Source: Alphaproteobacteria bacterium (GTDB lineage: Bacteria > Pseudomonadota > Alphaproteobacteria > MPNO01 > UBA830). From it: a DNA stretch of 64,000 nucleotides. The stretch covers positions 3,072,001 through 3,136,000 of the forward strand of contig OZ251539.1 in the NCBI GenBank assembly GCA_965243135.1. The letters are read 5' to 3'. The position numbers and the translations under genes are program-made. The stretch's first letter is position 1. Every line of letters starts with the position of its first letter. The notes below the pieces were generated by a model that was not told where the DNA came from, searched no databases, and saw only the letters and a list, made by a program, of their open reading frames with translations. Positions 1 to 64,000 of the stretch are shown piece by piece.

Positions 1-83
1 TTGACCGCCGCCTCGCCGTGCGCGCATGCCGGCGCGAAAATTCCTGCCACGCTCAATATCAGTACCGCCCAGATGAAACGCAA
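1..83 (-). CDS. 5' end of a probable secreted protein running off the left edge
   Basis: Minus strand reads AAGGAGG RBS, then TTG at 83: MRFIWAVLILSVAGIFAPACAHGEAAV, a typical signal peptide. Not in the ORF track. Confidence 0.55.
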   Translation of the reverse strand, partial: MRFIWAVLILSVAGIFAPACAHGEAAV

Positions 84-163
84 CTTTCGACCTCCTTCGT
101 ACATTCGGCGAACGAATAGCAGAAAGGCACCCGAATCGGTAGACGTTCGAAATCGGGCCGCAT

Positions 164-200
164 GCCTGTCCCGCGCTGCGTCGCGCGACAAGCAGCCGGC
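164..200 (+). repeat. Direct repeat, copy 1 (copy 2 at 2067-2108), flanking the AAA-ATPase gene
   Basis: gcctgtcccgcgctgcgtc-gcgcgacaagcagccggc is identical in both copies except for a 5-bp insertion in copy 2. Confidence 0.8.
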
Positions 201-472
201 CCCCCCTGTCGATTCCGAAGCGCAACGCGGCCGGTCGGCACGCGAGGCAGGCGAATCAAGCGTCCCGCCCCTCGTCCCGCCCCTCGTCCCTCCGAAGGCC
301 GCTGCGCGACGCTCTTCGCAGCCACAGCGCGCAGGCCCCGCGGACGCCTTCCCGCGACCTTTCAGACGCTTACCGGTCGAGCGCCGCGCGAGGCGGCGAA
401 CCGGCCGCCGCCGCAGGCCGAACCCGCGTGGCGTTCTTTCGCGGCGGCGGCCGTGTCCGGACAGGAAGCCGT

Positions 473-2014
473 TCAGGCGGCCTCGCAATCGAACCCGACG
501 ACGTTGCGCTCCTCGCGGCTGAACTCCACTCCGATCAGGTGGACCGAACGACCGAAATGGCGGTACTTGTCCGCGTAGCCCTTCTCTCGCAGCTGCGCGA
601 TCGCGGTCCCTTCCCGCCCGCGCTCCACCACCTTGAACTCGAACAGGTAGACGCGCCCGTCGGCGCGGATCGCCATGTCGGCGCGCCCCCGGCTGCCGCT
701 GTCCTCGGCCACCGGCTCGAAGCCCTCCATCAGAAAGCAGCTGTGGATAACGCTCGCGTAGTGGGCCTCGTACTTCGCGACGGGGTTGTTCATGTACCAT
801 TGGTGCGGAATGGCGGCGAAAACGCCGCGGAACAGGGTCCCGATGCGCTTGAAGTCGTTCGCCTCCAGCAATTCGCCCAGCCGCAAGCGCCCCGTCTTCT
901 TGCGCGCCTCGGCCGGGAGCAGTTCTCCCAGCAGGGCCTCGCCCAGGCTCTGGCGCACCTCGAGGTTCGGGTAGTCCAGCCTGTAACGTCTCCCGCCGTC
1001 CTCCTCGCCGGCGATGGTCAGGTAGCCGGTCTGGAACAGAAGCGCCTCGACCGAGATATTGTCCACGTCGAAGGCCGAGAGCAGGCTCTCGCTGCCGGTC
1101 ATGCCGTCCAGGTCGGGAGTGGGCAGGCCGCGGCGCGCCAGCGTCTCGACCAGGAAGGTCGGCGTGCCGCTCTCGAACCAGTAGTTGCCGAACCTGCGCT
1201 CGGCGAGCAGCAGCAGGACGCCGAACGGGTTGTAGAGCTTCTCCGGCCCGCACCAGTTGTAGCCGTTGTACCAGCGCCGGATTTCGTCCCGGTCCAGGCC
1301 CTCCAGTTCCGGGGCGAAGACCGCGTCCAGCTCCGCGTCCGTGTAGCCGCAAATGTCGGAGAACTCCGGCGCCAACGTGATGTCGCGCAGGTTGTTCAGG
1401 CCAGAGAACAGGCCAGCTTTCGAGAACTTGCTCACCCCCGTCAGGAAAACGAAACGGAGCTGCCTGTCGCAAGCCTTGATCGCCCCGTACAGGCTGCGCA
1501 GGAAATCGCGGTTGGCCCGCGCCAGATCCCGATCGCCGAGCGCGTCCAGAATCGGCTTGTCGTACTCGTCCACCAGAACGACCGCCCGCTGTCCGGTGCG
1601 CTCGTGCAGGGCCGCGATCAGTTCCCGGAAGCGGATCGAAACTCTGGCGCTGCCCGGCTCGATGCCGGCCAGCCTCTCCGCCGCCTTCAGTTGCGATTCC
1701 GTTTCTTCCCGAACCCCGTCCGGGTCGCCGAAATCGCCCCCGCCGAAATCCAGCCGCACGACCGGATGGCGCGCCGACCAGTCCCACCCGTCGTGCACGG
1801 CGAGACCCCGGAACAGCTCCTCGCTTCCCTCGAACAGCTCCTGCAGCGTGTCCACCAGCAAGCTCTTGCCGAACCGGCGCGGACGCGACAGGAAGTAGTA
1901 ATCGCCTCCTTCGACAAGGCGGCGCAGATGGTCCGTCTTGTCGACGTAGTGGCAGTCTCTCGTCCGGATTTTCCGGAGGGACGTCATGCCGATCGGAAGC
2001 ATGCGTTTCGTCAT
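473..2014 (-). CDS. AAA-ATPase-like domain plus C-terminal PD-(D/E)XK nuclease (PDDEXK_9/DUF1703-type) protein
   Basis: LPIG..YVDKT, SRPRRFGKS Walker A, VLVDEYDKP Walker B, YNGY, GRADM..FEFK..QL motifs. Start placed at MTKRMLPIG. Confidence 0.9.
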   Translation of the reverse strand: MTKRMLPIGMTSLRKIRTRDCHYVDKTDHLRRLVEGGDYYFLSRPRRFGKSLLVDTLQELFEGSEELFRGLAVHDGWDWSARHPVVRLDFGGGDFGDPDGVREETESQLKAAERLAGIEPGSARVSIRFRELIAALHERTGQRAVVLVDEYDKPILDALGDRDLARANRDFLRSLYGAIKACDRQLRFVFLTGVSKFSKAGLFSGLNNLRDITLAPEFSDICGYTDAELDAVFAPELEGLDRDEIRRWYNGYNWCGPEKLYNPFGVLLLLAERRFGNYWFESGTPTFLVETLARRGLPTPDLDGMTGSESLLSAFDVDNISVEALLFQTGYLTIAGEEDGGRRYRLDYPNLEVRQSLGEALLGELLPAEARKKTGRLRLGELLEANDFKRIGTLFRGVFAAIPHQWYMNNPVAKYEAHYASVIHSCFLMEGFEPVAEDSGSRGRADMAIRADGRVYLFEFKVVERGREGTAIAQLREKGYADKYRHFGRSVHLIGVEFSREERNVVGFDCEAA

Positions 2015-2020
2015 CCAAAG

Positions 2021-2049
2021 AGAGTAGGCCGCCGTGCCGGAACCGTCAA
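2021..2049 (-). promoter_or_regulatory. sigma70-like promoter, probably leaderless transcript
   Basis: TTGACG-N17-TACTCT, then 6 nt to the ATG at 2014, with no RBS. Confidence 0.65.
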
Positions 2050-2202
2050 GAAGTCGGCGGCGGCAGGCCTGTCCCGCGCTGCGTCCCCTGGCGCGACAAG
2101 CAGCCGGCAATTTCCGCGGCGGCACGGGCGGGCGGCGGGGAAAAGCGCGGAGGCGAGCGAACCCGCCGCTCCGCGGAAATCCTGCCCCGCCCGCAGCAGG
2201 CG

Positions 2203-2530
2203 ACCACGATTGCAAGTACGTTCGACACGCTCAACGAGCGGCTTGGAGGCCGCGGGCGAACGCCTACGGAAGGCGCCGCCAGCAAAGGCGACGCGCGTCG
2301 GCACCGACGTCAACGCCGGCTTCGCGAGCCTCGACGGCAAGGTCGACGCCCTCGTCGCGGAAACCAGGGCCGACGCAACGCGACGGCAAGCGCCCTCGCC
2401 AGGGAAAGCCGCGCGCCTCGAAACCAGTACGATGATCGTCGCGGCAGGCCTCGCAGCCATACCTGCAGCTGGTTCGGCGCCGGAGATCCGCGCCCGCGAC
2501 GACATGCGCCGCAAGCGGCGAAACGCCTGA
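2203..2530 (+). pseudogene. Degenerate DUF1640/CCDC90-like coiled-coil membrane protein
   Basis: TTIASTFDTLNERL / (frameshift) LEAAG ... VNAGFASLDGKVDAL ... RLETSTMIVAAGLAA. FDTL..RLEAAG is the family N-terminal motif. No intact start. Confidence 0.45.
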
Positions 2531-2697
2531 ACGCCCGGCAACGGTTCCGTCGAACGAGAGCGTCGTCCGGTCGAGCGAGCGGATTTCCGCCGCCGAACCT
2601 CCATGGGCTCGTTCGAAGCCATCAACCGAAGCGGCTCGCGAAAGCGAAAACCCGGAAATGCAACGCAAAGCAGGATCACCCTGACGCGGCGCAGGCG

Positions 2698-3192
2698 TCA
2701 CCCGACTCGATCGAGAACGACGAAGGAATGATCGTGATCGTCTCCGGCGCCCGCCCGGCGACGGACCCGCGAAACTTCCCGCCATTCGGCGCGAATCCGT
2801 TGCGGAAAATAGACGTCGCCCTCGACCGTGGCGTGGACTTCGGTAAGGTAACATCTGTCGGCAAGCGGCAGCGCCGCGCGATAGATGGCTTCGCCCCCGA
2901 TCGCGAGGACCTCTCCAGCGGCTCCGATCATCGCGGCCGCGCAGGCGAGAGCGCTTTCGAAATCGGGCGCCGCCTTCACTCCGGCAAGACCGGCATTCCG
3001 CGTGACGACGATGTTCTCGCGGTCCGGCAACGGCCGGCCGATGGACTCATGGGTCTTTCGTCCCATCACGACGGGCTTGCCCGCCGTGATCCTCCTGAAA
3101 TGCCGGAGGTCGCTCGAAAGGCGCCACGGCAGGCCCCCGTTCCTGCCGATGACGCCGTTCTCCGAGACGGCGGCGATGAGCGCGAGCCTCAC
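2698..3192 (-). CDS. folA: Dihydrofolate reductase
   Basis: IAAVSENGVIG..LPW..D.HF..T.GKPVVMGRKT.ESIGRPLPDR..IGG..GDVYFP; directly downstream of thyA. Confidence 0.97.
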   Translation of the reverse strand: MRLALIAAVSENGVIGRNGGLPWRLSSDLRHFRRITAGKPVVMGRKTHESIGRPLPDRENIVVTRNAGLAGVKAAPDFESALACAAAMIGAAGEVLAIGGEAIYRAALPLADRCYLTEVHATVEGDVYFPQRIRAEWREVSRVRRRAGAGDDHDHSFVVLDRVG

Positions 3193-3194
3193 GA

Positions 3195-3989
3195 TCAGAC
3201 CGCGACGGCCGCGGGGATGTGGGGGTGGAACCGGTAGCTCTCCAGCGTGAAGTCCTCGTAGGTGAAGTCGAAAATGTCGTCCACGGCGGGAGCCAGCCGC
3301 ATCGTCGGCAGCGGATAGGGCGAACGGAGGAGCTGCTCGTCGGCCTGTTCGACATGGTTCGCGTATAGATGGGCGTCGCCCAGCGTATGCACGAACTCGC
3401 CCGCTTCGAGGCCGGTTACCTGCGCCATCATCATCGTCAGCAGCGCATAGGAGGCGATGTTGAAGGGCACCCCCAGGAAGACGTCGGCGCTGCGCTGATA
3501 GAGCTGGCAGGAAAGACGGCCGTTCGCGACATGAAACTGGAACAGGCAGTGACAGGGCGGCAACGCCATGGCGGGGATTTCCGGAACGTTCCAGGCGCTG
3601 ACCAGCAGGCGCCGCGAATCAGGATCGGTCCTGATCTCCTCGACGACCCGGGAAATCTGATCGACGGTCGCGCCGTCGGCCGCCCGCCAGGAACGCCATT
3701 GGGCCCCGTAGACCGGCCCGAGGTCGCCTTCGGCGTCGGCCCACTCGTCCCAGATCGTGACGCCGTTCTCGTTGAGCCACGCGACGTTGGTATCGCCCCG
3801 GAGAAACCAGAGAATCTCGTAGATGACTGATTTGACGTGAATTTTTTTTGTCGTGACCAGCGGAAATCCGTCGCTCAGATCGAACCTCATCTGATGGCCG
3901 AACACGCTGTAGGTCCCCGTGCCCGTGCGGTCGCCCTTGCGGTAGCCGGTCTTGCGCACGCGCCGCATGAGGTCGAGATATTGCTGCAT
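3195..3989 (-). CDS. thyA: Thymidylate synthase
   Basis: [22 protein letters not shown] catalytic Cys, [18 protein letters not shown]. Start at MQQYLDL (an upstream ATG at 4004 is possible). Confidence 0.98.
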
Positions 3990-4065
3990 CGTCCGTATAT
4001 CCATGAAGGGGCCCGCACGATGATATTTTTTTATTTCACTCCTGTCCGAATCGTCCTATATATAA

Positions 4066-4352
4066 GGGGCCGGCACGGTTCGGCTATGGCGATAAACGGC
4101 TTGTGGAATAAACGTCGTGGACCCGGGGGCGGTACCCGGCGCCTCCACCAAATCGCATCCTCCGTCTTCGCGGCGGGGATGAGGTGCGGGGGCGAAACAG
4201 GATCGACACGCGTCTAAAGACATGCTTTTCGCCCGGTATGGCACCGCCGTTAGCGGGCCGACAACACAAGTGCCAACGATAACGAATTGGCTCTCGCTGC
4301 CTAGATTTGGGCAAGCGCGGTTCGGGGGCGCCGGGCAACAGAAGCCCCCACT
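4066..4352 (+). ncRNA. ssrA: Two-piece (circularly permuted) alphaproteobacterial tmRNA
   Basis: Acceptor piece ends CGCCTCCACCA at 4150, followed by an intervening hairpin (4151-4187). Coding piece starts GGGGGCGAAACAGGATCGAC at 4188 and pairs with the acceptor strand (G3-U70). Tag ANDNELALAA-stop at 4272-4304. Outer ends approximate. Confidence 0.95.
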
Positions 4353-4481
4353 TTCCTTTTTCTACACTCTGGAACACTCAATACGCAGCCCCCGACCAAC
4401 GTGGGACCTGTGGCGGCGGGTATCTTCAAACGGCCCCAGGACGCGTGAGGGTGATCCAGCAGAATTATGCCACGTGTATGA

Positions 4482-5102
4482 ATGCGTGTCCTGTCGAACA
4501 TCCAGCCGACGCCCGAGCAGCTGAAGATATTGGTTGACGACCTTTCGGGTTTTCGGCTGATGCGAGGCGCGGCCGGCTGCGGCAAGACAACTACGGCGCT
4601 ACTGCGCCTCCGCCAACTTTGCCGGTCACGGCAGAACAGAAAGAATCGGCTGGGCCACGAAGACCCTGTCCAGGTTCTCGTTCTTACTTTCAACAGAACG
4701 CTCCGCAGCTATGTCTTGCAACTTGTCAGGGAGCGGATTCCGAACTCGGACGATTTCGTCATGCTGCTGTCCTTTCACCCCGACGTTCTCGACCACCAAG
4801 GTGTGGTTTTCACGACGACGAACAACATCTATCCCGCTTGCGAGCGCGCCGAAGGGCTTGCCGGTTTCGAAGCGATGTTCGCTGACCGGGTTGTCGGCCG
4901 TTACGGCCGAATGCATAAGGATAAGAAGCCTGCTTGGCCCACGGACCGGCAAGCGGAAGTTCTGTATCCGGGCGAATTGTCGTGCAACCACCTGCTCACG
5001 ATAGAAGTTCAGATGGAACGGACTGCCGACACGATAATGGGCGCGTTGGGGAGCCTCGACATGGATTTGTGCGTTCGCCACGCGCCGGAGGTGTTCTTAT
5101 GA
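4482..5102 (+). pseudogene. In-frame chimera: UvrD/SF1 helicase N-terminus fused to a DarT (DUF4433)-like C-terminal half
   Basis: aa 1-92 carry PTPEQ, GAAGCGKT (motif I) and VLTFNRTL (motif Ia). After about nt 4758 come VVFTTTNNIY and PTDRQAEVLYP, resembling the DarT catalytic-Glu motif. Both domains are incomplete. Confidence 0.65.
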
Positions 5103-6805
5103 AGCAGCGAGACATGTTCCCCGGATCCATAGCGTCGCGTAGCGTGGAGGCTTCCGACGACCGGAGGGAAAGCACTCGGAGATCCGCTCTGTGGGCAGCT
5201 TATGGCGACGCGCTCGGGTGGATCAGCGAATTGGCGGACGAGTCGGGGCTGCGGCGTCGGACAGGCGGCGCGGCGCTGCGCCGACCCGTCGAATGGACTC
5301 GGCGGATTGGCGGCCGCGCAGGCGTTCAGGTTCCGCTTCCGCAAGGCTGCTATTCTGACGATTCGCAGTTGCGGCTCGCGACAAGCCGCGCCGTCGGCGT
5401 CGACGGCTTCGATGTCGAGGCGTTCGCCAAGGTGGAACTGCCGATCTGGCTGAGCTACGCGCTCGGCGGAGGAAAATCGACGAGCGCCGGCGCGCGCAAC
5501 CTGGCCAGGCGCGGCACGCGCTGGTTCTCCAACAGCTTCAAGGGATGGGCGCGGTCTGGAGGAAACGGCGCGGCGATGCGCGTTCAGCCGCACGTATGGG
5601 CATCGCCCGCTCCCGGCGCCGCAGAGAGCTTTCTTCCCGACGTGGTGCGCAACGCGATTTGCACTCATTCTCATCCAACCGGAATCATGGGTGCGGTTTT
5701 GCATGCGCTTACGGTCGCTCGCGCGGCGGAAACCGGTCGGCTCCCGTCTCCCGACGACCTCATGACCGCCGTTGATACCGCGGCTGCCCTCCCGGAAATG
5801 ATCCAGGGCGATACGGAGGTTGGAGTTTATTGGCGCATGGCCGTAGAAGCGGAGACGGGCGCATTCGACGAAGCGTGGGCTCGGGCGGTCGGCAAATGCC
5901 GGGAGGCCGTTGACGAAGCGATCCGGATCGTCGGTAGGAGCGCTTCCGAGCCGACGGGAGCGAATGGTTACGCAGCGCTCGTCGCAGGCTTTCGGCTACG
6001 GGACGCGGATAGAAGAGGGGACGGCATTTTGACGGCGGTGACCGCCGCAAGCTTGGGATGGTGCGAGCCGCGACCCGAAGAAGCTTTGGTCCTCGTCGCG
6101 AATGCGCTCGGCACGGATACCGACACCATCGCAACGATGGCCGGCGCGATTTTCGGCTTTATCGCCGAAGCCGAGCCGCCGGTCGATGTTCTCGACGCGA
6201 CGTTGTTCCGGTCGGAAGCTGACCGGCTGGCGGAGATCGCGCACGGCGGTGGAAGAACCGTGCACCGCTATCCTGATTTGCTGCATTGGGTGGCGCCGGC
6301 GACGCGCAGCGATGCATTGACCAGATTGGAGGATGGAGCTTTATGGGTGCGCGGGCTTGGACGGGCCGTGGCGAAAGACAATCCTATCGCCCCGGAGAAG
6401 GGCGAATTCCAGTGGCAGTGGGTCGAACTCGAAGACACGGGTCAAACTTTGTTGATCAAACGCCGCGAGGTTCTCGCCTTATACGAGGAAACGACCGGCG
6501 CGGCGCCACCCTCGGGACGCGGTGCGTCGGATCCGGCCTCTCTGCAAACCGGAAAAATCGCGGAAACTTCGTCGAAATTTGTACAGAATCCTTCAGGGAG
6601 CGCGAGCGAACGTCCCAACGCGCCGCATGACCTGCAAGGCGTTCTGGAATACATGGAGAAGAACAAGAACGATGACCGGCTTGTTGGCGCCACGTTCCGC
6701 CGTGTCGTCAACAAGGGCACGCCGGGAGAAATCGCAGCGTTCACCGCAGCGATGATAGATATGCTCCGACATCCTGCAGACGCCCAGCGCCGCAGCTCAG
6801 CGTAA
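5099..6805 (+). CDS. ADP-ribosylglycohydrolase (ARH/DraG family) with C-terminal extension
   Basis: AAYGDALGW, YSDDSQL, GNGAAMR, THSHP and DTDTIATMAGAI motifs; ATGA overlap with the upstream ORF. Confidence 0.9.
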   Translation: MKQRDMFPGSIASRSVEASDDRRESTRRSALWAAYGDALGWISELADESGLRRRTGGAALRRPVEWTRRIGGRAGVQVPLPQGCYSDDSQLRLATSRAVGVDGFDVEAFAKVELPIWLSYALGGGKSTSAGARNLARRGTRWFSNSFKGWARSGGNGAAMRVQPHVWASPAPGAAESFLPDVVRNAICTHSHPTGIMGAVLHALTVARAAETGRLPSPDDLMTAVDTAAALPEMIQGDTEVGVYWRMAVEAETGAFDEAWARAVGKCREAVDEAIRIVGRSASEPTGANGYAALVAGFRLRDADRRGDGILTAVTAASLGWCEPRPEEALVLVANALGTDTDTIATMAGAIFGFIAEAEPPVDVLDATLFRSEADRLAEIAHGGGRTVHRYPDLLHWVAPATRSDALTRLEDGALWVRGLGRAVAKDNPIAPEKGEFQWQWVELEDTGQTLLIKRREVLALYEETTGAAPPSGRGASDPASLQTGKIAETSSKFVQNPSGSASERPNAPHDLQGVLEYMEKNKNDDRLVGATFRRVVNKGTPGEIAAFTAAMIDMLRHPADAQRRSSA

Positions 6806-6950
6806 ACGAACCGGTTCACGTTCGGCTGCGCACATGACGATATCGCGCGGAACCTGCCGGGTTCTGCGAGAGAACTCCTGTATACGAAGCTGAACCCCGA
6901 ACGCTGAGTAAAACAAACCTGCTCGCTGCCCGTCCATACCCGGTTTTCGG

Positions 6951-7090
6951 GAGGCGTTTGCGCTGCGCTGTTTTTTGTCGGCGGCCGTCCGCTCGGCACC
7001 CCCGTGGACCCTCCGCCCACCCGTCGGCGAACCCCAAGGGTCGCGCAGGCTGGCGAAAGCGAAGCGCGAAAAATTTTCCGCCGGAAACTC
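6951..7090 (-). repeat. Inverted, degenerate copy of the dispersed repeat associated with the small coiled-coil genes
   Basis: gaggcgtttgcgctgcgctgttttttgtcggcggccgt aligns with the reverse complement of 8820-8863; agcgcgaaaaattttccgccg aligns with about 8793-8810. Confidence 0.55.
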
Positions 7091-7901
7091 GGGGAGCGGA
7101 CTTCCTGCCGTTGCGGTCGTTGTCTGAACGCGGCGTCCGGCAACGCAGGCGGCTCTGGCCGAACACGCGCTGGCGTCGAGCGCGGCGAAGCGCTTGGCGC
7201 GAAGGCGAGTTCAGCCGAGCCCACGGAGCGGTTTGCCGGGCTGCAGGGCGAGGCCGGCGCGGCGGGCGCTCGGTTTGCGCACCGTCAACCGTTCGGGAAC
7301 GACGGGCGAGCCCGTTCATGGGAACGCTCGCCGACCTCGACCGGGCGGTTTCCGGCGCCCTGTCGCCGGTGCCGATAACGAATGCCCGGAGCGGAAATGA
7401 AACCCGTCTCGTCAATGTCGCGCGCTCGGGAGACGCTCTACCGTCGCCGGGCGCCTGCCTCGAAACGTGGCGGGCCGGTTCGCCACGGCCGAGCATCCGT
7501 TTCTCGCCGAACGTTCGCCGCGAGCCTCGGCCGTGGCGCCGCGCCCGAGGCGGTTTGCCGCGGCGCGAAGAACATGCTGCGGAGAAACGCCGCCCTGCGT
7601 CGTCCGCGAGGCCGGCAAGCTTCGGCGGCGAATTCTCCGGGATTCCGTCGTCGTCCGCCCCGTAGACTGTCGACGAAAGGCCGAACGCGGAACGAACCTC
7701 CCCTGCGCCGCAAGGTCGAAGCGCTGTCGCGCGCGGAGAAAGCCGGTCTTCTTCTTGAGGAACGCACCGTCGCGGTAGCCGCCCGAGGCGGGCTGGCCGC
7801 GCTTCGGAGTTCCGGGGACGTTGCCCGGCCTTCCCCCGGCTTCGGCGCGGAAAACGGGGCGGCGCGGAAATTCGCGCCGCCTCATGCCGCCGACAGGATA
7901 G

Positions 7902-7930
7902 TTGCGCGGCGCGAACGTTTCGCATACGTT
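7902..7930 (+). promoter_or_regulatory. sigma70-like promoter conserved before all four small coiled-coil genes
   Basis: TTGCGC-N17-TACGTT here, at 8394-8422, and on the minus strand upstream of 32764 and 33266. Confidence 0.6.
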
Positions 7931-7958
7931 CGTCTTCCCGAAGTCACTGGAACATCTT

Positions 7959-8321
7959 ATGGAACAGTTCTCTTCCGAACTCGTCGCCATTCTTGGTGTC
8001 GGCGCTTCCATGCTTGGCGTCGGCATTACCGTTATCGGGCTGGTTCTTCAGCAGGGCCGCCGGATCGACCGCCGGATCGACGGCCTTGCCCTGCGCATGG
8101 ACGAACAGGACCGGCGGACGGATGACCGGTTCCGGCAGCTGACCGATCAGATGAACGAACGGTTCCGGCAGCTGACCGATCAGATGAACGAGCAATTCCG
8201 GCAGATGAACGAGCAGTTCCAGAGGTTGAGCGAGCGCGTCGCGCGAGTCGAGGGCAAGTTCGACCTGCTCGAGGCTTTCGTCGAGCACCGGAAGGAGCCG
8301 CCGGCCGAGGCGGCGGAATAG
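7959..8321 (+). CDS. Small N-terminal TM plus coiled-coil protein, paralogue A (120 aa)
   Basis: Hydrophobic LVAILGVG..VIGLVL, repeated RFRQLTDQMNE, LSERVARVEG; near-identical paralogues elsewhere in the window. Confidence 0.85.
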   Translation: MEQFSSELVAILGVGASMLGVGITVIGLVLQQGRRIDRRIDGLALRMDEQDRRTDDRFRQLTDQMNERFRQLTDQMNEQFRQMNEQFQRLSERVARVEGKFDLLEAFVEHRKEPPAEAAE

Positions 8322-8450
8322 CGGCGCCCCGCTTCGGCGCGGAAAACGGCGCGGCGCGGAAATTCGCGCCGTCTCATGCCGCCGAGAAGATAGTTGCGCA
8401 GCGCGCGCATTTCGCGTACGTTCGCCTTTCCGAATTCGCAAGGGCGTCGT

Positions 8451-8759
8451 ATGGAACAGTTTTCTTCGGAACTCCTCGCCATTCTTGGCGTCGGCATCGC
8501 CGTTATCGGGCTGGTTCTTCAGCAGGGCCGCCGGCTCGACCGCCGGATCGACGGCCTTGCCCTGCGCATGGACGAACAGGATCGGCGGACGGACGACCGG
8601 TTCCGGCAGCTGACCGATCAGATGAACGAGCAATTCCGGCAGATGAACGAGCAGTTCCAGAGGTTGAGCGAGCGCGTCGCGCGAGTCGAAGGCAAGTTCG
8701 ACCTGCTCGAGGCTTTCGTCGAGCACCGGAAGGAGCCGCCGGCCGAGGCGGCGGAATAG
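8451..8759 (+). CDS. Small TM plus coiled-coil protein, paralogue B (102 aa)
   Basis: Tandem duplicate of 7959-8321 lacking one 7-aa and one 11-aa unit. Confidence 0.85.
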   Translation: MEQFSSELLAILGVGIAVIGLVLQQGRRLDRRIDGLALRMDEQDRRTDDRFRQLTDQMNEQFRQMNEQFQRLSERVARVEGKFDLLEAFVEHRKEPPAEAAE

Positions 8760-8904
8760 CGGCGCCCCGCTTCGGCGCCGCAAAGCGGCGCGCGGCGGAA
8801 ATTTGCGCTGCCGCCGGCCGTACGGGCAGCCGACGAAAAATACGACGCAGCCGCAAACGCCTCGCCTTGCGGAACGCCGCTTCATGGCCTAAAATTCCAG
8901 CACG

Positions 8905-9378
8905 ATGGTCGAGGATTCGATGGATTACCAAAGCATCGTGGAACGCGCCATGCGGGGCGTCGTTCGCGATATTCTCAACCGCGTGGCGGACGATGGCCTG
9001 CCCGGACAACACCACCTCTACGTGACCTTCGAGACCCGGCATCCCGGCGTCCGCCTCGCCCAGTCCCTGATGCGAAGGTACCCCGACAAGATGACGATCG
9101 TACTGCAGCACCAGTTCTGGGGTCTGGACATCGACGAGGACGCTTTCGAGGTGACGCTCAAGTTTTCGGGCAGGAACGAGCGCCTGAGAATCCCGCTGGA
9201 AGCCGTAACGGCGTTCGCCGACCCTTCGGTCGAGTTCGGACTCCGTTTCCATGCGATCGAAGAAGAAGAAAGCGAACGGGCGGAAGGGGACGAACGGGCG
9301 GACGAGGAGAAGGACGCCGGGGACCCGGAAGCCGGCCAGGTCGTCGCCCTGGACTCTTTCCGCAAGAAAAAGACTTGA
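8905..9378 (+). CDS. sspB: ClpXP adaptor SspB, alphaproteobacterial type
   Basis: [45 protein letters not shown]-terminal [10 protein letters not shown]; upstream TTGCGG-N17-TAAAAT. Confidence 0.93.
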
Positions 9379-9388
9379 ACGCTTCCCG

Positions 9389-10990
9389 ATGTCTTCGTAT
9401 CGCGAACTGCTCCCTCTCGGCGAGGATCGCACGGAGTACCGGAAACTGACGTCGGATTTCGTTTCGACCGCGGAGTTCGAAGGAGAGGAAATCCTCAAGG
9501 TCGAACGGGAAGGTCTCAGGACGCTCTCCGCGCAGGCGTTCGCCGACATCGCGCACTTTCTGCGGCCCGGCCACCTGCGGCAACTGCGCGACATTCTCGA
9601 CGACCCCGAGGCTTCTGTCAACGACCGCTTCGTCGCCCTGGACCTGTTGAAGAACGCCAACGTCGCCGCCGGCGGCGTGCTCCCCATGTGCCAGGACACC
9701 GGCACTGCGATCGTCATGGGAAAGAAAGGCCGGAACGTCCGCACGGAGGGCGGGGACGAGGCGGCCTTGTCCGACGGCGCGGCCGCGACCTACGCCGAAC
9801 GCAACCTGCGATACTCGAACGTGGCGCCGCTCTCGATGTTCGAGGAAATCAACACCGGCACCAACCTGCCCGCCCAGATCGAGATCTACGCGACCGACGG
9901 CGACTCCTACGGCTTCCTCTTCATCGCCAAGGGCGGCGGGTCCGCCAACAAGTCGTTCCTGTACCAGCAGACGCCGGCGATCCTCGACAAGGAGAGGTTG
10001 CTTCCCTTCCTCGACGAGAAGATCCGCAGCCTCGGAACCGCCGCCTGCCCTCCCTATCACCTTGCGGTCGTGATCGGCGGCACGTCGGCGGAATTCAATC
10101 TCAAGACCGTCAAGCTCGCCAGCACCCGCTATCTCGACGGCCTGCCGACCCAAGGCAACGAACACGGCCAGGGCTTTCGCGACCTCGAACTGGAACGAGA
10201 GATTCTCCAACTTACCCGAGACGCGGGAATCGGCGCCCAGTTCGGCGGCAAGTACTTCTGCCACGATGTCCGGGTGGTGCGGCTGCCGCGGCACGGCGCG
10301 AGCGTGCCGATCGGTCTCGGCGTCTCGTGCTCGGCGGACCGGCAAGCGCTGGGCAAGATCACGCAAAACGGCATATTCCTCGAGCGGCTCGAGACCAACC
10401 CCGCCCGCTTCCTGCCGGAGGTCGAACCCGCCGATCTGGCCGGCGAGGTCGTGAAGATCGACCTGACCCGGAGCATGGACGAAATCAGAAGCGCCCTGAG
10501 CCGGCATCCCGTCCGGACGCGGCTCGCCCTGACGGGACCGATGATCGTCGCGCGCGACGCGGCGCACGCGCGGATCCGGAAACGGCTGGACGCCGGCGAG
10601 CCCATGCCCGGCTATTTCCGCGATCACGCGATCTACTACGCGGGCCCGGCCAAGACGCCGGAAGGATACGCCTCCGGATCGTTCGGCCCGACCACGGCCG
10701 GCCGCATGGACTCCTACGTGGCGGAGTTCCAGTCCAGGGGCGGCAGCCACGTCATGCTGGCCAAGGGCAACCGGTCGCGTTCGGTTACCGACGCCTGCAA
10801 GACCCACGGCGGATTCTATCTCGGCTCCATCGGCGGACCGGCGGCGCGCCTCGCCCAGGATTGCATCAAGAAGGTCGAATGCGTCGAATACGCAGATCTC
10901 GGGATGGAGGCGATCTGGCGCATCGAGGTCGAAGACTTCCCGGCCTTCATCGTCGTGGACGACAAGGGAAACGATTTCTTCGCACAATGA
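9389..10990 (+). CDS. fumA: Class I (Fe-S) fumarate hydratase
   Basis: [44 protein letters not shown]. Confidence 0.95.
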
Positions 10991-11505
10991 CGGACGTTCT
11001 TCCTGACGTGCTCGCGCCCGGCCTGACCACGGTTTTCTGCGGCTCCGCGGCCGGACCGGCATCCGCCCGCGACGGAACCTACTACGCCGGGCGCGGGAAC
11101 CGGTTCTGGCAAACCCTGCACGAGACAGGCTTTACGGACCGCCGCCTCGCTCCGTCCAAGTTCCGCGAACTCCCCCGGTACGGTCTTGGACTGACCGACC
11201 TCGCGAAGCGCGAGTCCGGCGTGGACGCCGACTTGTCCCCCGGCGCCTGGGACGCCGACGCGCTGCTGCGCAAGATCGAAACCTTCCGTCCGCGCTTTCT
11301 CGCCTTCACGGGCAAACGGCCCGCCCGGCAGTTTCTCCGCGACCGCTTCGGAGCGAACGTCGCGGATTACGGATTGCAGGCGCGGACCGTCGGCGAAACC
11401 CGGGTCTACGTTCTGCCCTCGCCCTCCGGCAAAGCCTGGAGTTCGTGGACGGTCGCGCCGTGGCTCGAACTCGCCGGGCTTCACCGCGAGGAGTTCGGCG
11501 CATGA
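10987..11505 (+). CDS. mug: Mismatch-specific uracil DNA glycosylase (Mug/TDG family)
   Basis: [35 protein letters not shown]; ATGA overlap with fumA. Confidence 0.88.
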
Positions 11506-12509
11506 AATTCTGCGTGTTCGGAGCGGGCGCCGTCGGCGGATTCGTCGGCGGCATGATGGCGCGATCCGGCGCCGAGGTTTCCCTGATCGCGCGAGGCGAG
11601 CATCTCGCGGCGATGCGCCGAGGCGGCCTGAAGGTCGTCGCCGGAGACGAAGAGTTCACGGCCTCGGCGACGGCCACCGACCGGCCGGCCGATCTCGGAG
11701 AGCAGGACGTGATTTTTCTTTCGACCAAAGCGCATGCGCTCGCCGACGCGGCGGCGGCGATGCAGCCGCTGCTTGGAAGCGACACCGTCGTCGTCGCGGC
11801 TCAGAACGGCCTGCCGTTCTGGTATTTCCACGCTCATGGCGGCCCGCATGACGGGCGGACGCTGCAGAGCGTCGATCCCGGCGGGAGGATCGCCGCCGGG
11901 ATCGGACGCCGCCGCGCGATCGGATGCGTCATCACGTCGAGCAACGAGGTGGTCGCGCCCGGCATCGTCCGCAACGTCGGAAATCGGACTTTCGCTCTCG
12001 GCGAACCCGGCGGATCGCTGTCCGACCGCCTTCGCCGCGTCGCCGCGGCCATGGAGGCGGCCGGCCTGGAGGCGCCCCTCCATTCGAAGATCCGCGACGA
12101 AATCTGGCTGAAGCTGTGGGGCAACGTTTCGTTCAGCTGCATGGCGGCGCTGACGACGGCGCGCCTCGGCCCGTTGGTCGAGCGTCCGGATCTCGGGCGG
12201 CTGGCCACCGTCATCATGGAAGAAGTCCGGAAGGTGGGAGAAGCGCTGGGCGTGACGTTCCGGGACGGCATCGACGGACGGATCGCCAACACCCGGAAGG
12301 TGGCGGGACACAAGACCTCGCTCCTGCAGGATCTCGAACGGGGACGCCCGATGGAAGTGGACGCGATCGCCGGATCCGTGATCGAACTGGCGCGCCTGCT
12401 CGGCTTGGAAACGCCGACGGTCGATCTGATCTACGCCCTGCTTCGGCAGCGGGCGCGGGAAGCAGGCCTCTACCCGGAAACCGGATTCGACCCGCTCGCC
12501 CCTACCTGA
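11502..12509 (+). CDS. panE: 2-dehydropantoate 2-reductase family (ApbA/PanE)
   Basis: FGAGAVGG Rossmann motif, ARGEHL, QNG, IWLKLWGN, KTSLLQDLERGRPMEVD. Confidence 0.85.
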   Translation: MKFCVFGAGAVGGFVGGMMARSGAEVSLIARGEHLAAMRRGGLKVVAGDEEFTASATATDRPADLGEQDVIFLSTKAHALADAAAAMQPLLGSDTVVVAAQNGLPFWYFHAHGGPHDGRTLQSVDPGGRIAAGIGRRRAIGCVITSSNEVVAPGIVRNVGNRTFALGEPGGSLSDRLRRVAAAMEAAGLEAPLHSKIRDEIWLKLWGNVSFSCMAALTTARLGPLVERPDLGRLATVIMEEVRKVGEALGVTFRDGIDGRIANTRKVAGHKTSLLQDLERGRPMEVDAIAGSVIELARLLGLETPTVDLIYALLRQRAREAGLYPETGFDPLAPT

Positions 12510-12964
12510 AAGACCGCCTCGACCTCGATGGCGACGCCGAGCGGCATGGACGCCACGCCGATCGCCGTGCGCGCATGACGACCGCATTCGCCGAACAGTT
12601 CGTTGAACAACTCGGAAGCGGCGTTCAATACGTGCGGCACCGCGGTGAACTCGGGGTCGACGTTGACGTAGCCCTTGATCTTGACCACCTCCTCGATGCG
12701 GTCGAGATCGCCGAGCGCCTCCTTGGCGCAGGCCAGAACCATCAACGCGCTGGCGCGGGCGGCCTCCCTTCCTTCCTCGAGGGAGAATTCTCGCCCGACC
12801 TTCCCGACGAAAGAGACCTCGCCGTCGACGCGCGGCACCTGCCCCGAAACGAAGAGCAGATCGCCCGCCATTTTCCAGTTTCGAATTTTGGCGACCGTCG
12901 GGCTGGCGGTGCCGGGCAACGCGACGCCCATCTCCGAGAGTCTCGCTTCGATCTTTCCCGCCAT
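12470..12964 (-). CDS. RidA/YjgF family protein (Atu1372-like)
   Basis: LFVSGQVP, GKVG, VLNAASELF, GRHARTAIGVASMPLGVAIEVE; overlaps the panE 3' end by 40 nt. Confidence 0.9.
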   Translation of the reverse strand: MAGKIEARLSEMGVALPGTASPTVAKIRNWKMAGDLLFVSGQVPRVDGEVSFVGKVGREFSLEEGREAARASALMVLACAKEALGDLDRIEEVVKIKGYVNVDPEFTAVPHVLNAASELFNELFGECGRHARTAIGVASMPLGVAIEVEAVFQVGASGSNPVSG

Positions 12965-13080
12965 TTTTCCGGCTCCTTGAATTTCGGCTGGCAACCCAAC
13001 GGGTTCCCCTAATCAACTCCGAGATTGCCCCCGCCTGATTCGCACGACGGCGCGCCGACCAATCATCGCAGGATTCGCGG

Positions 13081-13476
13081 TCAAGGGTTATAGGGTTCCA
13101 TGGTCGGAGACGAAGTAACCCGCGCGGAGCTCACGGAGCTGAGCGAACTCGCGGTGGAAGGAAAGCTCCCAATGGTTGCCGCCGAGCTCGCCGTGTTTGG
13201 GGCCGAGCCGCCGACGACCGCCATCAGCGCCTCGTCCCGGAGCGTCCGGTTCGGGTCGGGAGGCATGGCCAAATGGAAGGTGTCGTGGGTGTTGAGGACG
13301 ATGTTCACGTCCACATCCATCGACACATGGATTCCATGTTCCCGCAGAACGTCCTTCGGACGCTCCTCGACCTCGCGCAGCCGATCCTCGTCGGAATGGC
13401 AGGCGTCGGCGAGGCCCTGAAGAATGATGCCCTGCTGGCGAACATATTGGTAGATGCCTTCCTGGTGAATATGCAT
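13081..13476 (-). CDS. NHLP-leader RiPP precursor peptide
   Basis: Leader PKDVLREHGI..VNIVLNT.DTFHLAMPPDP..LRDEALMAVVGG, followed by a 41-aa Ser/Thr-rich core; RBS-like agggaag. Confidence 0.8.
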   Translation of the reverse strand: MHIHQEGIYQYVRQQGIILQGLADACHSDEDRLREVEERPKDVLREHGIHVSMDVDVNIVLNTHDTFHLAMPPDPNRTLRDEALMAVVGGSAPNTASSAATIGSFPSTASSLSSVSSARVTSSPTMEPYNP

Positions 13477-13578
13477 GGTCGTCTTCCCTGCGATGTTTAG
13501 GCTCAGGACTCCCGCTATCGACTCCGAAGCGCAATACCGGCGGTCGGTGTGTGTGGCTGTGTGTGGCTGTGCAAGGAC

Positions 13579-13608
13579 AGTATGGGGATGGGTTGGCCGG
13601 TAAGTCAA
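13579..13608 (-). promoter_or_regulatory. Putative sigma70 promoter of the NHLP precursor
   Basis: TTGACT-N18-CATACT about 100 nt upstream of the ATG. Confidence 0.5.
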
Positions 13609-13699
13609 GGCGCGGTGCCGGGTCGCCAGGGCGAATTCAAGAATGGCGCGGTCATTGCCAAGCGCTGCCCGCGAGGAGGCGGCAGCGTCGCGAGATCCG

Positions 13700-14060
13700 C
13701 ATCGGCGAGACGATGGCGGCGCGAGGCGGCGGCGGCGCGAGGCCACCGGTCGGGCGTCAGAAGACCTCCGTGGTCAGCTCTCGAACGGCCTGGCGCGAAT
13801 CGTAGTGCCGGTGAGCCTGCGGCAGGTAATCGTCCGCGCAACCGAACGATGGAGATCGCGGCATTACGGGCCAGTGCACGGGCACTGCCGCCGACGTGGT
13901 TGCGGCGGCGATCCTCGTCGTAGGTCATGTCGCGAACATACGGCCGCGTTGTCCACGAACACGGTCGGGACCGTCGCGGTGACGCAACAGGGAATCCAGG
14001 GGGCCGCGTCGCGCCAAACGATCGACGAGACCCCTCGGGAAAGTCACCGAGGCGCGCTCG
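13700..14060 (-). mobile_element. ISAs1-family transposase C-terminal relic
   Basis: YVRDMTYDEDRRRNHVG..ARALARNAAISIVR resembles the ISAs1 HWVLDVTFxEDxxR..NLA.LRN motif; frameshifted, boundaries approximate. Confidence 0.6.
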
Positions 14061-14149
14061 GGCATCACAGGACGCGAGGCGCCTTCCGCGAGGTTCCCTT
14101 AAAGGCATTTCGCCTTGGCGGAAGCGGCGCAGCGCAACCGCTTCTCTCT

Positions 14150-14178
14150 TTGACCGCCACGGTCCGCGGGCGTATTCT
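14150..14178 (+). promoter_or_regulatory. sigma70-like promoter, probably leaderless transcript
   Basis: TTGACC-N17-TATTCT, then 6 nt to the ATG at 14185. Confidence 0.65.
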
Positions 14179-14184
14179 GTCCGA

Positions 14185-15753
14185 ATGGAAAAACGCATGC
14201 TTCCGATCGGCCTGACCTCCCTCCAGAAAATCCGGAGGAGGGACTGCTACTACGTCGACAAGACGGACCATGTGCGCCGCCTCGTCGAAGGGGGCGATTA
14301 CTATTTCCTGTCGCGTCCGCGCCGGTTCGGCAAGACCCTCCTGGTGGACACGCTCCAGAAGTTGTTCGACCCTCCTGGTGGACACGCTCCAGAAGTTGTT
14401 CGAGGGAAGCGAGGAGCCGTTCCGGGGCCTCGCCATACACGGCAAGTGGGACTGGTCGGCGCGCCGGTGCGGCTGGATTTCAGCGGCGTGGGCCGTTTCG
14501 ACACCCCGGACGGGGTTCGGGGAACCGTGGAAAGGCAACTGGCGGCGACGGAGAGGCGCGCCGGCCTCGAACCGGGTCCCGCCGGGACGGCGGTCCGTTT
14601 CCACGAGTTGATCGAGGCCCTGCACGAGCGCACCGGACAGCAGGCGGTCGTTCTGGTCGACGAATACGACAAGCCGATTCTGGACGCGCTCGGCGACCGG
14701 GAACTGGCGCTGGCCAACCGCGATTTCCTGCGCAGCCTGTACGGGGTGATCAAGGCTTCCGACGAGCAACTCCGTTTCGTTTTCCTGACGGGGGTGAGCA
14801 GGTTTTCGCGGGCGGGCATTTTCTCGGGCCTGAACAACCTGCGCGACATCACCCTCGATCCGCGTTTCGGCGCCATCTGCGGCTATACCGACGACGAGCT
14901 GGACGCGGTCTTCGCCCCGGAACTCGAGGGCCTGGACCGGCAGAAGGTCCGGCGCTGGTACAACGGCTACAACTGGCGCGGACCGGAGAGGGTCTACAAC
15001 CCGTTCGACATCCTCCTTCTCTTCGAAACGCGCGAGTTCGAGGAGCACTGGTTCCAGACCGGCACGCCGACCTTCCTCGCCGACCTTCTGGCGCGTCGCC
15101 GGGTCTCGGCGCCGGACCTGGAGGGCGCGGTCGCGAACGCCACGCTGCTGTCGGCCTTCGACGTCGACCGCATTCCCGTCGAGACGTTTTTGTTCCAGGC
15201 CGGTTATCTGACCATCGCCGACGAGAAGCGGGACGGGGACGCGCTCCTTTACCGGCTGGACTACCCGAACCAGGAGGTGAAGCGCAGCCTGAACGAGCTC
15301 CTGCTGCAGACGATGGCGCCGGGCGTCGCGGTCGCGGCGGAGAGCCAGGAGTTGCGCCGCCTGATGCGGACGAACGACTTCGCGGGCATCGAGCGGCAGT
15401 TCCGGGCGTTGCTGGCGAGCATCCCGAACGAACGGTGCGCGAACACGGGCATGGCCGGCTACGAGGCGCACTATGCGAGCGTGTTCTACTCGCACTTCGT
15501 GGCGGCGGGAATGGACGTCCGCGCCGAGGAGAGCACGGCGCGCGGCCGCTCGGACCTGGCGGTCCTGTACGACGGCGGCGTCTACCTGTTCGAGTTCAAG
15601 GTCGCGGACGGGAAGGGGCGGGCGCTGGCGCAGATTCGGGAGCGCGGCTACGCGGACAAGTACCGGCGTCCGGGCGTGCCGGTCCACCTGATCGGCATCG
15701 AGTTCGGCCGGGAAGAACGCAACATCGTGGATTTCAGGTTCGAGACCGTCTGA
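14185..15753 (+). CDS. AAA-ATPase-like plus PD-(D/E)XK nuclease protein, paralogue 2 (with compensated frameshift)
   Basis: Same motifs as 473-2014; contains a 34-bp tandem duplication and a downstream 7-bp deletion. Confidence 0.85.
   Translation: MEKRMLPIGLTSLQKIRRRDCYYVDKTDHVRRLVEGGDYYFLSRPRRFGKTLLVDTLQKLFDPPGGHAPEVVRGKRGAVPGPRHTRQVGLVGAPVRLDFSGVGRFDTPDGVRGTVERQLAATERRAGLEPGPAGTAVRFHELIEALHERTGQQAVVLVDEYDKPILDALGDRELALANRDFLRSLYGVIKASDEQLRFVFLTGVSRFSRAGIFSGLNNLRDITLDPRFGAICGYTDDELDAVFAPELEGLDRQKVRRWYNGYNWRGPERVYNPFDILLLFETREFEEHWFQTGTPTFLADLLARRRVSAPDLEGAVANATLLSAFDVDRIPVETFLFQAGYLTIADEKRDGDALLYRLDYPNQEVKRSLNELLLQTMAPGVAVAAESQELRRLMRTNDFAGIERQFRALLASIPNERCANTGMAGYEAHYASVFYSHFVAAGMDVRAEESTARGRSDLAVLYDGGVYLFEFKVADGKGRALAQIRERGYADKYRRPGVPVHLIGIEFGREERNIVDFRFETV
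14336..14403 (+). repeat. Perfect 34-bp tandem duplication inside the CDS
   Basis: ccctcctggtggacacgctccagaagttgttcga x2. Confidence 0.95.
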
Positions 15754-15789
15754 AGCCGGGAGCCGTCCCGTTCGAACATTTCGGCAGGC

Positions 15790-16482
15790 GGCGCCTCCGC
15801 GAAAGGCGTCGGCAGACCGCGCCGCGAGTCGCCATGCATCTCGTCGAGGACGGCCGTTGTTTCCGCCGGGTTGGCGCCGACGGCCTGACGGAACGCGCTG
15901 CCGAGGGGAGGCGCCGTCCGCCATCGCACGGCGCCCCGGTGGCGCGAACCCGCGTCGCCCTCCCAGTCCCCGACCCGCGACTTCTCCTCGACGATTTCCG
16001 GGCGCACGTCCACCTGGTCGGGAATGCAGCCGCGGCCCACCTGCCCTTTGGCGCGCGAGTTCCGCTTCTTGCCGCGTCGCCATCGGAACAACGTTCCGCC
16101 AGTCCCTTCCACACGTGTCTGCCACTCGCGGCGCTCGACCCCCGAGGCGCAGGCGTCCCGAGTCCAGACTCCACTGCAGGGCCAGATTCTCATCGACTTC
16201 GCCCCGCCGCTCCGGGAGCCCGAGGCCGCGCCGAAGCCATGCTGCGGCGCTCGGTCGCCAGCCGGTCGGCCAGGTCGCGCCGGCCCGCGTTGCGGGTCGG
16301 GTCGCGGCCTCGCCGCTTTCCTTCATCATGTCAATCTGCCAACGTTCGTCGCGGGTCAGGTGATGATAGGCGTTGGCCATGGGGAAATTTCCGTTTTTGA
16401 ACTCGCTATCGCCTGACCTTTCCGCAACATCTTGCTGCAAACGGTCGGTCAGCCACCACCATGTTGCACTTCAAACTTGAAG
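15790..16482 (-). mobile_element. Degraded IS30-family element
   Basis: MANAYHHLTRDERWQI HTH start at 16380 and RPEIVEEKSRVGDWEGD DDE motif in another frame; possible end sequence tgttgcacttcaaacttgaag at 16462-16482. Confidence 0.8.
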
Positions 16483-16573
16483 GAGCGGGTTGAAGAGCGG
16501 AAACGAAACGAACGGGCGAAACGCGCGGCGGCGGCCGAGACGCCGCCGAGCCGGCTTGCGGCGGACGGAGGCG

Positions 16574-17956
16574 ATGCGCATCGAACGCGACAGCATGGGC
16601 GAGATCCGGGTCCCGGCGGACAGCTATTGGGGCGCGCAGACGCAGCGCAGCCTGGAAAACTTTCCGATCGGAACGGAGAAAATCCCGGACAGCCTGATTC
16701 GCGCCTTCGGCGTCCAGAAGAAAGCGGCGGCGCTGGCCAACATGGCGCTCGGCGCGCTCGACGAAAGACTCGGGCGCGCCATCGCCGAGGCGGCGGATTC
16801 GGTCGCGTCCGGCAAGCTGTCGGATCACTTTCCCCTGCCGGTCTGGCAGACGGGATCGGGCACCCAGACGAACATGAACGCGAACGAGGTCATCGCCAAC
16901 CTCGCGAACCGAGCGTTGGGAGAGCCGCTGGGCGCCATGTTCCCGGTCCATCCCAACGACCACGTGAACCGCGGCCAGTCGTCCAACGATTCGTTCCCGA
17001 CCGCGATGCACGTCGCCGCGGCGACGGAAACCACGGATCGATTGCTGCCGTCGCTGACCGCGCTGCGGGAATCCCTGCGGAGAAAGCAGAACGAATTCGC
17101 CGAGGTCGTGAAGATCGGCCGCACCCATCTTCAGGATGCGACGCCGCTTACCCTGGGCCAGGAATTCTCGGCGCATGCGCGGCAGGTCGACGCCGGTATC
17201 GAACGAGTCGAGACGGCGCTGCCGCGGATCCTGGAAGTGGCCCAGGGCGGCACGGCGGTCGGCACCGGCCTCAACGCCGCTCCCGGGTTCGACCGCGCCT
17301 TCTGCGCCGAACTCCGAAAGCTGACGGGCCTCGATTTCCGTCCTGCGGTCAACAAGTTCGAGGCGATGGCGGCGCACGACGCGATCGTCGAAATGTCCGG
17401 CGCTCTCAACGTTCTCGCCGTGTCCCTGATGAAGATCGCCAACGACGTCCGGCTGCTCGCGTCGGGCCCGCGGGCGGGTTTCGGCGAGATCGTCTTGCCG
17501 GCCAACGAGCCGGGATCGTCGATCATGCCCGGCAAGGCGAATCCGACGCAGGCGGAAGCGCTGACCATGGTTTGCGCGCAGGCGATGGGCAACCATGCCG
17601 CGATCACGGTCGCGGGGTCGCATGGACATCTGCAGCTCAACGTTTTCAAGCCGGTGATGATCTACGACCTGTTGCAGTCGATCGGGCTTCTCTCCGACGC
17701 GGGCCGCAGCTTCGCCGAACGGTGCGTGGACGGCATCGCGGTCGACGCGGAGCGGGTGGCCGCGCTGGTGGAGCGGTCCCTGATGCTGGTGACGGCCCTC
17801 GCTCCGCATATCGGCTACGACAGGGCGGCGGAAATCGCCGGAACGGCATGGCGCGAAGGCAGGACGCTGCGCGACGCGGCACTGCGAAGCGGATACGTCG
17901 ACGGGCCGTCGTTCGACCGGTGGGTGGATCCGGCCGCCATGATCCGGCCTGCCTGA
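16574..17956 (+). CDS. fumC: Class II fumarate hydratase
   Basis: [59 protein letters not shown]. Confidence 0.97.
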
Positions 17957-17974
17957 ACGCCCGCCGGGAAACCG

Positions 17975-20900
17975 CTACCGTTCGATCCCCCTCAGGAGCC
18001 CCTTGAGCAGTTCGGCGGGATCGACTTCTCCCCCTCGCGGTTCCTGGAGCTGTTCGCGGTTGGGCGGATTGTCCGTTCGCTCCCTTCGTTCGGCGGACGG
18101 GGGCTTTTCGTCGCGGACGGCGTCGAGAACGCCTTTCAACAAATCTCCGGGCGCGACGGGCATCGGCAGTTTCGCGCCGCCGGGTCCGCGGATGATGCCG
18201 TCGATCAGGCCCTCCACGCCGCGCACCGGCAACCAGTCTTCGAGACTCTTGATGTCGGGAACCGCCTGAAGACGATCCGGCGGCCCGGTGATGCGTATCC
18301 CCAGCGGAGGCAGGACAGCCTGCCCCAACAGGCGCAATTGGACGGCGACGTCGAGCGTCCAGGCCGGCAAATCGAAGGATCCCTTCGCGCTGCTGGTTCC
18401 GGCGTCGGCGACCAGTTTCAGATCGTCGGTTCGGACCACTCCGTTGTCGACCGCGAACGTGCCGTCGAGCGCGCCGAATTCCGTCCGCTTCGCAGATCCG
18501 AGCGCCTCCGGCAGCTTCAAAACGCCTCCCGGATCCCGTAATAGTTCGCCGATTCTCGCAATATCGAATCCCTTCACTGCTCCGCCCTCGATGGCGACTT
18601 TGGCGTTCCCCCCGAGGGCCTTGACCATATCGAACTGCGACCGTCCGCGCGTGGCAAGCTCCGCGTTCAGGCTCACGGTTCCGACGGCGGCTCCCTCCGT
18701 CGCGTCCAGCTTCATCCTGTCGGCGACGATCGACGCCTGGGCCGCCGGAACGTCCCGCGCGTCCAGCACGCCCTTCAATTCGAAACTGCCGTCGAACATG
18801 GATCCGGACAGTCGTTCGACGATCAGGACCTTGTCTTTCACCGCGGCGCCGACGGCGACCTCTCCGACTCGAAGGTCGCCGCGCGCCAGCGCCTCCGCCC
18901 GAAAATCGAAATCGCCGTCGAACAGATCAAGAGCGTCGAGATTTATCGGCGTCCGAGACCAGCGCCCTTTGCCGGCCGGCGCCGCGCCGTCGGGACGAGG
19001 CTCCCCGCTCGACCCGCCTTTCGCGCCGGGCGTTTCTTCGCTGCGTTCCAGAAAGTCGTCCAGCGCGACCGTGCCCGCCTGGAGAGACAGTTCCAGTTCC
19101 GGACGCGGTTCCGACGCGCGATAGGAACCCGCCCCGGAGACGCTCGCCGCGCCGATCGCGCCTTGCAGCCGGTCGACCTTGATCGACTCTTCGTCGCCCG
19201 CGAGCCCGGCCGTCAGCGCGACGGCGCCGGAACGCGGATTGGCGGGATTGAACGCGGGATCGAAATTCCGGACCAGCCGGACGAAATCGGGATGCCGAAA
19301 GTCGACGTTGAGATCGAATTCGGGGGCGTCCATGGGCTTGAGGACGGTGCCCGCGACCTTGAAGGAAGCGTCCAGCGCGCCGATCTCCGCGTCCAGAGCG
19401 ACGTTGTCCATGTCGCCCTTCGCGGAAACCTTCAACTTCGCGCCTCCTGCCTGAATGGCGGTCTCGCGGTCGGTGAACAGCGCGACGAAGCGCGCGAGAT
19501 CCGGGTGCCCGCCGTCGAGTTGCAGGTCGAAGCCGGGCGTCGCGCCCGGGTCGGAGACGAACCCTCGAAGAGTCCCGCCGAATTCGGCGACTTCCACCTG
19601 GGCGTCGACGGAGACCCGTTCGGCGGCCGCTTCGACTTCGCCGGACAACCGGATGCGCCCCAGGCGTTCCGGCGGCACCGGAGATTCGACGTCGAACGCC
19701 GCCAGCAGGCCGCCCGGATCTTCCGACGCGGCCGAAACGGTTCCCTTGAAGGCCGGCGTTCCGTCAAGGCCGGTTAGCTTGCCTTGAACGCGCGCGCCGG
19801 CTCCGGCCAAGTTGCGGAGGCTGGCCTCGCGCACGGTCAATTCGCCGTTCAGCAACGTGCCGTCGAAGCGCACGCCCTGAACGGACGTTTCCCTGTAGAC
19901 GAAATTGCCGACTCGAATGGCCAGATTGGCGTCGAACTTCTCCATGAAGGACAGCGGACCGCGTTGCGGCGCTTCCTCCGGTTCCGCCTTCCTGTCGTCC
20001 GGCGCGGGCGATTCCTTTTCCTGCGGAGCGGAAACGTACGCGTCGGCGTTGAACTGGTCGACGTTGAGGCTGGCGCCGAACGAAAGGCGGTCCTGCAGCG
20101 CGAACGTCACGCCGCCTTCGAGGCGGGAAGCATCGAACTGCATGCGGACATTCTCGATCCGGAGTTGGGACAGATCGCCCGCTATATCCGCTTCCGCGGT
20201 CATGCGGCGCAGCCGGTCGGCCCCTATGCCGGACGGGGCGGCGTCGAACCAGTCCAGCAAGGCGCGCAGGTTGGCCGAACGGAACGACATCTTCCCCGCA
20301 TAGCGCAACGAGCCGCCTTCTTCGTCCGCCGTTCCGGCGAGGCCGAGTTCCGCGTCGCCGGGAAGCGACGCGGAGAGCTTCTCCAGCGACAATGCGCCCT
20401 CTTTCAGCGCAGCCGAAAAACGGACGTTTCGAAGCGGTCTTCCCCCCGCCTGGATCTCGTCGGCCGCAAGATCGACGTTCACCTCGACGTCGCGCGGCAA
20501 ACGAATTCCAGCGGCTTCTGTCTCGCCGTCGGCCTCCTGGCCGCCGTCCGGCCGCCCTCCGGGCTCCGCGCCGGGCGGCCGGGGTTCATTCAGGAACGAA
20601 TCGGCATCGATCCGCGCCGCATTCAGATCGACGTCGACGCGAAGCGCGTCGCCTGTCGCCACGCTCGCTTTTCCCGAAACCTCCGAATCTTTCAGCCGGA
20701 ACTTCAGATCGTTCAGCGCGATCCGTCCGTCGGCCGCGACGACGTCGGCCTTGAAGGAGTACGGGAGGTCGGGCGTTTCCCGGGCCTCGCGGCCGGACAG
20801 CAGAGCCACCAGGGTCCGAAGGCTTTCCCCCTCGCCGTCAACCTCGGCCGACGCCCCGGAAGCGGAAGCTGTCCCCTTGGCGGAAACTACCGCCCCGCCG

Positions 20901-21571
20901 ACGCGCGCGCCGAGCGAAACGGGAACCGGAGGCCCATCGGCAATCCGTCCGACCGTCGCGTCGAACGTCAGGGGCGCGCCGCGGGCGATCATGCTTCCGC
21001 TCACGCTGAACGGACCGGAGAGAGACTCCGCCGCAACCTCGGCCGACAATCCCTCGATCTTCTCCGCCGCGCGGCCGTCGCGGTAGAAGACCGCCCCGTT
21101 CGTGACGGTCAGCCGGTTCACGCGAAACGCGAAGCCGGAAGGGGGGCCGAACCCGCGCTCCGGCCCCTGCCGGGAAACGGCGGCCGAGGCAAGATTCCAG
21201 TTCGCGCGACCGTCGGGCAACCGCTCCAGATGGATCTCCGGCTGAACGATCTCGATATGCGCGACTTCAAGGCGACCTCGGAGCAACGGCGCGATCTTGA
21301 TCCTGATCCTGAGAGCGCGGAGCGTGGCCATGTCGGCGCGGGCGGCGCCGCGCGCATTCGAAAGCCGCGCGTTGAAGGCCGTCAGGCGCGGCGCCGGAAG
21401 CACGTCGAGATCGAGGTCGCCGTCGATCGCCAACGTCCGACCGATCGCCTTTTCCACTTCCGCGGAGATCCGCGGCTTGTACGCGTTCCAGTCGATCAGA
21501 TCCGGCAGGATAAAAACCGTTCCCGCCAACAGGGCGACCAGAACCAGCAAGCCGTACGCCAATTTCTTCAT
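17975..21571 (-). CDS. AsmA family protein
   Basis: N-terminal TM, IDWNAYK..I...VEKAIGR, beta-rich body, C-terminal AsmA-like region. Confidence 0.85.
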   Translation of the reverse strand: MKKLAYGLLVLVALLAGTVFILPDLIDWNAYKPRISAEVEKAIGRTLAIDGDLDLDVLPAPRLTAFNARLSNARGAARADMATLRALRIRIKIAPLLRGRLEVAHIEIVQPEIHLERLPDGRANWNLASAAVSRQGPERGFGPPSGFAFRVNRLTVTNGAVFYRDGRAAEKIEGLSAEVAAESLSGPFSVSGSMIARGAPLTFDATVGRIADGPPVPVSLGARVGGAVVSAKGTASASGASAEVDGEGESLRTLVALLSGREARETPDLPYSFKADVVAADGRIALNDLKFRLKDSEVSGKASVATGDALRVDVDLNAARIDADSFLNEPRPPGAEPGGRPDGGQEADGETEAAGIRLPRDVEVNVDLAADEIQAGGRPLRNVRFSAALKEGALSLEKLSASLPGDAELGLAGTADEEGGSLRYAGKMSFRSANLRALLDWFDAAPSGIGADRLRRMTAEADIAGDLSQLRIENVRMQFDASRLEGGVTFALQDRLSFGASLNVDQFNADAYVSAPQEKESPAPDDRKAEPEEAPQRGPLSFMEKFDANLAIRVGNFVYRETSVQGVRFDGTLLNGELTVREASLRNLAGAGARVQGKLTGLDGTPAFKGTVSAASEDPGGLLAAFDVESPVPPERLGRIRLSGEVEAAAERVSVDAQVEVAEFGGTLRGFVSDPGATPGFDLQLDGGHPDLARFVALFTDRETAIQAGGAKLKVSAKGDMDNVALDAEIGALDASFKVAGTVLKPMDAPEFDLNVDFRHPDFVRLVRNFDPAFNPANPRSGAVALTAGLAGDEESIKVDRLQGAIGAASVSGAGSYRASEPRPELELSLQAGTVALDDFLERSEETPGAKGGSSGEPRPDGAAPAGKGRWSRTPINLDALDLFDGDFDFRAEALARGDLRVGEVAVGAAVKDKVLIVERLSGSMFDGSFELKGVLDARDVPAAQASIVADRMKLDATEGAAVGTVSLNAELATRGRSQFDMVKALGGNAKVAIEGGAVKGFDIARIGELLRDPGGVLKLPEALGSAKRTEFGALDGTFAVDNGVVRTDDLKLVADAGTSSAKGSFDLPAWTLDVAVQLRLLGQAVLPPLGIRITGPPDRLQAVPDIKSLEDWLPVRGVEGLIDGIIRGPGGAKLPMPVAPGDLLKGVLDAVRDEKPPSAERRERTDNPPNREQLQEPRGGEVDPAELLKGLLRGIER

Positions 21572-21704
21572 CGTTCATCCGCCCGCGAGCCGGAGGCGCC
21601 ATCCCCCGGCCGAGAACGAACACACGGAGAGCGATGGCGAAAATCGCCGGCGAGCCGCGGCCGTTCTTCGACCCGGAACGCTTCCGGCGGCTCCCGGCAG
21701 GACC

Positions 21705-22481
21705 TCATTCGCAAACCACTCCGTCCCCGTCCGCGTCGCGCATGAAGGGGTACGCGGGATGGCCGCGCCGCACGGGCGCGATGCCGTGACGCCGCGCTTC
21801 CCGGCAACTGATTCGTCCGTTGCGGTTGTCGTCCCAGCGCTCCGGCGCGGCGCTGGAAGGCCGGTCTTTCCGCGAGGGGGGCGCAGGCGCCGCGACAGCG
21901 TCGCCCAGAACCAGTTCGGTCGAGGCGCAAGCGGAAAGAACCCTTTCGAGAGCGTTCGCTTCGCGCCGGTCGATCGTAAGGCCGTATTTGAGCCGCACCT
22001 GAAGAACGCGGTCCGCAAACCAGCAACGGTTCATCGGCGGCATCCAGTCGGCTGCGTCGTGGTGCCGCTTCAGTCTGCGGTTCACGCGTGGCCCGGCGAG
22101 CGTGAGGTTGAGAAGATCGGAAGCGAAACGCCGCCGGGTCGCGGCGTCGGCCGCGCACAGGCCGCTGTCATGGGCCTCCGACACGGCCACCATGTGTTCG
22201 ATATCCGTGTCGCGCGGCCCCGAAAACCTGCGTCCCGTGTACGGTCCGAAATAGCCCCCCAGACGGGCCGCGATCCGCCTCTCGACGGATTGCGAGTAGG
22301 GATAGTCGCGGCGGTTGTAGGGCGAGCAACGGTTTTCGGGGGCAACGACGAGGCCGCGCCAGCTCTCGGCGGCGGCGGGAACGGGAAGCGTCCAGACGGC
22401 AGTTGCGAAGAGCGCGGCAAGAAAAGGAACTCGCAATCGATTGACGCGCGCTTCGTTCCGGAAATCGGTCTGACGGATCAT
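21705..22481 (-). CDS. Secreted HNH (DUF1524-like) nuclease with C-terminal Excalibur Ca-binding domain
   Basis: Signal peptide, DIEHMVA.SEAHDSG, NLTLA..VNR.K, DDNRNGRISC.EAR, RDADGDGVVCE. Start uncertain. Confidence 0.8.
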   Translation of the reverse strand: MIRQTDFRNEARVNRLRVPFLAALFATAVWTLPVPAAAESWRGLVVAPENRCSPYNRRDYPYSQSVERRIAARLGGYFGPYTGRRFSGPRDTDIEHMVAVSEAHDSGLCAADAATRRRFASDLLNLTLAGPRVNRRLKRHHDAADWMPPMNRCWFADRVLQVRLKYGLTIDRREANALERVLSACASTELVLGDAVAAPAPPSRKDRPSSAAPERWDDNRNGRISCREARRHGIAPVRRGHPAYPFMRDADGDGVVCE

Positions 22482-22670
22482 GAATTCCTCGCTTCTGCCG
22501 ACCGAATAATAACCCGAAACGCGCCTCGGACGAAATATGCCGACATGACGCCGGAAGAGGTTGCGGGGCTTTCGAACGTCGCGGCTCCTTGACTCGCCTG
22601 CCGCGCCGTTCCGATACTGCTCTCGCGGCAGAGATTGCCGAGCGCCAGCGTTGCACTTCAGGATCAAGAA

Positions 22671-23078
22671 ATGCCGACTAATGGAACGTCGCCGTTCGGT
22701 GCGGGAGGGCTTGAAGAGGCCCTCGAAGAACTGGAACGGATTGACGAGGAGGCCGGGGAAGAAGGATACCCTCCGGTTTCCGATCAAGCCAAAAGCGAAG
22801 CGCGACGCTTGCTGCATGCAGCAGGAACCTTTCCTGTCGAGCCTTCCGTGTATCCGTCGATAGACGGAGGAGTCGCAATATATTTCAAGTCGCCGACCAT
22901 GCCATCGGCGATTCTCGTTCTCGTTGAGAATAGCGGACACGCAGCTTGTTATGCTTCTATCCGCGATAAAATGGAACGCAAGGCTTACCGGAATTCATTG
23001 GAACTTCCGGATGAATTTCTGGAAACGCGACTACGCTCGCTGTGCGGATTTCCTCGACCGCACAAGCCCGGAGAGTGA
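22671..23078 (+). CDS. Hypothetical protein
   Basis: Protein-like ORF with lower GC (EEALEEL..GYPP..PSVYPSIDGGVAIYF); start uncertain. Confidence 0.55.
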   Translation: MPTNGTSPFGAGGLEEALEELERIDEEAGEEGYPPVSDQAKSEARRLLHAAGTFPVEPSVYPSIDGGVAIYFKSPTMPSAILVLVENSGHAACYASIRDKMERKAYRNSLELPDEFLETRLRSLCGFPRPHKPGE

Positions 23079-23254
23079 CGAGGCTTCGTCCAGTATCCGA
23101 CGCCTCGGCCGAAGCGCATTTCCGGCGTTATCGGCAAAGACGACCACGCTGTCGACAGTCCCGCCCAAGAGGTCTCATGCAATGGACGATCGCGTTTACG
23201 TCCGAGGGACGGACCAGGAATTTTGTCGAACCGGCGAAGGAATTTCCGGCCCGC

Positions 23255-24145
23255 CTACTCCTTCGCAGGCGCCTTAAACACCTGCTCCGCGTGCCATTCG
23301 ATATGTTTCTTCGCAGGAAAATACGATTGTCTCTGAGGAGAGTTTATCTTTGCGCGGTGAAAACGCCCCAGCCATTCCCGCGAACCCGAACCGTGAACGC
23401 GTTCCGACACAAGTATGTTCAATCGATCCGATAGCCTGAACGCTCCCCGGTCGAACAGCTGATGGTGCAAGGTGCAAAGCGCCAGTCCGTTGTCCTCCGT
23501 ATCGGGACCGTCGGCTTGGCGCCACCTGATGTGCGCCGCATTCAGTCCGACAGCGGAATTTCCAATCCTCATATCGAAGCCGCATACGGCGCACCGGTAC
23601 TCATAGGCCCTCAAGACGTTCTCGCGGAAACCGTCCCAACGCCTGTCCCGCTGCGTGGCTTCGGGAGAATCGATTGGAGAATCGAATTCTATGCCGACAG
23701 CCAACATGATGTCGTCATGATACGACAATGGAAAATGCGCGTTCAGGAGGTCGCGGACGATCCGCTGGGCCAGCACCGGGTCTTTCCGGATTTCATCGGC
23801 GATTTCCCGGGTAAATCCGCCGCTGGTCGGAGCCAAGTCCCTTTTGCTTACGTCCCCGCTCGCATTCTCGACTATCCCGTCGACATTCGTGACCTTCCAC
23901 AGCCTGTCTTTCCTCATCCGCCAATACGGGTATTGGGTGCGATCCGAGCCTGGCGTGCCGAACTCGCGCAACAGTTCTCGCAAGCGCGCGTCGACCTCCG
24001 GATAGGGAGTCAACCGCTCCCCGCCCTGCAACAACTTTCCGATCGCATACAGAACGAGCAACGGCTTGTGAGGCGCCCTTCGCCCATCCTTCGTGCTCCC
24101 TATATTCAGAGCAGCGAACTTCTCGATGACCGACTGTCTATCCAT
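23255..24145 (-). CDS. SBD-HNH phosphorothioate-dependent restriction endonuclease
   Basis: RAPHKPLLVL and YPYWRM sulfur-binding-domain motifs; CAVCG, AAHI..NGLALCTLHHQLFDRG HNH. Confidence 0.85.
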   Translation of the reverse strand: MDRQSVIEKFAALNIGSTKDGRRAPHKPLLVLYAIGKLLQGGERLTPYPEVDARLRELLREFGTPGSDRTQYPYWRMRKDRLWKVTNVDGIVENASGDVSKRDLAPTSGGFTREIADEIRKDPVLAQRIVRDLLNAHFPLSYHDDIMLAVGIEFDSPIDSPEATQRDRRWDGFRENVLRAYEYRCAVCGFDMRIGNSAVGLNAAHIRWRQADGPDTEDNGLALCTLHHQLFDRGAFRLSDRLNILVSERVHGSGSREWLGRFHRAKINSPQRQSYFPAKKHIEWHAEQVFKAPAKE

Positions 24146-24307
24146 CGCTCGACCCGCAAGACGGGAAGGACGGATATTCGCGCGTTCGCGGCGGCGCTCG
24201 CATCCTCGCCCCTATCGCCGGCCGCGTCATTCGGGCGCGCTCGCCGATTCCGTCGGCGGAGCGCTTCCGTTCCGCGGCGAACCCGAAAAACGGCATCCCG
24301 TCATTCC

Positions 24308-25693
24308 TCATACGCGCACCACCTTTCCCGGATTCATCAGATTGAGCGGATCCAGAGCGGTTTTCAAGCTTCGCATGAGATCCACCGCCTCGCCGTGCTC
24401 GGCGCGCAGATCGTCGATCTTCCCGTATCCGACCCCGTGCTCCCCGGTGCAGGTTCCTTCCATCTCGAGCGCGCGCGCGACCAGTCTTTCGTTGAGGGCG
24501 CGGGCGCGGGAGACCTCTTCGGCGTCGCCGGGATCCAGCACCATGTCGACATGGAAATTGCCGTCGCCGACATGGCCGACGATGGGCGCGAGCAACCCGG
24601 ACTCCTCGATGTCGCGGCGGGTCTCGGATATGCATTCCGCCAAGCGCGAAATCGGAACGCAAACGTCCGTCGGCCACGCCCTGGCGCCGGGCCGCAGCTG
24701 CATGTTGGCGTAGTGCGCGTCGTGCCGCGCCTGCCAGAGCCGGTTGCGGTCCTCGGGCTTCGACGCCCAGGAAAAGTCGTCGCCGCCCAGTTCGTCGCTG
24801 ATCGCGCGCACGCTCTCGATCTGCTCGGCGACGCCGGAAACGGAGCCGTGGAACTCGAAGAACAGCGTGGGGCGCTCGGGATAACCGAGGCCGGAAAAGT
24901 TGTTCAACGCCCGCATCTGCATCTCGTCGACGAGTTCGATCCGGGCGATCGGCACCCCGGCCTGGATCGTCCGAATGACGGTCCGCACGGCATCATCGAC
25001 CGTCGGATACGTGCAGGTCGCCGCCGAAATCGTCTCCGGAATGCCGTAGAGGCGCAACGTCGCCTCCACGATAATTCCCAGCGTCCCTTCCGAGCCGATG
25101 AAAAGCCGCGTCAGATCGTAACCAGCCGACGACTTGCGGGCGCGCGACCCGGTGCGAATCATGCGGCCGTCCGCGAGCACCACCCCGAGCGACAGCACGT
25201 TGTCGCGCATCGTCCCGTAACGCACCGCGTTGGTCCCCGAAGCGCGAGTGGCCGTCATGCCGCCCAGCGTCGCGTCGGCGCCGGGGTCGATGGGAAAGAA
25301 CAGACCCGTATCGCGCAGATGGGCGTTGAGTTGCTTGCGGGTCACGCCCGGCTCCACCGTGACGTCGAGGTCGTCGGTGTTGACGCGCAGTACCGCGTTC
25401 ATCCGGCCGACGTCGACGCAGACCCCCCCGTGCAGCGCGGCGATATGGCCTTCGAGCGAGGTGCCGACGCCGAACGGTATGACAGGCGTGCGGTGATCGC
25501 GGCAGATGCGAACGATCTCCGCGACCTCGGCGGACGTCTCGGGAAACACCACCGCATCGGGCGCCATGGGCTTGTGATAGGATTCATCCGCGCCGTGCCG
25601 CTCGCGGACCGACGGATTCGTCGTCAGCCGGTCGCCGAATCGCTGGCCGAGGACCTCGACCGCGGTACGGATCGCTGCTGCTCCGTCCATCAA
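24308..25693 (-). CDS. FAD-linked oxidase, D-lactate dehydrogenase (cytochrome)-like
   Basis: PFGVGTSLEGH, DPGADATLGGM, GSEGTLG, GHVGDGNFH, GEHGVG, MNPGK. Confidence 0.92.
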   Translation of the reverse strand: MMDGAAAIRTAVEVLGQRFGDRLTTNPSVRERHGADESYHKPMAPDAVVFPETSAEVAEIVRICRDHRTPVIPFGVGTSLEGHIAALHGGVCVDVGRMNAVLRVNTDDLDVTVEPGVTRKQLNAHLRDTGLFFPIDPGADATLGGMTATRASGTNAVRYGTMRDNVLSLGVVLADGRMIRTGSRARKSSAGYDLTRLFIGSEGTLGIIVEATLRLYGIPETISAATCTYPTVDDAVRTVIRTIQAGVPIARIELVDEMQMRALNNFSGLGYPERPTLFFEFHGSVSGVAEQIESVRAISDELGGDDFSWASKPEDRNRLWQARHDAHYANMQLRPGARAWPTDVCVPISRLAECISETRRDIEESGLLAPIVGHVGDGNFHVDMVLDPGDAEEVSRARALNERLVARALEMEGTCTGEHGVGYGKIDDLRAEHGEAVDLMRSLKTALDPLNLMNPGKVVRV

Positions 25694-25805
25694 ATTCTCC
25701 TCCCTCGCGAATTCTCGATTTATCCGCTCCGGCCCGCCCAGTCGTCATCCCGTCGAAACGAACCGGGAATCCTTTCGGCTCCTCTGCGGTCGCCCGGATT
25801 CTTGA

Positions 25806-26210
25806 CTATATCAGCAAAATTTCTCCGGATCCGCAAACGAAAAATTTATGTATCGAAAGCATCGTCAAGCAAGCCAGAGGAACGGAGAGCGCCAATATGC
25901 AAAAAACGAGGAGCTCGGGCCAAATTCCGATCATCCGTCCGTTGCCCGTTGCAAACGTCGATATTGCGAAACCGAAAGAACGCCTGATATTCGTCCCCAT
26001 TTCTTGATTCCATTGCACGATACCGCGCATTTCGCATTTCGTCTTTGAATAGTGTCGAGCGCTGCCGCACCATCGGACGCCCGGAACGCATATAGAGCAA
26101 AATTTTTACGCCGCTTATCCAAAAGCATCGCAGAAGGTCCGCCCCAGACGCCGAAGAAAAGGGCGAACGCCGTTTCAAGAAACGAGGTATAAATTGATTC
26201 GGCACGACAC
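25806..26210 (-). pseudogene. Probable frameshifted small membrane protein
   Basis: Hydrophobic segments in different frames (YTSFLETAFALFFGVWGG; IWPELLVFCILALSVPLACLTML); low GC; directly after 26219-26839. Confidence 0.35.
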
Positions 26211-26218
26211 CCTTCTTA

Positions 26219-26839
26219 TCAATCCGGTATGGAAACCAGAGGTTCGCCGCCATCGAACAGTATACGGTCGAAAACTTGAGACAGCTTTCCAGCTGTCTTC
26301 TTGTCGCCAAAATTGACGTGAGCTTTGAACTTCTCGGGGTCAGTCTCCAAACGATAAGCCCGCTCGTCAATGATTACCATATGATGACAGAACTTCTCCC
26401 TTCGAAGAAATCTAATATTGTCTTTCCGGGCTCTGCGAACTCTGAACCCGCCGCCCATCCGACCTTCGTCCCGAAGCCCGTACGCCGTATCGATCATTGG
26501 ATGATCCTCCATTCGTTGTCCCTCCATCAAATCGATAGGATTTTCTAAAACAATCCTCATGTCGGTACCGGATCTCGACAGGAAATTCCTGACTGCGGCC
26601 ACGACATGCGAATCGCCATATATTTTAAGTTCGTCCGTACGCTGCTTGAGCGTCCCCGAAAACAAACGCACCGTATTCTTCGCTTTTCTCAGAAATTCTT
26701 CGATCAGATAAATCGCATGTATCGGGCGGCCATTCTTGACGACGACATTGGCGCCCTCGTCAAGCATCCGTTCTACATAGTCAAAGTAGAAGCGCTCCGA
26801 TTCAGTCCACGTTTCCTTGTCGAAAGGACTAATTTGCAT
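26219..26839 (-). CDS. Hypothetical protein, possibly a degenerate PLD-like fold
   Basis: Low-GC ORF; AKNTVRLFSG, HHMVIIDERAYRLE, VNF. Confidence 0.7.
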   Translation of the reverse strand: MQISPFDKETWTESERFYFDYVERMLDEGANVVVKNGRPIHAIYLIEEFLRKAKNTVRLFSGTLKQRTDELKIYGDSHVVAAVRNFLSRSGTDMRIVLENPIDLMEGQRMEDHPMIDTAYGLRDEGRMGGGFRVRRARKDNIRFLRREKFCHHMVIIDERAYRLETDPEKFKAHVNFGDKKTAGKLSQVFDRILFDGGEPLVSIPD

Positions 26840-27308
26840 TGTTCGCCCCGTCGTTGTTCAGCAGTCTAAACAATTCGTTCAGTCGACTGTCGCCTTTCGA
26901 GGCTGCACGGTTCCAATGCCTCAGTATTTCCACGAGCCGTCACCGCTCGCGTATACCGCAGATATAGGATCGACTTCCTGCGATTCAAGTAAAATAAATC
27001 AGACGTTTTCGTGTCAAGCGCGCCGCAAGGACATTCGAAGCGAGCTCCGATACGGAGCCGGTCCCTTGCCGGGTGCGCGTCCGATTTACGCCTCTGCCGC
27101 TTGAACGGAAACGCCCGCGCCGTCCAACGCGAAGGACAAACGGCGCGTCGGCGCTGCGCGACGGCCGACGGCCACGGCGGCGCCCAACTCCCTGCCACTA
27201 TGTCGCCCTCTGCAAAGGGAGCGCGGCCGGTACGCGGCGGGTTGACTACGGAGTGTCTCGAAAATCGCGCCGGCAGCGGCGCAGGGCCCGACCGGGGCTT
27301 CCGGGTCG

Positions 27309-28097
27309 CTACGGTTGCGCTCTCATGCTTTCGGACAGCAGGTCCGAGACGAACATGTAACCCGGGGCGTGGGTGATCGCCAGTCCCGGACGGGCGTTCG
27401 CGATCGCCTCCTGGGGCGTTACGCCGCACGCCCAGAAGACCGGAATCTCGCCGTCCTCCACGGTGACCGGCAGGCCGTAATCCGGCTTTTGGATGTCGCG
27501 GATTCCCAGCGCCGCAGGCTCGCCGATCCGGAGAGGGGATCCATGGGCCATCGGATAGGCAGCGGTAACCTCCGCCGCGCGAACCGCGTCCGCCGGGCTG
27601 TAGGGGCGCATGCTGACGACCAGAGGCCCTGCGAACCTGCCGGCGGGGACGGCCGGTTGCTCGGTGCGGAACATGGGCACGATTCCGCTTTCCCTGATAT
27701 GGCGCGGCTCGAGCCCGGCCGCGGCAAGAGCCTCCTCCGCCGTAAAGGAACATCCCAGAAGAAAAGTCACGAGGTCCTCGCGCCACAGATCGAGAATCTC
27801 CGATGCCTCGCCGACGGGCGCGCCGTCGCGAAAGACGCGGTATCGCGGCAGGTCGGTCCGCACGTCCGCCCCCGGCGCGCACGACCGGGGTTCCGGATTG
27901 CCGGCCTCGAGAATCTCGAGCACGGGGCACGGTTTCGGATTGCGCCGGCAGAACAGTTCGAAGTCTCCGGCGTCGGCCGCCGGAAGGATGACCATGTTGG
28001 CCTGAACGTATCCGCGGGCGTGGCCGGAGGTCGGCCCGTCGTATTCCCCCGCGCGGCAAGCGGCCCGCAACGTCGCCGGAACGGCATGAAATTCCAT
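27309..28097 (-). CDS. DUF1445 putative hydro-lyase / D-glutamate cyclase-like protein
   Basis: GYVQAN, RNPKPCP, DVRTDLPRY, FLLGCSF, VVSMRP, HGSP, PVFWACGVTPQ, THAPGYMFVSD. Confidence 0.9.
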   Translation of the reverse strand: MEFHAVPATLRAACRAGEYDGPTSGHARGYVQANMVILPAADAGDFELFCRRNPKPCPVLEILEAGNPEPRSCAPGADVRTDLPRYRVFRDGAPVGEASEILDLWREDLVTFLLGCSFTAEEALAAAGLEPRHIRESGIVPMFRTEQPAVPAGRFAGPLVVSMRPYSPADAVRAAEVTAAYPMAHGSPLRIGEPAALGIRDIQKPDYGLPVTVEDGEIPVFWACGVTPQEAIANARPGLAITHAPGYMFVSDLLSESMRAQP

Positions 28098-28099
28098 CG

Positions 28100-31000
28100 C
28101 TACTCCCCCGCCGCTCCGTATCCGCCGCCGCCCGGCGTTTCGATGACGTAGACGTCGCCCGGCGCCACCTCGACGCTGTCGGTGCCGCCCTGCTCCGTAA
28201 CCGAGCTGTCGGCGCGCTCGACATAGTTGCGTCCCGTCATTCCCGGCGCGCCCCCGTTCATCCCGTAAGGCGGGATTCTGCGGTGGCCCGACAATATCGA
28301 CGCCGTCATCGCTTCGCGAAAACGGATGCGGCGGATCACGCCGTCGCCGCCGCGGCGCCGGCCCGCGCCGCCGGAACCCCGCCGTATGGCGAACGACTCC
28401 AGGATGACCGGATACCGCCATTCGAGAATTTCCGGGTCGGTCAGCCGGGTGTTGGTCATGTGCGTGTGAACCGCGTCGGCTCCGTCGAAGTCCGCGCCTG
28501 CGCCTGCGCCGCCGCAAACGGTCTCGTAATACTGATACCGGGCGTTGCCGAACGTGAAGTTGTTCATCGTGCCCTGCGACGCGCCCATCAGGCCGAGCGC
28601 GCCAAGAATCGCGTCGGTGATCGCCTGCGACGTCTCGACGTTGCCGGCGACCACGGCGGCGGGATAACGGGGCCGCAGCATGCAGTCCTCCGGCACGACA
28701 ATGTCGAGCGGCTTGAGGCATCCGGAATTGAGCGGGATATCGGAATCCACGAGGAGGCGGAAACTGTAGAGCACGGCGGCGACCGCCACCGCGTGCGTGA
28801 TGTTGAAGTTGTTGTCCTGCTGCGGCGAAGTGCCGGTGAAATCGACGACGGCCGAACGGGTTTCCCGATGCACCGTCACCGCGACCCTGATCCTGGCTCC
28901 GAAATCCATCTCGTACTCGAACGCGCCGTCGGAGAGCCGGTCGATGACCCGCCTCACGCATTCTTCGGCGTTGTTCTGAACGTGCTTCATGTAGGCGAGG
29001 ACGACGTCGAGCCCGAAATGCGCCACCATCCGGCGCAGCTCCCGCACCCCTTTTTCGTTCGCCGCGATCTGCGCTTTCAGATCTCCGAGATTGTGATGGA
29101 AGTTGCGAGTCGGCCAGGGCGCGGTGGTGAAAAGCTCCTCCAACTCGCGCTCGCGAAGCCGCCCGCCGTCCACGAGCTGAAAATCGTCGATCAGCACGCC
29201 CTCTTCGTCGATATGGCGCGAATCGGGCGGCATCGATCCCGGAGTCTTGCCGCCGATTTCCGCGTGGTGGCCCCGCGAAGCGACATAGAAGAGAATCCGG
29301 TCCTCGCCCTCGTCGAAGACGGGCGTCATCACCGTCACGTCGGGCAGATGAGTGCCGCCGTTGTAGGGGGCGTTGAGAACGAAGACGTCGCCGCGCTTCA
29401 CCGTATCGCCGCGCTGGCGAATGATCGTCTTGACGCTCTCGCTCATGGAGCCGAGGTGGACCGGGATGTGCGGCGCGTTGGCCACGAGGTCTCCGTTCGG
29501 ATCGAAGACGGCGCAGGAAAAGTCCAGTCTCTCCTTGATGTTCACCGAGTACGACGTGTTCATCAGAACGACGCCCATCTGTTCGGCGATGGACATGAAC
29601 AGGTTGTTGAACACCTCGAGCATGACGGGATCCCAGCCTTCGCCGGAACCGCCGGCCGGAACCCCGGTCGGCATGCGCGCCTCGAACCGCCGCATCACCA
29701 GATGGTTGCGTTCCGTGATTTCGACGCGCCAGCCCGGGTCGACGACCGTGGTGGCGTTGTCGTCGACGACGATGGCGGGCCCCTCCACGGTCGTTCCGGG
29801 CGAAAGGGCGTCGCGGTCGAATACGGGCGCGGTCCGCATCTCGCCGGCCGCGTGCATGGCGACGAGGCCCAATGGTTCGGCGGCGGCCGCCGCCGCTTCC
29901 CCCGCAGGGTCCTCGTCCGCGGCGGAGCCGCCGCCGATCGCCTCGACCGTCACCGCCTCCACCACGTTCCTCTTTTCCGGCGCGACGAAACCGAACTGCC
30001 GCATGTGGGCGTCTTCGAACGCGGCGCGCATCTCGTCGGCCGCGCCGAGGTCGACGACCAGAGCGGTGTCCGCTCCCTCGTAACGAAGATGCGCCCTGGC
30101 GACGAACGCGATTTCGTCCGGCGGCACGCCCTGCGCTTCCATTTCCGCTCGGCCCGACGCGCCGAGTTCGCCGGAAATCGCCGCCAGTTCCGGTTCGAGC
30201 GCCGGTTCGAGAGCCTTTTCGACCGCGCGCTCCCGAATGAGCCTGTGCTCGGCGAGGCCCATGCCGTAGGCCGAGAGGACGCCGGCGAACGGATGGACGA
30301 AGACGGTCGTCATGCCGAGCGCGTCCGCGACGAGGCAGGCGTGCTGCCCGCCCGCGCCTCCGAAGCAGTTCAGGGCGTATTCGGTGACGTCGTAGCCGCG
30401 CTGCACCGAAATCCGCTTGATCGCGTTCGCCATGTTGTCGACCGCGATCCTGAGAAATCCCGCGGCGACCTCGACCGGAGGGCGCCTGTCGCCGGTCGCC
30501 GACGCGATTTCGGACGCCAGCTTCTCGAATTCGCCGCGCACCGCCCCGTCGTCGAGAGGCTGGTCGGCGCCGGGGCCGAATACCTTGGGAAAGAAGTCGG
30601 GCTGGATCCGGCCCAGCATGACGTTCGCGTCGGTGACGCAGAGCGGACCGCCGCGACGGTAACAGGCGGGGCCGGGGTCCGCGCCCGCCGACTCCGGGCC
30701 GACGCGGTAGCGCGCGCCGTCGAAACGCAGAATGGACCCTCCGCCCGCGGCGACGGTGTGAATGTTCATCATCGGGGCCCGCATGCGGACTCCGGCGACG
30801 AGGGTTTCGAAGGCGCGTTCGTACTCCCCGTCGTAATGAGCGACGTCGGTCGAGGTGCCGCCCATGTCGAAACTGATGATCTTGCCGAACCCCGCCGCCG
30901 CGGCCGCGCGCGCGGCTCCGACGATGCCGCCGGCCGGGCCGGAAAGGATGGAATCCTTGCCCCGGAAAACCCGCGCGTCCGCCAGTCCGCCGTTGGACTG

Positions 31001-31729
31001 CATGAACATCAGCCGCGCGTCGCCGACGCTCGCGGCGATCATATCCACGTACCGCCGCAGAATCGGCGACACATAGGCGTCGACGACGGTCGTGTCTCCC
31101 CGGCCGACGAATTTCATGAGCGGGCTGACCTCGTGGGACACCGAAATCTGCGCGAATCCAATATCGCAGGCGATTTCGGCAACGATCTTCTCGTGATCGC
31201 GATGCCGGTAGCCGTGCATGAAGACGATGGCGACCGAGCCGACGCCGTCATCGCGGACAGCCTGCAGAGCACGGCGGGCCGCCTCCCGATCGACCGGAAT
31301 CAGCACTTCGCCTTCGGCGGAAACGCGCTCGTCGATCTCGACCGTCCTCTCGTACAGGAGCTCCGGCAGTTCGATCCGGCGAGCGAAGATGTCCGGCCTG
31401 TTCTGGTATCCGATGCGAAGTTGATCGGCGAAGCCCCGGGTGACGACCAACGCGACGCGCTCGCCCTTGCGTTCGAGCAACGCGTTGGTGGCTACGGTCG
31501 TGCCCATCTTGACGGCGTCCACGGCGCCGTCCGGCAGGGGGGCGTCGGCGGCGAGGCCGAGGGTCTCCCGAATGCCCTGCACCGCGGCGTCAGCATAGCG
31601 TCCAGGGTTTTCCGAAAGCAGCTTGCGGGCGAGCAGCTTGCCGTCCGGGTCGCGGATCACGAAGTCCGTGAAGGTGCCTCCCCGATCAATCCAGAATTGC
31701 CAGCCCGCTCGTTTCCGAACGTCGGTCAT
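28100..31729 (-). CDS. ATP-dependent 5-oxoprolinase / hydantoinase A+B fusion
   Basis: [66 protein letters not shown]. Confidence 0.95.
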
Positions 31730-32476
31730 CGTGGCCTCCCGTGACGGCGCTCACCGAGGACGAGGCTTCGCCGCGCGGCGCCTTGCGTCGTCGCGACCTC
31801 GGCCCCCGCCCTCCGCGAGCTTCGGGCGCCTGGCCGCGCCTCCTGATTTCCGAACGAACGGCGGAAACCGTCCGAAGCGATGTCCGCTTGGTGAACTTGC
31901 CGTCGCGCCGCGCAGAAATCCCTGCACCCGAGGCACCCGAGGCACGACTATACACGACCATACACCCCGATTCACGGTGCGCATAGCCTCAAGGGGCCCG
32001 CGTTCCGGTTTCGGACGTCGCCGACAGGAACGGCTCCCAACCGCCGAGGCCGCTCCGGCGCTTCGACTCGCCAGCCAACCCGTCCCCGCGACTGTCGCTC
32101 GTCAAGCTTCGGAGTCGATAGGGGGTTACGCACCTCCGCCCAGCGTTGTTCGATAACGCGAAGAACAACGCGGTTCCACGAAGGAAAATCGAGAATCGAT
32201 TGGTTGTGGAAGATTTCTGCGGAGGCGCTGCAGCTCGCCGACATCGGTGCAGACATGACGCGAATCGAGGCAAAGGCAGCGTTCGCGCTCCGCAATTTTC
32301 CCGTCGACCGGTCGGCGGCAGCGCAAATTCCCGCGCCGTCCCGTTGCGGCGCAGGGGGAAGTCCGGGCAGCTTCCCGAGACCGCGCCCCGAAACCCCGAA
32401 GCGCGGCCACCGGCAGCCGCGAGAGGGCTGGTCAACGAACCTTGTTGCCGAAGCGGGGCGGCCTCGGCCTCGCCCG

Positions 32477-32764
32477 CTATTCCGCCGCCTCGGCCGGCGG
32501 CTCCTTCCGGTGCTCCACGAAAGTCTCGAGCAGGTCGAACTTGCCCTCGACGCGCGCCACGCGCTCGCTCAACTCCCGGAATTGCTCGCTCAACTCCCGG
32601 AATCGCTCGTTCATCTGGTCGGTCAACTGCCGATCCCGCTCGTCCATGCGCAGGGCAAGGGCGTCGATCCGGCGGTCGAGCCGACGGCCCTGCTGAAGAA
32701 CCAGCCCGATAATCGCAATGCCGACGCCAAGCATGGTGATGATTTCGGGGGAAAACTCTTCCAT
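32477..32764 (-). CDS. Small TM plus coiled-coil protein, paralogue C (95 aa)
   Basis: Homologous to 7959-8321; GGAGG RBS. Confidence 0.85.
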   Translation of the reverse strand: MEEFSPEIITMLGVGIAIIGLVLQQGRRLDRRIDALALRMDERDRQLTDQMNERFRELSEQFRELSERVARVEGKFDLLETFVEHRKEPPAEAAE

Positions 32765-32999
32765 GAACTGCCTCCGTCGAGAAGTTGAACGTATGCCAAA
32801 CGTTCGCGCCGCGCAACCTTCCTGGCGGCTGTCCGTCCATGTCGGAGGCGGCGTGAAGTCCCGCGCCGTCCCGTTGCGGCGCCGGGGGAAGTCCGGGCAG
32901 CTTCCCGAGACCGCGCCCCGAAACCCCGAAGCGCGGCCGCCGCGAGAGGGCTGGTCAACGAACCTTGTTGCCGAAGCGGGGCGGCCTCGGCCTCGCCCG

Positions 33000-33266
33000 C
33001 TATTCCGCCGCCTCGGCCGGCGGCTCCTTCCGGTGCTCCACGAAAGTCTCGAGCAGGTCGAACTTGCCCTCGACGCGCGCCACGCGCTCGCTCAACTCCC
33101 GGAATTGCTCGTTCATCTGGTCGGTCAGATGCCGGTACTGCTCGTCCATGCGCAGGGCAAGAGCGTCGATCCGGCGGTCGAGCCGACGGCCCTGCTGAAG
33201 AACCAGCCCGATAATCGCAATGCCGACGCCAAGCATGGTAATGATTTCGGGGGAGAACTGTTCCAT
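33000..33266 (-). CDS. Small TM plus coiled-coil protein, paralogue D (88 aa)
   Basis: Homologous to paralogue C, one heptad shorter; GGAGG RBS. Confidence 0.85.
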   Translation of the reverse strand: MEQFSPEIITMLGVGIAIIGLVLQQGRRLDRRIDALALRMDEQYRHLTDQMNEQFRELSERVARVEGKFDLLETFVEHRKEPPAEAAE

Positions 33267-33594
33267 GAACTGCCTCCGTCGAGAAACTGAACGTACGCCA
33301 AACGTTCGCGCCGCGCAACCTTCCTGGCGGCTGTCCGTCCATGTCGGAGGCGGCGCGAAGTCCCGCGCCGGCCCGTTGCGGCGCCGGGGGAAGTCCGGGC
33401 AGCTTCCCGAGACCGCGCCCCGAAACCCCGAAGCGCGGCCGCCGGCAGCCGCGAGAGGGCTGGTCAACGAACCTTGTTGCCGAAGCGGGACGGCCTCGCG
33501 ACGCCTCGACCGCTGGTCAACCCACACCGATACTTCCCTCACGACAAAGGTTGCCGGCCGTCCGCGCTTCAGGATTGAAGATGGGCGAGCTCTC

Positions 33595-35298
33595 TTACGC
33601 GAAATCCGATCTCCATATCAGTATCGCTCGCTCGGCCAGCCTCGTCTGGCGTTCGCGAACGAGTTCCGGACTCCACCGCTCGGGCGCCATAACCGGGATC
33701 TGCCGCGCAAGCGCGTAACCGCTGTCGCCGTACGCATTGCGCTTTTCGGAGTATGATCCGTTGCCGATTTCGCGATTGGCGGGCGACTCGAGAAGCGTCA
33801 GATTGCCGAGACGATATATTCCGCTCTCCCAATGTTCGCTCGGATAAGTCTCGCGCCAAACGTCCGCGGGATTTTCGGGGAGAACGTGCTCGATCGTGCC
33901 GGGATCGGTGCTCGGATCGCAGGCGCCGCCGCGGGCGTTCTCCTCGAGTTTCGCGAGAACGTATTTCGCCAGCTTCCTGCGACGCTTCGTGTCGATTTCG
34001 AGCAAGGCGAAATCTTGCGCCATCTTGTCGTCGGGAACGTAAATCGGCCTGACGATATGGAATACCTCCGCCGGCGTGGAAATCCGCCCGTCCAGGATCG
34101 CCTTTGCGGCGCGATGATAAACCGTTTCAAGCGCGTTCGCGTTGAGGCAGCTCACGATCATGTAGCGAAACGAAATCGCCGATATCAGCTTGAGAACCCG
34201 GACGAACTCATTCTCCGGAAACTTTTCTCGCGCCGCGAACAGCAGCGGAATCTGCTGTCGCGCTCCAAAAAGATCGAGATCGCGGACGTAGGATCCGGCG
34301 TCTGGGTGCAGATCCAACCAATAGTGGTGATTCGGGTCGTGGACCGCGGCGAACAGCTCGCCCCTCGCCTCCAGCGCATCCAGAAGAGCGAACGCGTCGT
34401 CCGCCGTCCTCGTTCTCTCGCGCACAAGCCTGAAAAGCCGCTGCTTGCGGATTTTCGCTTCCGAACACAGAAGATGATATCGTAAAAAATCCGGAAATCG
34501 CGTCGCTTCGACCGTGCCTACGAGCCCCCGCCACCGGCGATGAAGGTATTCCAGATCGGGGCCGGACCTCACCAAGGAGAAAAGATAATTCTTGAGCAAA
34601 TCCGTGGTCGTCAATCCGATCCCGCGCGCATTCAGCGTTTCAAAAACTACGTAAGCGTTCAGCTCGTCATCGACCGTGATCAGGATGAAGAACAACTGGC
34701 GGGCTACCGCCTCGGATAGCAATCTTGCAGTCGCAGCGCCGTCGTTCCGCAATTCGTCCGCCTCTTCGATTTTGCGACAAAAGTACTCGTAGCATTTCAG
34801 GAGAAGCCGATTCGACTTCGAAAGCCCCCGTAAGCTCCTTGGCGGCCGCTGCTGAATCAGGTTGTCCTGAAAGAAATCGTTGTCCGCATGATTCAGGTGG
34901 AGACGGCTGCTCTCGACCAGAGACGCAGGATCCTTGTCCCCGACGAAGCGACCGCGAAGTTCCCGAGCGCGCTCGGCATTCTCGTCGGGATCGATATCGC
35001 CGTCCGCCAGAACCGACAGCCTGCGTATCACGGCGAGCGCGAGCAGACTCAGGGTGGCGAGGCGTTGCTGTCCGTCGATGATCGAAAATTCGCGATCGTT
35101 TTCGTTCTCGACGACCAAGGCGCCCAAATAATGTTGTTTTTTTCGATCCGAATGCAATTCGCGGACGTCGACCCAAAGATCTTCCCATTGTTCTTCCGAC
35201 CACGAGTAGTCGCGCTGATAGGTCGGGACCCGGTACAGTTTTCCATTGCCGATCAATTCCATGTAGTTGATCGTCCGCGCGTTCAGAAGATTCGCCAT
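33595..35298 (-). CDS. GmrSD-type (DUF262 + DUF1524) type IV restriction endonuclease
   Basis: VPTYQRDYSW, IIDGQQRLAT, FETLNARG, TIEHVLPE, LGNLTLL..N. Confidence 0.9.
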   Translation of the reverse strand: MANLLNARTINYMELIGNGKLYRVPTYQRDYSWSEEQWEDLWVDVRELHSDRKKQHYLGALVVENENDREFSIIDGQQRLATLSLLALAVIRRLSVLADGDIDPDENAERARELRGRFVGDKDPASLVESSRLHLNHADNDFFQDNLIQQRPPRSLRGLSKSNRLLLKCYEYFCRKIEEADELRNDGAATARLLSEAVARQLFFILITVDDELNAYVVFETLNARGIGLTTTDLLKNYLFSLVRSGPDLEYLHRRWRGLVGTVEATRFPDFLRYHLLCSEAKIRKQRLFRLVRERTRTADDAFALLDALEARGELFAAVHDPNHHYWLDLHPDAGSYVRDLDLFGARQQIPLLFAAREKFPENEFVRVLKLISAISFRYMIVSCLNANALETVYHRAAKAILDGRISTPAEVFHIVRPIYVPDDKMAQDFALLEIDTKRRRKLAKYVLAKLEENARGGACDPSTDPGTIEHVLPENPADVWRETYPSEHWESGIYRLGNLTLLESPANREIGNGSYSEKRNAYGDSGYALARQIPVMAPERWSPELVRERQTRLAERAILIWRSDFA

Positions 35299-35804
35299 CG
35301 CCCGGCCCCGGCCATCGTATGGAACTCAGCGTATCAAACGCTGCGGGGCAGGTCAGCCGCGTCTCCTTGCGGAAAAGAGCGATGCCCGCGCAGGGCGGCC
35401 CGACAGCTTGCCGCGCACAGACGCCTCGCCATCGGCATTCGCCCCGCTCCGCTGGCGGAGCGCCATGCGGCGTCGACCTCCGGCGCGCCGGCGATTCCGA
35501 GAGCCGGCTGACGAACCGGCCCCGGTCAGCGCGACATCGCGCCGCCGCGCACCTTCTTGCTTCCGCGCTCCGAGGGACATGACCCCCGGCAACGACCCGC
35601 CTCGCGGCGTTGCGCGCGGTTCGCCGCGACCCGCTTCGCGGACCGGCCGACGCGTTCCTCGGAAGCGCGAAGCGGCTTCCGTCGCAGGCCGGCGCCGCGG
35701 CCGGGAGGCCGCGGCGCATCGCTCGAAAACCCTTGAAGCCCGCGGCTTTCGCGCCGCCGCCGAAACGGTATAGTATCTCCTGGAATATTCACCGGGAGGA
35801 AACC

Positions 35805-36875
35805 ATGTCCCATTTCCGCAAGTTCATCGCAAGCTTGGTCTCGGCGTTCGCGCTCGGCGCGTTGGCGCTGCCCGCGCAGGCCGGCTTCTACGACGGCAAG
35901 GACGTGAACGTTATCGTCAACGCCGGCGCCGGGGGCGGCCTTACGCGGACCGCTCGCCTGTTCATGGCCACGATGAAGAAACATCTCGGCGCCAACTTCG
36001 TCATCAAGAACATTCCCGGCGGCGGCGGCGTCAAGGGACTGAATTTCCTCGCCGAGAAAGCCAAGCCGGACGGGCTTACCGTGCTATGGGGCCCTGCGAA
36101 TCAGGCGGCCAAACTGCTGGACCTTCCCGGCACCCGCTACGATCCCAAAAAACTTGTCATCATCGGAGCCGGCGCGAATGGTTACGTAACGATCGTGAGC
36201 GCCAAGGCCGGCGTCAAGAACCCGGCCGACCTCCTCAAGGTCAAGCGGCTGATCGTCGGCGGCCGCAGCACCACCGACGGCCTCGGCATGTTTGCCCGGA
36301 TGCCCCTCGACGTCCTTGGCGTCGGATATCGCTACGTCCCTGGCTATAATTCGCAGCCGAAGATGAACGCCGCCATTCGCGCCCGGGAAATCCAGGCGCT
36401 GACCACCGGCCATCCGGGCTACATCGCCTTCTACAAGGACACGATCCTCAAGTCGGGCGAGGCGGTGGCGGTCTATTATCATTCGCCGATGGGTCCGACG
36501 GGCGAACCCCAGCGCCTTCCCTATTACCCGGCGGATTTGATGCACTTCGTCGACTTTTACCGCAGCGTCCACGGCGGCAAGGATCCTTCGGGGCCTATGT
36601 GGGAAGCGTACAAATGGTTTTCGACCTACCAGACGCGCCCGTTCGGACTTTACGCTCCTGACAAAACCCCTGCGGACAGGACCGCCGAACTGCGCGCGGC
36701 CTTCGCGGAGACGATCGCCGACAAGGGCTTCGTGGCCGAATACGAAAAGAAACTCAAGTCGCCGCCCAATTTCGTCGTGGGCAAGGAAGCGGAATATCTC
36801 CTGACCAACTACGATGTCATTTCTCCGCAGGCGCGGGAAGGCCTGAAGAAGTTGACGGCGCGCAAGCGGAACTGA
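35805..36875 (+). CDS. Tripartite tricarboxylate transporter substrate-binding protein (TctC/Bug-like)
   Basis: Signal peptide, IVNAGAGGG, KNIPGGGG..GLN, KPDGLT, VPGY; GGAGG RBS. Confidence 0.85.
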   Translation: MSHFRKFIASLVSAFALGALALPAQAGFYDGKDVNVIVNAGAGGGLTRTARLFMATMKKHLGANFVIKNIPGGGGVKGLNFLAEKAKPDGLTVLWGPANQAAKLLDLPGTRYDPKKLVIIGAGANGYVTIVSAKAGVKNPADLLKVKRLIVGGRSTTDGLGMFARMPLDVLGVGYRYVPGYNSQPKMNAAIRAREIQALTTGHPGYIAFYKDTILKSGEAVAVYYHSPMGPTGEPQRLPYYPADLMHFVDFYRSVHGGKDPSGPMWEAYKWFSTYQTRPFGLYAPDKTPADRTAELRAAFAETIADKGFVAEYEKKLKSPPNFVVGKEAEYLLTNYDVISPQAREGLKKLTARKRN

Positions 36876-36896
36876 CGCCCGCCGCCTGCCGCGGGC

Positions 36897-38900
36897 ATGC
36901 TCGACTCGCTTGTCGCGGGACTGCTGCTGGTTTTCGATTGGCCCGCGATCGGTTACCTGCTGCTCGGCGTTTCGATAGGGATCTGGTTCGGCGCGGTGCC
37001 GGGCCTGGGCGGCGTGATCGGGTTGATCCTGCTGTTGCCGTTCACCTACGAGATGGAGCCGGTTCATGCCTTCGCGCTGCTGCTCGGCATGTTCGCGGTC
37101 ACCTCGACGAGCGACACGATCGCGTCGGTGATGCTGGGCATCCCCGGCACCGCCGCATCCCAGGCGACCATCCTGGACGGACATCCGCTGGCTCGTCAGG
37201 GGCAGGCCTCGCGCGCGTTCGGCGCCGCTTTCACGGTCTCCGCGTTCGGCGGGGTGTTCGGCGCGGCGATTCTGGCGATCTCGCTGCCGGTCATCCTCCC
37301 CGTCATCTTCGCGTTCGGCTCGCCGGAACTCTTCACGCTGGGCCTGCTCGGGCTGACGATGGTGGGCGTGCTCAGCGGCGGCTCGATGCTCAAGGGCCTG
37401 ACGGTCGCTTTGCTCGGCATCCTGCTCTCGACGGTCGGCTACGCCGATTCCGACCCCATACCGAGGTATTATTTCGGCACGGACTACCTGATCGACCGCC
37501 TCCCCCTGATTCCGGTGGTCCTCGGCTTGTTCGCCATTCCCGAACTGGCGGAACTCGCGATTCGCAACGTCTCGATCTCGCGCGCGCCGCGGGCGGACGC
37601 GGGGAGCCTGGCGACTGGCGTTCGAGACGCGTTCAGGCACTGGTGGCTGGCGACTCGCTGCGCCGCGATCGGGACCTATATCGGCATGCTTCCCGGCCTC
37701 GGCGCGGCGATCGTCGACTGGATCGCATACGGCCACGCGGTGCAAAGCGCGCGCGACAAGAGCCGCTTCGGACACGGCGACATCCGCGGCGTGATCGCGC
37801 CGGAAGCCGCGAACAACGCGACGCGCGGCGGCTCGCTCATTCCGACCGTCGTGTTCGGGATTCCCGGAAGTCTGGGAACCGCCATCCTGCTGAGCGTACT
37901 GCTGATCGTCGGACTCAAGCCCGGCCCGGACATGCTGACAACGGAACTGCACGTCACGTTCAGCATGGTCTGGACGCTGGTTATCGCCAACGTCGCGGCG
38001 GCGGCCCTGCTCATGATGTGGAGCCGACATGTCGCGAAAGTGGCTTTCCTCCCGGGTCACTTGGTCGTTCCCGGCGTGATCCTGTTCGTCTTCATGGGCG
38101 CATGGCTCGCCGGCGTCTCGCCGGGCGACTGGATCAGCTGCCTGATCATGGGCGCCGTCGGCCTCGCGATGAAGCGCGGCGGCTGGCCGCGTCCGCCGCT
38201 CATCCTGGCGTTGGTCCTTGGCGGAATCATGGAAACGCGCTTTCAGATCAGCATGGTCGCCCATGACGGACTCGGATGGTTGCAGCGCCCGATCGTCCTC
38301 GTCGTGCTGGCGCTTGTCGCGCTTTCGCTTCTGTACGCCGTGCGGCAGTCGGCCGTCCGACCGCAAGGAACGCCTGAAGGGGGAGACGAGCGCAGTCCGT
38401 TGCTGTCCTTGCCCTTCGCCGTCGTTCTGTTCGCGGTCTTCGCCTGGGCCGCGCTGGAAGCGCTGAAGTGGCCGGAAGACGTGCGGCGGTTTCCGCTGAC
38501 GGCCGCGATTCCGGGCGCGGCGATGGCCTTGTGGATAATCCTGCTCGACGGACGCGCCGTCCGGAGGGCCGTCTCCGCCGCCGGTTCTCTCGCCGCCGCT
38601 TTCCGCGAGGCGGCCGAGCAGGCCTTCCTTGCGCGCGCCCTCGGCTTTCTCGGTTACCTCCTGGCGATGCTGATCGTCATGCCGGTCATCGGCCAGAAAC
38701 TCGTCTTGCCCCTGTTCATATTCGTCTACCTGATCCGTTGGGGACGCTACGACTGGCGCGCCGCGGCGGGCTACGCCTTCGCCGGCTGGCTGGCGCTGGT
38801 CGGATTCTACGACCGGATCATCCAGCTTCAGTGGTATCCGTCATGGCTGTACTATCAGTTGCCCGACGCGTCGTGGCTGCCTCGCTGGCTGATCGTCTGA
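36897..38900 (+). CDS. TctA permease with fused C-terminal TctB-like domain
   Basis: GAVPGLGG, GIPGTAAS.AT..DG, APEAANNA, GIPGS; about 170 extra aa with four TM segments (FPL motif). Confidence 0.88.
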   Translation: MLDSLVAGLLLVFDWPAIGYLLLGVSIGIWFGAVPGLGGVIGLILLLPFTYEMEPVHAFALLLGMFAVTSTSDTIASVMLGIPGTAASQATILDGHPLARQGQASRAFGAAFTVSAFGGVFGAAILAISLPVILPVIFAFGSPELFTLGLLGLTMVGVLSGGSMLKGLTVALLGILLSTVGYADSDPIPRYYFGTDYLIDRLPLIPVVLGLFAIPELAELAIRNVSISRAPRADAGSLATGVRDAFRHWWLATRCAAIGTYIGMLPGLGAAIVDWIAYGHAVQSARDKSRFGHGDIRGVIAPEAANNATRGGSLIPTVVFGIPGSLGTAILLSVLLIVGLKPGPDMLTTELHVTFSMVWTLVIANVAAAALLMMWSRHVAKVAFLPGHLVVPGVILFVFMGAWLAGVSPGDWISCLIMGAVGLAMKRGGWPRPPLILALVLGGIMETRFQISMVAHDGLGWLQRPIVLVVLALVALSLLYAVRQSAVRPQGTPEGGDERSPLLSLPFAVVLFAVFAWAALEALKWPEDVRRFPLTAAIPGAAMALWIILLDGRAVRRAVSAAGSLAAAFREAAEQAFLARALGFLGYLLAMLIVMPVIGQKLVLPLFIFVYLIRWGRYDWRAAAGYAFAGWLALVGFYDRIIQLQWYPSWLYYQLPDASWLPRWLIV

Positions 38901-39050
38901 AGCAGCGCGCTCCCTGCCGACGGACGCTTGCTTTCCTCATGCCGCTTGCCCGGCTCGTTTCGCGACATGCCGCGTCTGCGGCGAGCGTCGAAGTCCGCCG
39001 CGCCTCCGAAAGGGCTTGACCGGCGCGGTCGCGCGCGCCATTTCCCGATC

Positions 39051-39448
39051 GTCAGACGGTCGGATGGCCGCTCTCCGCATACGGGAAACCTGCCGGAGAG
39101 AGGAAAGTCCGGGCTCCACGGGAACACGATGCCGGGTAACGCCCGGCGGGGGCGACCCCAGGGAAAGTGCCACAGAAAGCAAACCGCCGGCTCCGGTTTC
39201 CCTGAAAGCGCAGCGGGCAAGGGTGAAAGGGTGCGGTAAGGGCGCACCGCGCCGCCGGTGACGGCGGCGGCACGGCAAACCCCATCGGGAGCAAGACCGA
39301 GTAGAGGCGGCGAGCGGGCCCAGGTCCGCAGGCGGGTTCCCGCGCCGCCGCCCGGGTAGGTCGCGCGAGGCGTTCGGCGACGGGCGTCCCAGATGAATGG
39401 CCATCGTCCGCTCGGCGGGCACAGAACCCGGCTTACAGACCGTCTGAC
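39051..39448 (+). ncRNA. rnpB: RNase P RNA, class A
   Basis: GAGGAAAGTCCGGGCTC, GGAAAGTGCCACAGAAA, GGTAAGGGCGCAC, ACAGAACCCGGCTTA; P1 ends gtcagacggtc / gaccgtctgac; TTGACC -35 upstream. Confidence 0.97.
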
Positions 39449-39667
39449 GATTTTCCTTCGCCGCCGCGTTCGGCAACGGGCAAGATCCGCGGGACCGCCA
39501 GCGCGCCGGTCGCCGCTATCGACCGCGCGCGGCGACGGTTCGCGGAGAGAATCCCCAACGGCCGTCGATCTCCCGCCCGTCGCCGGGACGCCAGCCTTCG
39601 GCCGCGCTTTCGGCCGGCGCTTTTCCGCGCCCGTCGGACATCGAAGGCGAAATCGCGGCGCCCGCCC

Positions 39668-40627
39668 TCACAGACCGAGCAGACGCTCGGCGTTCCCCGC
39701 CAGCACCTTTCTCTTGTCGTCGGGACTGAGCGAGATCCCTTCCATCCAACCCGCACCGGCAAGGTTGGAAGCGAACGGATAATCGACCGAAAACATGATG
39801 CGATCGATTCCCAGTTCCATCATCGAGCAAATCATCGCCGGATCCGAGAAATTGCCGCTGGTGGTGACGTGAACGTGTCTGCAAAAGACCTCCCGGAACC
39901 GGCAGTCGCCGTCGCGGCTGAGAGCGTCGTCGATGCGCCACAGAAGGAACGGCAGGCCCTCGCCGAGATGGCCGATTATGACCTGCAGGTCGGGATAGGC
40001 GTCGAACGCTCCGCTGAGCACCATGCGGATGCCCTGGGTGGCGGTTTCCACGGTGAAGCCCCAGCCGGCCGTCAGCAGGGAAGGAAACTTCGGCAGATAG
40101 TCGGCGTAATAGGCCTTCGCCACGTCCGCATGCGGCGCCGCGGGATGGAGGTAGATCGGCACGCGCAGCGCCTGCGCGCGCTCGAAGATCGGCCAGAACT
40201 CCCGATGATCGATGAAGCGGCCGTTGGTCAGGCCGTGGACCATGCCTCCCTTGAAGCCGTATTCCTCGACGGTCCGCGCCAGTTCGTCGGCCGCGCCGGC
40301 GGGGTCCGGCGTCGGAAGCGTCGCGAAGCCCGCGAAGCGCTCGGGATGGCGGAGGACCGTTTCTTGCAGGCGGTCGTTCGCGGACCGCGCAAGCGCGACG
40401 GCGGTTTCCGGATCGAAACGCTGCACGCCGGGAGCGCCCTGCGACAGAACCTGGACGTCGATCCCGGCGGCGTCCATCTCGCCGATGCGCAATTCGTCCA
40501 CGTCGTCGAGACGGTCGCGGATCTTCGTGCCGGCAAATCCCGCCTTCGCGTCGTATCGCTCCGCGATGCCGGGATCGAAGTAATGCTCCTCGAGCGCGAT
40601 TATCCGGTAACCTTCGCCGTTCGCCAT
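39668..40627 (-). CDS. Amidohydrolase-2 family (ACMSD / aromatic decarboxylase-like)
   Basis: IALEEHY, MDAAGIDVQVLS, PIYLHP, GHLGEGLP, TTSGNF, IMFSVDYPF. Confidence 0.9.
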   Translation of the reverse strand: MANGEGYRIIALEEHYFDPGIAERYDAKAGFAGTKIRDRLDDVDELRIGEMDAAGIDVQVLSQGAPGVQRFDPETAVALARSANDRLQETVLRHPERFAGFATLPTPDPAGAADELARTVEEYGFKGGMVHGLTNGRFIDHREFWPIFERAQALRVPIYLHPAAPHADVAKAYYADYLPKFPSLLTAGWGFTVETATQGIRMVLSGAFDAYPDLQVIIGHLGEGLPFLLWRIDDALSRDGDCRFREVFCRHVHVTTSGNFSDPAMICSMMELGIDRIMFSVDYPFASNLAGAGWMEGISLSPDDKRKVLAGNAERLLGL

Positions 40628-40756
40628 GTCGCAACTCCCGTTCGTGATTTCGTCATTGTAGCGATCGCCGGGTCCATTGTCCGGCGCGTCGGAGGCGCGC
40701 CATCTTGTCGCCACATTGATCAATGACAACGACGGAAAACGGGAAAGGAAGGGGAA

Positions 40757-41473
40757 GTGGCGATCATCGGCAAGATCATTGGCGGCGCCGCGGGCTTCGC
40801 CGTCGGCGGGCCTCTCGGCGCGCTGATCGGCGCCGTCGCGGGGCATGCGGTGGATCGGCTCCGCGACGGCGGCGGCGAAGACGAGTCCCGGCAGACCGCG
40901 TTCACGGTGGCGGTCATCGTGCTCAGCGCCAAGATGGCGAAAGCGGACGGCCGCGTCACGCCGGACGAAGTGGCGGCGTTCCGGCAAATTCTCGACATAC
41001 CCGAGGAAGAACTGCGAAACGTGGGCCGCGTGTTCGACGTCGCTCGCCGCGACGCGCGCGGCTTCGAGCCCTACGCGGAGCAGGTCGCGAAGATGTTCGC
41101 CGACCGTCCGGCGGTATTGGAAGAGTTGCTCGACGCCCTGTTCCACATCGCCAAGGCCGACCGCGTGATCCACCCGAAGGAAGACGAATACCTGAGGCAG
41201 GTCGCGGGCATATTCGGATTCGGCGACGCCGAGTTCGCCCGCATCCGGGCCTCGCACGTAGGCGCCGACTCGCCCGATCCCTACGCCGTGCTCGGCGTTT
41301 CCCCGGACGCCGGCGACGACGAAATCCGGACCGCGTGGCGGAAACTGATCAAGGAGAACCATCCCGACCGGCTGATCGCCCAGGGAATGCCGCAGGACTT
41401 CGTGGACGTGGCGACCGCGAAGATGGCGGCGATCAACGCCGCCTACGAGGAAGTCCGCCGGCAGCGGTCCTGA
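40757..41473 (+). CDS. djlA: DjlA co-chaperone (TerB-like plus J domain)
   Basis: GGPLGALIG, AKMAKADG.V, DPYAVLG, HPD motif. Confidence 0.9.
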   Translation: MAIIGKIIGGAAGFAVGGPLGALIGAVAGHAVDRLRDGGGEDESRQTAFTVAVIVLSAKMAKADGRVTPDEVAAFRQILDIPEEELRNVGRVFDVARRDARGFEPYAEQVAKMFADRPAVLEELLDALFHIAKADRVIHPKEDEYLRQVAGIFGFGDAEFARIRASHVGADSPDPYAVLGVSPDAGDDEIRTAWRKLIKENHPDRLIAQGMPQDFVDVATAKMAAINAAYEEVRRQRS

Positions 41474-41602
41474 CCGGCGGGCGCGCTGCCCGCGTCGGCG
41501 GGACCATGCGTCGCGGCCGCTGTTTCGGCGCGGGCGAGGCGCTATGTTGCGCAAGCGAGGGCCTTGCCTGCCTTCGCCGCCGTTCGACCCTCTGGAAACG
41601 CG

Positions 41603-42301
41603 ATGCCGATCCGCCTGATCGACCGCCCCTCTCCGAATTCCGGGCCGCGCGCGCGCGGCGTCGATATGGTCGTCCTTCACTATACGGGCATGGAAACGGC
41701 GCGGGCCGCGCTGGAGCGCCTGTGCGATCCGCAGGCCGAGGTGAGCGCTCATTATCTCGTCGAGGAGGACGGCCGCGTCTGGCGGCTGGTCGACGAGAAC
41801 AGGCGCGCGTGGCACGCGGGAAAGGCCTGCTGGGCCGGCGAAAGGAACATCAACGACAGATCGATCGGCATCGAGCTGGTCAATCCGGGACATGAATTCG
41901 GGTACCGGCCGTTCCCCGAGCCGCAAATGGCGGTCCTCGAGGAGTTGCTGGCGGAGATCGCCGCGCGCCACCGGATTCGTCCGGCGCGGATCGTCGGGCA
42001 TTCCGACGTGGCGCCGGCGCGCAAATCCGATCCGGGAGAACTGTTCGACTGGCGGCGGCTCGCACGGCGCGGGCTCGCCCTGCGGCCGGAGGTTTCGGGC
42101 GGCGCTCCCCAGGCCGCCGAGGCGCCCGCCCTGCTCGAAGCCATCGGCTACGACCGGGACGCGCCGCTCCAGGATGTCGTGAAGGCATTCCAACGGCGCT
42201 TCGCGCAGAACTCAGTGACCGGATCCCTGGATTCGCGCACGCTCGAAACGATCGCGGCGGTCGCGGCGGCTTCCGTCCGGCAAGGAAAGCAGGCCCGGTA
42301 G
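41603..42301 (+). CDS. N-acetylmuramoyl-L-alanine amidase (Amidase_2, AmiD/AmpD-like)
   Basis: SPN, VLHYTGM, VSAHY, RAWHAG, SIGIE, GHSDVAPARKSDPGELF, AFQRRF. Confidence 0.92.
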   Translation: MPIRLIDRPSPNSGPRARGVDMVVLHYTGMETARAALERLCDPQAEVSAHYLVEEDGRVWRLVDENRRAWHAGKACWAGERNINDRSIGIELVNPGHEFGYRPFPEPQMAVLEELLAEIAARHRIRPARIVGHSDVAPARKSDPGELFDWRRLARRGLALRPEVSGGAPQAAEAPALLEAIGYDRDAPLQDVVKAFQRRFAQNSVTGSLDSRTLETIAAVAAASVRQGKQAR

Positions 42302-42374
42302 CGCCGCGGCGCTTCGCGCTATCCCGTCGGCGAGCGCACCATGAACCGAGGGCCACGGTACGGACGCCGGCGCC

Positions 42375-42653
42375 ATGTCATCCAACGACATGGCGCTTTT
42401 CCGGATCCCCCTTCCGTCAATCAGGCCGGGCCGGCAGCGTCTTCTCCCGGATTCCGAAGGGCAGCGCTTCCTGATCGGCAGTCGCTGCCGCCGAAGCGGA
42501 GCCGTTTCCGGGAACGCTCCAATCCTCGTCTTCCGGGCTTGCGGGCGATGTCCATGTTTTTTCGGAGAAACCCGGGCGACGATTTATTTGCGGGGCGCAG
42601 ACGGAATCTGTCCCTCGGCAAGGAGGGGCATTTTCTCCCGCTTCGAGGCATAA
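42375..42653 (+). pseudogene. Possible relic of a DUF35 Zn-ribbon/OB-fold gene
   Basis: FLIGSRCRRSGAV resembles LxGSRCxxCG; the rest is degenerate. Confidence 0.3.
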
Positions 42654-42701
42654 TGCGGAGGTTGCGCCAACGTCCTCGACGACCGGCGCGGGAGGCATCG
42701 C

Positions 42702-43470
42702 ATGGGGCACGTCAGTCCTCTTCGCTACCATGGAGGGAAAGCAGGGATCTCTGATTTCCCGGCCGCTGCGGTCGATCGAAACCGTCTCGAGAGATGCGAA
42801 TGCCTCGAACCGCATGCCGTAGGAGCAGGCGCGGCCCTGCGCGGTATCGTTTCGGAGGTCCGTCTCAGCGACGCCGGTCTGCGAGTCCACGCATTCCGGC
42901 GTTCCCGAGTTCAGAGCGTGCCCCTTACGATCGGCGAGCGGAAGAAACAGCGCGAGATCTGCAAGCGATCCCGGGAACGCGATTTTTTCGATCCCGGCTT
43001 CGCAGCACTCCGCGCGAACCGCTGCAACACGTCGGAGTTTCCGACCGGACCGATCAGCGGACAGGCCGGATCCCGGCGCGTCCGGTTCAGCCGGCAAACC
43101 CCGTCCGGGCGCATCGAGCGCCTTTCCGGTCTGCGCGACGGCATCCGCCTCCATGATGCCGTCGCCTTTCTCAAGACGACGCTCCCGAAGGGCCGCAAAA
43201 GACAGCGGCGCCGACCGCCCTGCGTCGACGACGTCCACCGGCTCTGCCGCTGCATGCCCAACGACCACGAGAAGCCGGCGCGCCGCTTTCTCGCGCAAAA
43301 TCGCCGCGGTGGATCCTGTCGTACGACGACCGCGGCCTCATCGGAAAATCGTGTCGGGACTGCAAGCAATTTTTGTCGCCGCTTCATTACGCCCTGCAGT
43401 GCGAACGGCTTGAGGAAGAGCTCGTCGTCTCCTCGCCGCACGTTTCCTTGCCTTCGGACTATCGCAGAGG
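42702..43470 (+). pseudogene. Degraded Dam-like (D12 class) DNA adenine methyltransferase
   Basis: SPLRYHGGK and EPHAVGAG (motif I) remain; DPPY is replaced by RPPC; WILSYDD..HYALQ..EELVV lies in other frames. Confidence 0.75.
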
Positions 43471-43516
43471 CCGCGCTAGGATCCGGATCCAGGAGATCGC
43501 CAAAAAGGACCATGTC

Positions 43517-44611
43517 ATGACAAACCCTGATTCTCTTGAACGGATTCCCGTTTCCGAATTGCGCTTCGACTTCCGCAACCCCAGACTGGCGGAATATGGC
43601 ATTACGGAGAGAACAAAAGAAAACGAAATCATCTCCATATTGTGGGATGCAATGGACGTTCAGGAACTCGTACAATCGATTGTCGCGAGCGGCTATTTTG
43701 AACAAGAGCCGCTTATTGTGACGAAAGAAAAACGAAATTTCATCGTCATCGAAGGAAATCGCAGACTCGCCGCCGTAAAGGTTATTCTCGATTCCGATAT
43801 CGCGAAAATCGTGGGCTACGGAAAAAGGCATCGAAAATCGACCCTCGATCCCCTTCGCGAACTGCCGGCCGTCGTTTCCAGCCGCAAGCAATCGTGGCGC
43901 TATCTCGGTTTCAAGCACGTCAACGGTCCGGCGAAATGGGGCAGTTACGCGAAAGCGAAATATATTGCCGAAGTTCATAGGGAGTACGGCATACCCCTCG
44001 AGGACATCGCCGAGCAGATAGGAGACCGTCACAAGACGGTACAACGTCTATATAGAGGACTTCGGATCCTGGAGCAGGCGGAGGAGGAGAAAGTCTTCGA
44101 TCGCGACGACCGTTACAGAACCCGTTTTTCTTTTTCCCATCTATACACGGGCCTGGATTATGAAGGCATCAGCGATTTTCTTTCCATCGAATCGGACGAC
44201 GCAGACGCTTTGGTGCCTCCACATGCAATGGATTGCCTCCGTGAACTTTGCCTCTGGCTGTATGGAAGCAAGCGCGAACGACAGCCTCCCGTCGTCGAAA
44301 GGCAGAATCCAAACCTTCGCGAACTCGATCAGGTCTTGAGGAAACCGGAAGCGCTGCTGGTGCTTCGCGGAGGCGCGGGACTATCCGTCGCGCTCAATCA
44401 CAGTCGTCCGCCAAGGCAAGTTCTGGAAGAGAATCTTTCAAACGCTAAGCTGTCCCTCCAACATGCTCGCGGATTTCTGACGCAGGGCTTCGATCGTTCG
44501 GATACCCTGCTGCGCTTGGCGGGCGCGATAGCCGACTTGGCCGACGATATCTATGAGGAGATGGAGCGCTTGAGTTCGGGCCGACGCAAAAGGCGCCAGA
44601 CGGAAGAATAG
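43517..44611 (+). CDS. ParB/Sulfiredoxin-like N-terminal domain protein
   Basis: LRFDFRNPRL, L..SIVASGY..EPLIV, VIEGNRRLAAVK, HVNG..W..AKA. Confidence 0.8.
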   Translation: MTNPDSLERIPVSELRFDFRNPRLAEYGITERTKENEIISILWDAMDVQELVQSIVASGYFEQEPLIVTKEKRNFIVIEGNRRLAAVKVILDSDIAKIVGYGKRHRKSTLDPLRELPAVVSSRKQSWRYLGFKHVNGPAKWGSYAKAKYIAEVHREYGIPLEDIAEQIGDRHKTVQRLYRGLRILEQAEEEKVFDRDDRYRTRFSFSHLYTGLDYEGISDFLSIESDDADALVPPHAMDCLRELCLWLYGSKRERQPPVVERQNPNLRELDQVLRKPEALLVLRGGAGLSVALNHSRPPRQVLEENLSNAKLSLQHARGFLTQGFDRSDTLLRLAGAIADLADDIYEEMERLSSGRRKRRQTEE

Positions 44612-44614
44612 ACA

Positions 44615-45547
44615 ATGTTCAAATTACCCAATCCACCGTCTCCGCAGGCCGGAATTCACGAGTTGGCCGATTTCGCCGAGATTTTGAGCTGGATCAGGGG
44701 CAAGATTTCCAGCTCGGAAATAGCCAACTGCCTGATACGGAGTGACGAAAATGACGGAAAGATGGGGATCGAACACGACGAGGACAGGATAAACGAAAAT
44801 CTCGAAGAGGTAATGAATGAAACCGGACGCAGAAAAGCAGCTTGCCAGGCGGGATACCCCTTTGAACATGATGGACAGGGAAGCATCCTGAAAAGGCTCG
44901 GATCCGACACACGAAACAAGAAACGAATAATTTACATTTATCTTTTGCTTGGCACCCGACTCAACATGAAAAACAACCGCGTACACAACGGCATAGACGG
45001 GACGGCCCTATTGGAGGAGATGTCGGCCAACGTTCTCAAAGCCTATCTGGGTTCCCGAAATGCGCGCGCTTACATATTCGGGACCTCGAACAGGGATGCG
45101 GTCAATGCGTTCGAGGACAAGGTCAATACCTTGTGCAATGAACTTGGAGAAGGCGCGCGGTTCAGGAATTTGAACGGAGGACCGGTTCACGCTCAGGACG
45201 CCGGACTGGATGTCGTGGGGTGGATTCCGTTCCTGGACGCTACGCCCGGGCAGTTGATAGTTTTCGGACAATGCAAGACGGGCACGGAGTGGCGAAACCA
45301 TACATCGGATCTCGATCCCGCAAGATTCAACAAGCTGTGGATGGAGGAACCGTTTCTCGTCGATCCGGTCAGGGCGTATTTCGTTGCAGAAGCGGTCGAT
45401 AGATCCAATTGGAAGGCAAGCAGCATCGCGGCGGGCATCTTGTTCGATCGTTGCCGTTTGGTCCAGTATAGCGGCGGTCTGTCCGGAGATCTGCTTTCCC
45501 GCATTCGCAAGTGGACTTCGGCGGCCGGGAGAACGGTCGGGATTTGA
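44615..45547 (+). CDS. PD-(D/E)XK restriction-endonuclease-like protein
   Basis: LLEE, DAGLDVVGW, FGQCKTG, LFDRCRL; 3 nt after the ParB-like gene. Confidence 0.7.
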   Translation: MFKLPNPPSPQAGIHELADFAEILSWIRGKISSSEIANCLIRSDENDGKMGIEHDEDRINENLEEVMNETGRRKAACQAGYPFEHDGQGSILKRLGSDTRNKKRIIYIYLLLGTRLNMKNNRVHNGIDGTALLEEMSANVLKAYLGSRNARAYIFGTSNRDAVNAFEDKVNTLCNELGEGARFRNLNGGPVHAQDAGLDVVGWIPFLDATPGQLIVFGQCKTGTEWRNHTSDLDPARFNKLWMEEPFLVDPVRAYFVAEAVDRSNWKASSIAAGILFDRCRLVQYSGGLSGDLLSRIRKWTSAAGRTVGI

Positions 45548-45958
45548 CGAAACGAGCGGTCGTCGAATCGACTGCGGCGAACGGAGACGGGCTCAGCGTC
45601 GTCGACGGATGCCGGGGCGGCGCGGAAAAGCCGCCCGAAAATCGCGGCGGCGGCGGGTCTCTTCGAATTATCGAAACCCGAGCTTTCCGCGCTGAGGTCG
45701 CTGGTTTACCGGACGCCGTTCGGCGCCCCGTCCAGCCGCCGGCGCGCGCTTGCGCCGGCACGGGCGGGCGGGCACCCTCAGGAAACCCCGCCGCTCCTCG
45801 GCCCGCGCAGAGCCGTCGCCCGGAGTCCCGAAACGCGAAGCGAACGACAAACCGACGTTCTTGTATTGTCCGGCCTCGGCGCCCGCGTTCCGGGCGTCTC
45901 GAACGCTCTGCCTGCCGCAAGCGATCGAGCCGCTTCTTCCGGACGTTTTCCGCTAATG

Positions 45959-45973
45959 GAACATATTTCGAAC
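45959..45973. promoter_or_regulatory. Alphaproteobacterial LexA (SOS) box
   Basis: GAAC-atatttc-GAAC. Confidence 0.55.
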
Positions 45974-46094
45974 ATGCGCGCGGGAACTACGGCGGGAGTT
46001 GAACGGATGCGTCGCAACCCGTTCGATCGCGGCCGTTTCGTTGCGAATTGCCGAGTCTTGCCGCGAATTCCGCCCCGTCAACACGCCGGAAATC

Positions 46095-46109
46095 GAACAA
46101 AATAAGAAC
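46095..46109. promoter_or_regulatory. Alphaproteobacterial LexA (SOS) box
   Basis: GAAC-aaaataa-GAAC with AT-rich spacer. Confidence 0.65.
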
Positions 46110-46310
46110 GGAATTCTTTCGAAACCCGGTCGCTGGTCCGGCCAGCTTCGCGTCGGAAACGGAGGACCGGCGGCGCGAAAAAAAATTTTACGGAATTGTT
46201 GCATCGAGTCCAAATTATCCCATAGAATGGCACGCTAGACCATGAATTCCCATCTGAGAGTGGGAGACGAATGATCGCCGGTTCGCCGGCGCTGGGCAAG
46301 GAAACGTTCG

Positions 46311-46814
46311 GTGACGCTGTTCATTTCGACATTCGAGAACAAGGTCGACCGCAAGGGCCGCGTATCGGTTCCCGCCTCCTTCCGCATGGCTCTGAGCGAA
46401 CCCCACTGCATACTCGTCGGCTATCTCCCGCCGAACAAGGCGCTTACCGGATTCGACCGGTCCAGGCTCGACATCCTCTATCCGCAACCGTTGGACGGTT
46501 TGCAATCCGACGACTCGCAGCCGAATCCGGCGGAGAAAGAGGAACGAATCGCCAGGGAGCGGCTGCGGCTCCAGCGGGAAATGATGGGCCAGTCCGACGA
46601 CGGCGTCATGGACACGCTCAACGCCAACACGCGCGAATTGTCCTTCGACGGCGAAGGCCGGGTCGTGCTGCCGGCGGACCTGATGAAACGCGCGAACATC
46701 GAGGATCGCGCGATGTTCGTCGGCCGCGGAGCCCGGTTCGAAATCTGGAATCCCGATCTGTACGAGCGGCAACGGGAGGCGGAATTCAAGGCCCTCGCCG
46801 GAGAGGCCGCATGA
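46311..46814 (+). CDS. mraZ: Transcriptional regulator MraZ
   Basis: DRKGRVSVPASFR, DGEGRVVLP, FVGRGARFEIWNP; first gene of dcw. Confidence 0.9.
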   Translation: MTLFISTFENKVDRKGRVSVPASFRMALSEPHCILVGYLPPNKALTGFDRSRLDILYPQPLDGLQSDDSQPNPAEKEERIARERLRLQREMMGQSDDGVMDTLNANTRELSFDGEGRVVLPADLMKRANIEDRAMFVGRGARFEIWNPDLYERQREAEFKALAGEAA

Positions 46815-47737
46815 ACGCCCGCCACGAACCGGTCATGGTCGCGGAGATGCTCGCCGCGATTGCGCCCGCGGACGGACGCGCCTATCTCGACGGCACCTTC
46901 GGCGGCGGCGGCTGGAGCGCCGCGATCCTGGACGCGGCCGACTGCCTGGTCTGGGCCGTCGATCGCGACCCCGCCGCAATTCGAATCGCCAACGCCATGG
47001 CCGCCCGTTACGACGGACGGCTCAGGCCCGTCGAAGGCAGATTCGGCGACATGGCCGCGCTCCTTGCCGACAACGGCGTCGAACGGGTCGACGGCGTCGC
47101 GCTCGATCTCGGCGTATCCTCGATGCAGCTCGACGACCCCGCGCGCGGCTTCGGCTTTCGCGGTTCCGGTCCCCTCGACATGCGCATGGAACGCCGCGGC
47201 GAAAGCGCCCGCGATTTCGTCAACGGAGCCGACGAGGCGGAGCTCGCGGAGGTCATCTATCGCTACGGCGAGGAGCGCCGGGCGAGGCGAATCGCCCGCG
47301 CCATCGCGACGGCCCGGACGAAGCGCCCGATATCGACGACCGCGCAGCTCGCCGACATCGTTCGCGGCGCCTGCCGCGGCGGAGCGCGAATCGATCCCGC
47401 CACCCGCACGTTCCAGGCGGTCCGCATCCGGATCAACCGGGAACTCGAAGAGCTCGAACGCGGCTTGAGGGCGGCCGAGACCGTGCTCGCGCCGGGAGGG
47501 CGGATCGCGGTGGTCTCCTTTCATTCCCTCGAAGATCGCATCGTCAAGACCTTTCTCGGCGAACGATCGGCGCGGGAAGCCCCGACGTCGCGGCACGCGC
47601 CGCCCGCGCCCTCGCGGCGGCCCGCCTTCCGGCAGCGGCGGCGCGCGGCGATCAAACCCGCCGACGAAGAGGTTCGCCGCAATCCGCGGGCGCGGTCCGC
47701 CCGGCTGCGGTTCGCCGAACGCGTCGCGGAGGCGTAG
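46811..47737 (+). CDS. rsmH: 16S rRNA m4C1402 methyltransferase
   Basis: HEPVM, DGTFGGGG, DLGVSSMQLD, PLDMRM, SFHSLEDRIVK, NPRARSARLR. Confidence 0.96.
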   Translation: MNARHEPVMVAEMLAAIAPADGRAYLDGTFGGGGWSAAILDAADCLVWAVDRDPAAIRIANAMAARYDGRLRPVEGRFGDMAALLADNGVERVDGVALDLGVSSMQLDDPARGFGFRGSGPLDMRMERRGESARDFVNGADEAELAEVIYRYGEERRARRIARAIATARTKRPISTTAQLADIVRGACRGGARIDPATRTFQAVRIRINRELEELERGLRAAETVLAPGGRIAVVSFHSLEDRIVKTFLGERSAREAPTSRHAPPAPSRRPAFRQRRRAAIKPADEEVRRNPRARSARLRFAERVAEA

Positions 47738-47741
47738 CGCC

Positions 47742-48116
47742 ATGGTCCGTTCGATCCTCGTCTGGAGCGTTCTCTGCGTCGCGGTCGCGGTCGGACTGCT
47801 CGTCGTCAAGCAACGGGTCCAGGAACGCGAGGACCGCCTGGAGGCGCTCGGAAACGAGCTCGCCGCCAACGACAACGCCATCGCCGTGCTGAGAGCCGAG
47901 TGGAGCTACCTGAACCAGCCCGCCCGGCTGGAGGATCTCGCCATCCGCCATCTCGGCCTGGAACCGCCGCGGCCCGACCAGATCCGGTCGGTGCGCGACT
48001 TTATCGAGCGCTCCGAAGGCAAGGAGCCGGAACCGCAGACGTCGCCGCGGCAACGGCCCGCGCAACCGCACGACTGGCTCGGCCCCATCCTCTCGAGCCT
48101 GAAGGACGAGCGATGA
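47742..48116 (+). CDS. ftsL: Cell division protein FtsL
   Basis: TM plus coiled coil, LRAEWSYLNQPARLE; position in dcw. Confidence 0.88.
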   Translation: MVRSILVWSVLCVAVAVGLLVVKQRVQEREDRLEALGNELAANDNAIAVLRAEWSYLNQPARLEDLAIRHLGLEPPRPDQIRSVRDFIERSEGKEPEPQTSPRQRPAQPHDWLGPILSSLKDER

Positions 48117-49786
48117 CGGCCATCAGAATCGAAGGCGACCGCAAATCCGCCATCGAGACCGGGCGCAACCGCCTGATGGTCGCCGGAGCCCTGTTCGTCG
48201 CCGCGTTCGGAGTGATCGCCGTCCGCATGATCGACGTCTCGCTTATCCGCATGGAAGAGCCGGCGGCGCGGCGCGCCGCGGACGTCCGCCCGTCCGACGG
48301 GCGCGCCGACATTCTGGATCGCAACGGCGCGCTGATGGCGACGAGCGTGAACGCCGCCTCCCTCTACGCCAACCCGCGGAAGATCCAGGACGCCCGGCGT
48401 GCCGCGCGCCGCCTTTCGGACGTTCTGCCCGACCTCGACTGGACGCAGGTCGAAAAGAACCTGCTGCTGGACAGAAACTTCGTCTGGCTCCGCCGCCACT
48501 TGACCCCCAGGCTGAAATACGAGGTGAATCGGCTCGGCATCCCGGGCCTCGATTTCCAGAACGAAACCCGCCGCATCTATCCGCTCGGCGGACTGGCGGC
48601 CCATGTCGTCGGCTTCACCGACGTCGACGGCCGCGGCCTGTCCGGAGTCGAGAGCTACTTCGACAAGGCGCTGCGCTCCCGCGACGGCAAGCTCGCGCTC
48701 TCGATCGACATTCGCGTGCAGCACGCCCTCGAGCACGAGCTGCGGAGCGCGATGGACAAATATTCCGCCATCGGCGGCGCCGGAATCGTGATGGACGCGG
48801 ATTCCGGCGAGATCCTCGCCATGGCCTCCCTGCCCGACTTCGACCCCAACCAGCCCGGCGCGATCGCCGAAGACCTGCGCATCAACCGCGCGACCCTCGG
48901 CGTCTACGAAATGGGTTCCACCTTCAAGATCTTCACCACCGCCATGGCCCTCGACGCCGGAACCGTGACGCTCAGCGACGGTTACGACGCGACCCATCCG
49001 ATCCGCGTCGCCCGCTTCACCATCCGCGATCACCGTCCGCAGAAGCGATGGCTCTCCGTTCCCGAAATATTCATGCATTCGTCCAACATCGGCACCGTCA
49101 AGATGGCGCGCGCCGTCGGCGCCGAAGCGCACCGCCGCTTCCTGTCCAGCCTCGGCATGATGAAGACCGTGAACGTCGAGCTTACGGAGATCGGCGCGCC
49201 GCTGTCGCCCGATCGTTGGCGCGAGATCAACGCGATGACGATCTCCTACGGACACGGCCTCGCCGTCAGCCCGCTTCACCTGACGGCCGGCGTGGCGGCG
49301 ATCGTGAACGGCGGCATCTATCGCGATCCGACCCTTCTGCGCCGCGAACCCGGCGACGCGCCGGAAGGCCGCCGCGTCGTCTCCGCCGCCACTTCGGAGA
49401 AGATGCGCAAGCTGTTGCGGCTCGCGGTCGAGAGCGGAACCGGACGCCGCGCGGACGCGAGGGGCTATTTCGTCGGCGGAAAGACCGGCACCGCGGAAAA
49501 GGTTTCCGGGCGCGGATACCAGCGCAAGGCGATGATTTCGTCCTTCATCGGCGCGTTTCCGATGCACCGTCCCCGCTACGTGGTGCTGGCGATGCTCGAC
49601 GAGGCGAAGGGCACCGCGAAGACCTACGGCCACGCCACGGGCGGCTGGGTCGCGGCGCCCGTCGTCGGCGCCGTCGTCCGGCGCGTCGCGCCGCTGCTCG
49701 GCATCCGGCCCGCCGGCGATCCCGACTCGATTCGCTTGATGCTCGCCATCGACTTCCGGAGGGAGAGGCAGGTTGCGGCTCAGTGA
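48113..49786 (+). CDS. ftsI: Peptidoglycan transpeptidase FtsI (PBP3)
   Basis: RADILDRNG, EMGSTFK (SxxK), SSN, GKTGTAEK. Confidence 0.95.
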   Translation: MTAIRIEGDRKSAIETGRNRLMVAGALFVAAFGVIAVRMIDVSLIRMEEPAARRAADVRPSDGRADILDRNGALMATSVNAASLYANPRKIQDARRAARRLSDVLPDLDWTQVEKNLLLDRNFVWLRRHLTPRLKYEVNRLGIPGLDFQNETRRIYPLGGLAAHVVGFTDVDGRGLSGVESYFDKALRSRDGKLALSIDIRVQHALEHELRSAMDKYSAIGGAGIVMDADSGEILAMASLPDFDPNQPGAIAEDLRINRATLGVYEMGSTFKIFTTAMALDAGTVTLSDGYDATHPIRVARFTIRDHRPQKRWLSVPEIFMHSSNIGTVKMARAVGAEAHRRFLSSLGMMKTVNVELTEIGAPLSPDRWREINAMTISYGHGLAVSPLHLTAGVAAIVNGGIYRDPTLLRREPGDAPEGRRVVSAATSEKMRKLLRLAVESGTGRRADARGYFVGGKTGTAEKVSGRGYQRKAMISSFIGAFPMHRPRYVVLAMLDEAKGTAKTYGHATGGWVAAPVVGAVVRRVAPLLGIRPAGDPDSIRLMLAIDFRRERQVAAQ

Positions 49787-51233
49787 ACTCGTCGTGGAAG
49801 CGGGAATGCACGCCGCCTGCCCCGCGGGCGACCCGGAAATCACCGGACTGGCCTCCGACTCCCGGGCGGTGGCCCCCGGCTTTCTGTTCGCGGCCCTGCC
49901 GGGTTCGCGCGCGGACGGGCGGCGCTTCATTCCCGACGCGATCCGCCGGGGAGCGAGCGCGGTCCTCGCGCCGACCGGCACGTCCGTCGCCGGAAACCGC
50001 GTCGCGCTCGTCACCTCGGGCGACGCGCGCGCCGCCCTCGCCCGCCTCGCGGCGGCCTTTTCGGGGCGCCAGCCCGCGACCGTCGCCGCCGTCACCGGCA
50101 CCAACGGCAAGACTTCCGTCGCCCACTTCACGCGCCGGATTTGGTCGATGCTGGGCTTCGAGGCGGCCGCCATCGGCACTCTCGGCCTGACCGTCGACGG
50201 CGCCTGCGAAAACCCGCCGGGCCTGACCACGCCGGACCCGGTGTCGCTGCACGGCGCGTTGGCCGGGCTCGCCGGCAAGGGCATCGACCGCGCGGTGATC
50301 GAAGCCTCCAGCCACGGCCTCGACCAGCGGCGCCTCGACGGCGTCCGGTTGCGCGCCGCCGCGTTCACCAACCTCACGCGGGACCATCTCGACTACCACG
50401 GCACCTGGCCGGCCTACCGCGCCGCCAAGCTGCGCCTGTTCTCGGAACTCCTGCCGGAGGACGGCGTGGCGGTCGCGAACGCCGACGCCCCGGAATTCGG
50501 GGCGGTGGCCGCCGCCGCGAAAGGCCGCGTCGTCTCCTACGGATTCGACGGCCGCGACCTGCGCCTCGTCGAGGCGACCCCCGCCGCCGACGGGCAGCTT
50601 CTCTCGCTGCGCGCGTTCGGCCGCGACGCGAAGCTCGACCTTCCCCTGGCGGGCAGGTTCCAGGCCTTCAACGCGCTGTGCGCGATCGGACTCGCCGTCG
50701 CCTGCGGCGCGGAACCCGGGGACGCGCTCGGCTGCGCCGAACGCCTGTCCGGCGCGCCGGGACGCATGCAGCGGATCGGCCGCCTTCCCCGCGGCGGCGC
50801 GGCTTACGTCGACTACGCGCACACGCCCGACGCGCTGGAAAACGTCCTGCTGGCGCTGCGTCCGCATGCCGCCGGCCGGCTTATCGTCGTCTTCGGATGC
50901 GGCGGCGACCGCGACCGCGGCAAGCGGCCGGCGATGGGACGCGTCGCGTCCGCGCTGGCGGATCTCGCGATCGTCACCGACGACAACCCGCGCAGCGAAG
51001 CGCCCGCCGCCATTCGAGCCGAGATCCTGGCCGCGGCGCCCGCCGCGACGGAGATCGGAGACCGCGCCGAAGCCATCGCGAAAGGCGTCGATCTGGCGGG
51101 CGGCCGGGACGTCCTGGTCGTCGCCGGCAAAGGCCACGAATCCGGCCAGATCGTCGGCGACGAAATTCTTCCCTTCGACGACGCGGAAGTTGCCCGGAAC
51201 GCCGTCGTCCGGGCTGGAGGAACACCCGAATGA
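49773..51233 (+). CDS. murE: UDP-MurNAc-tripeptide synthetase
   Basis: GTNGKTS, LTTPD, EASSHGL, DHLDYH, DYAHTPDAL, DNPR, GKGHE. Confidence 0.96.
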   Translation: MRLSELVVEAGMHAACPAGDPEITGLASDSRAVAPGFLFAALPGSRADGRRFIPDAIRRGASAVLAPTGTSVAGNRVALVTSGDARAALARLAAAFSGRQPATVAAVTGTNGKTSVAHFTRRIWSMLGFEAAAIGTLGLTVDGACENPPGLTTPDPVSLHGALAGLAGKGIDRAVIEASSHGLDQRRLDGVRLRAAAFTNLTRDHLDYHGTWPAYRAAKLRLFSELLPEDGVAVANADAPEFGAVAAAAKGRVVSYGFDGRDLRLVEATPAADGQLLSLRAFGRDAKLDLPLAGRFQAFNALCAIGLAVACGAEPGDALGCAERLSGAPGRMQRIGRLPRGGAAYVDYAHTPDALENVLLALRPHAAGRLIVVFGCGGDRDRGKRPAMGRVASALADLAIVTDDNPRSEAPAAIRAEILAAAPAATEIGDRAEAIAKGVDLAGGRDVLVVAGKGHESGQIVGDEILPFDDAEVARNAVVRAGGTPE

Positions 51234-52618
51234 AACCTCTCTGGACATCGGAATGCGCGGCCGCCGCGACCGGAGGCCGCTCGACCCGCGCCTGGAGCGC
51301 GACCGGCATCTCCATCGATTCGCGGACCGTGCGGCCCGGCGACCTCTTCGTGGCGCTCGCCGGACCGAACTTCAACGGCCACGCCTTCGTCAGCGAGGCG
51401 TTCGCGGCCGGAGCCGTCGCCGCCATGGTCGCCGCGGCGCCGGCCGCATGCGGCCCGCTGCTGCTGGTCGACGACACGCTCGAAGCGCTGACCCGCCTCG
51501 CCGCCGCGGCGCGAGCCCGCGCCGGGGCCCGCGTCGCGGCCGTCACCGGCAGCGTCGGCAAGACCGGAGTGAAGCAGGCGATCGCCCACGCGCTCGGCGC
51601 CCAGGGCGCGACGGCCGCCAGCGAGGGCAGCCTCAATAATCATTGGGGCGTTCCCCTGTCGCTCGCCCGCATGCCGGCGGACACCGAGTTCGGCGTCTTC
51701 GAGATCGGCATGAATCACGCCGGCGAAATAACCCCACTCGCATCCCTGGCGCGCCCCGACGCCGCCGTCGTCACCGCGGTGGCGCCGGCCCACATGGCGT
51801 TCTTCGATTCGCTCGAAGACGTGGCGCGGGCCAAGGCGGAAATCTTCTCCGGCCTCGACGGCGGCGCGGCGATCGTCGACCGCGACGGCGAGTATTTCGA
51901 CCTCCTCGCGGAGACGGCGCGGGCGTCCGGCGCGGGCGAAGTGATCGCCTTCGGCAGGCATCCCTGCGCCGACCTGCGCCTGATCGAGAGTCTGGAGGAT
52001 CCCGACGGGGCCGACGTCCGGATTTGCTGGCGGGGCCGCGCCCTCGAGTACCGCGTCGGCCTTCCCGGAGCGCACTGGCCCCGCAACAGCCTCGTCGTGC
52101 TCGCCGCCGTTCAGGCCCTCGGCGCCGACGTCGAACGGGCGGCGGCGGCGCTGGCGAGCCTGCCGCCGATGCCCGGCCGCGGCGCGGTTCACGTGGTGAA
52201 TTGGGGCGACGGCGTCATCCGCCTGATCGACGACAGCTACAACGCGAATCCGGAATCGATGGCCGCCGCGCTGAAGACCCTCGGCCGGACGCCGGTGCCC
52301 GAGGGAGGGCGGCGCGTCGCCATTCTCGGCGACATGCTGGAACTGGGAGACATGTCCCGCGCGGCCCATGCCGGGCTGAAACAGAGAATCGAGAGAAACG
52401 GCATCGATCTCGTCTACCTCGCCGGCTCCGAGATGCGGGCGCTGGCCGACGCCCTGCCCTGCGAACGGATCGGCGGCGTCGCGGACGACGCCGGCGGGTT
52501 GATGCCGCTGGCGCTGGCCGGCCTGTCCGCGGGCGACGTCGTGACGGTCAAGTCGTCGAAGGCGGTCGGCCTCGGCCGCATCGTCGAAGCGTTGCTCGAG
52601 CGCCCGGGAAACGCCTGA
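51230..52618 (+). CDS. murF: UDP-MurNAc-pentapeptide synthetase
   Basis: [38 protein letters not shown]. Confidence 0.95.
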
Positions 52619-52629
52619 GGGGCCGCGCA

Positions 52630-53712
52630 ATGCTGTACAACCTGCTTTTTCCGCTCGCCGACGAATTCGGGCCGTTCAACCTGTTCCGCTACATCACGCT
52701 GCGAACCGGCGGCGCCGTCGTGACGGCCCTGTTCGTGAGCTTCGTCCTGGGTCCGGCGGTGATTCGCCGCCTCCGGGACCGGCAGGCGGAGGGCCAGCCC
52801 ATTCGCGAGGACGGGCCCCAATCCCATCTCGCGACCAAAAAGGGCACGCCCACCATGGGCGGGGTGCTGATCTTGCTGGCGATCGGAAGCGCGACCCTGC
52901 TCTGGGCCGATCTGACCAACGGCTTCATCTGGACCGCGCTGATCGTCACGCTGGGTTTCGGGGCGGTCGGCTTCTTCGACGACTACGCGAAGGTCTCGGC
53001 GCGGTCGAGCCGCGGCCTTCCCGGCAGATACAAGATGCTGGCGCTGCTGGCCATCGCCGCCTGCGCCGCGATCTGGATCGCCCTGATCGCCGCCGAGCCG
53101 CCCGGAATCGCGGTGCCGTTCCTGAAGGACCTCCTGATTCCTCTCGGCTGGCTCTTCGTGCCGTGGGCCGCGCTGGTCATGGTCGGCGCGTCGAACGCCG
53201 TCAACCTGACCGACGGACTGGACGGACTCGCCATCATGCCGGTGCTGATCGCGGCCGCCTGCTTCGCCCTCATCGCCTACGTCGCGGGAAACTTCGTGTT
53301 CGCGAACTACCTGCAGATCCACTTCGTCCGCGGCGCCGGAGAAATGGCGGTGTTCTGCGGCGCGCTGGTCGGCGCCGGACTCGGCTTCCTGTGGTTCAAC
53401 GCGCCGCCCGCCCTCGTGTTCATGGGCGACACCGGATCGCTCGCCGTCGGCGGCGCCCTCGGCGCGGTCGCCATCGTCACCCGGCACGAAATCGTGCTCG
53501 CGATCATCGGCGGCCTGTTCGTGCTCGAAACCGTTTCCGTAATCGTGCAGGTCGCCTCCTTCAAGCTGACCGGAAAACGGCTGTTCCGCATGGCTCCGCT
53601 GCATCACCACTTCGAACAGAAAGGCTGGGCCGAGTCGACGATCGTGGTCCGCTTCTGGATCATCGCCACGATCCTCGCGCTGATCGGTCTCGCCACCCTC
53701 AAGCTGAGATGA
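52630..53712 (+). CDS. mraY: Phospho-MurNAc-pentapeptide transferase
   Basis: [37 protein letters not shown]. Confidence 0.98.
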
Positions 53713-55073
53713 CGATCCTGCCCGCGTCCCGATCCGCGCAACGCCTCGCCGTGTTCGGCCTGGGAGCGTCCGGACGCGCCGCGGCGCATGCGCTCGCCGC
53801 CGCCGGCGCCGACGTCGCCGCCTGGGACGACGTCGCGGAAGCGCGGGCCGCGGCCGCGCGGGAGGGCGTACCGCTGTCCGACCTCGCACGCGCGGACTGG
53901 ACCCGCTTTCATGCGCTGGTGCTGAGCCCCGGCGTTCCGCTCAGCCACCCGGAGCCGCATCCCGTCGCCAGGCGCGCCGCGGCGGCCGGCGTTTCCGTCA
54001 TCGGCGACATCGAACTGCTGGCCGAGGCCTGCCCCGAAGCCTTCCTGATCGGCGTGACCGGAACCAACGGAAAGTCGACGACGGCGGCGCTGATCCGCCA
54101 CGCGCTGCAAGCGGCCGGCCGCCCCGTCCAGCTCGGCGGGAATTTCGGGCCGCCGGCCCTGGGACTCGCGCCGCCGCGCGCGGGCGAGTGCATCGTGCTC
54201 GAGCTCTCGTCGTACCAGCTCGACCTGACGGCGCGGGCGGCGTTCGACGCGGCCGTCCTGCTCAACGTGACGCCCGACCATCTGGACCGGCACGGAGGCA
54301 TGGCCGGCTACGTCGCCGCCAAGAAACGGATTTTCCGGACCGGGCGTCCCCGCCAGACGGCGATCGTCGGCGTCGACGACCCCCCCTGCCGCGCCGCCGC
54401 CGGAGAGTTGATCCGCGACGGACGCTGGCGCGTCCGCACGATTTCAGCGCTGCGGGAAGCCGACGTCCGCGTGACGGACGGACGGCTGGCCGACGCCGCC
54501 GACGGCGCGTCCGTCCGCGTTCCGGAAACGCTGCGGGGAAGCCACAACTGGCAGAACGCCGCGGCTGCCTGGGCCGTCGCGCGCGCCCGCGGCGTCCCGC
54601 CCGCCGCGATCGCCGCGGCCTTCGAAACCTGGCCCGGCCTGCCCCACCGCATGGAAACCGTCGCCGAGGCCGGCGGCGTCCGGTTCGTCAACGACTCCAA
54701 GGCGACAAACGGCGAAGCCGCGGCGCGGGCTTTGCAGAGCTTTCGCGACGTCTACTGGATCGCCGGCGGGATCGCGAAGGAAGACGGGCTGGCGCCGACG
54801 GAGCCCCATCTCGGCCGCGTGCGGCGCGCCTACCTGATCGGCGACGCGGCCGCCGCCTTCGCGCGGCACCTGAAGGGCCGCGCCCCGGCGGAGATCTCCG
54901 GCAACCTGGAGGACGCCGTTCGCAGCGCGGTCCGGCAGGCAACCGAAGACGGAGCCGCCGCGCCCGTCGTGCTGCTCTCGCCGGCCTGCGCGTCGTTCGA
55001 CCAGTACCGCGATTTCGCGGCGCGCGGCGATCATTTCCGGGCGCTCGCCCGGGAACTGGAGGGCGCGCCGTGA
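53709..55073 (+). CDS. murD: UDP-MurNAc-L-Ala:D-Glu ligase
   Basis: [43 protein letters not shown]. Confidence 0.96.
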
Positions 55074-56188
55074 CGGTCTTCGCAAGGTCGGGGTTGCCGG
55101 GCCGGTGGTGGTGGACCATCGACCACTGGTTGCTGTTCGCCGCCGGCATGCTCATCGGATTCGGAGTTATCATGGCGTTCGCCGCCGGCGGACCGGTCGC
55201 GGAGACCATCGGACTCGGCCACTTTCATTTCGGGCAGCGCCAGCTGCTCCAGCACCTGCCGATCGCGATGGCGGCGATGCTCGGCGCGTCCCTGCTTTCT
55301 CCGGCGGGAGTCCTGCGCGTTTCCGTCCTGCTTCTCGCGATCTTCGCCGTCCTCCTCGTCGCGACGCTGTTCGGCGGCGCGATCAAGGGCGCGCAGCGCT
55401 GGGTCTCCCTCGGCCCGCTGTCCCTTCAGCCGTCCGAGTTCATCAAGCCGTCCTTCGCGGTGGTCGCCGCCTGGCTCTTCGCCGCCGCGCGGTCGGGCGC
55501 GCTGCCCCGCGGCAATCTGCTCTCGATCGCCGCATTCGGCGCGTTGACGGGCCTGATCCTGATGCAGCCGGACGTGGGGATGGCCGCGACGATCACGGCC
55601 GTCTGGATCTGCCAGTTCTTCCTCGCCGGGTTGTCCATCGGCTGGGCGGCGCTGCTCGGCGTCGCCGGGGCCGCGACCCTGATCGCGTCGTATTTCCTGC
55701 TGCCGCACGTCGCGAGCCGCGTAAACCGCTTCTTCGATCCGTCCTCGGGCGACAGCTTCCAGGTCGACCGGTCGCTGGAGGCGTTCAGGAACGGCGGGCT
55801 CTTCGGACGCGGCCCGGGAGAAGGCACGGTGAAGGAGCACCTGCCCGACGCCCATGCCGACTTCGTGCTCGCGGTGGCGGGAGAGGAGTTCGGCCTCGTC
55901 GTCTGCCTGATGGTCGTGTTCCTCTTCGCCTTCATCGTCCTGCGCGGCTTCGCCCGGCTGTTGCGGCAGACCGACCTGTTCGTCCTGATCGCGGTTTCCG
56001 GCCTGCTCGTGCAGTTCGGCCTGCAGGGGGTCATCAACATGGCGTCGACGCTGCACCTGATGCCGACCAAGGGCATGACCCTCCCCTTCGTGAGCTACGG
56101 CGGCTCGTCGCTCGTCGCCACCGCGATCTGCATGGGCTTCCTGCTGGCGCTGACGCGGCGGCGCTACCGGGCGGGAACGCTGTCGTGA
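55070..56188 (+). CDS. ftsW: SEDS glycosyltransferase FtsW
   Basis: [33 protein letters not shown]. Confidence 0.96.
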
Positions 56189-57279
56189 CCGGGCGCGTCG
56201 TTCTCGCGGCCGGCGGCACCGGCGGACACGTCTTTCCGGCGCTGGCCGTGGCGGACGAATTGCTGCGCCGCGGCTACCGGGTCTCGCTCGCGACGGATTC
56301 GCGCGGCGCCGGATTCGGCGACCGCGCTTCCGGCATCGACGTCCACCGCGTCGCCGCGTCGAACGTCCGCGGCGGCGCGGTCTCCAGGATCGGAGGCGCG
56401 CTCGCCGTCGGCGCCGGCGCGGTCCAGGCCTGGCTGCTGCTGGCCCGCCTTCGCCCCGCCGGCGTCGTGGGTTTCGGCGGCTATCCGTCCGTTCCCACGA
56501 CGATGGCCGCCGCCGCCAGGCGGATCCCCATCGTCATCCACGAGCAGAACGCCGTGCTCGGGCGCGCCAACCGCCTCGTGGCGGGACGCGCCGCCGCGAT
56601 CGCGGCCTCGTTCGAGCGCACGCTCGGCATCCGGGACGCGGACAGGCCGCGAACCTTCGTGACCGGCAATCCGGTGCGCGCCGCCTTCGGCGAAGCCCGC
56701 GCGCGGGCGTATCCGCCCGCGGACGGGCGCATAGGGCTGCTGGTCCTCGGCGGCAGCCAGGGCGCGGCGATCTTCGCCGAGGTCGTGCCGCAAGCCTTCG
56801 CCGCCCTGTCGGCGGCGCTGCGCCGGCGCTTCGCCGTGACCCAGCAGTGCCGGCCCGAGGATCTCGGGCGGACCCGCCGCGCCTATCGGGAAATCGGAGT
56901 TCAAGCCGAACTCGCGACGTTCTTCGACGACGTTCCCGACCGAATGGCGGCCGCCCATGCGGTCGTCGCCCGCGCCGGCGCGTCGACCGTCGCCGAACTG
57001 GCCGAGGCGGGCCGTCCCGCGATTCTCGCGCCCTATCCGCACGCGTCCGACGACCACCAGACGGCGAACGCGCGGGCCGTCGCGGACGGCGCCGCCTGGC
57101 TGCTTCCCGCGGGCGAGTTCACGGCCGCCGCCGTGGCGGCCCTGCTCCGCGAATTCGCGAACGACCCGGGCGTCCTCGCCCGCGCCGCCGCGGCGATGCG
57201 CGAGCGCGGCGGGCGCAACGCGGCGGGCGCGCTGGTCGACCGGCTGGAGCAGCTGGTCGGCCGGGAGAAGGCGGCATGA
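56185..57279 (+). CDS. murG: Lipid II GlcNAc transferase
   Basis: [39 protein letters not shown]. Confidence 0.96.
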
Positions 57280-58685
57280 GAAGCCTGCCCCTCGACATCG
57301 GCACCCTCCACTTCGTGGGCATCGGCGGCATCGGCATGTCCGGCATCGCCGAGATACTGCACAGCCTCGGATACGCGGTGCGCGGGAGCGATCTCGCCGC
57401 GGGCGCGAACGTCGGGCGCCTGCGGGGGCTGGGGATCGACGTCGCGATCGGGCACGACGCCGCCAACGTCGGGGATGCCGCGGTGGTGGTGGTTTCGTCG
57501 GCCGTCGGCTCGGACAACCCCGAAATCCACGAAGCGCGGCAGCGCCTGGTGCCCGTCGTTCCGCGCGCCGAGATGCTCGCCGAGATCATGCGCCTCAAAT
57601 GGGGCGTCGCGGTCGCGGGAACGCACGGCAAGACGACCACGACCTCGCTGGTCGCGGCGGTGATGGACGCCGCGGGATTCGACCCCACGGTCGTCAACGG
57701 CGGCATCATCAACGCCTACGGCACCAACGCGCGCTTGGGCGCGGGCGACTGGATTGTCGTCGAGGCCGACGAATCCGACGGCACCTTCGTGCGGCTGCCG
57801 GCCACCATCGCCGTCGTGACCAGCCTCGATTCCGAGCATATGGACCATTACGGCGACTTCGCGGCCCTCCGCGCCGCCTTCGCGTCCTTCGTGCAGAACA
57901 TTCCGTTCTACGGCTTCGCGACGATCTGCATCGACGACCCCGAGGTGCAGGCGCTGATCCCCGAGATCTCCGACCGGCCGGTGGTGACCTACGGGCTGAG
58001 CCCGCAGGCCGACGTGCGGGCGACCGCCATCGAGACCGGCGCCGCCGGATCGCGTTTCGCGGTGTCCGCGACCGACCGCGCGGCGGCCGCCGTCCGCGAC
58101 CTCGGCGAGTTCGAGTTGCCGATGGTCGGGCGGCACAACGTCCAGAACGCGCTCGCCGCGATCGCCGTCGCCATGGAGATGGGCGTCGCGGCCGACGTCG
58201 TCAGGCGGGCGCTCGCGGCGTTCGGCGGCGTGAAGCGCCGCTTCACGCGGACCGGCGTCGTCCGCGGCGTTACGATAATCGACGACTACGGACACCATCC
58301 GGCGGAAATCGCGGCGGTTCTGTCGGCCGCGCGAGCCAGCGCCGCGCGCAACGTGGTGGCCGTCGTTCAACCGCACCGCTATTCGCGGGTGCGCGACCTG
58401 TTCGACAGCTTCTGCACCTGCTTCAACGACGCCGACACGGTGATCGTCGCGGACGTCTATCCCGCGGGCGAAGCGCCGCTTCCCGGCATCGACCGGGACG
58501 CCCTGGTGCGCGGCCTTCGCATGCGCGGCCACCGCGGCGTCATCCCCCTCGAGAACGCCGACGCGCTCTCCGGAATCGTCGCGGAGACCGCCCGCGCGGG
58601 CGATTACGTCGTCTGCCTCGGGGCCGGCGACATCACCGCGTGGGCCAACGGCCTGCCGGCGGCCCTGCAGGCGGAAGCATGCTGA
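57276..58685 (+). CDS. murC: UDP-MurNAc:L-Ala ligase
   Basis: [36 protein letters not shown]. Confidence 0.97.
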
Positions 58686-59596
58686 CCGCGCCGCCGCGCC
58701 TCCTCGACCGGCTGCCGCCGGTTCGCGGCCTGCTCCGGGAAAGGGCGCCGCTCGCCGGGCTGTCCTGGTTCCGGACCGGCGGACCGGCGGAGGTGCTGTT
58801 CCGGCCGGCCGACGCCGACGATCTGTCGGCTTTCCTGCGCCGGCTCGACCCCGAAATCGACGTGACGGTGATCGGCCTCGGATCCAACACGCTCGTGCGC
58901 GACGGCGGCGTCGACGGCGTCGTGGTGGCGCCCGGAAAGGCGTTTTCCGGAATCTCGTTCGACGGCGACCGGGTCGCGGCCGGGGCCGGCGCGCCGGGCG
59001 CGGCGGTCGCCCGCGCCTGCCGCGACCGCGCGATAGCGGAGCTGGAATTCCTCGCCGGCATCCCGGGCACGATCGGCGGCGCCCTGCGGATGAACGCCGG
59101 CGCCTACGGAAAGGAAATCTCCGACGTCGTCGTCGACGCCCGGGCGTTCGACCGGCAGGGCCGGCTTCGCGTCCTGCCGCGCGCCGAGCTCGGCCTCGCC
59201 TACCGAAACTGCGCGGTGGACGCGGACTGGATCTTCGTCTCCGCCCGCCTCCAGGGCAAGCCCGGCCGGAAGCGCGAGATCGCGCGGCGCATGGCCGAAA
59301 TCGCCGACCGGCGCAAATCCACTCAGCCGGTGCAGTCGCGAACCGGCGGATCGACCTTCCGCAATCCCGAATCCGGGAGCGCCTGGGAGTTCATCGAAGC
59401 GGCGGGATGCCGGGGGCTTTCGGTCGGCGGCGCGGCCGTATCCGAGCTCCACTGCAACTTCCTGGTCAACGACGGGACCGCGACCGCGGCCGACATAGAG
59501 ACCCTGGGCGAACGGATACGCGAGCGCGTGCTGGCCCGCTGCGGCGTGACGCTGGAATGGGAGATTCGACGCATCGGCCGGGAGAGGCCGCAATGA
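58679..59596 (+). CDS. murB: UDP-N-acetylenolpyruvoylglucosamine reductase
   Basis: [43 protein letters not shown]. Confidence 0.96.
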
Positions 59597-60489
59597 AGGA
59601 GTCGGTCGCGCTTCTGATGGGCGGATGGTCGAACGAACGCGAGGTGTCGCTCAGCAGCGGCGCCGAGATAGCCCGCGCTCTGGACGCGGCGGGCTACGAG
59701 GTGCGCCCGATCGACGTGCGCCGCGACGTCGACGATCTGCTCGGAAGGCTCGACCCGAAGCCCGACGTGGTCTTCAACGCGCTGCACGGCCGGTACGGGG
59801 AGGACGGCTGCATCCAGGGCGTCCTCGAATGCCTCGGCTTGCGCTACACGCATTCCGGCGTGCTCGCCTCCGCTCTCGCGATGCACAAGCCGATGGCCAA
59901 GTGCCTGTTCGAGACGGCGGGAATCCCCTGCCCGCCGCACCGGATCGTCGACCCCGGCGAACTCCGCCGCGGCGGCGCGATGCCGCCCCCCTACGTCGTC
60001 AAGCCGCTCAACGAAGGCTCGAGCATCGGCGTGCGCATCGTGACGGACGCGCCGCCGCAGGACTGGCGATTCGGCGATCGGATCATGGTCGAGGAATACG
60101 TTCCCGGACGCGAGCTCACGGTCGGGGTGATGGGCGACCGGGCGCTCGGCGTCACCGAAATCCGGCCGACGGACGGCTTCTACGACTACGGCGCCAAATA
60201 TACGGAGGGCAAGGCGGAGCACTTGCTGCCCGCGCCGGTCGACGAAGCGATTCGCGAAGCGGCCATGGATTACGCCGTCCGGGCGCACCGGGCGCTGGGT
60301 TGCCGCGGCGTGACCCGCGCGGACTTCCGCTACGACGACGCGAGCGAGTCGGAAGGGTTGTACCTCCTCGAAGTCAACACGCAGCCGGGCATGACGCCGC
60401 TCTCCCTGGTGCCCGAGGCCGCCGCCCATGCCGGAATTTCGTTCGAAGAACTTGTCTGCTGGATGGTGGAGAACGCCTCATGCGAATGA
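59593..60489 (+). CDS. ddl: D-alanine-D-alanine ligase
   Basis: [41 protein letters not shown]. Confidence 0.97.
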
Positions 60490-61292
60490 AAGCGCGCCGA
60501 AACGCGCGACGCCGGCCTGCGCCGCGATGGGCGAGACGGACGGTCCGGGCCGGCGCCGCGGCGGCGCTGGCGGCCGTCGCGCTGGGCGGCGCGGCGTGGC
60601 TCTGGCAATCGGGGCGCGTCGAGATCGCGGCCGGACGCGCGTTCGACGGCCTGGCGACGCGAATGGCCGTCGCCGGCGTACGGGTCGAGAACGTCTTTCT
60701 GGAGGGCCGGCGTCACGAATCGTCCGATTCCGTGGCGGCGGCGCTCGCCATCCCGCGCGGAGCGCCGATGCTCGGCATCGATCTCGAGGCGGCGCGGCGG
60801 CGGCTGGAAAAGCTGCCGTGGATTCGATCCGCGGGCGTCGAGCGCCGGTTCCCCGACACCGTTCGCGTCACGATCGTCGAACGCCGGCCGCTGGCGCTCT
60901 GGCAGCGGCGCAACGAACTGGTCCTGATCGACGACCGCGGCGGCGTCATCCCGCACGGGAACCTGGAACGGTTCCCCGGCCTGCTCGTCGTCGTCGGCAA
61001 GGACGCTCCGGCCCATGTCGGGGCGTTGCTGCGGATCCTCTCGAACGAGCCGGCCCTGAAGAAGCGCGTGAACGCCGCCGTCCGGGTGGGGGCGCGGCGC
61101 TGGAACCTGCGCATGGACAACGGCGTCTACGTCTGGCTGCCCGAAAGGGGGGCGCTCGACGCCTGGAGCCGCCTGGCGCGGTTCGAACGCCTGCACGGCC
61201 TTCTCGAGCAGGATCTGCAGTCGATCGACCTGCGCATGCCGGACCAACTGATCGTCCGCACCCGCGGACCTGTCAAGGGAAAGAAGACCTGA
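60480..61292 (+). CDS. ftsQ: Cell division protein FtsQ
   Basis: TM, POTRA (LPWIRSA.VERRFP), IDLR C-terminal motif. Confidence 0.92.
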
Positions 61293-62503
61293 TGATCATC
61301 GCCGCACTTGACGTCGGCAGTTCCAAGATCTGCTGCTTTATCGCCCACGCGGGGGCGGACGGCGCCATTCGGGTCGTCGGCGCCGCCCAGCAGGCTTCCG
61401 AAGGCGTTCGCAGGGGCAACGTCGTCGACATGCAAGCCGCGCAGGGCGCCATCCTCTCCGCCGTCATCGGGGCGGAGGAACTGAGCGAAGAGCGGATAAA
61501 CAAGGCCCTGATCAACCTGTCGGGAGGCGGAATCCGTTCCCACATCCGGGAAATCGACCTGTCGATCGGCGGACACGAGGTTACGGCGAACGACCTTCGC
61601 CACGCGCGAGAGCGGAGTCTCGTGGACGGACTGCCGGAAGACCGCGAGCTTCTGCACTGCCTTCCGGTCGGATACGCGATCGACGGCAACCTCGTCGAAG
61701 CGCCGCTCGGCATGGTCGGCGAGAATCTCGAGGTGAGATTCCATCACGCCAGCGCCGCCGCCGGACCGCTGCGCAACCTGCGCAGCTGCATCGCCCGCTG
61801 CCATCTCGAGATCGATGGGATCGTCGTCACGCCTTACGCTTCGGGCCTGTCCTGCCTGGACGAGGACGACCGGAACCTCGGAGCCGTGGTGATCGACATG
61901 GGCGGCGGCACGACGACGGTCGCCGTGTTCCAGGAGAATCGCGCGGTGTTCGTCGATTCCGTGCCGGTCGGGGGAAGCCACGTCACGAACGACATCGCCC
62001 GGGGGCTTTCGACCCCGGTCGTCCATGCCGAGCGCATGAAGACGCTGTACGGCACCGCCGTCGCCTCGCCGTCGGACGATCGCGACGTCATCGACGTCCC
62101 GCTGGTCGGCGAGGAGAACCACGAACAGCCGAACCACGTCCCGCGGTCGCTGCTCGTCGGAATCGTGCGGCCGCGCCTCGAGGAAACGTTCGAACTGGTT
62201 CGCGACAGCCTCGAATCGAGCGGCGCGCTGCAGGTGGCGGGACGCCGCATCGTCATCACCGGCGGCGCCTCGCAGCTGGCCGGCGCCGCCCTGATCGCCG
62301 AGCGGGTGCTCGGAAGCCAGGTGCGGTTCGGACGGCCGCTCGCCGTCGCCGGCCTTGCCGAGGCGATGAACGGCCCGGCCTTCAGCGCTTGCGCGGGCCT
62401 GCTGCGATACGGCGTCGACAAGCGCGTCGGCGACGAAAGCCGGGACGAGAACCGGAAGGGGCGGCTCTCCCGCCTCGGCCAATGGTTGAGAAGCAGTTTC
62501 TGA
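61292..62503 (+). CDS. ftsA: Cell division protein FtsA
   Basis: [32 protein letters not shown], amphipathic C-terminal WLRSSF. Confidence 0.96.
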
Positions 62504-62540
62504 CACCGGGCGTTGCCCGTTCCACTCGAAGGAGGAGAAG

Positions 62541-64000
62541 ATGAACATCAATCTTTCCGTTCCCCAGCATCAGTACTCGCCCAAACCGCGGATCACCGTG
62601 ATCGGCGTGGGCGGCGGCGGTTGCAACGCCGTCAACAACATGATCTCGTCGCAGCTCGCCGGGATCGAATTCGTCGTGGCGAACACCGACGTCCAGGCTC
62701 TGGAGCAGAGTCTCGCCGACCGCAGGATCGTGCTCGGCAGGCAGACCACCGGCGGCCTCGGGGTCGGCGCCCGGCCCGAGCACGGTCGCGCCGCCGCCGA
62801 GGAGGCGACGGACGAGCTCATGGAGGTCCTCGAAGGGACTCATATGGTGTTCATCGCCGCCGGAATGGGCGGCGGCACGGGCACCGGGGCCGCGCCCGTA
62901 ATCGCCCGGCTCGCCCGCGAGAACGGGATTCTGACGGTGGGCGTCGTGACCAAGCCGTTCGCCTTCGAGGGTCCGACCCGGATGCAGATCGCGGAGAACG
63001 GCATCGCGGAAATGCAGCAATACGTGGACACGCTGATCGTCATTCCGAACCAGCACCTGTTCAGGGTGGCGACCGAGAAGACGACCTGCGCCGAAGCCTT
63101 TTCGATGGCCGACGAGGTTCTCCATTCCGGCGTGCGGGGCGTCACCGACCTCATGCTGGTGCCGGGGCTGATCAATCTGGATTTCGCCGACATCCGCACG
63201 GTCATGAGCGAGATGGGCAAGGCCGTGATGGGGACCGGCGAAGCCGAAGGCGAAGACCGCGCCGAGAAAGCGGCCGAGGCGGCGATATCGAACCCCTTGC
63301 TCGAGGATGCGTCGATGAAGGGAGCCCGCGGCGTTCTGATCAACATCACGGGCGGCTCCGACATGACGCTGTACGAAGTCGACAAGGCGGCCAGCCGGAT
63401 CGGCCAGGAAGTGGATCCCGAGGCGACCATCATCTTCGGCTCCACCATCGACGAGACCTTCGACGGCAGGATGCGGGTCTCGGTGGTCGCCACCGGCATC
63501 GACGTGCACCTCGTGGAGGCCCGGCCGCGCCCGGCCCTCAAGGTTCTGCCGGACCCGGACCGGCAGGACGCCGATGCGCAACCCGCGTTCGTCGCGCCGG
63601 CGCAGGATCCCGCGCCGGCGGTTCGCCCCGAAACGGCGGCGTTCGCGGGCGCGCCCGACGCGCAACCCGCTGCGGAGGTCGTGGACGCGCGGCAGAAAGC
63701 CGCCGCCCCGCCCGCGGCGGAGCCCGCCGTCTCGACCGTCGTGGCGAACGAGCGTCCCGCGCCCGCCGCCGAGCGCCCGCCGATGACGGCCGCCGCCTCT
63801 TCCTCCGCCCATCCCGCCGCGCCTCGCGTCGGACGCGACGACGCCTTCCTGCCGCCGCCGCCGGTGGATCCTCGCGCCAAGTCTCCCGGAAACCCGATCG
63901 ACGAGGACGGAAACAAGCGCCGCCGCAACGCCGGACTCTTCTCGCGGGTCACCGGCGCCGGACGCCAGGCGGAACCCGAGGCGGCGCCGGAGGCTGCGTC
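62541..64000 (+). CDS. ftsZ: Cell division protein FtsZ (3' end truncated by the window)
   Basis: AAGGAGG RBS; [22 protein letters not shown] tubulin signature, [11 protein letters not shown]; long Pro/Ala linker; no stop in the window, so it is absent from the ORF track. Confidence 0.97.

Follow-up and report, generated by a model that had tools for sequence, protein, structure and literature searches.

Genes and remnants next to ssrA

The window analyzed here is the whole 64,000-nucleotide stretch of contig OZ251539.1 from an Alphaproteobacteria bacterium. Near its start, an island carries a short chimeric reading frame followed by an intact gene of the ADP-ribosylglycohydrolase (ARH) family (Table 1). 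The location beside ssrA, which formed part of the original prediction from this DNA, was recovered by two programs: Rfam places the tmRNA gene at the left border of the island, and ARAGORN detects a permuted tmRNA at 4055-4395.

Table 1. Features of the locus in window coordinates
Feature	Position	Strand	Description
ssrA, two-piece alphaproteobacterial tmRNA	4030..4352	+	Rfam alpha_tmRNA, 251.7 bits, E 4.9e-73; left island border
Strain-specific insertion	4353..8904	.	~4.5 kb, between ssrA and sspB
Chimeric ORF darH'-'darT	4482..5102	+	206 aa; in-frame fusion from a probable ~1.47-kb deletion
darH remnant	4482..4751	+	Helicase aa 1-90 of about 465-485; only Walker A and motif Ia
darT remnant	4761..5099	+	C-terminal half, from aa ~108-116 of ~222-230
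darG3	5099..6805	+	568 aa from ATG; intact ARH-fold antitoxin gene
ARH catalytic domain of DarG3	5195..6163	+	aa 33-355; PF03747
DarG3 C-terminal extension	6296..6799	+	Predicted by models: beta domain aa ~400-460, disordered linker 467-504, helical bundle 510-567

Several relatives lack the insertion. The distance between ssrA and sspB is only about 110-200 bp in G001, G002, and G003, homology to G000 ends near 4356 and restarts at 8905, and homology within the genus also ends at about 4356. The ARH gene had no real match in 40 relatives (0/40, one being marginal with E 9e-4), and no further DarT was found in the genome of the strain itself. The G+C content of the remnants is 58%, compared with 66% for the window. 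Absence from the 40 relatives, insertion between ssrA and sspB, deviating composition, and the lack of another DarT in the genome together argue for a foreign origin of the island, which was very probably acquired horizontally next to ssrA. We found no integrase and no att-like repeat within the island, and no second, directly repeated copy of the 3' end of ssrA; scans of the island borders for promoters and terminators gave results at chance level.

The chimeric reading frame

The 206-aa protein joins the start of a helicase to the second half of a DarT toxin, as had been proposed from its motifs. Searched against Pfam, it matches DarT (PF14487) with an E-value of 3.7e-13 and 50.1 bits, for a cut-off of 22.5. 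The match is confined to aa 90-205, corresponding to positions 85-200 of the 201 in the profile, so that the suspected DarT character of the C-terminal half is significant at the profile level. This half is 88% identical to aa 108-222 of an intact DarT (P0003), relative to which it shows a 2-residue deletion and changes. The motifs TTNNxY and QAEVLYP are kept and the invariant HFT motif is gone (columns from alignments A1 and A5). Hence, the window copy is not a full-length DarT with its active site.

When isolated, the N-terminus obtained weak scores with helicase models (7e-5 for GajB of PADLOC and 0.033 for ResIII of Pfam). We regard its PADLOC matches (GajB, mad8, C3a187, PbeA) as generic P-loop/UvrD similarity that implies no membership in these systems. 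By tblastn, aa 1-90 correspond to the start of the full-length UvrD-type helicases of related loci, with 42-63% identity (62% when DarH of locus L021 is searched against the window), and Walker A and motif Ia are visible in the alignment. DarH is not full-length in the window; its intact homologues match both UvrD-helicase and UvrD_C in Pfam. Since helicase motifs II-VI are missing, together with the N-terminal NAD-binding part of DarT that includes HFT, the sequence suggests that the chimera is most likely inactive both as motor and as toxin.

The intact ARH gene

The ATG of darG3 (5099-5101) overlaps the TGA stop codon of the chimera (5100-5102) by ATGA. The product matches ADP_ribosyl_GH (E 9.9e-28) and keeps 51 of the 51 columns that are invariant in an alignment of 39 sequences, in agreement with the initial description of an intact, overlapping ARH of 568 aa. 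Among its motifs, SDD (86-88), GNGAAMR (155-161), and DTD (340-342) are invariant in alignment A2 and present in the window, and the DTDT stretch aligns to ARH3. We take the acidic residues of SDD and DTD to be Mg ligands. The AlphaFold model (pLDDT 88.5, pTM 0.80) gave Foldseek matches to MJ1187, ARH3, and ARH1. An ARH-fold antitoxin gene thus lies directly 3' of the darT part, where darG3 is expected.

Beyond the catalytic domain, aa 368-568 had no Pfam match. The C-terminal ~200 aa, folded alone, reached a pLDDT of 79.3, and a wide structure search with this part returned only generic three-helix matches with Z <= 6.8, of which the best is under the noise level that this search has for helical bundles; these matches hardly reached into the beta domain. 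The predicted complex between DarT and DarG3 (the pair of L007, with alignments A4 and A5) had a score of 0.00 and speaks neither for nor against binding.

A conserved three-gene operon

The original prediction expected the homologues of this ARH to co-occur with helicase and DarT genes. This is the case in 50 of 55 loci from many phyla, where a helicase and a full DarT are directly upstream of the ARH; a single uninterrupted match to both was obtained in 44 of the 55. The intact operons encode a helicase of ~465-485 aa and a DarT of ~222-230 aa, their stop and start codons often overlap, and by Pfam the neighbours are UvrD-helicase/UvrD_C, full-length DarT, and ARH. Genes encoding a macrodomain or NADAR, which were not expected as regular companions, were indeed absent from the 298 ORFs flanking the 55 loci (0/298 at E <= 1e-5, for ORFs of at least 110 aa in ~2.6 kb around the operon that are not hidden under longer ones). 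No NADAR or macrodomain antitoxin was found in the island of the window either. These comparisons of sequence indicate that the locus descends from a three-gene operon, darH-darT-darG3. The postulated operon remnant is supported as well: helicase aa 1-90 and DarT from aa ~108/116 to the end are what has been kept.

Toxin loss with antitoxin retention recurs across loci. Counting the window, 6 of 56 loci have an ARH without an intact DarT (the others are L004, L006, L009, L031, and L034). As all loci were found via the ARH, copies without it are invisible to the survey, and the apparent precedence of toxin loss is thus partly built in. We also identified a second and independent in-frame helicase'-'DarT fusion (P0002, 181 aa), whose DarT part begins at the same strand, LSF, and a third case in L009, broken further by frameshifts. 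Fusions amount to 2 among the 120 homologues listed, 112 of which have the HF[TS] motif.

Relation to DarHTG and to other known systems

The proposal of a third type of DarT system, in which a helicase joins the toxin and an ARH acts as antidote, matches a system that has been published since. DarHTG (Liu-DS3) is described as consisting of the helicase DarH, DarT, and the ARH-like DarG3 (Nucleic Acids Res 2026;54(6):gkag308, April 2026, PMC13069673). Its DarH is UvrD-like and without a 2B domain, and the system is reported to protect E. coli against T4, T7, T5, and SSL_2009a (PMC13069673). According to the same article, mutants in the active site of DarT and in the ATP site of DarH lose defence, and a mutant of DarG3 was unobtainable (PMC13069673). 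The operon family studied here has the same parts in the same order, i.e., a UvrD-like helicase of ~465-485 aa, a DarT, and an ARH-fold antitoxin, and the fold neighbours of DarG3 from the window are archaeal and eukaryotic ARHs, like those named in the paper (PMC13069673). In contrast to DarHTG, the copy in the window is dead: only darG3 is whole, and what remains of the other genes are 90 helicase residues fused to the C-terminal half of DarT. One premise of the original prediction, that only macrodomain or NADAR antitoxins reverse DarT, is superseded by the DarG3 described for DarHTG (PMC13069673).

A Salmonella plasmid carries an operon of this kind, with a helicase of 465 aa, a DUF4433 protein of 221 aa, and an ARH of 561 aa. 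It is present in 21 of 5426 complete E. coli genomes, with at least 99% identity in all of them and 100% in the 10 that were listed. We matched this E. coli/Salmonella operon to the published DarHTG by architecture, not by the sequence of the tested construct. Compared with the window, its ARH is 34.8% identical (E 1e-103), its DarT matches the darT part with E 3e-23, and its helicase aa 1-86 are 44% identical to the darH remnant (E 4e-20). The proteins of the window are thus only distantly related to the enterobacterial ones. A search of full-text literature for the pairing of DUF4433 with ADP-ribosylglycohydrolase found none. The string 'DarG3/DarT3' in a 2023 Vibrio preprint results from reference superscripts joined to the word.

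To place the toxin, we compared the DarT profile of the operon family with solved structures. It matches DarT1 (E. coli C7, PDB 8baq) with E 3.5e-19 over nearly the whole length, and the column of the catalytic Glu aligns. This was the only DarT structure with E <= 1, a threshold that none of the solved DarT2 chains reached; a PDB search with the single sequence of an intact DarT had no match, so that DarT1 was found by the profile search only. Hence, in sequence the DarT clade of the operon is closer to DarT1 than it is to DarT2 of Thermus or Mycobacterium. DarT1 is guanosine-specific. DarTG1 differs in its NADAR antitoxin, whereas DarHTG has an ARH and a required third component, the helicase.

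Other systems share the antidote fold or the principle. The pairs of ADP-ribosyltransferase (ART) toxin and ARH immunity protein and the DraT/DraG system have an ARH-fold antidote, and both are among the sequence or fold matches of DarG3 (8za7 of Listeria; 2woe, DraG). These pairs and DraT/DraG act on proteins. In contrast, the partner transferase of DarG3 belongs to the DNA-modifying DarT family, and DarG3 adds a C-terminal extension of ~200 aa. DarTG2, with its thymidine-specific DarT and macrodomain DarG, resembles the operon in combining a DNA ADP-ribosyltransferase toxin and an enzymatic antidote in abortive-infection defence (PMC13069673), and differs from it by the macrodomain, which is missing from the 298 ORFs flanking the ARH homologues. 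Finally, T4-like phages have orphan NADAR enzymes that resemble antitoxins and are reported to neutralise DarTG1 (PMC11257639). As antidotes without a toxin, these enzymes may serve as a model for darG3, should it be a retained orphan. However, they have another fold and serve phage counter-defence, whereas darG3 would have been orphaned by the decay of a chromosomal island.

Decay of the operon and fate of the antidote

We conclude with high confidence that the locus is a decayed DarHTG-type anti-phage toxin-antitoxin operon in a horizontally acquired island beside ssrA, where one deletion of ~1.47 kb fused the stumps of the first two genes and left darG3. The in-frame loss amounts to ~375 residues of the helicase and ~107-115 of DarT, HFT among them. 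This size derives from intact loci (helicase start at ~5800-5950, DarT end at ~7900-8000), and the breakpoints are placed within a few codons by proteins that are 55-88% identical and not by close DNA. A single event of this kind would have removed the helicase from residue ~91 to its end, together with the first ~107-115 residues of DarT, and joined the stumps in frame. The 5' end of the operon would have been spared, as would its start codon and the ATGA overlap, so that coupled translation of darG3 may still take place.

If the intact system works like DarTG, its DarT would ADP-ribosylate single-stranded DNA upon infection, DarG3 would use its ARH domain to remove the modification in uninfected cells, and DarH may supply or sense the ssDNA substrate. 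That an ARH removes ADP-ribose from DNA is something that both the paper (PMC13069673) and we infer. The antidote, now alone, may be a leftover that has not yet eroded or a retained orphan guarding against incoming DarT-type toxins.

The selection of such an orphan, either as standing immunity (anti-addiction) against DarT toxins from mobile elements or competitors or for another de-ADP-ribosylation task, would refine the decay reading without contradicting it, and we consider it possible, if rather unlikely. It is consistent with the full set of invariant residues and the translational coupling kept in darG3, with the 6 of 56 loci that keep an ARH without an intact DarT, and with the precedent of the phage NADAR enzymes that neutralise DarTG1 (PMC11257639). 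Furthermore, the fused form was found in 2 studies, and the same chimera occurs in a separate protein cluster (P0001, 99% identical, with 2 substitutions). However, the open frame of darG3 may merely reflect a recent deletion, and our survey, seeded on the ARH, over-represents retention.

A bolder version of this idea, which we regard as speculative and improbable, is that decay of DarHTG takes a preferred path. One in-frame weld of helicase start and DarT tail would kill motor and toxin while sparing the promoter, start codon, and coupling, the ARH would become a selected orphan immunity gene, and DarG3 would cleave ADP-ribose from a DNA base. This base might be guanine, given that the DarT clade is DarT1-like. 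If true, base de-ADP-ribosylation by DarG3 would be an activity that the ARH fold is not known to have.

It is very improbable that the chimera works as a new protein in its own right, such as a P-loop-fused mini-ADP-ribosyltransferase or a DarG3-binding decoy, forming a two-gene module with darG3. It is in frame, has about the normal length of a DarT, and retains TTNNxY and QAEVLYP, the latter with the catalytic Glu, and the P0002 fusion enters DarT at the same LSF strand. Yet, it lacks HFT with the first ~107-115 residues of DarT, has 90 of ~465 helicase residues, and its DarT part, compared with the intact P0003 to which it is 88% identical, has lost 2 residues and changed at others. Fusions are also rare among the homologues listed and that of L009 is frameshifted, and two or three in-frame events fit chance at 1 in 3 each.

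The fusion point was bridged without difference by contigs in 4 of 4 public runs from 2 studies, one run being possibly the source sample of the window itself (X1 4163-7196, X3 4122-7196, X4 4322-5318, and X5 4368-5149, all crossing 4751-4761 with 0 differences). With these contigs, the same chimera in the independent cluster P0001, no further DarT match in the genome, and nothing found in favour of an artefact, a mis-join in assembly or annotation hiding a full operon can be practically dismissed.

Significance

The system is already known, published and phage-validated as DarHTG (PMC13069673), and since the predicted system has thus appeared in print, our finding adds nothing new for discovery. 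Its value is one of natural history and is modest: it documents the death of a toxin-antitoxin defence operon in which the antidote outlasts toxin and helicase, as in 6 of 56 loci of an ARH-seeded survey, and it brings to light two to three independent helicase'-'DarT fusions. In addition, the placement of the toxin nearer to DarT1 would provide, from sequence similarity, a concrete substrate hypothesis for the putative activity of DarG3.

A helicase-DarT fusion beside an intact ADP-ribosylglycohydrolase gene

The original prediction described an ORF with a helicase start and a DarT tail, overlapped by an ADP-ribosylglycohydrolase (ARH) gene beside ssrA, and this was confirmed in every particular. 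The chimeric ORF has a significant Pfam match to DarT (PF14487, E 3.7e-13), restricted to residues 90-205 and to profile positions 85-200 of 201; its first 90 residues taken alone score weakly against helicase models. The ARH ORF matches PF03747 (E 9.9e-28) over residues 33-355.

Coordinates of the features discussed in the window
Feature	Position	Strand	Description
Predicted AAA-ATPase and PD-(D/E)XK nuclease protein	473-2215	-	580 aa; PF09820 (E 1e-58), PF08011
tmRNA gene (ssrA)	end at 4352		
Chimeric ORF	4482-5102	+	206 aa
Match to helicase aa 1-90	4482-4751		
Match to DarT aa 116-230	4761-5099		
ARH ORF (DarG3)	5099-6805	+	568 aa counted from the ATG; overlaps the chimera stop by ATGA
Tandem repeat	7795-8808		units 7835-8330 and 8327-8808, 83-97% identity
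Two further repeat units	32280-33440	opposite to the tandem units	66-78% identity

Residue 108 of P0003, an intact DarT 88% identical to the remnant, aligns to window residue 94, which places the fusion junction within window residues 91-94. Missing are about 375 residues of the helicase and 107-115 of DarT (about 1.47 kb). The loss takes away motifs II-VI of the helicase, and DarT is left without its invariant H-F-T motif but with TTNNxY and QAEVLYP. The Glu of QAE is aligned with a residue that is Ala in the solved DarT1 of E. coli C7, presumably through an engineered mutation, and this fits a catalytic Glu. Contigs of all four runs (two studies; the source sample may be among the runs) cross the fusion point without difference, and a separate protein cluster holds the same chimera with two substitutions. 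The fusion is real in the genome.

The ARH is usually found in a helicase-DarT-ARH operon

Using the ARH as query, with one genome per species, we obtained 55 loci across many phyla (Spirochaetia, Binatia, Acidobacteriota, Actinomycetota, Bacteroidota, Alpha-, Beta-, and Gammaproteobacteria). In these loci, residues 90-205 of the chimera map directly upstream of the ARH, and residues 1-90 at a distance of about 2.1-2.2 kb on that side. The ORFs at these places, whose stop and start codons often overlap, encode a UvrD-helicase/UvrD_C protein of about 465-485 aa and a full-length DarT of about 213-232 aa (Pfam). When five intact helicases and as many intact DarTs were searched against the 55 loci, both genes were found upstream of the ARH in 50, which supports the proposal that the window holds the remnant of such an operon. 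Each gene gave a single uninterrupted match in 44 of these 50. The helicase has an insertion in L005 and L035 (a DDE transposase in the latter), the frame changes in DarT in L008 and in the helicase in L048, and contig ends cut the operon in L020 and L047. The ARH lacks an intact toxin in five of the 55 loci (L004, L006, L009, L031, and L034): L004 and L031 keep the DarT tail alone, and L006 and L034 have no trace of DarT or helicase beside the ARH. The Spirochaetia chromosome OZ253572.1 carries three ARH copies (L001, L006, and L007), two of them in complete operons; that of L006 is a shortened orphan of 499 aa, 14 kb from L001.

Neither a macro nor a NADAR domain was found at E <= 1e-5 in the 298 flanking ORFs of the 55 loci (the longest non-overlapping ORFs, with a minimum of 110 aa, up to about 2.6 kb from the operon). 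The neighbours vary between loci and include many defence or mobile genes (SIR2, Shedu SduA, JetD, TIR, AbiU2, ApeA, restriction-modification systems, Mrr, IrrE/HTH pairs, transposases, and integrases). Three Terriglobia or Acidimicrobiales MAGs (L013, L014, and L018) have a second UvrD-type helicase, distantly related to that of the operon (25-27% identity) and within a few kb of it. In L013 and L018 this helicase is extended at the N-terminus and about 770 aa long, and in L014 it has 436 aa; in L018 it adjoins a Shedu SduA gene. These second helicases look like typical defence-island neighbours.

Relation to DarHTG

The helicase-DarT-ARH system is already known. An article (PMC13069673, Nucleic Acids Res, April 2026) describes DarHTG (Liu-DS3), composed of DarT, a UvrD-like helicase without 2B domain (DarH), and an antitoxin resembling archaeal and eukaryotic ADP-ribosylglycohydrolases (DarG3). 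According to its authors, a DarG3 mutant was impossible to construct, and the system is most abundant in Thermodesulfobacteriota and Bacteroidota. Besides this article, our full-text literature search found no description of DarHTG, DarG3, DarT3, DarTG3, or DUF4433 with an ADP-ribosylglycohydrolase. All three window pieces are homologous to a Salmonella plasmid operon (helicase 465 aa, DUF4433 221 aa, ARH 561 aa), which is likely Liu-DS3. Of 5426 complete E. coli genomes, 21 share this operon, with at least 99% identity in all and 100% in the 10 listed.

Of the 51 columns that are invariant in a 39-sequence alignment, the window DarG3 retains every one, including SDD (86-88), GNGAAMR (155-161), and DTD (340-342). 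Its structure model is confident (pLDDT 88.5, pTM 0.80), and the ARH domain matches MJ1187 (E 2.9e-9, TM 0.79 on target) as well as ARH3, ARH1, and a Listeria ART-ARH immunity protein. A small beta domain, a disordered linker, and a helical bundle follow, and we could assign no family to these three parts. A profile of 40 operon-type DarTs (one row being the window chimera) matches the solved E. coli C7 DarT1 (8baq, E 3.5e-19) and no other DarT chain at E <= 1. Judged by sequence, this clade is nearer to DarT1 than to DarT2. DarT1 modifies guanine, and given this nearness we hypothesize that the clade might target the same base.

Genomic context

No other DarT was found in the genome itself, nor an ARH in 40 relatives, where one match was marginal (E 9e-4 over 98 residues). 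The distance between ssrA and sspB is 110-200 bp in three genomes of the genus, against 4.5 kb in the window; in a fourth relative the spot is taken by a different, similarly sized insertion. The G+C content of the remnants is 58%, compared with 66% for the window. The missing ARH in relatives, the insertion, and the G+C content indicate that the copy arrived by horizontal transfer at a hot spot on the tmRNA side and then decayed. We sought an integrase or att repeat in the island and none remains. Pfam confirmed SspB, fumarase, ThyA, and DHFR.

In relatives this neighbourhood is a chromosomal hot spot: an unrelated insertion of about 4.4 kb separates ssrA from sspB in G004 (L072, G004:C1:2265500-2271000), and about 5.6 kb lies between thyA and ssrA in G002 (L074, G002:C1:1951300-1957900). 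The window's AAA-ATPase/nuclease protein, which is encoded 2 kb upstream of ssrA, past folA and thyA, has no PADLOC match. A unit of about 440-490 bp, over which metagenome depth is raised, is present in the island as a tandem duplicate and belongs to a repeat family dispersed in this genome. Its products are two small proteins (139 and 121 aa) that have no significant match in Pfam and give the impression of coiled coils.

Recurrent loss of the toxin

Among the best 120 of 510 chimera homologues, 112 have the HF[TS] motif, six are N-terminally short, and two have a Walker A motif at their start. One of these two is the cluster of the window itself; the second, P0002 (181 aa, encoded on a 2.59-Mb contig), is an in-frame helicase'-'DarT fusion of independent origin. 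Compared with the window chimera, it has 28 aa less of the helicase and enters DarT at the same LSF strand, and Pfam matches it to DarT profile positions 89-200 alone. A third independent decay of this kind lies in a Bacteroidota MAG (L009:7221-7953): the first 75 residues of the helicase run into DarT at about its aa 70, frameshifts then break up the DarT part, and the ARH downstream is intact. Hence, the window, P0002, and L009 represent three separate weldings.

The window locus is very probably a decayed operon of the DarHTG type, and the original interpretation is supported, though the system it proposed is already known. The recurrence of these fusions, in small numbers and in a survey seeded with the antidote, fits the logic of toxin-antitoxin systems, in which the surviving deletions are those where the toxin is lost and the antidote still expressed. 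The window copy is dead, its antidote gene is intact, and this gene is possibly still useful.
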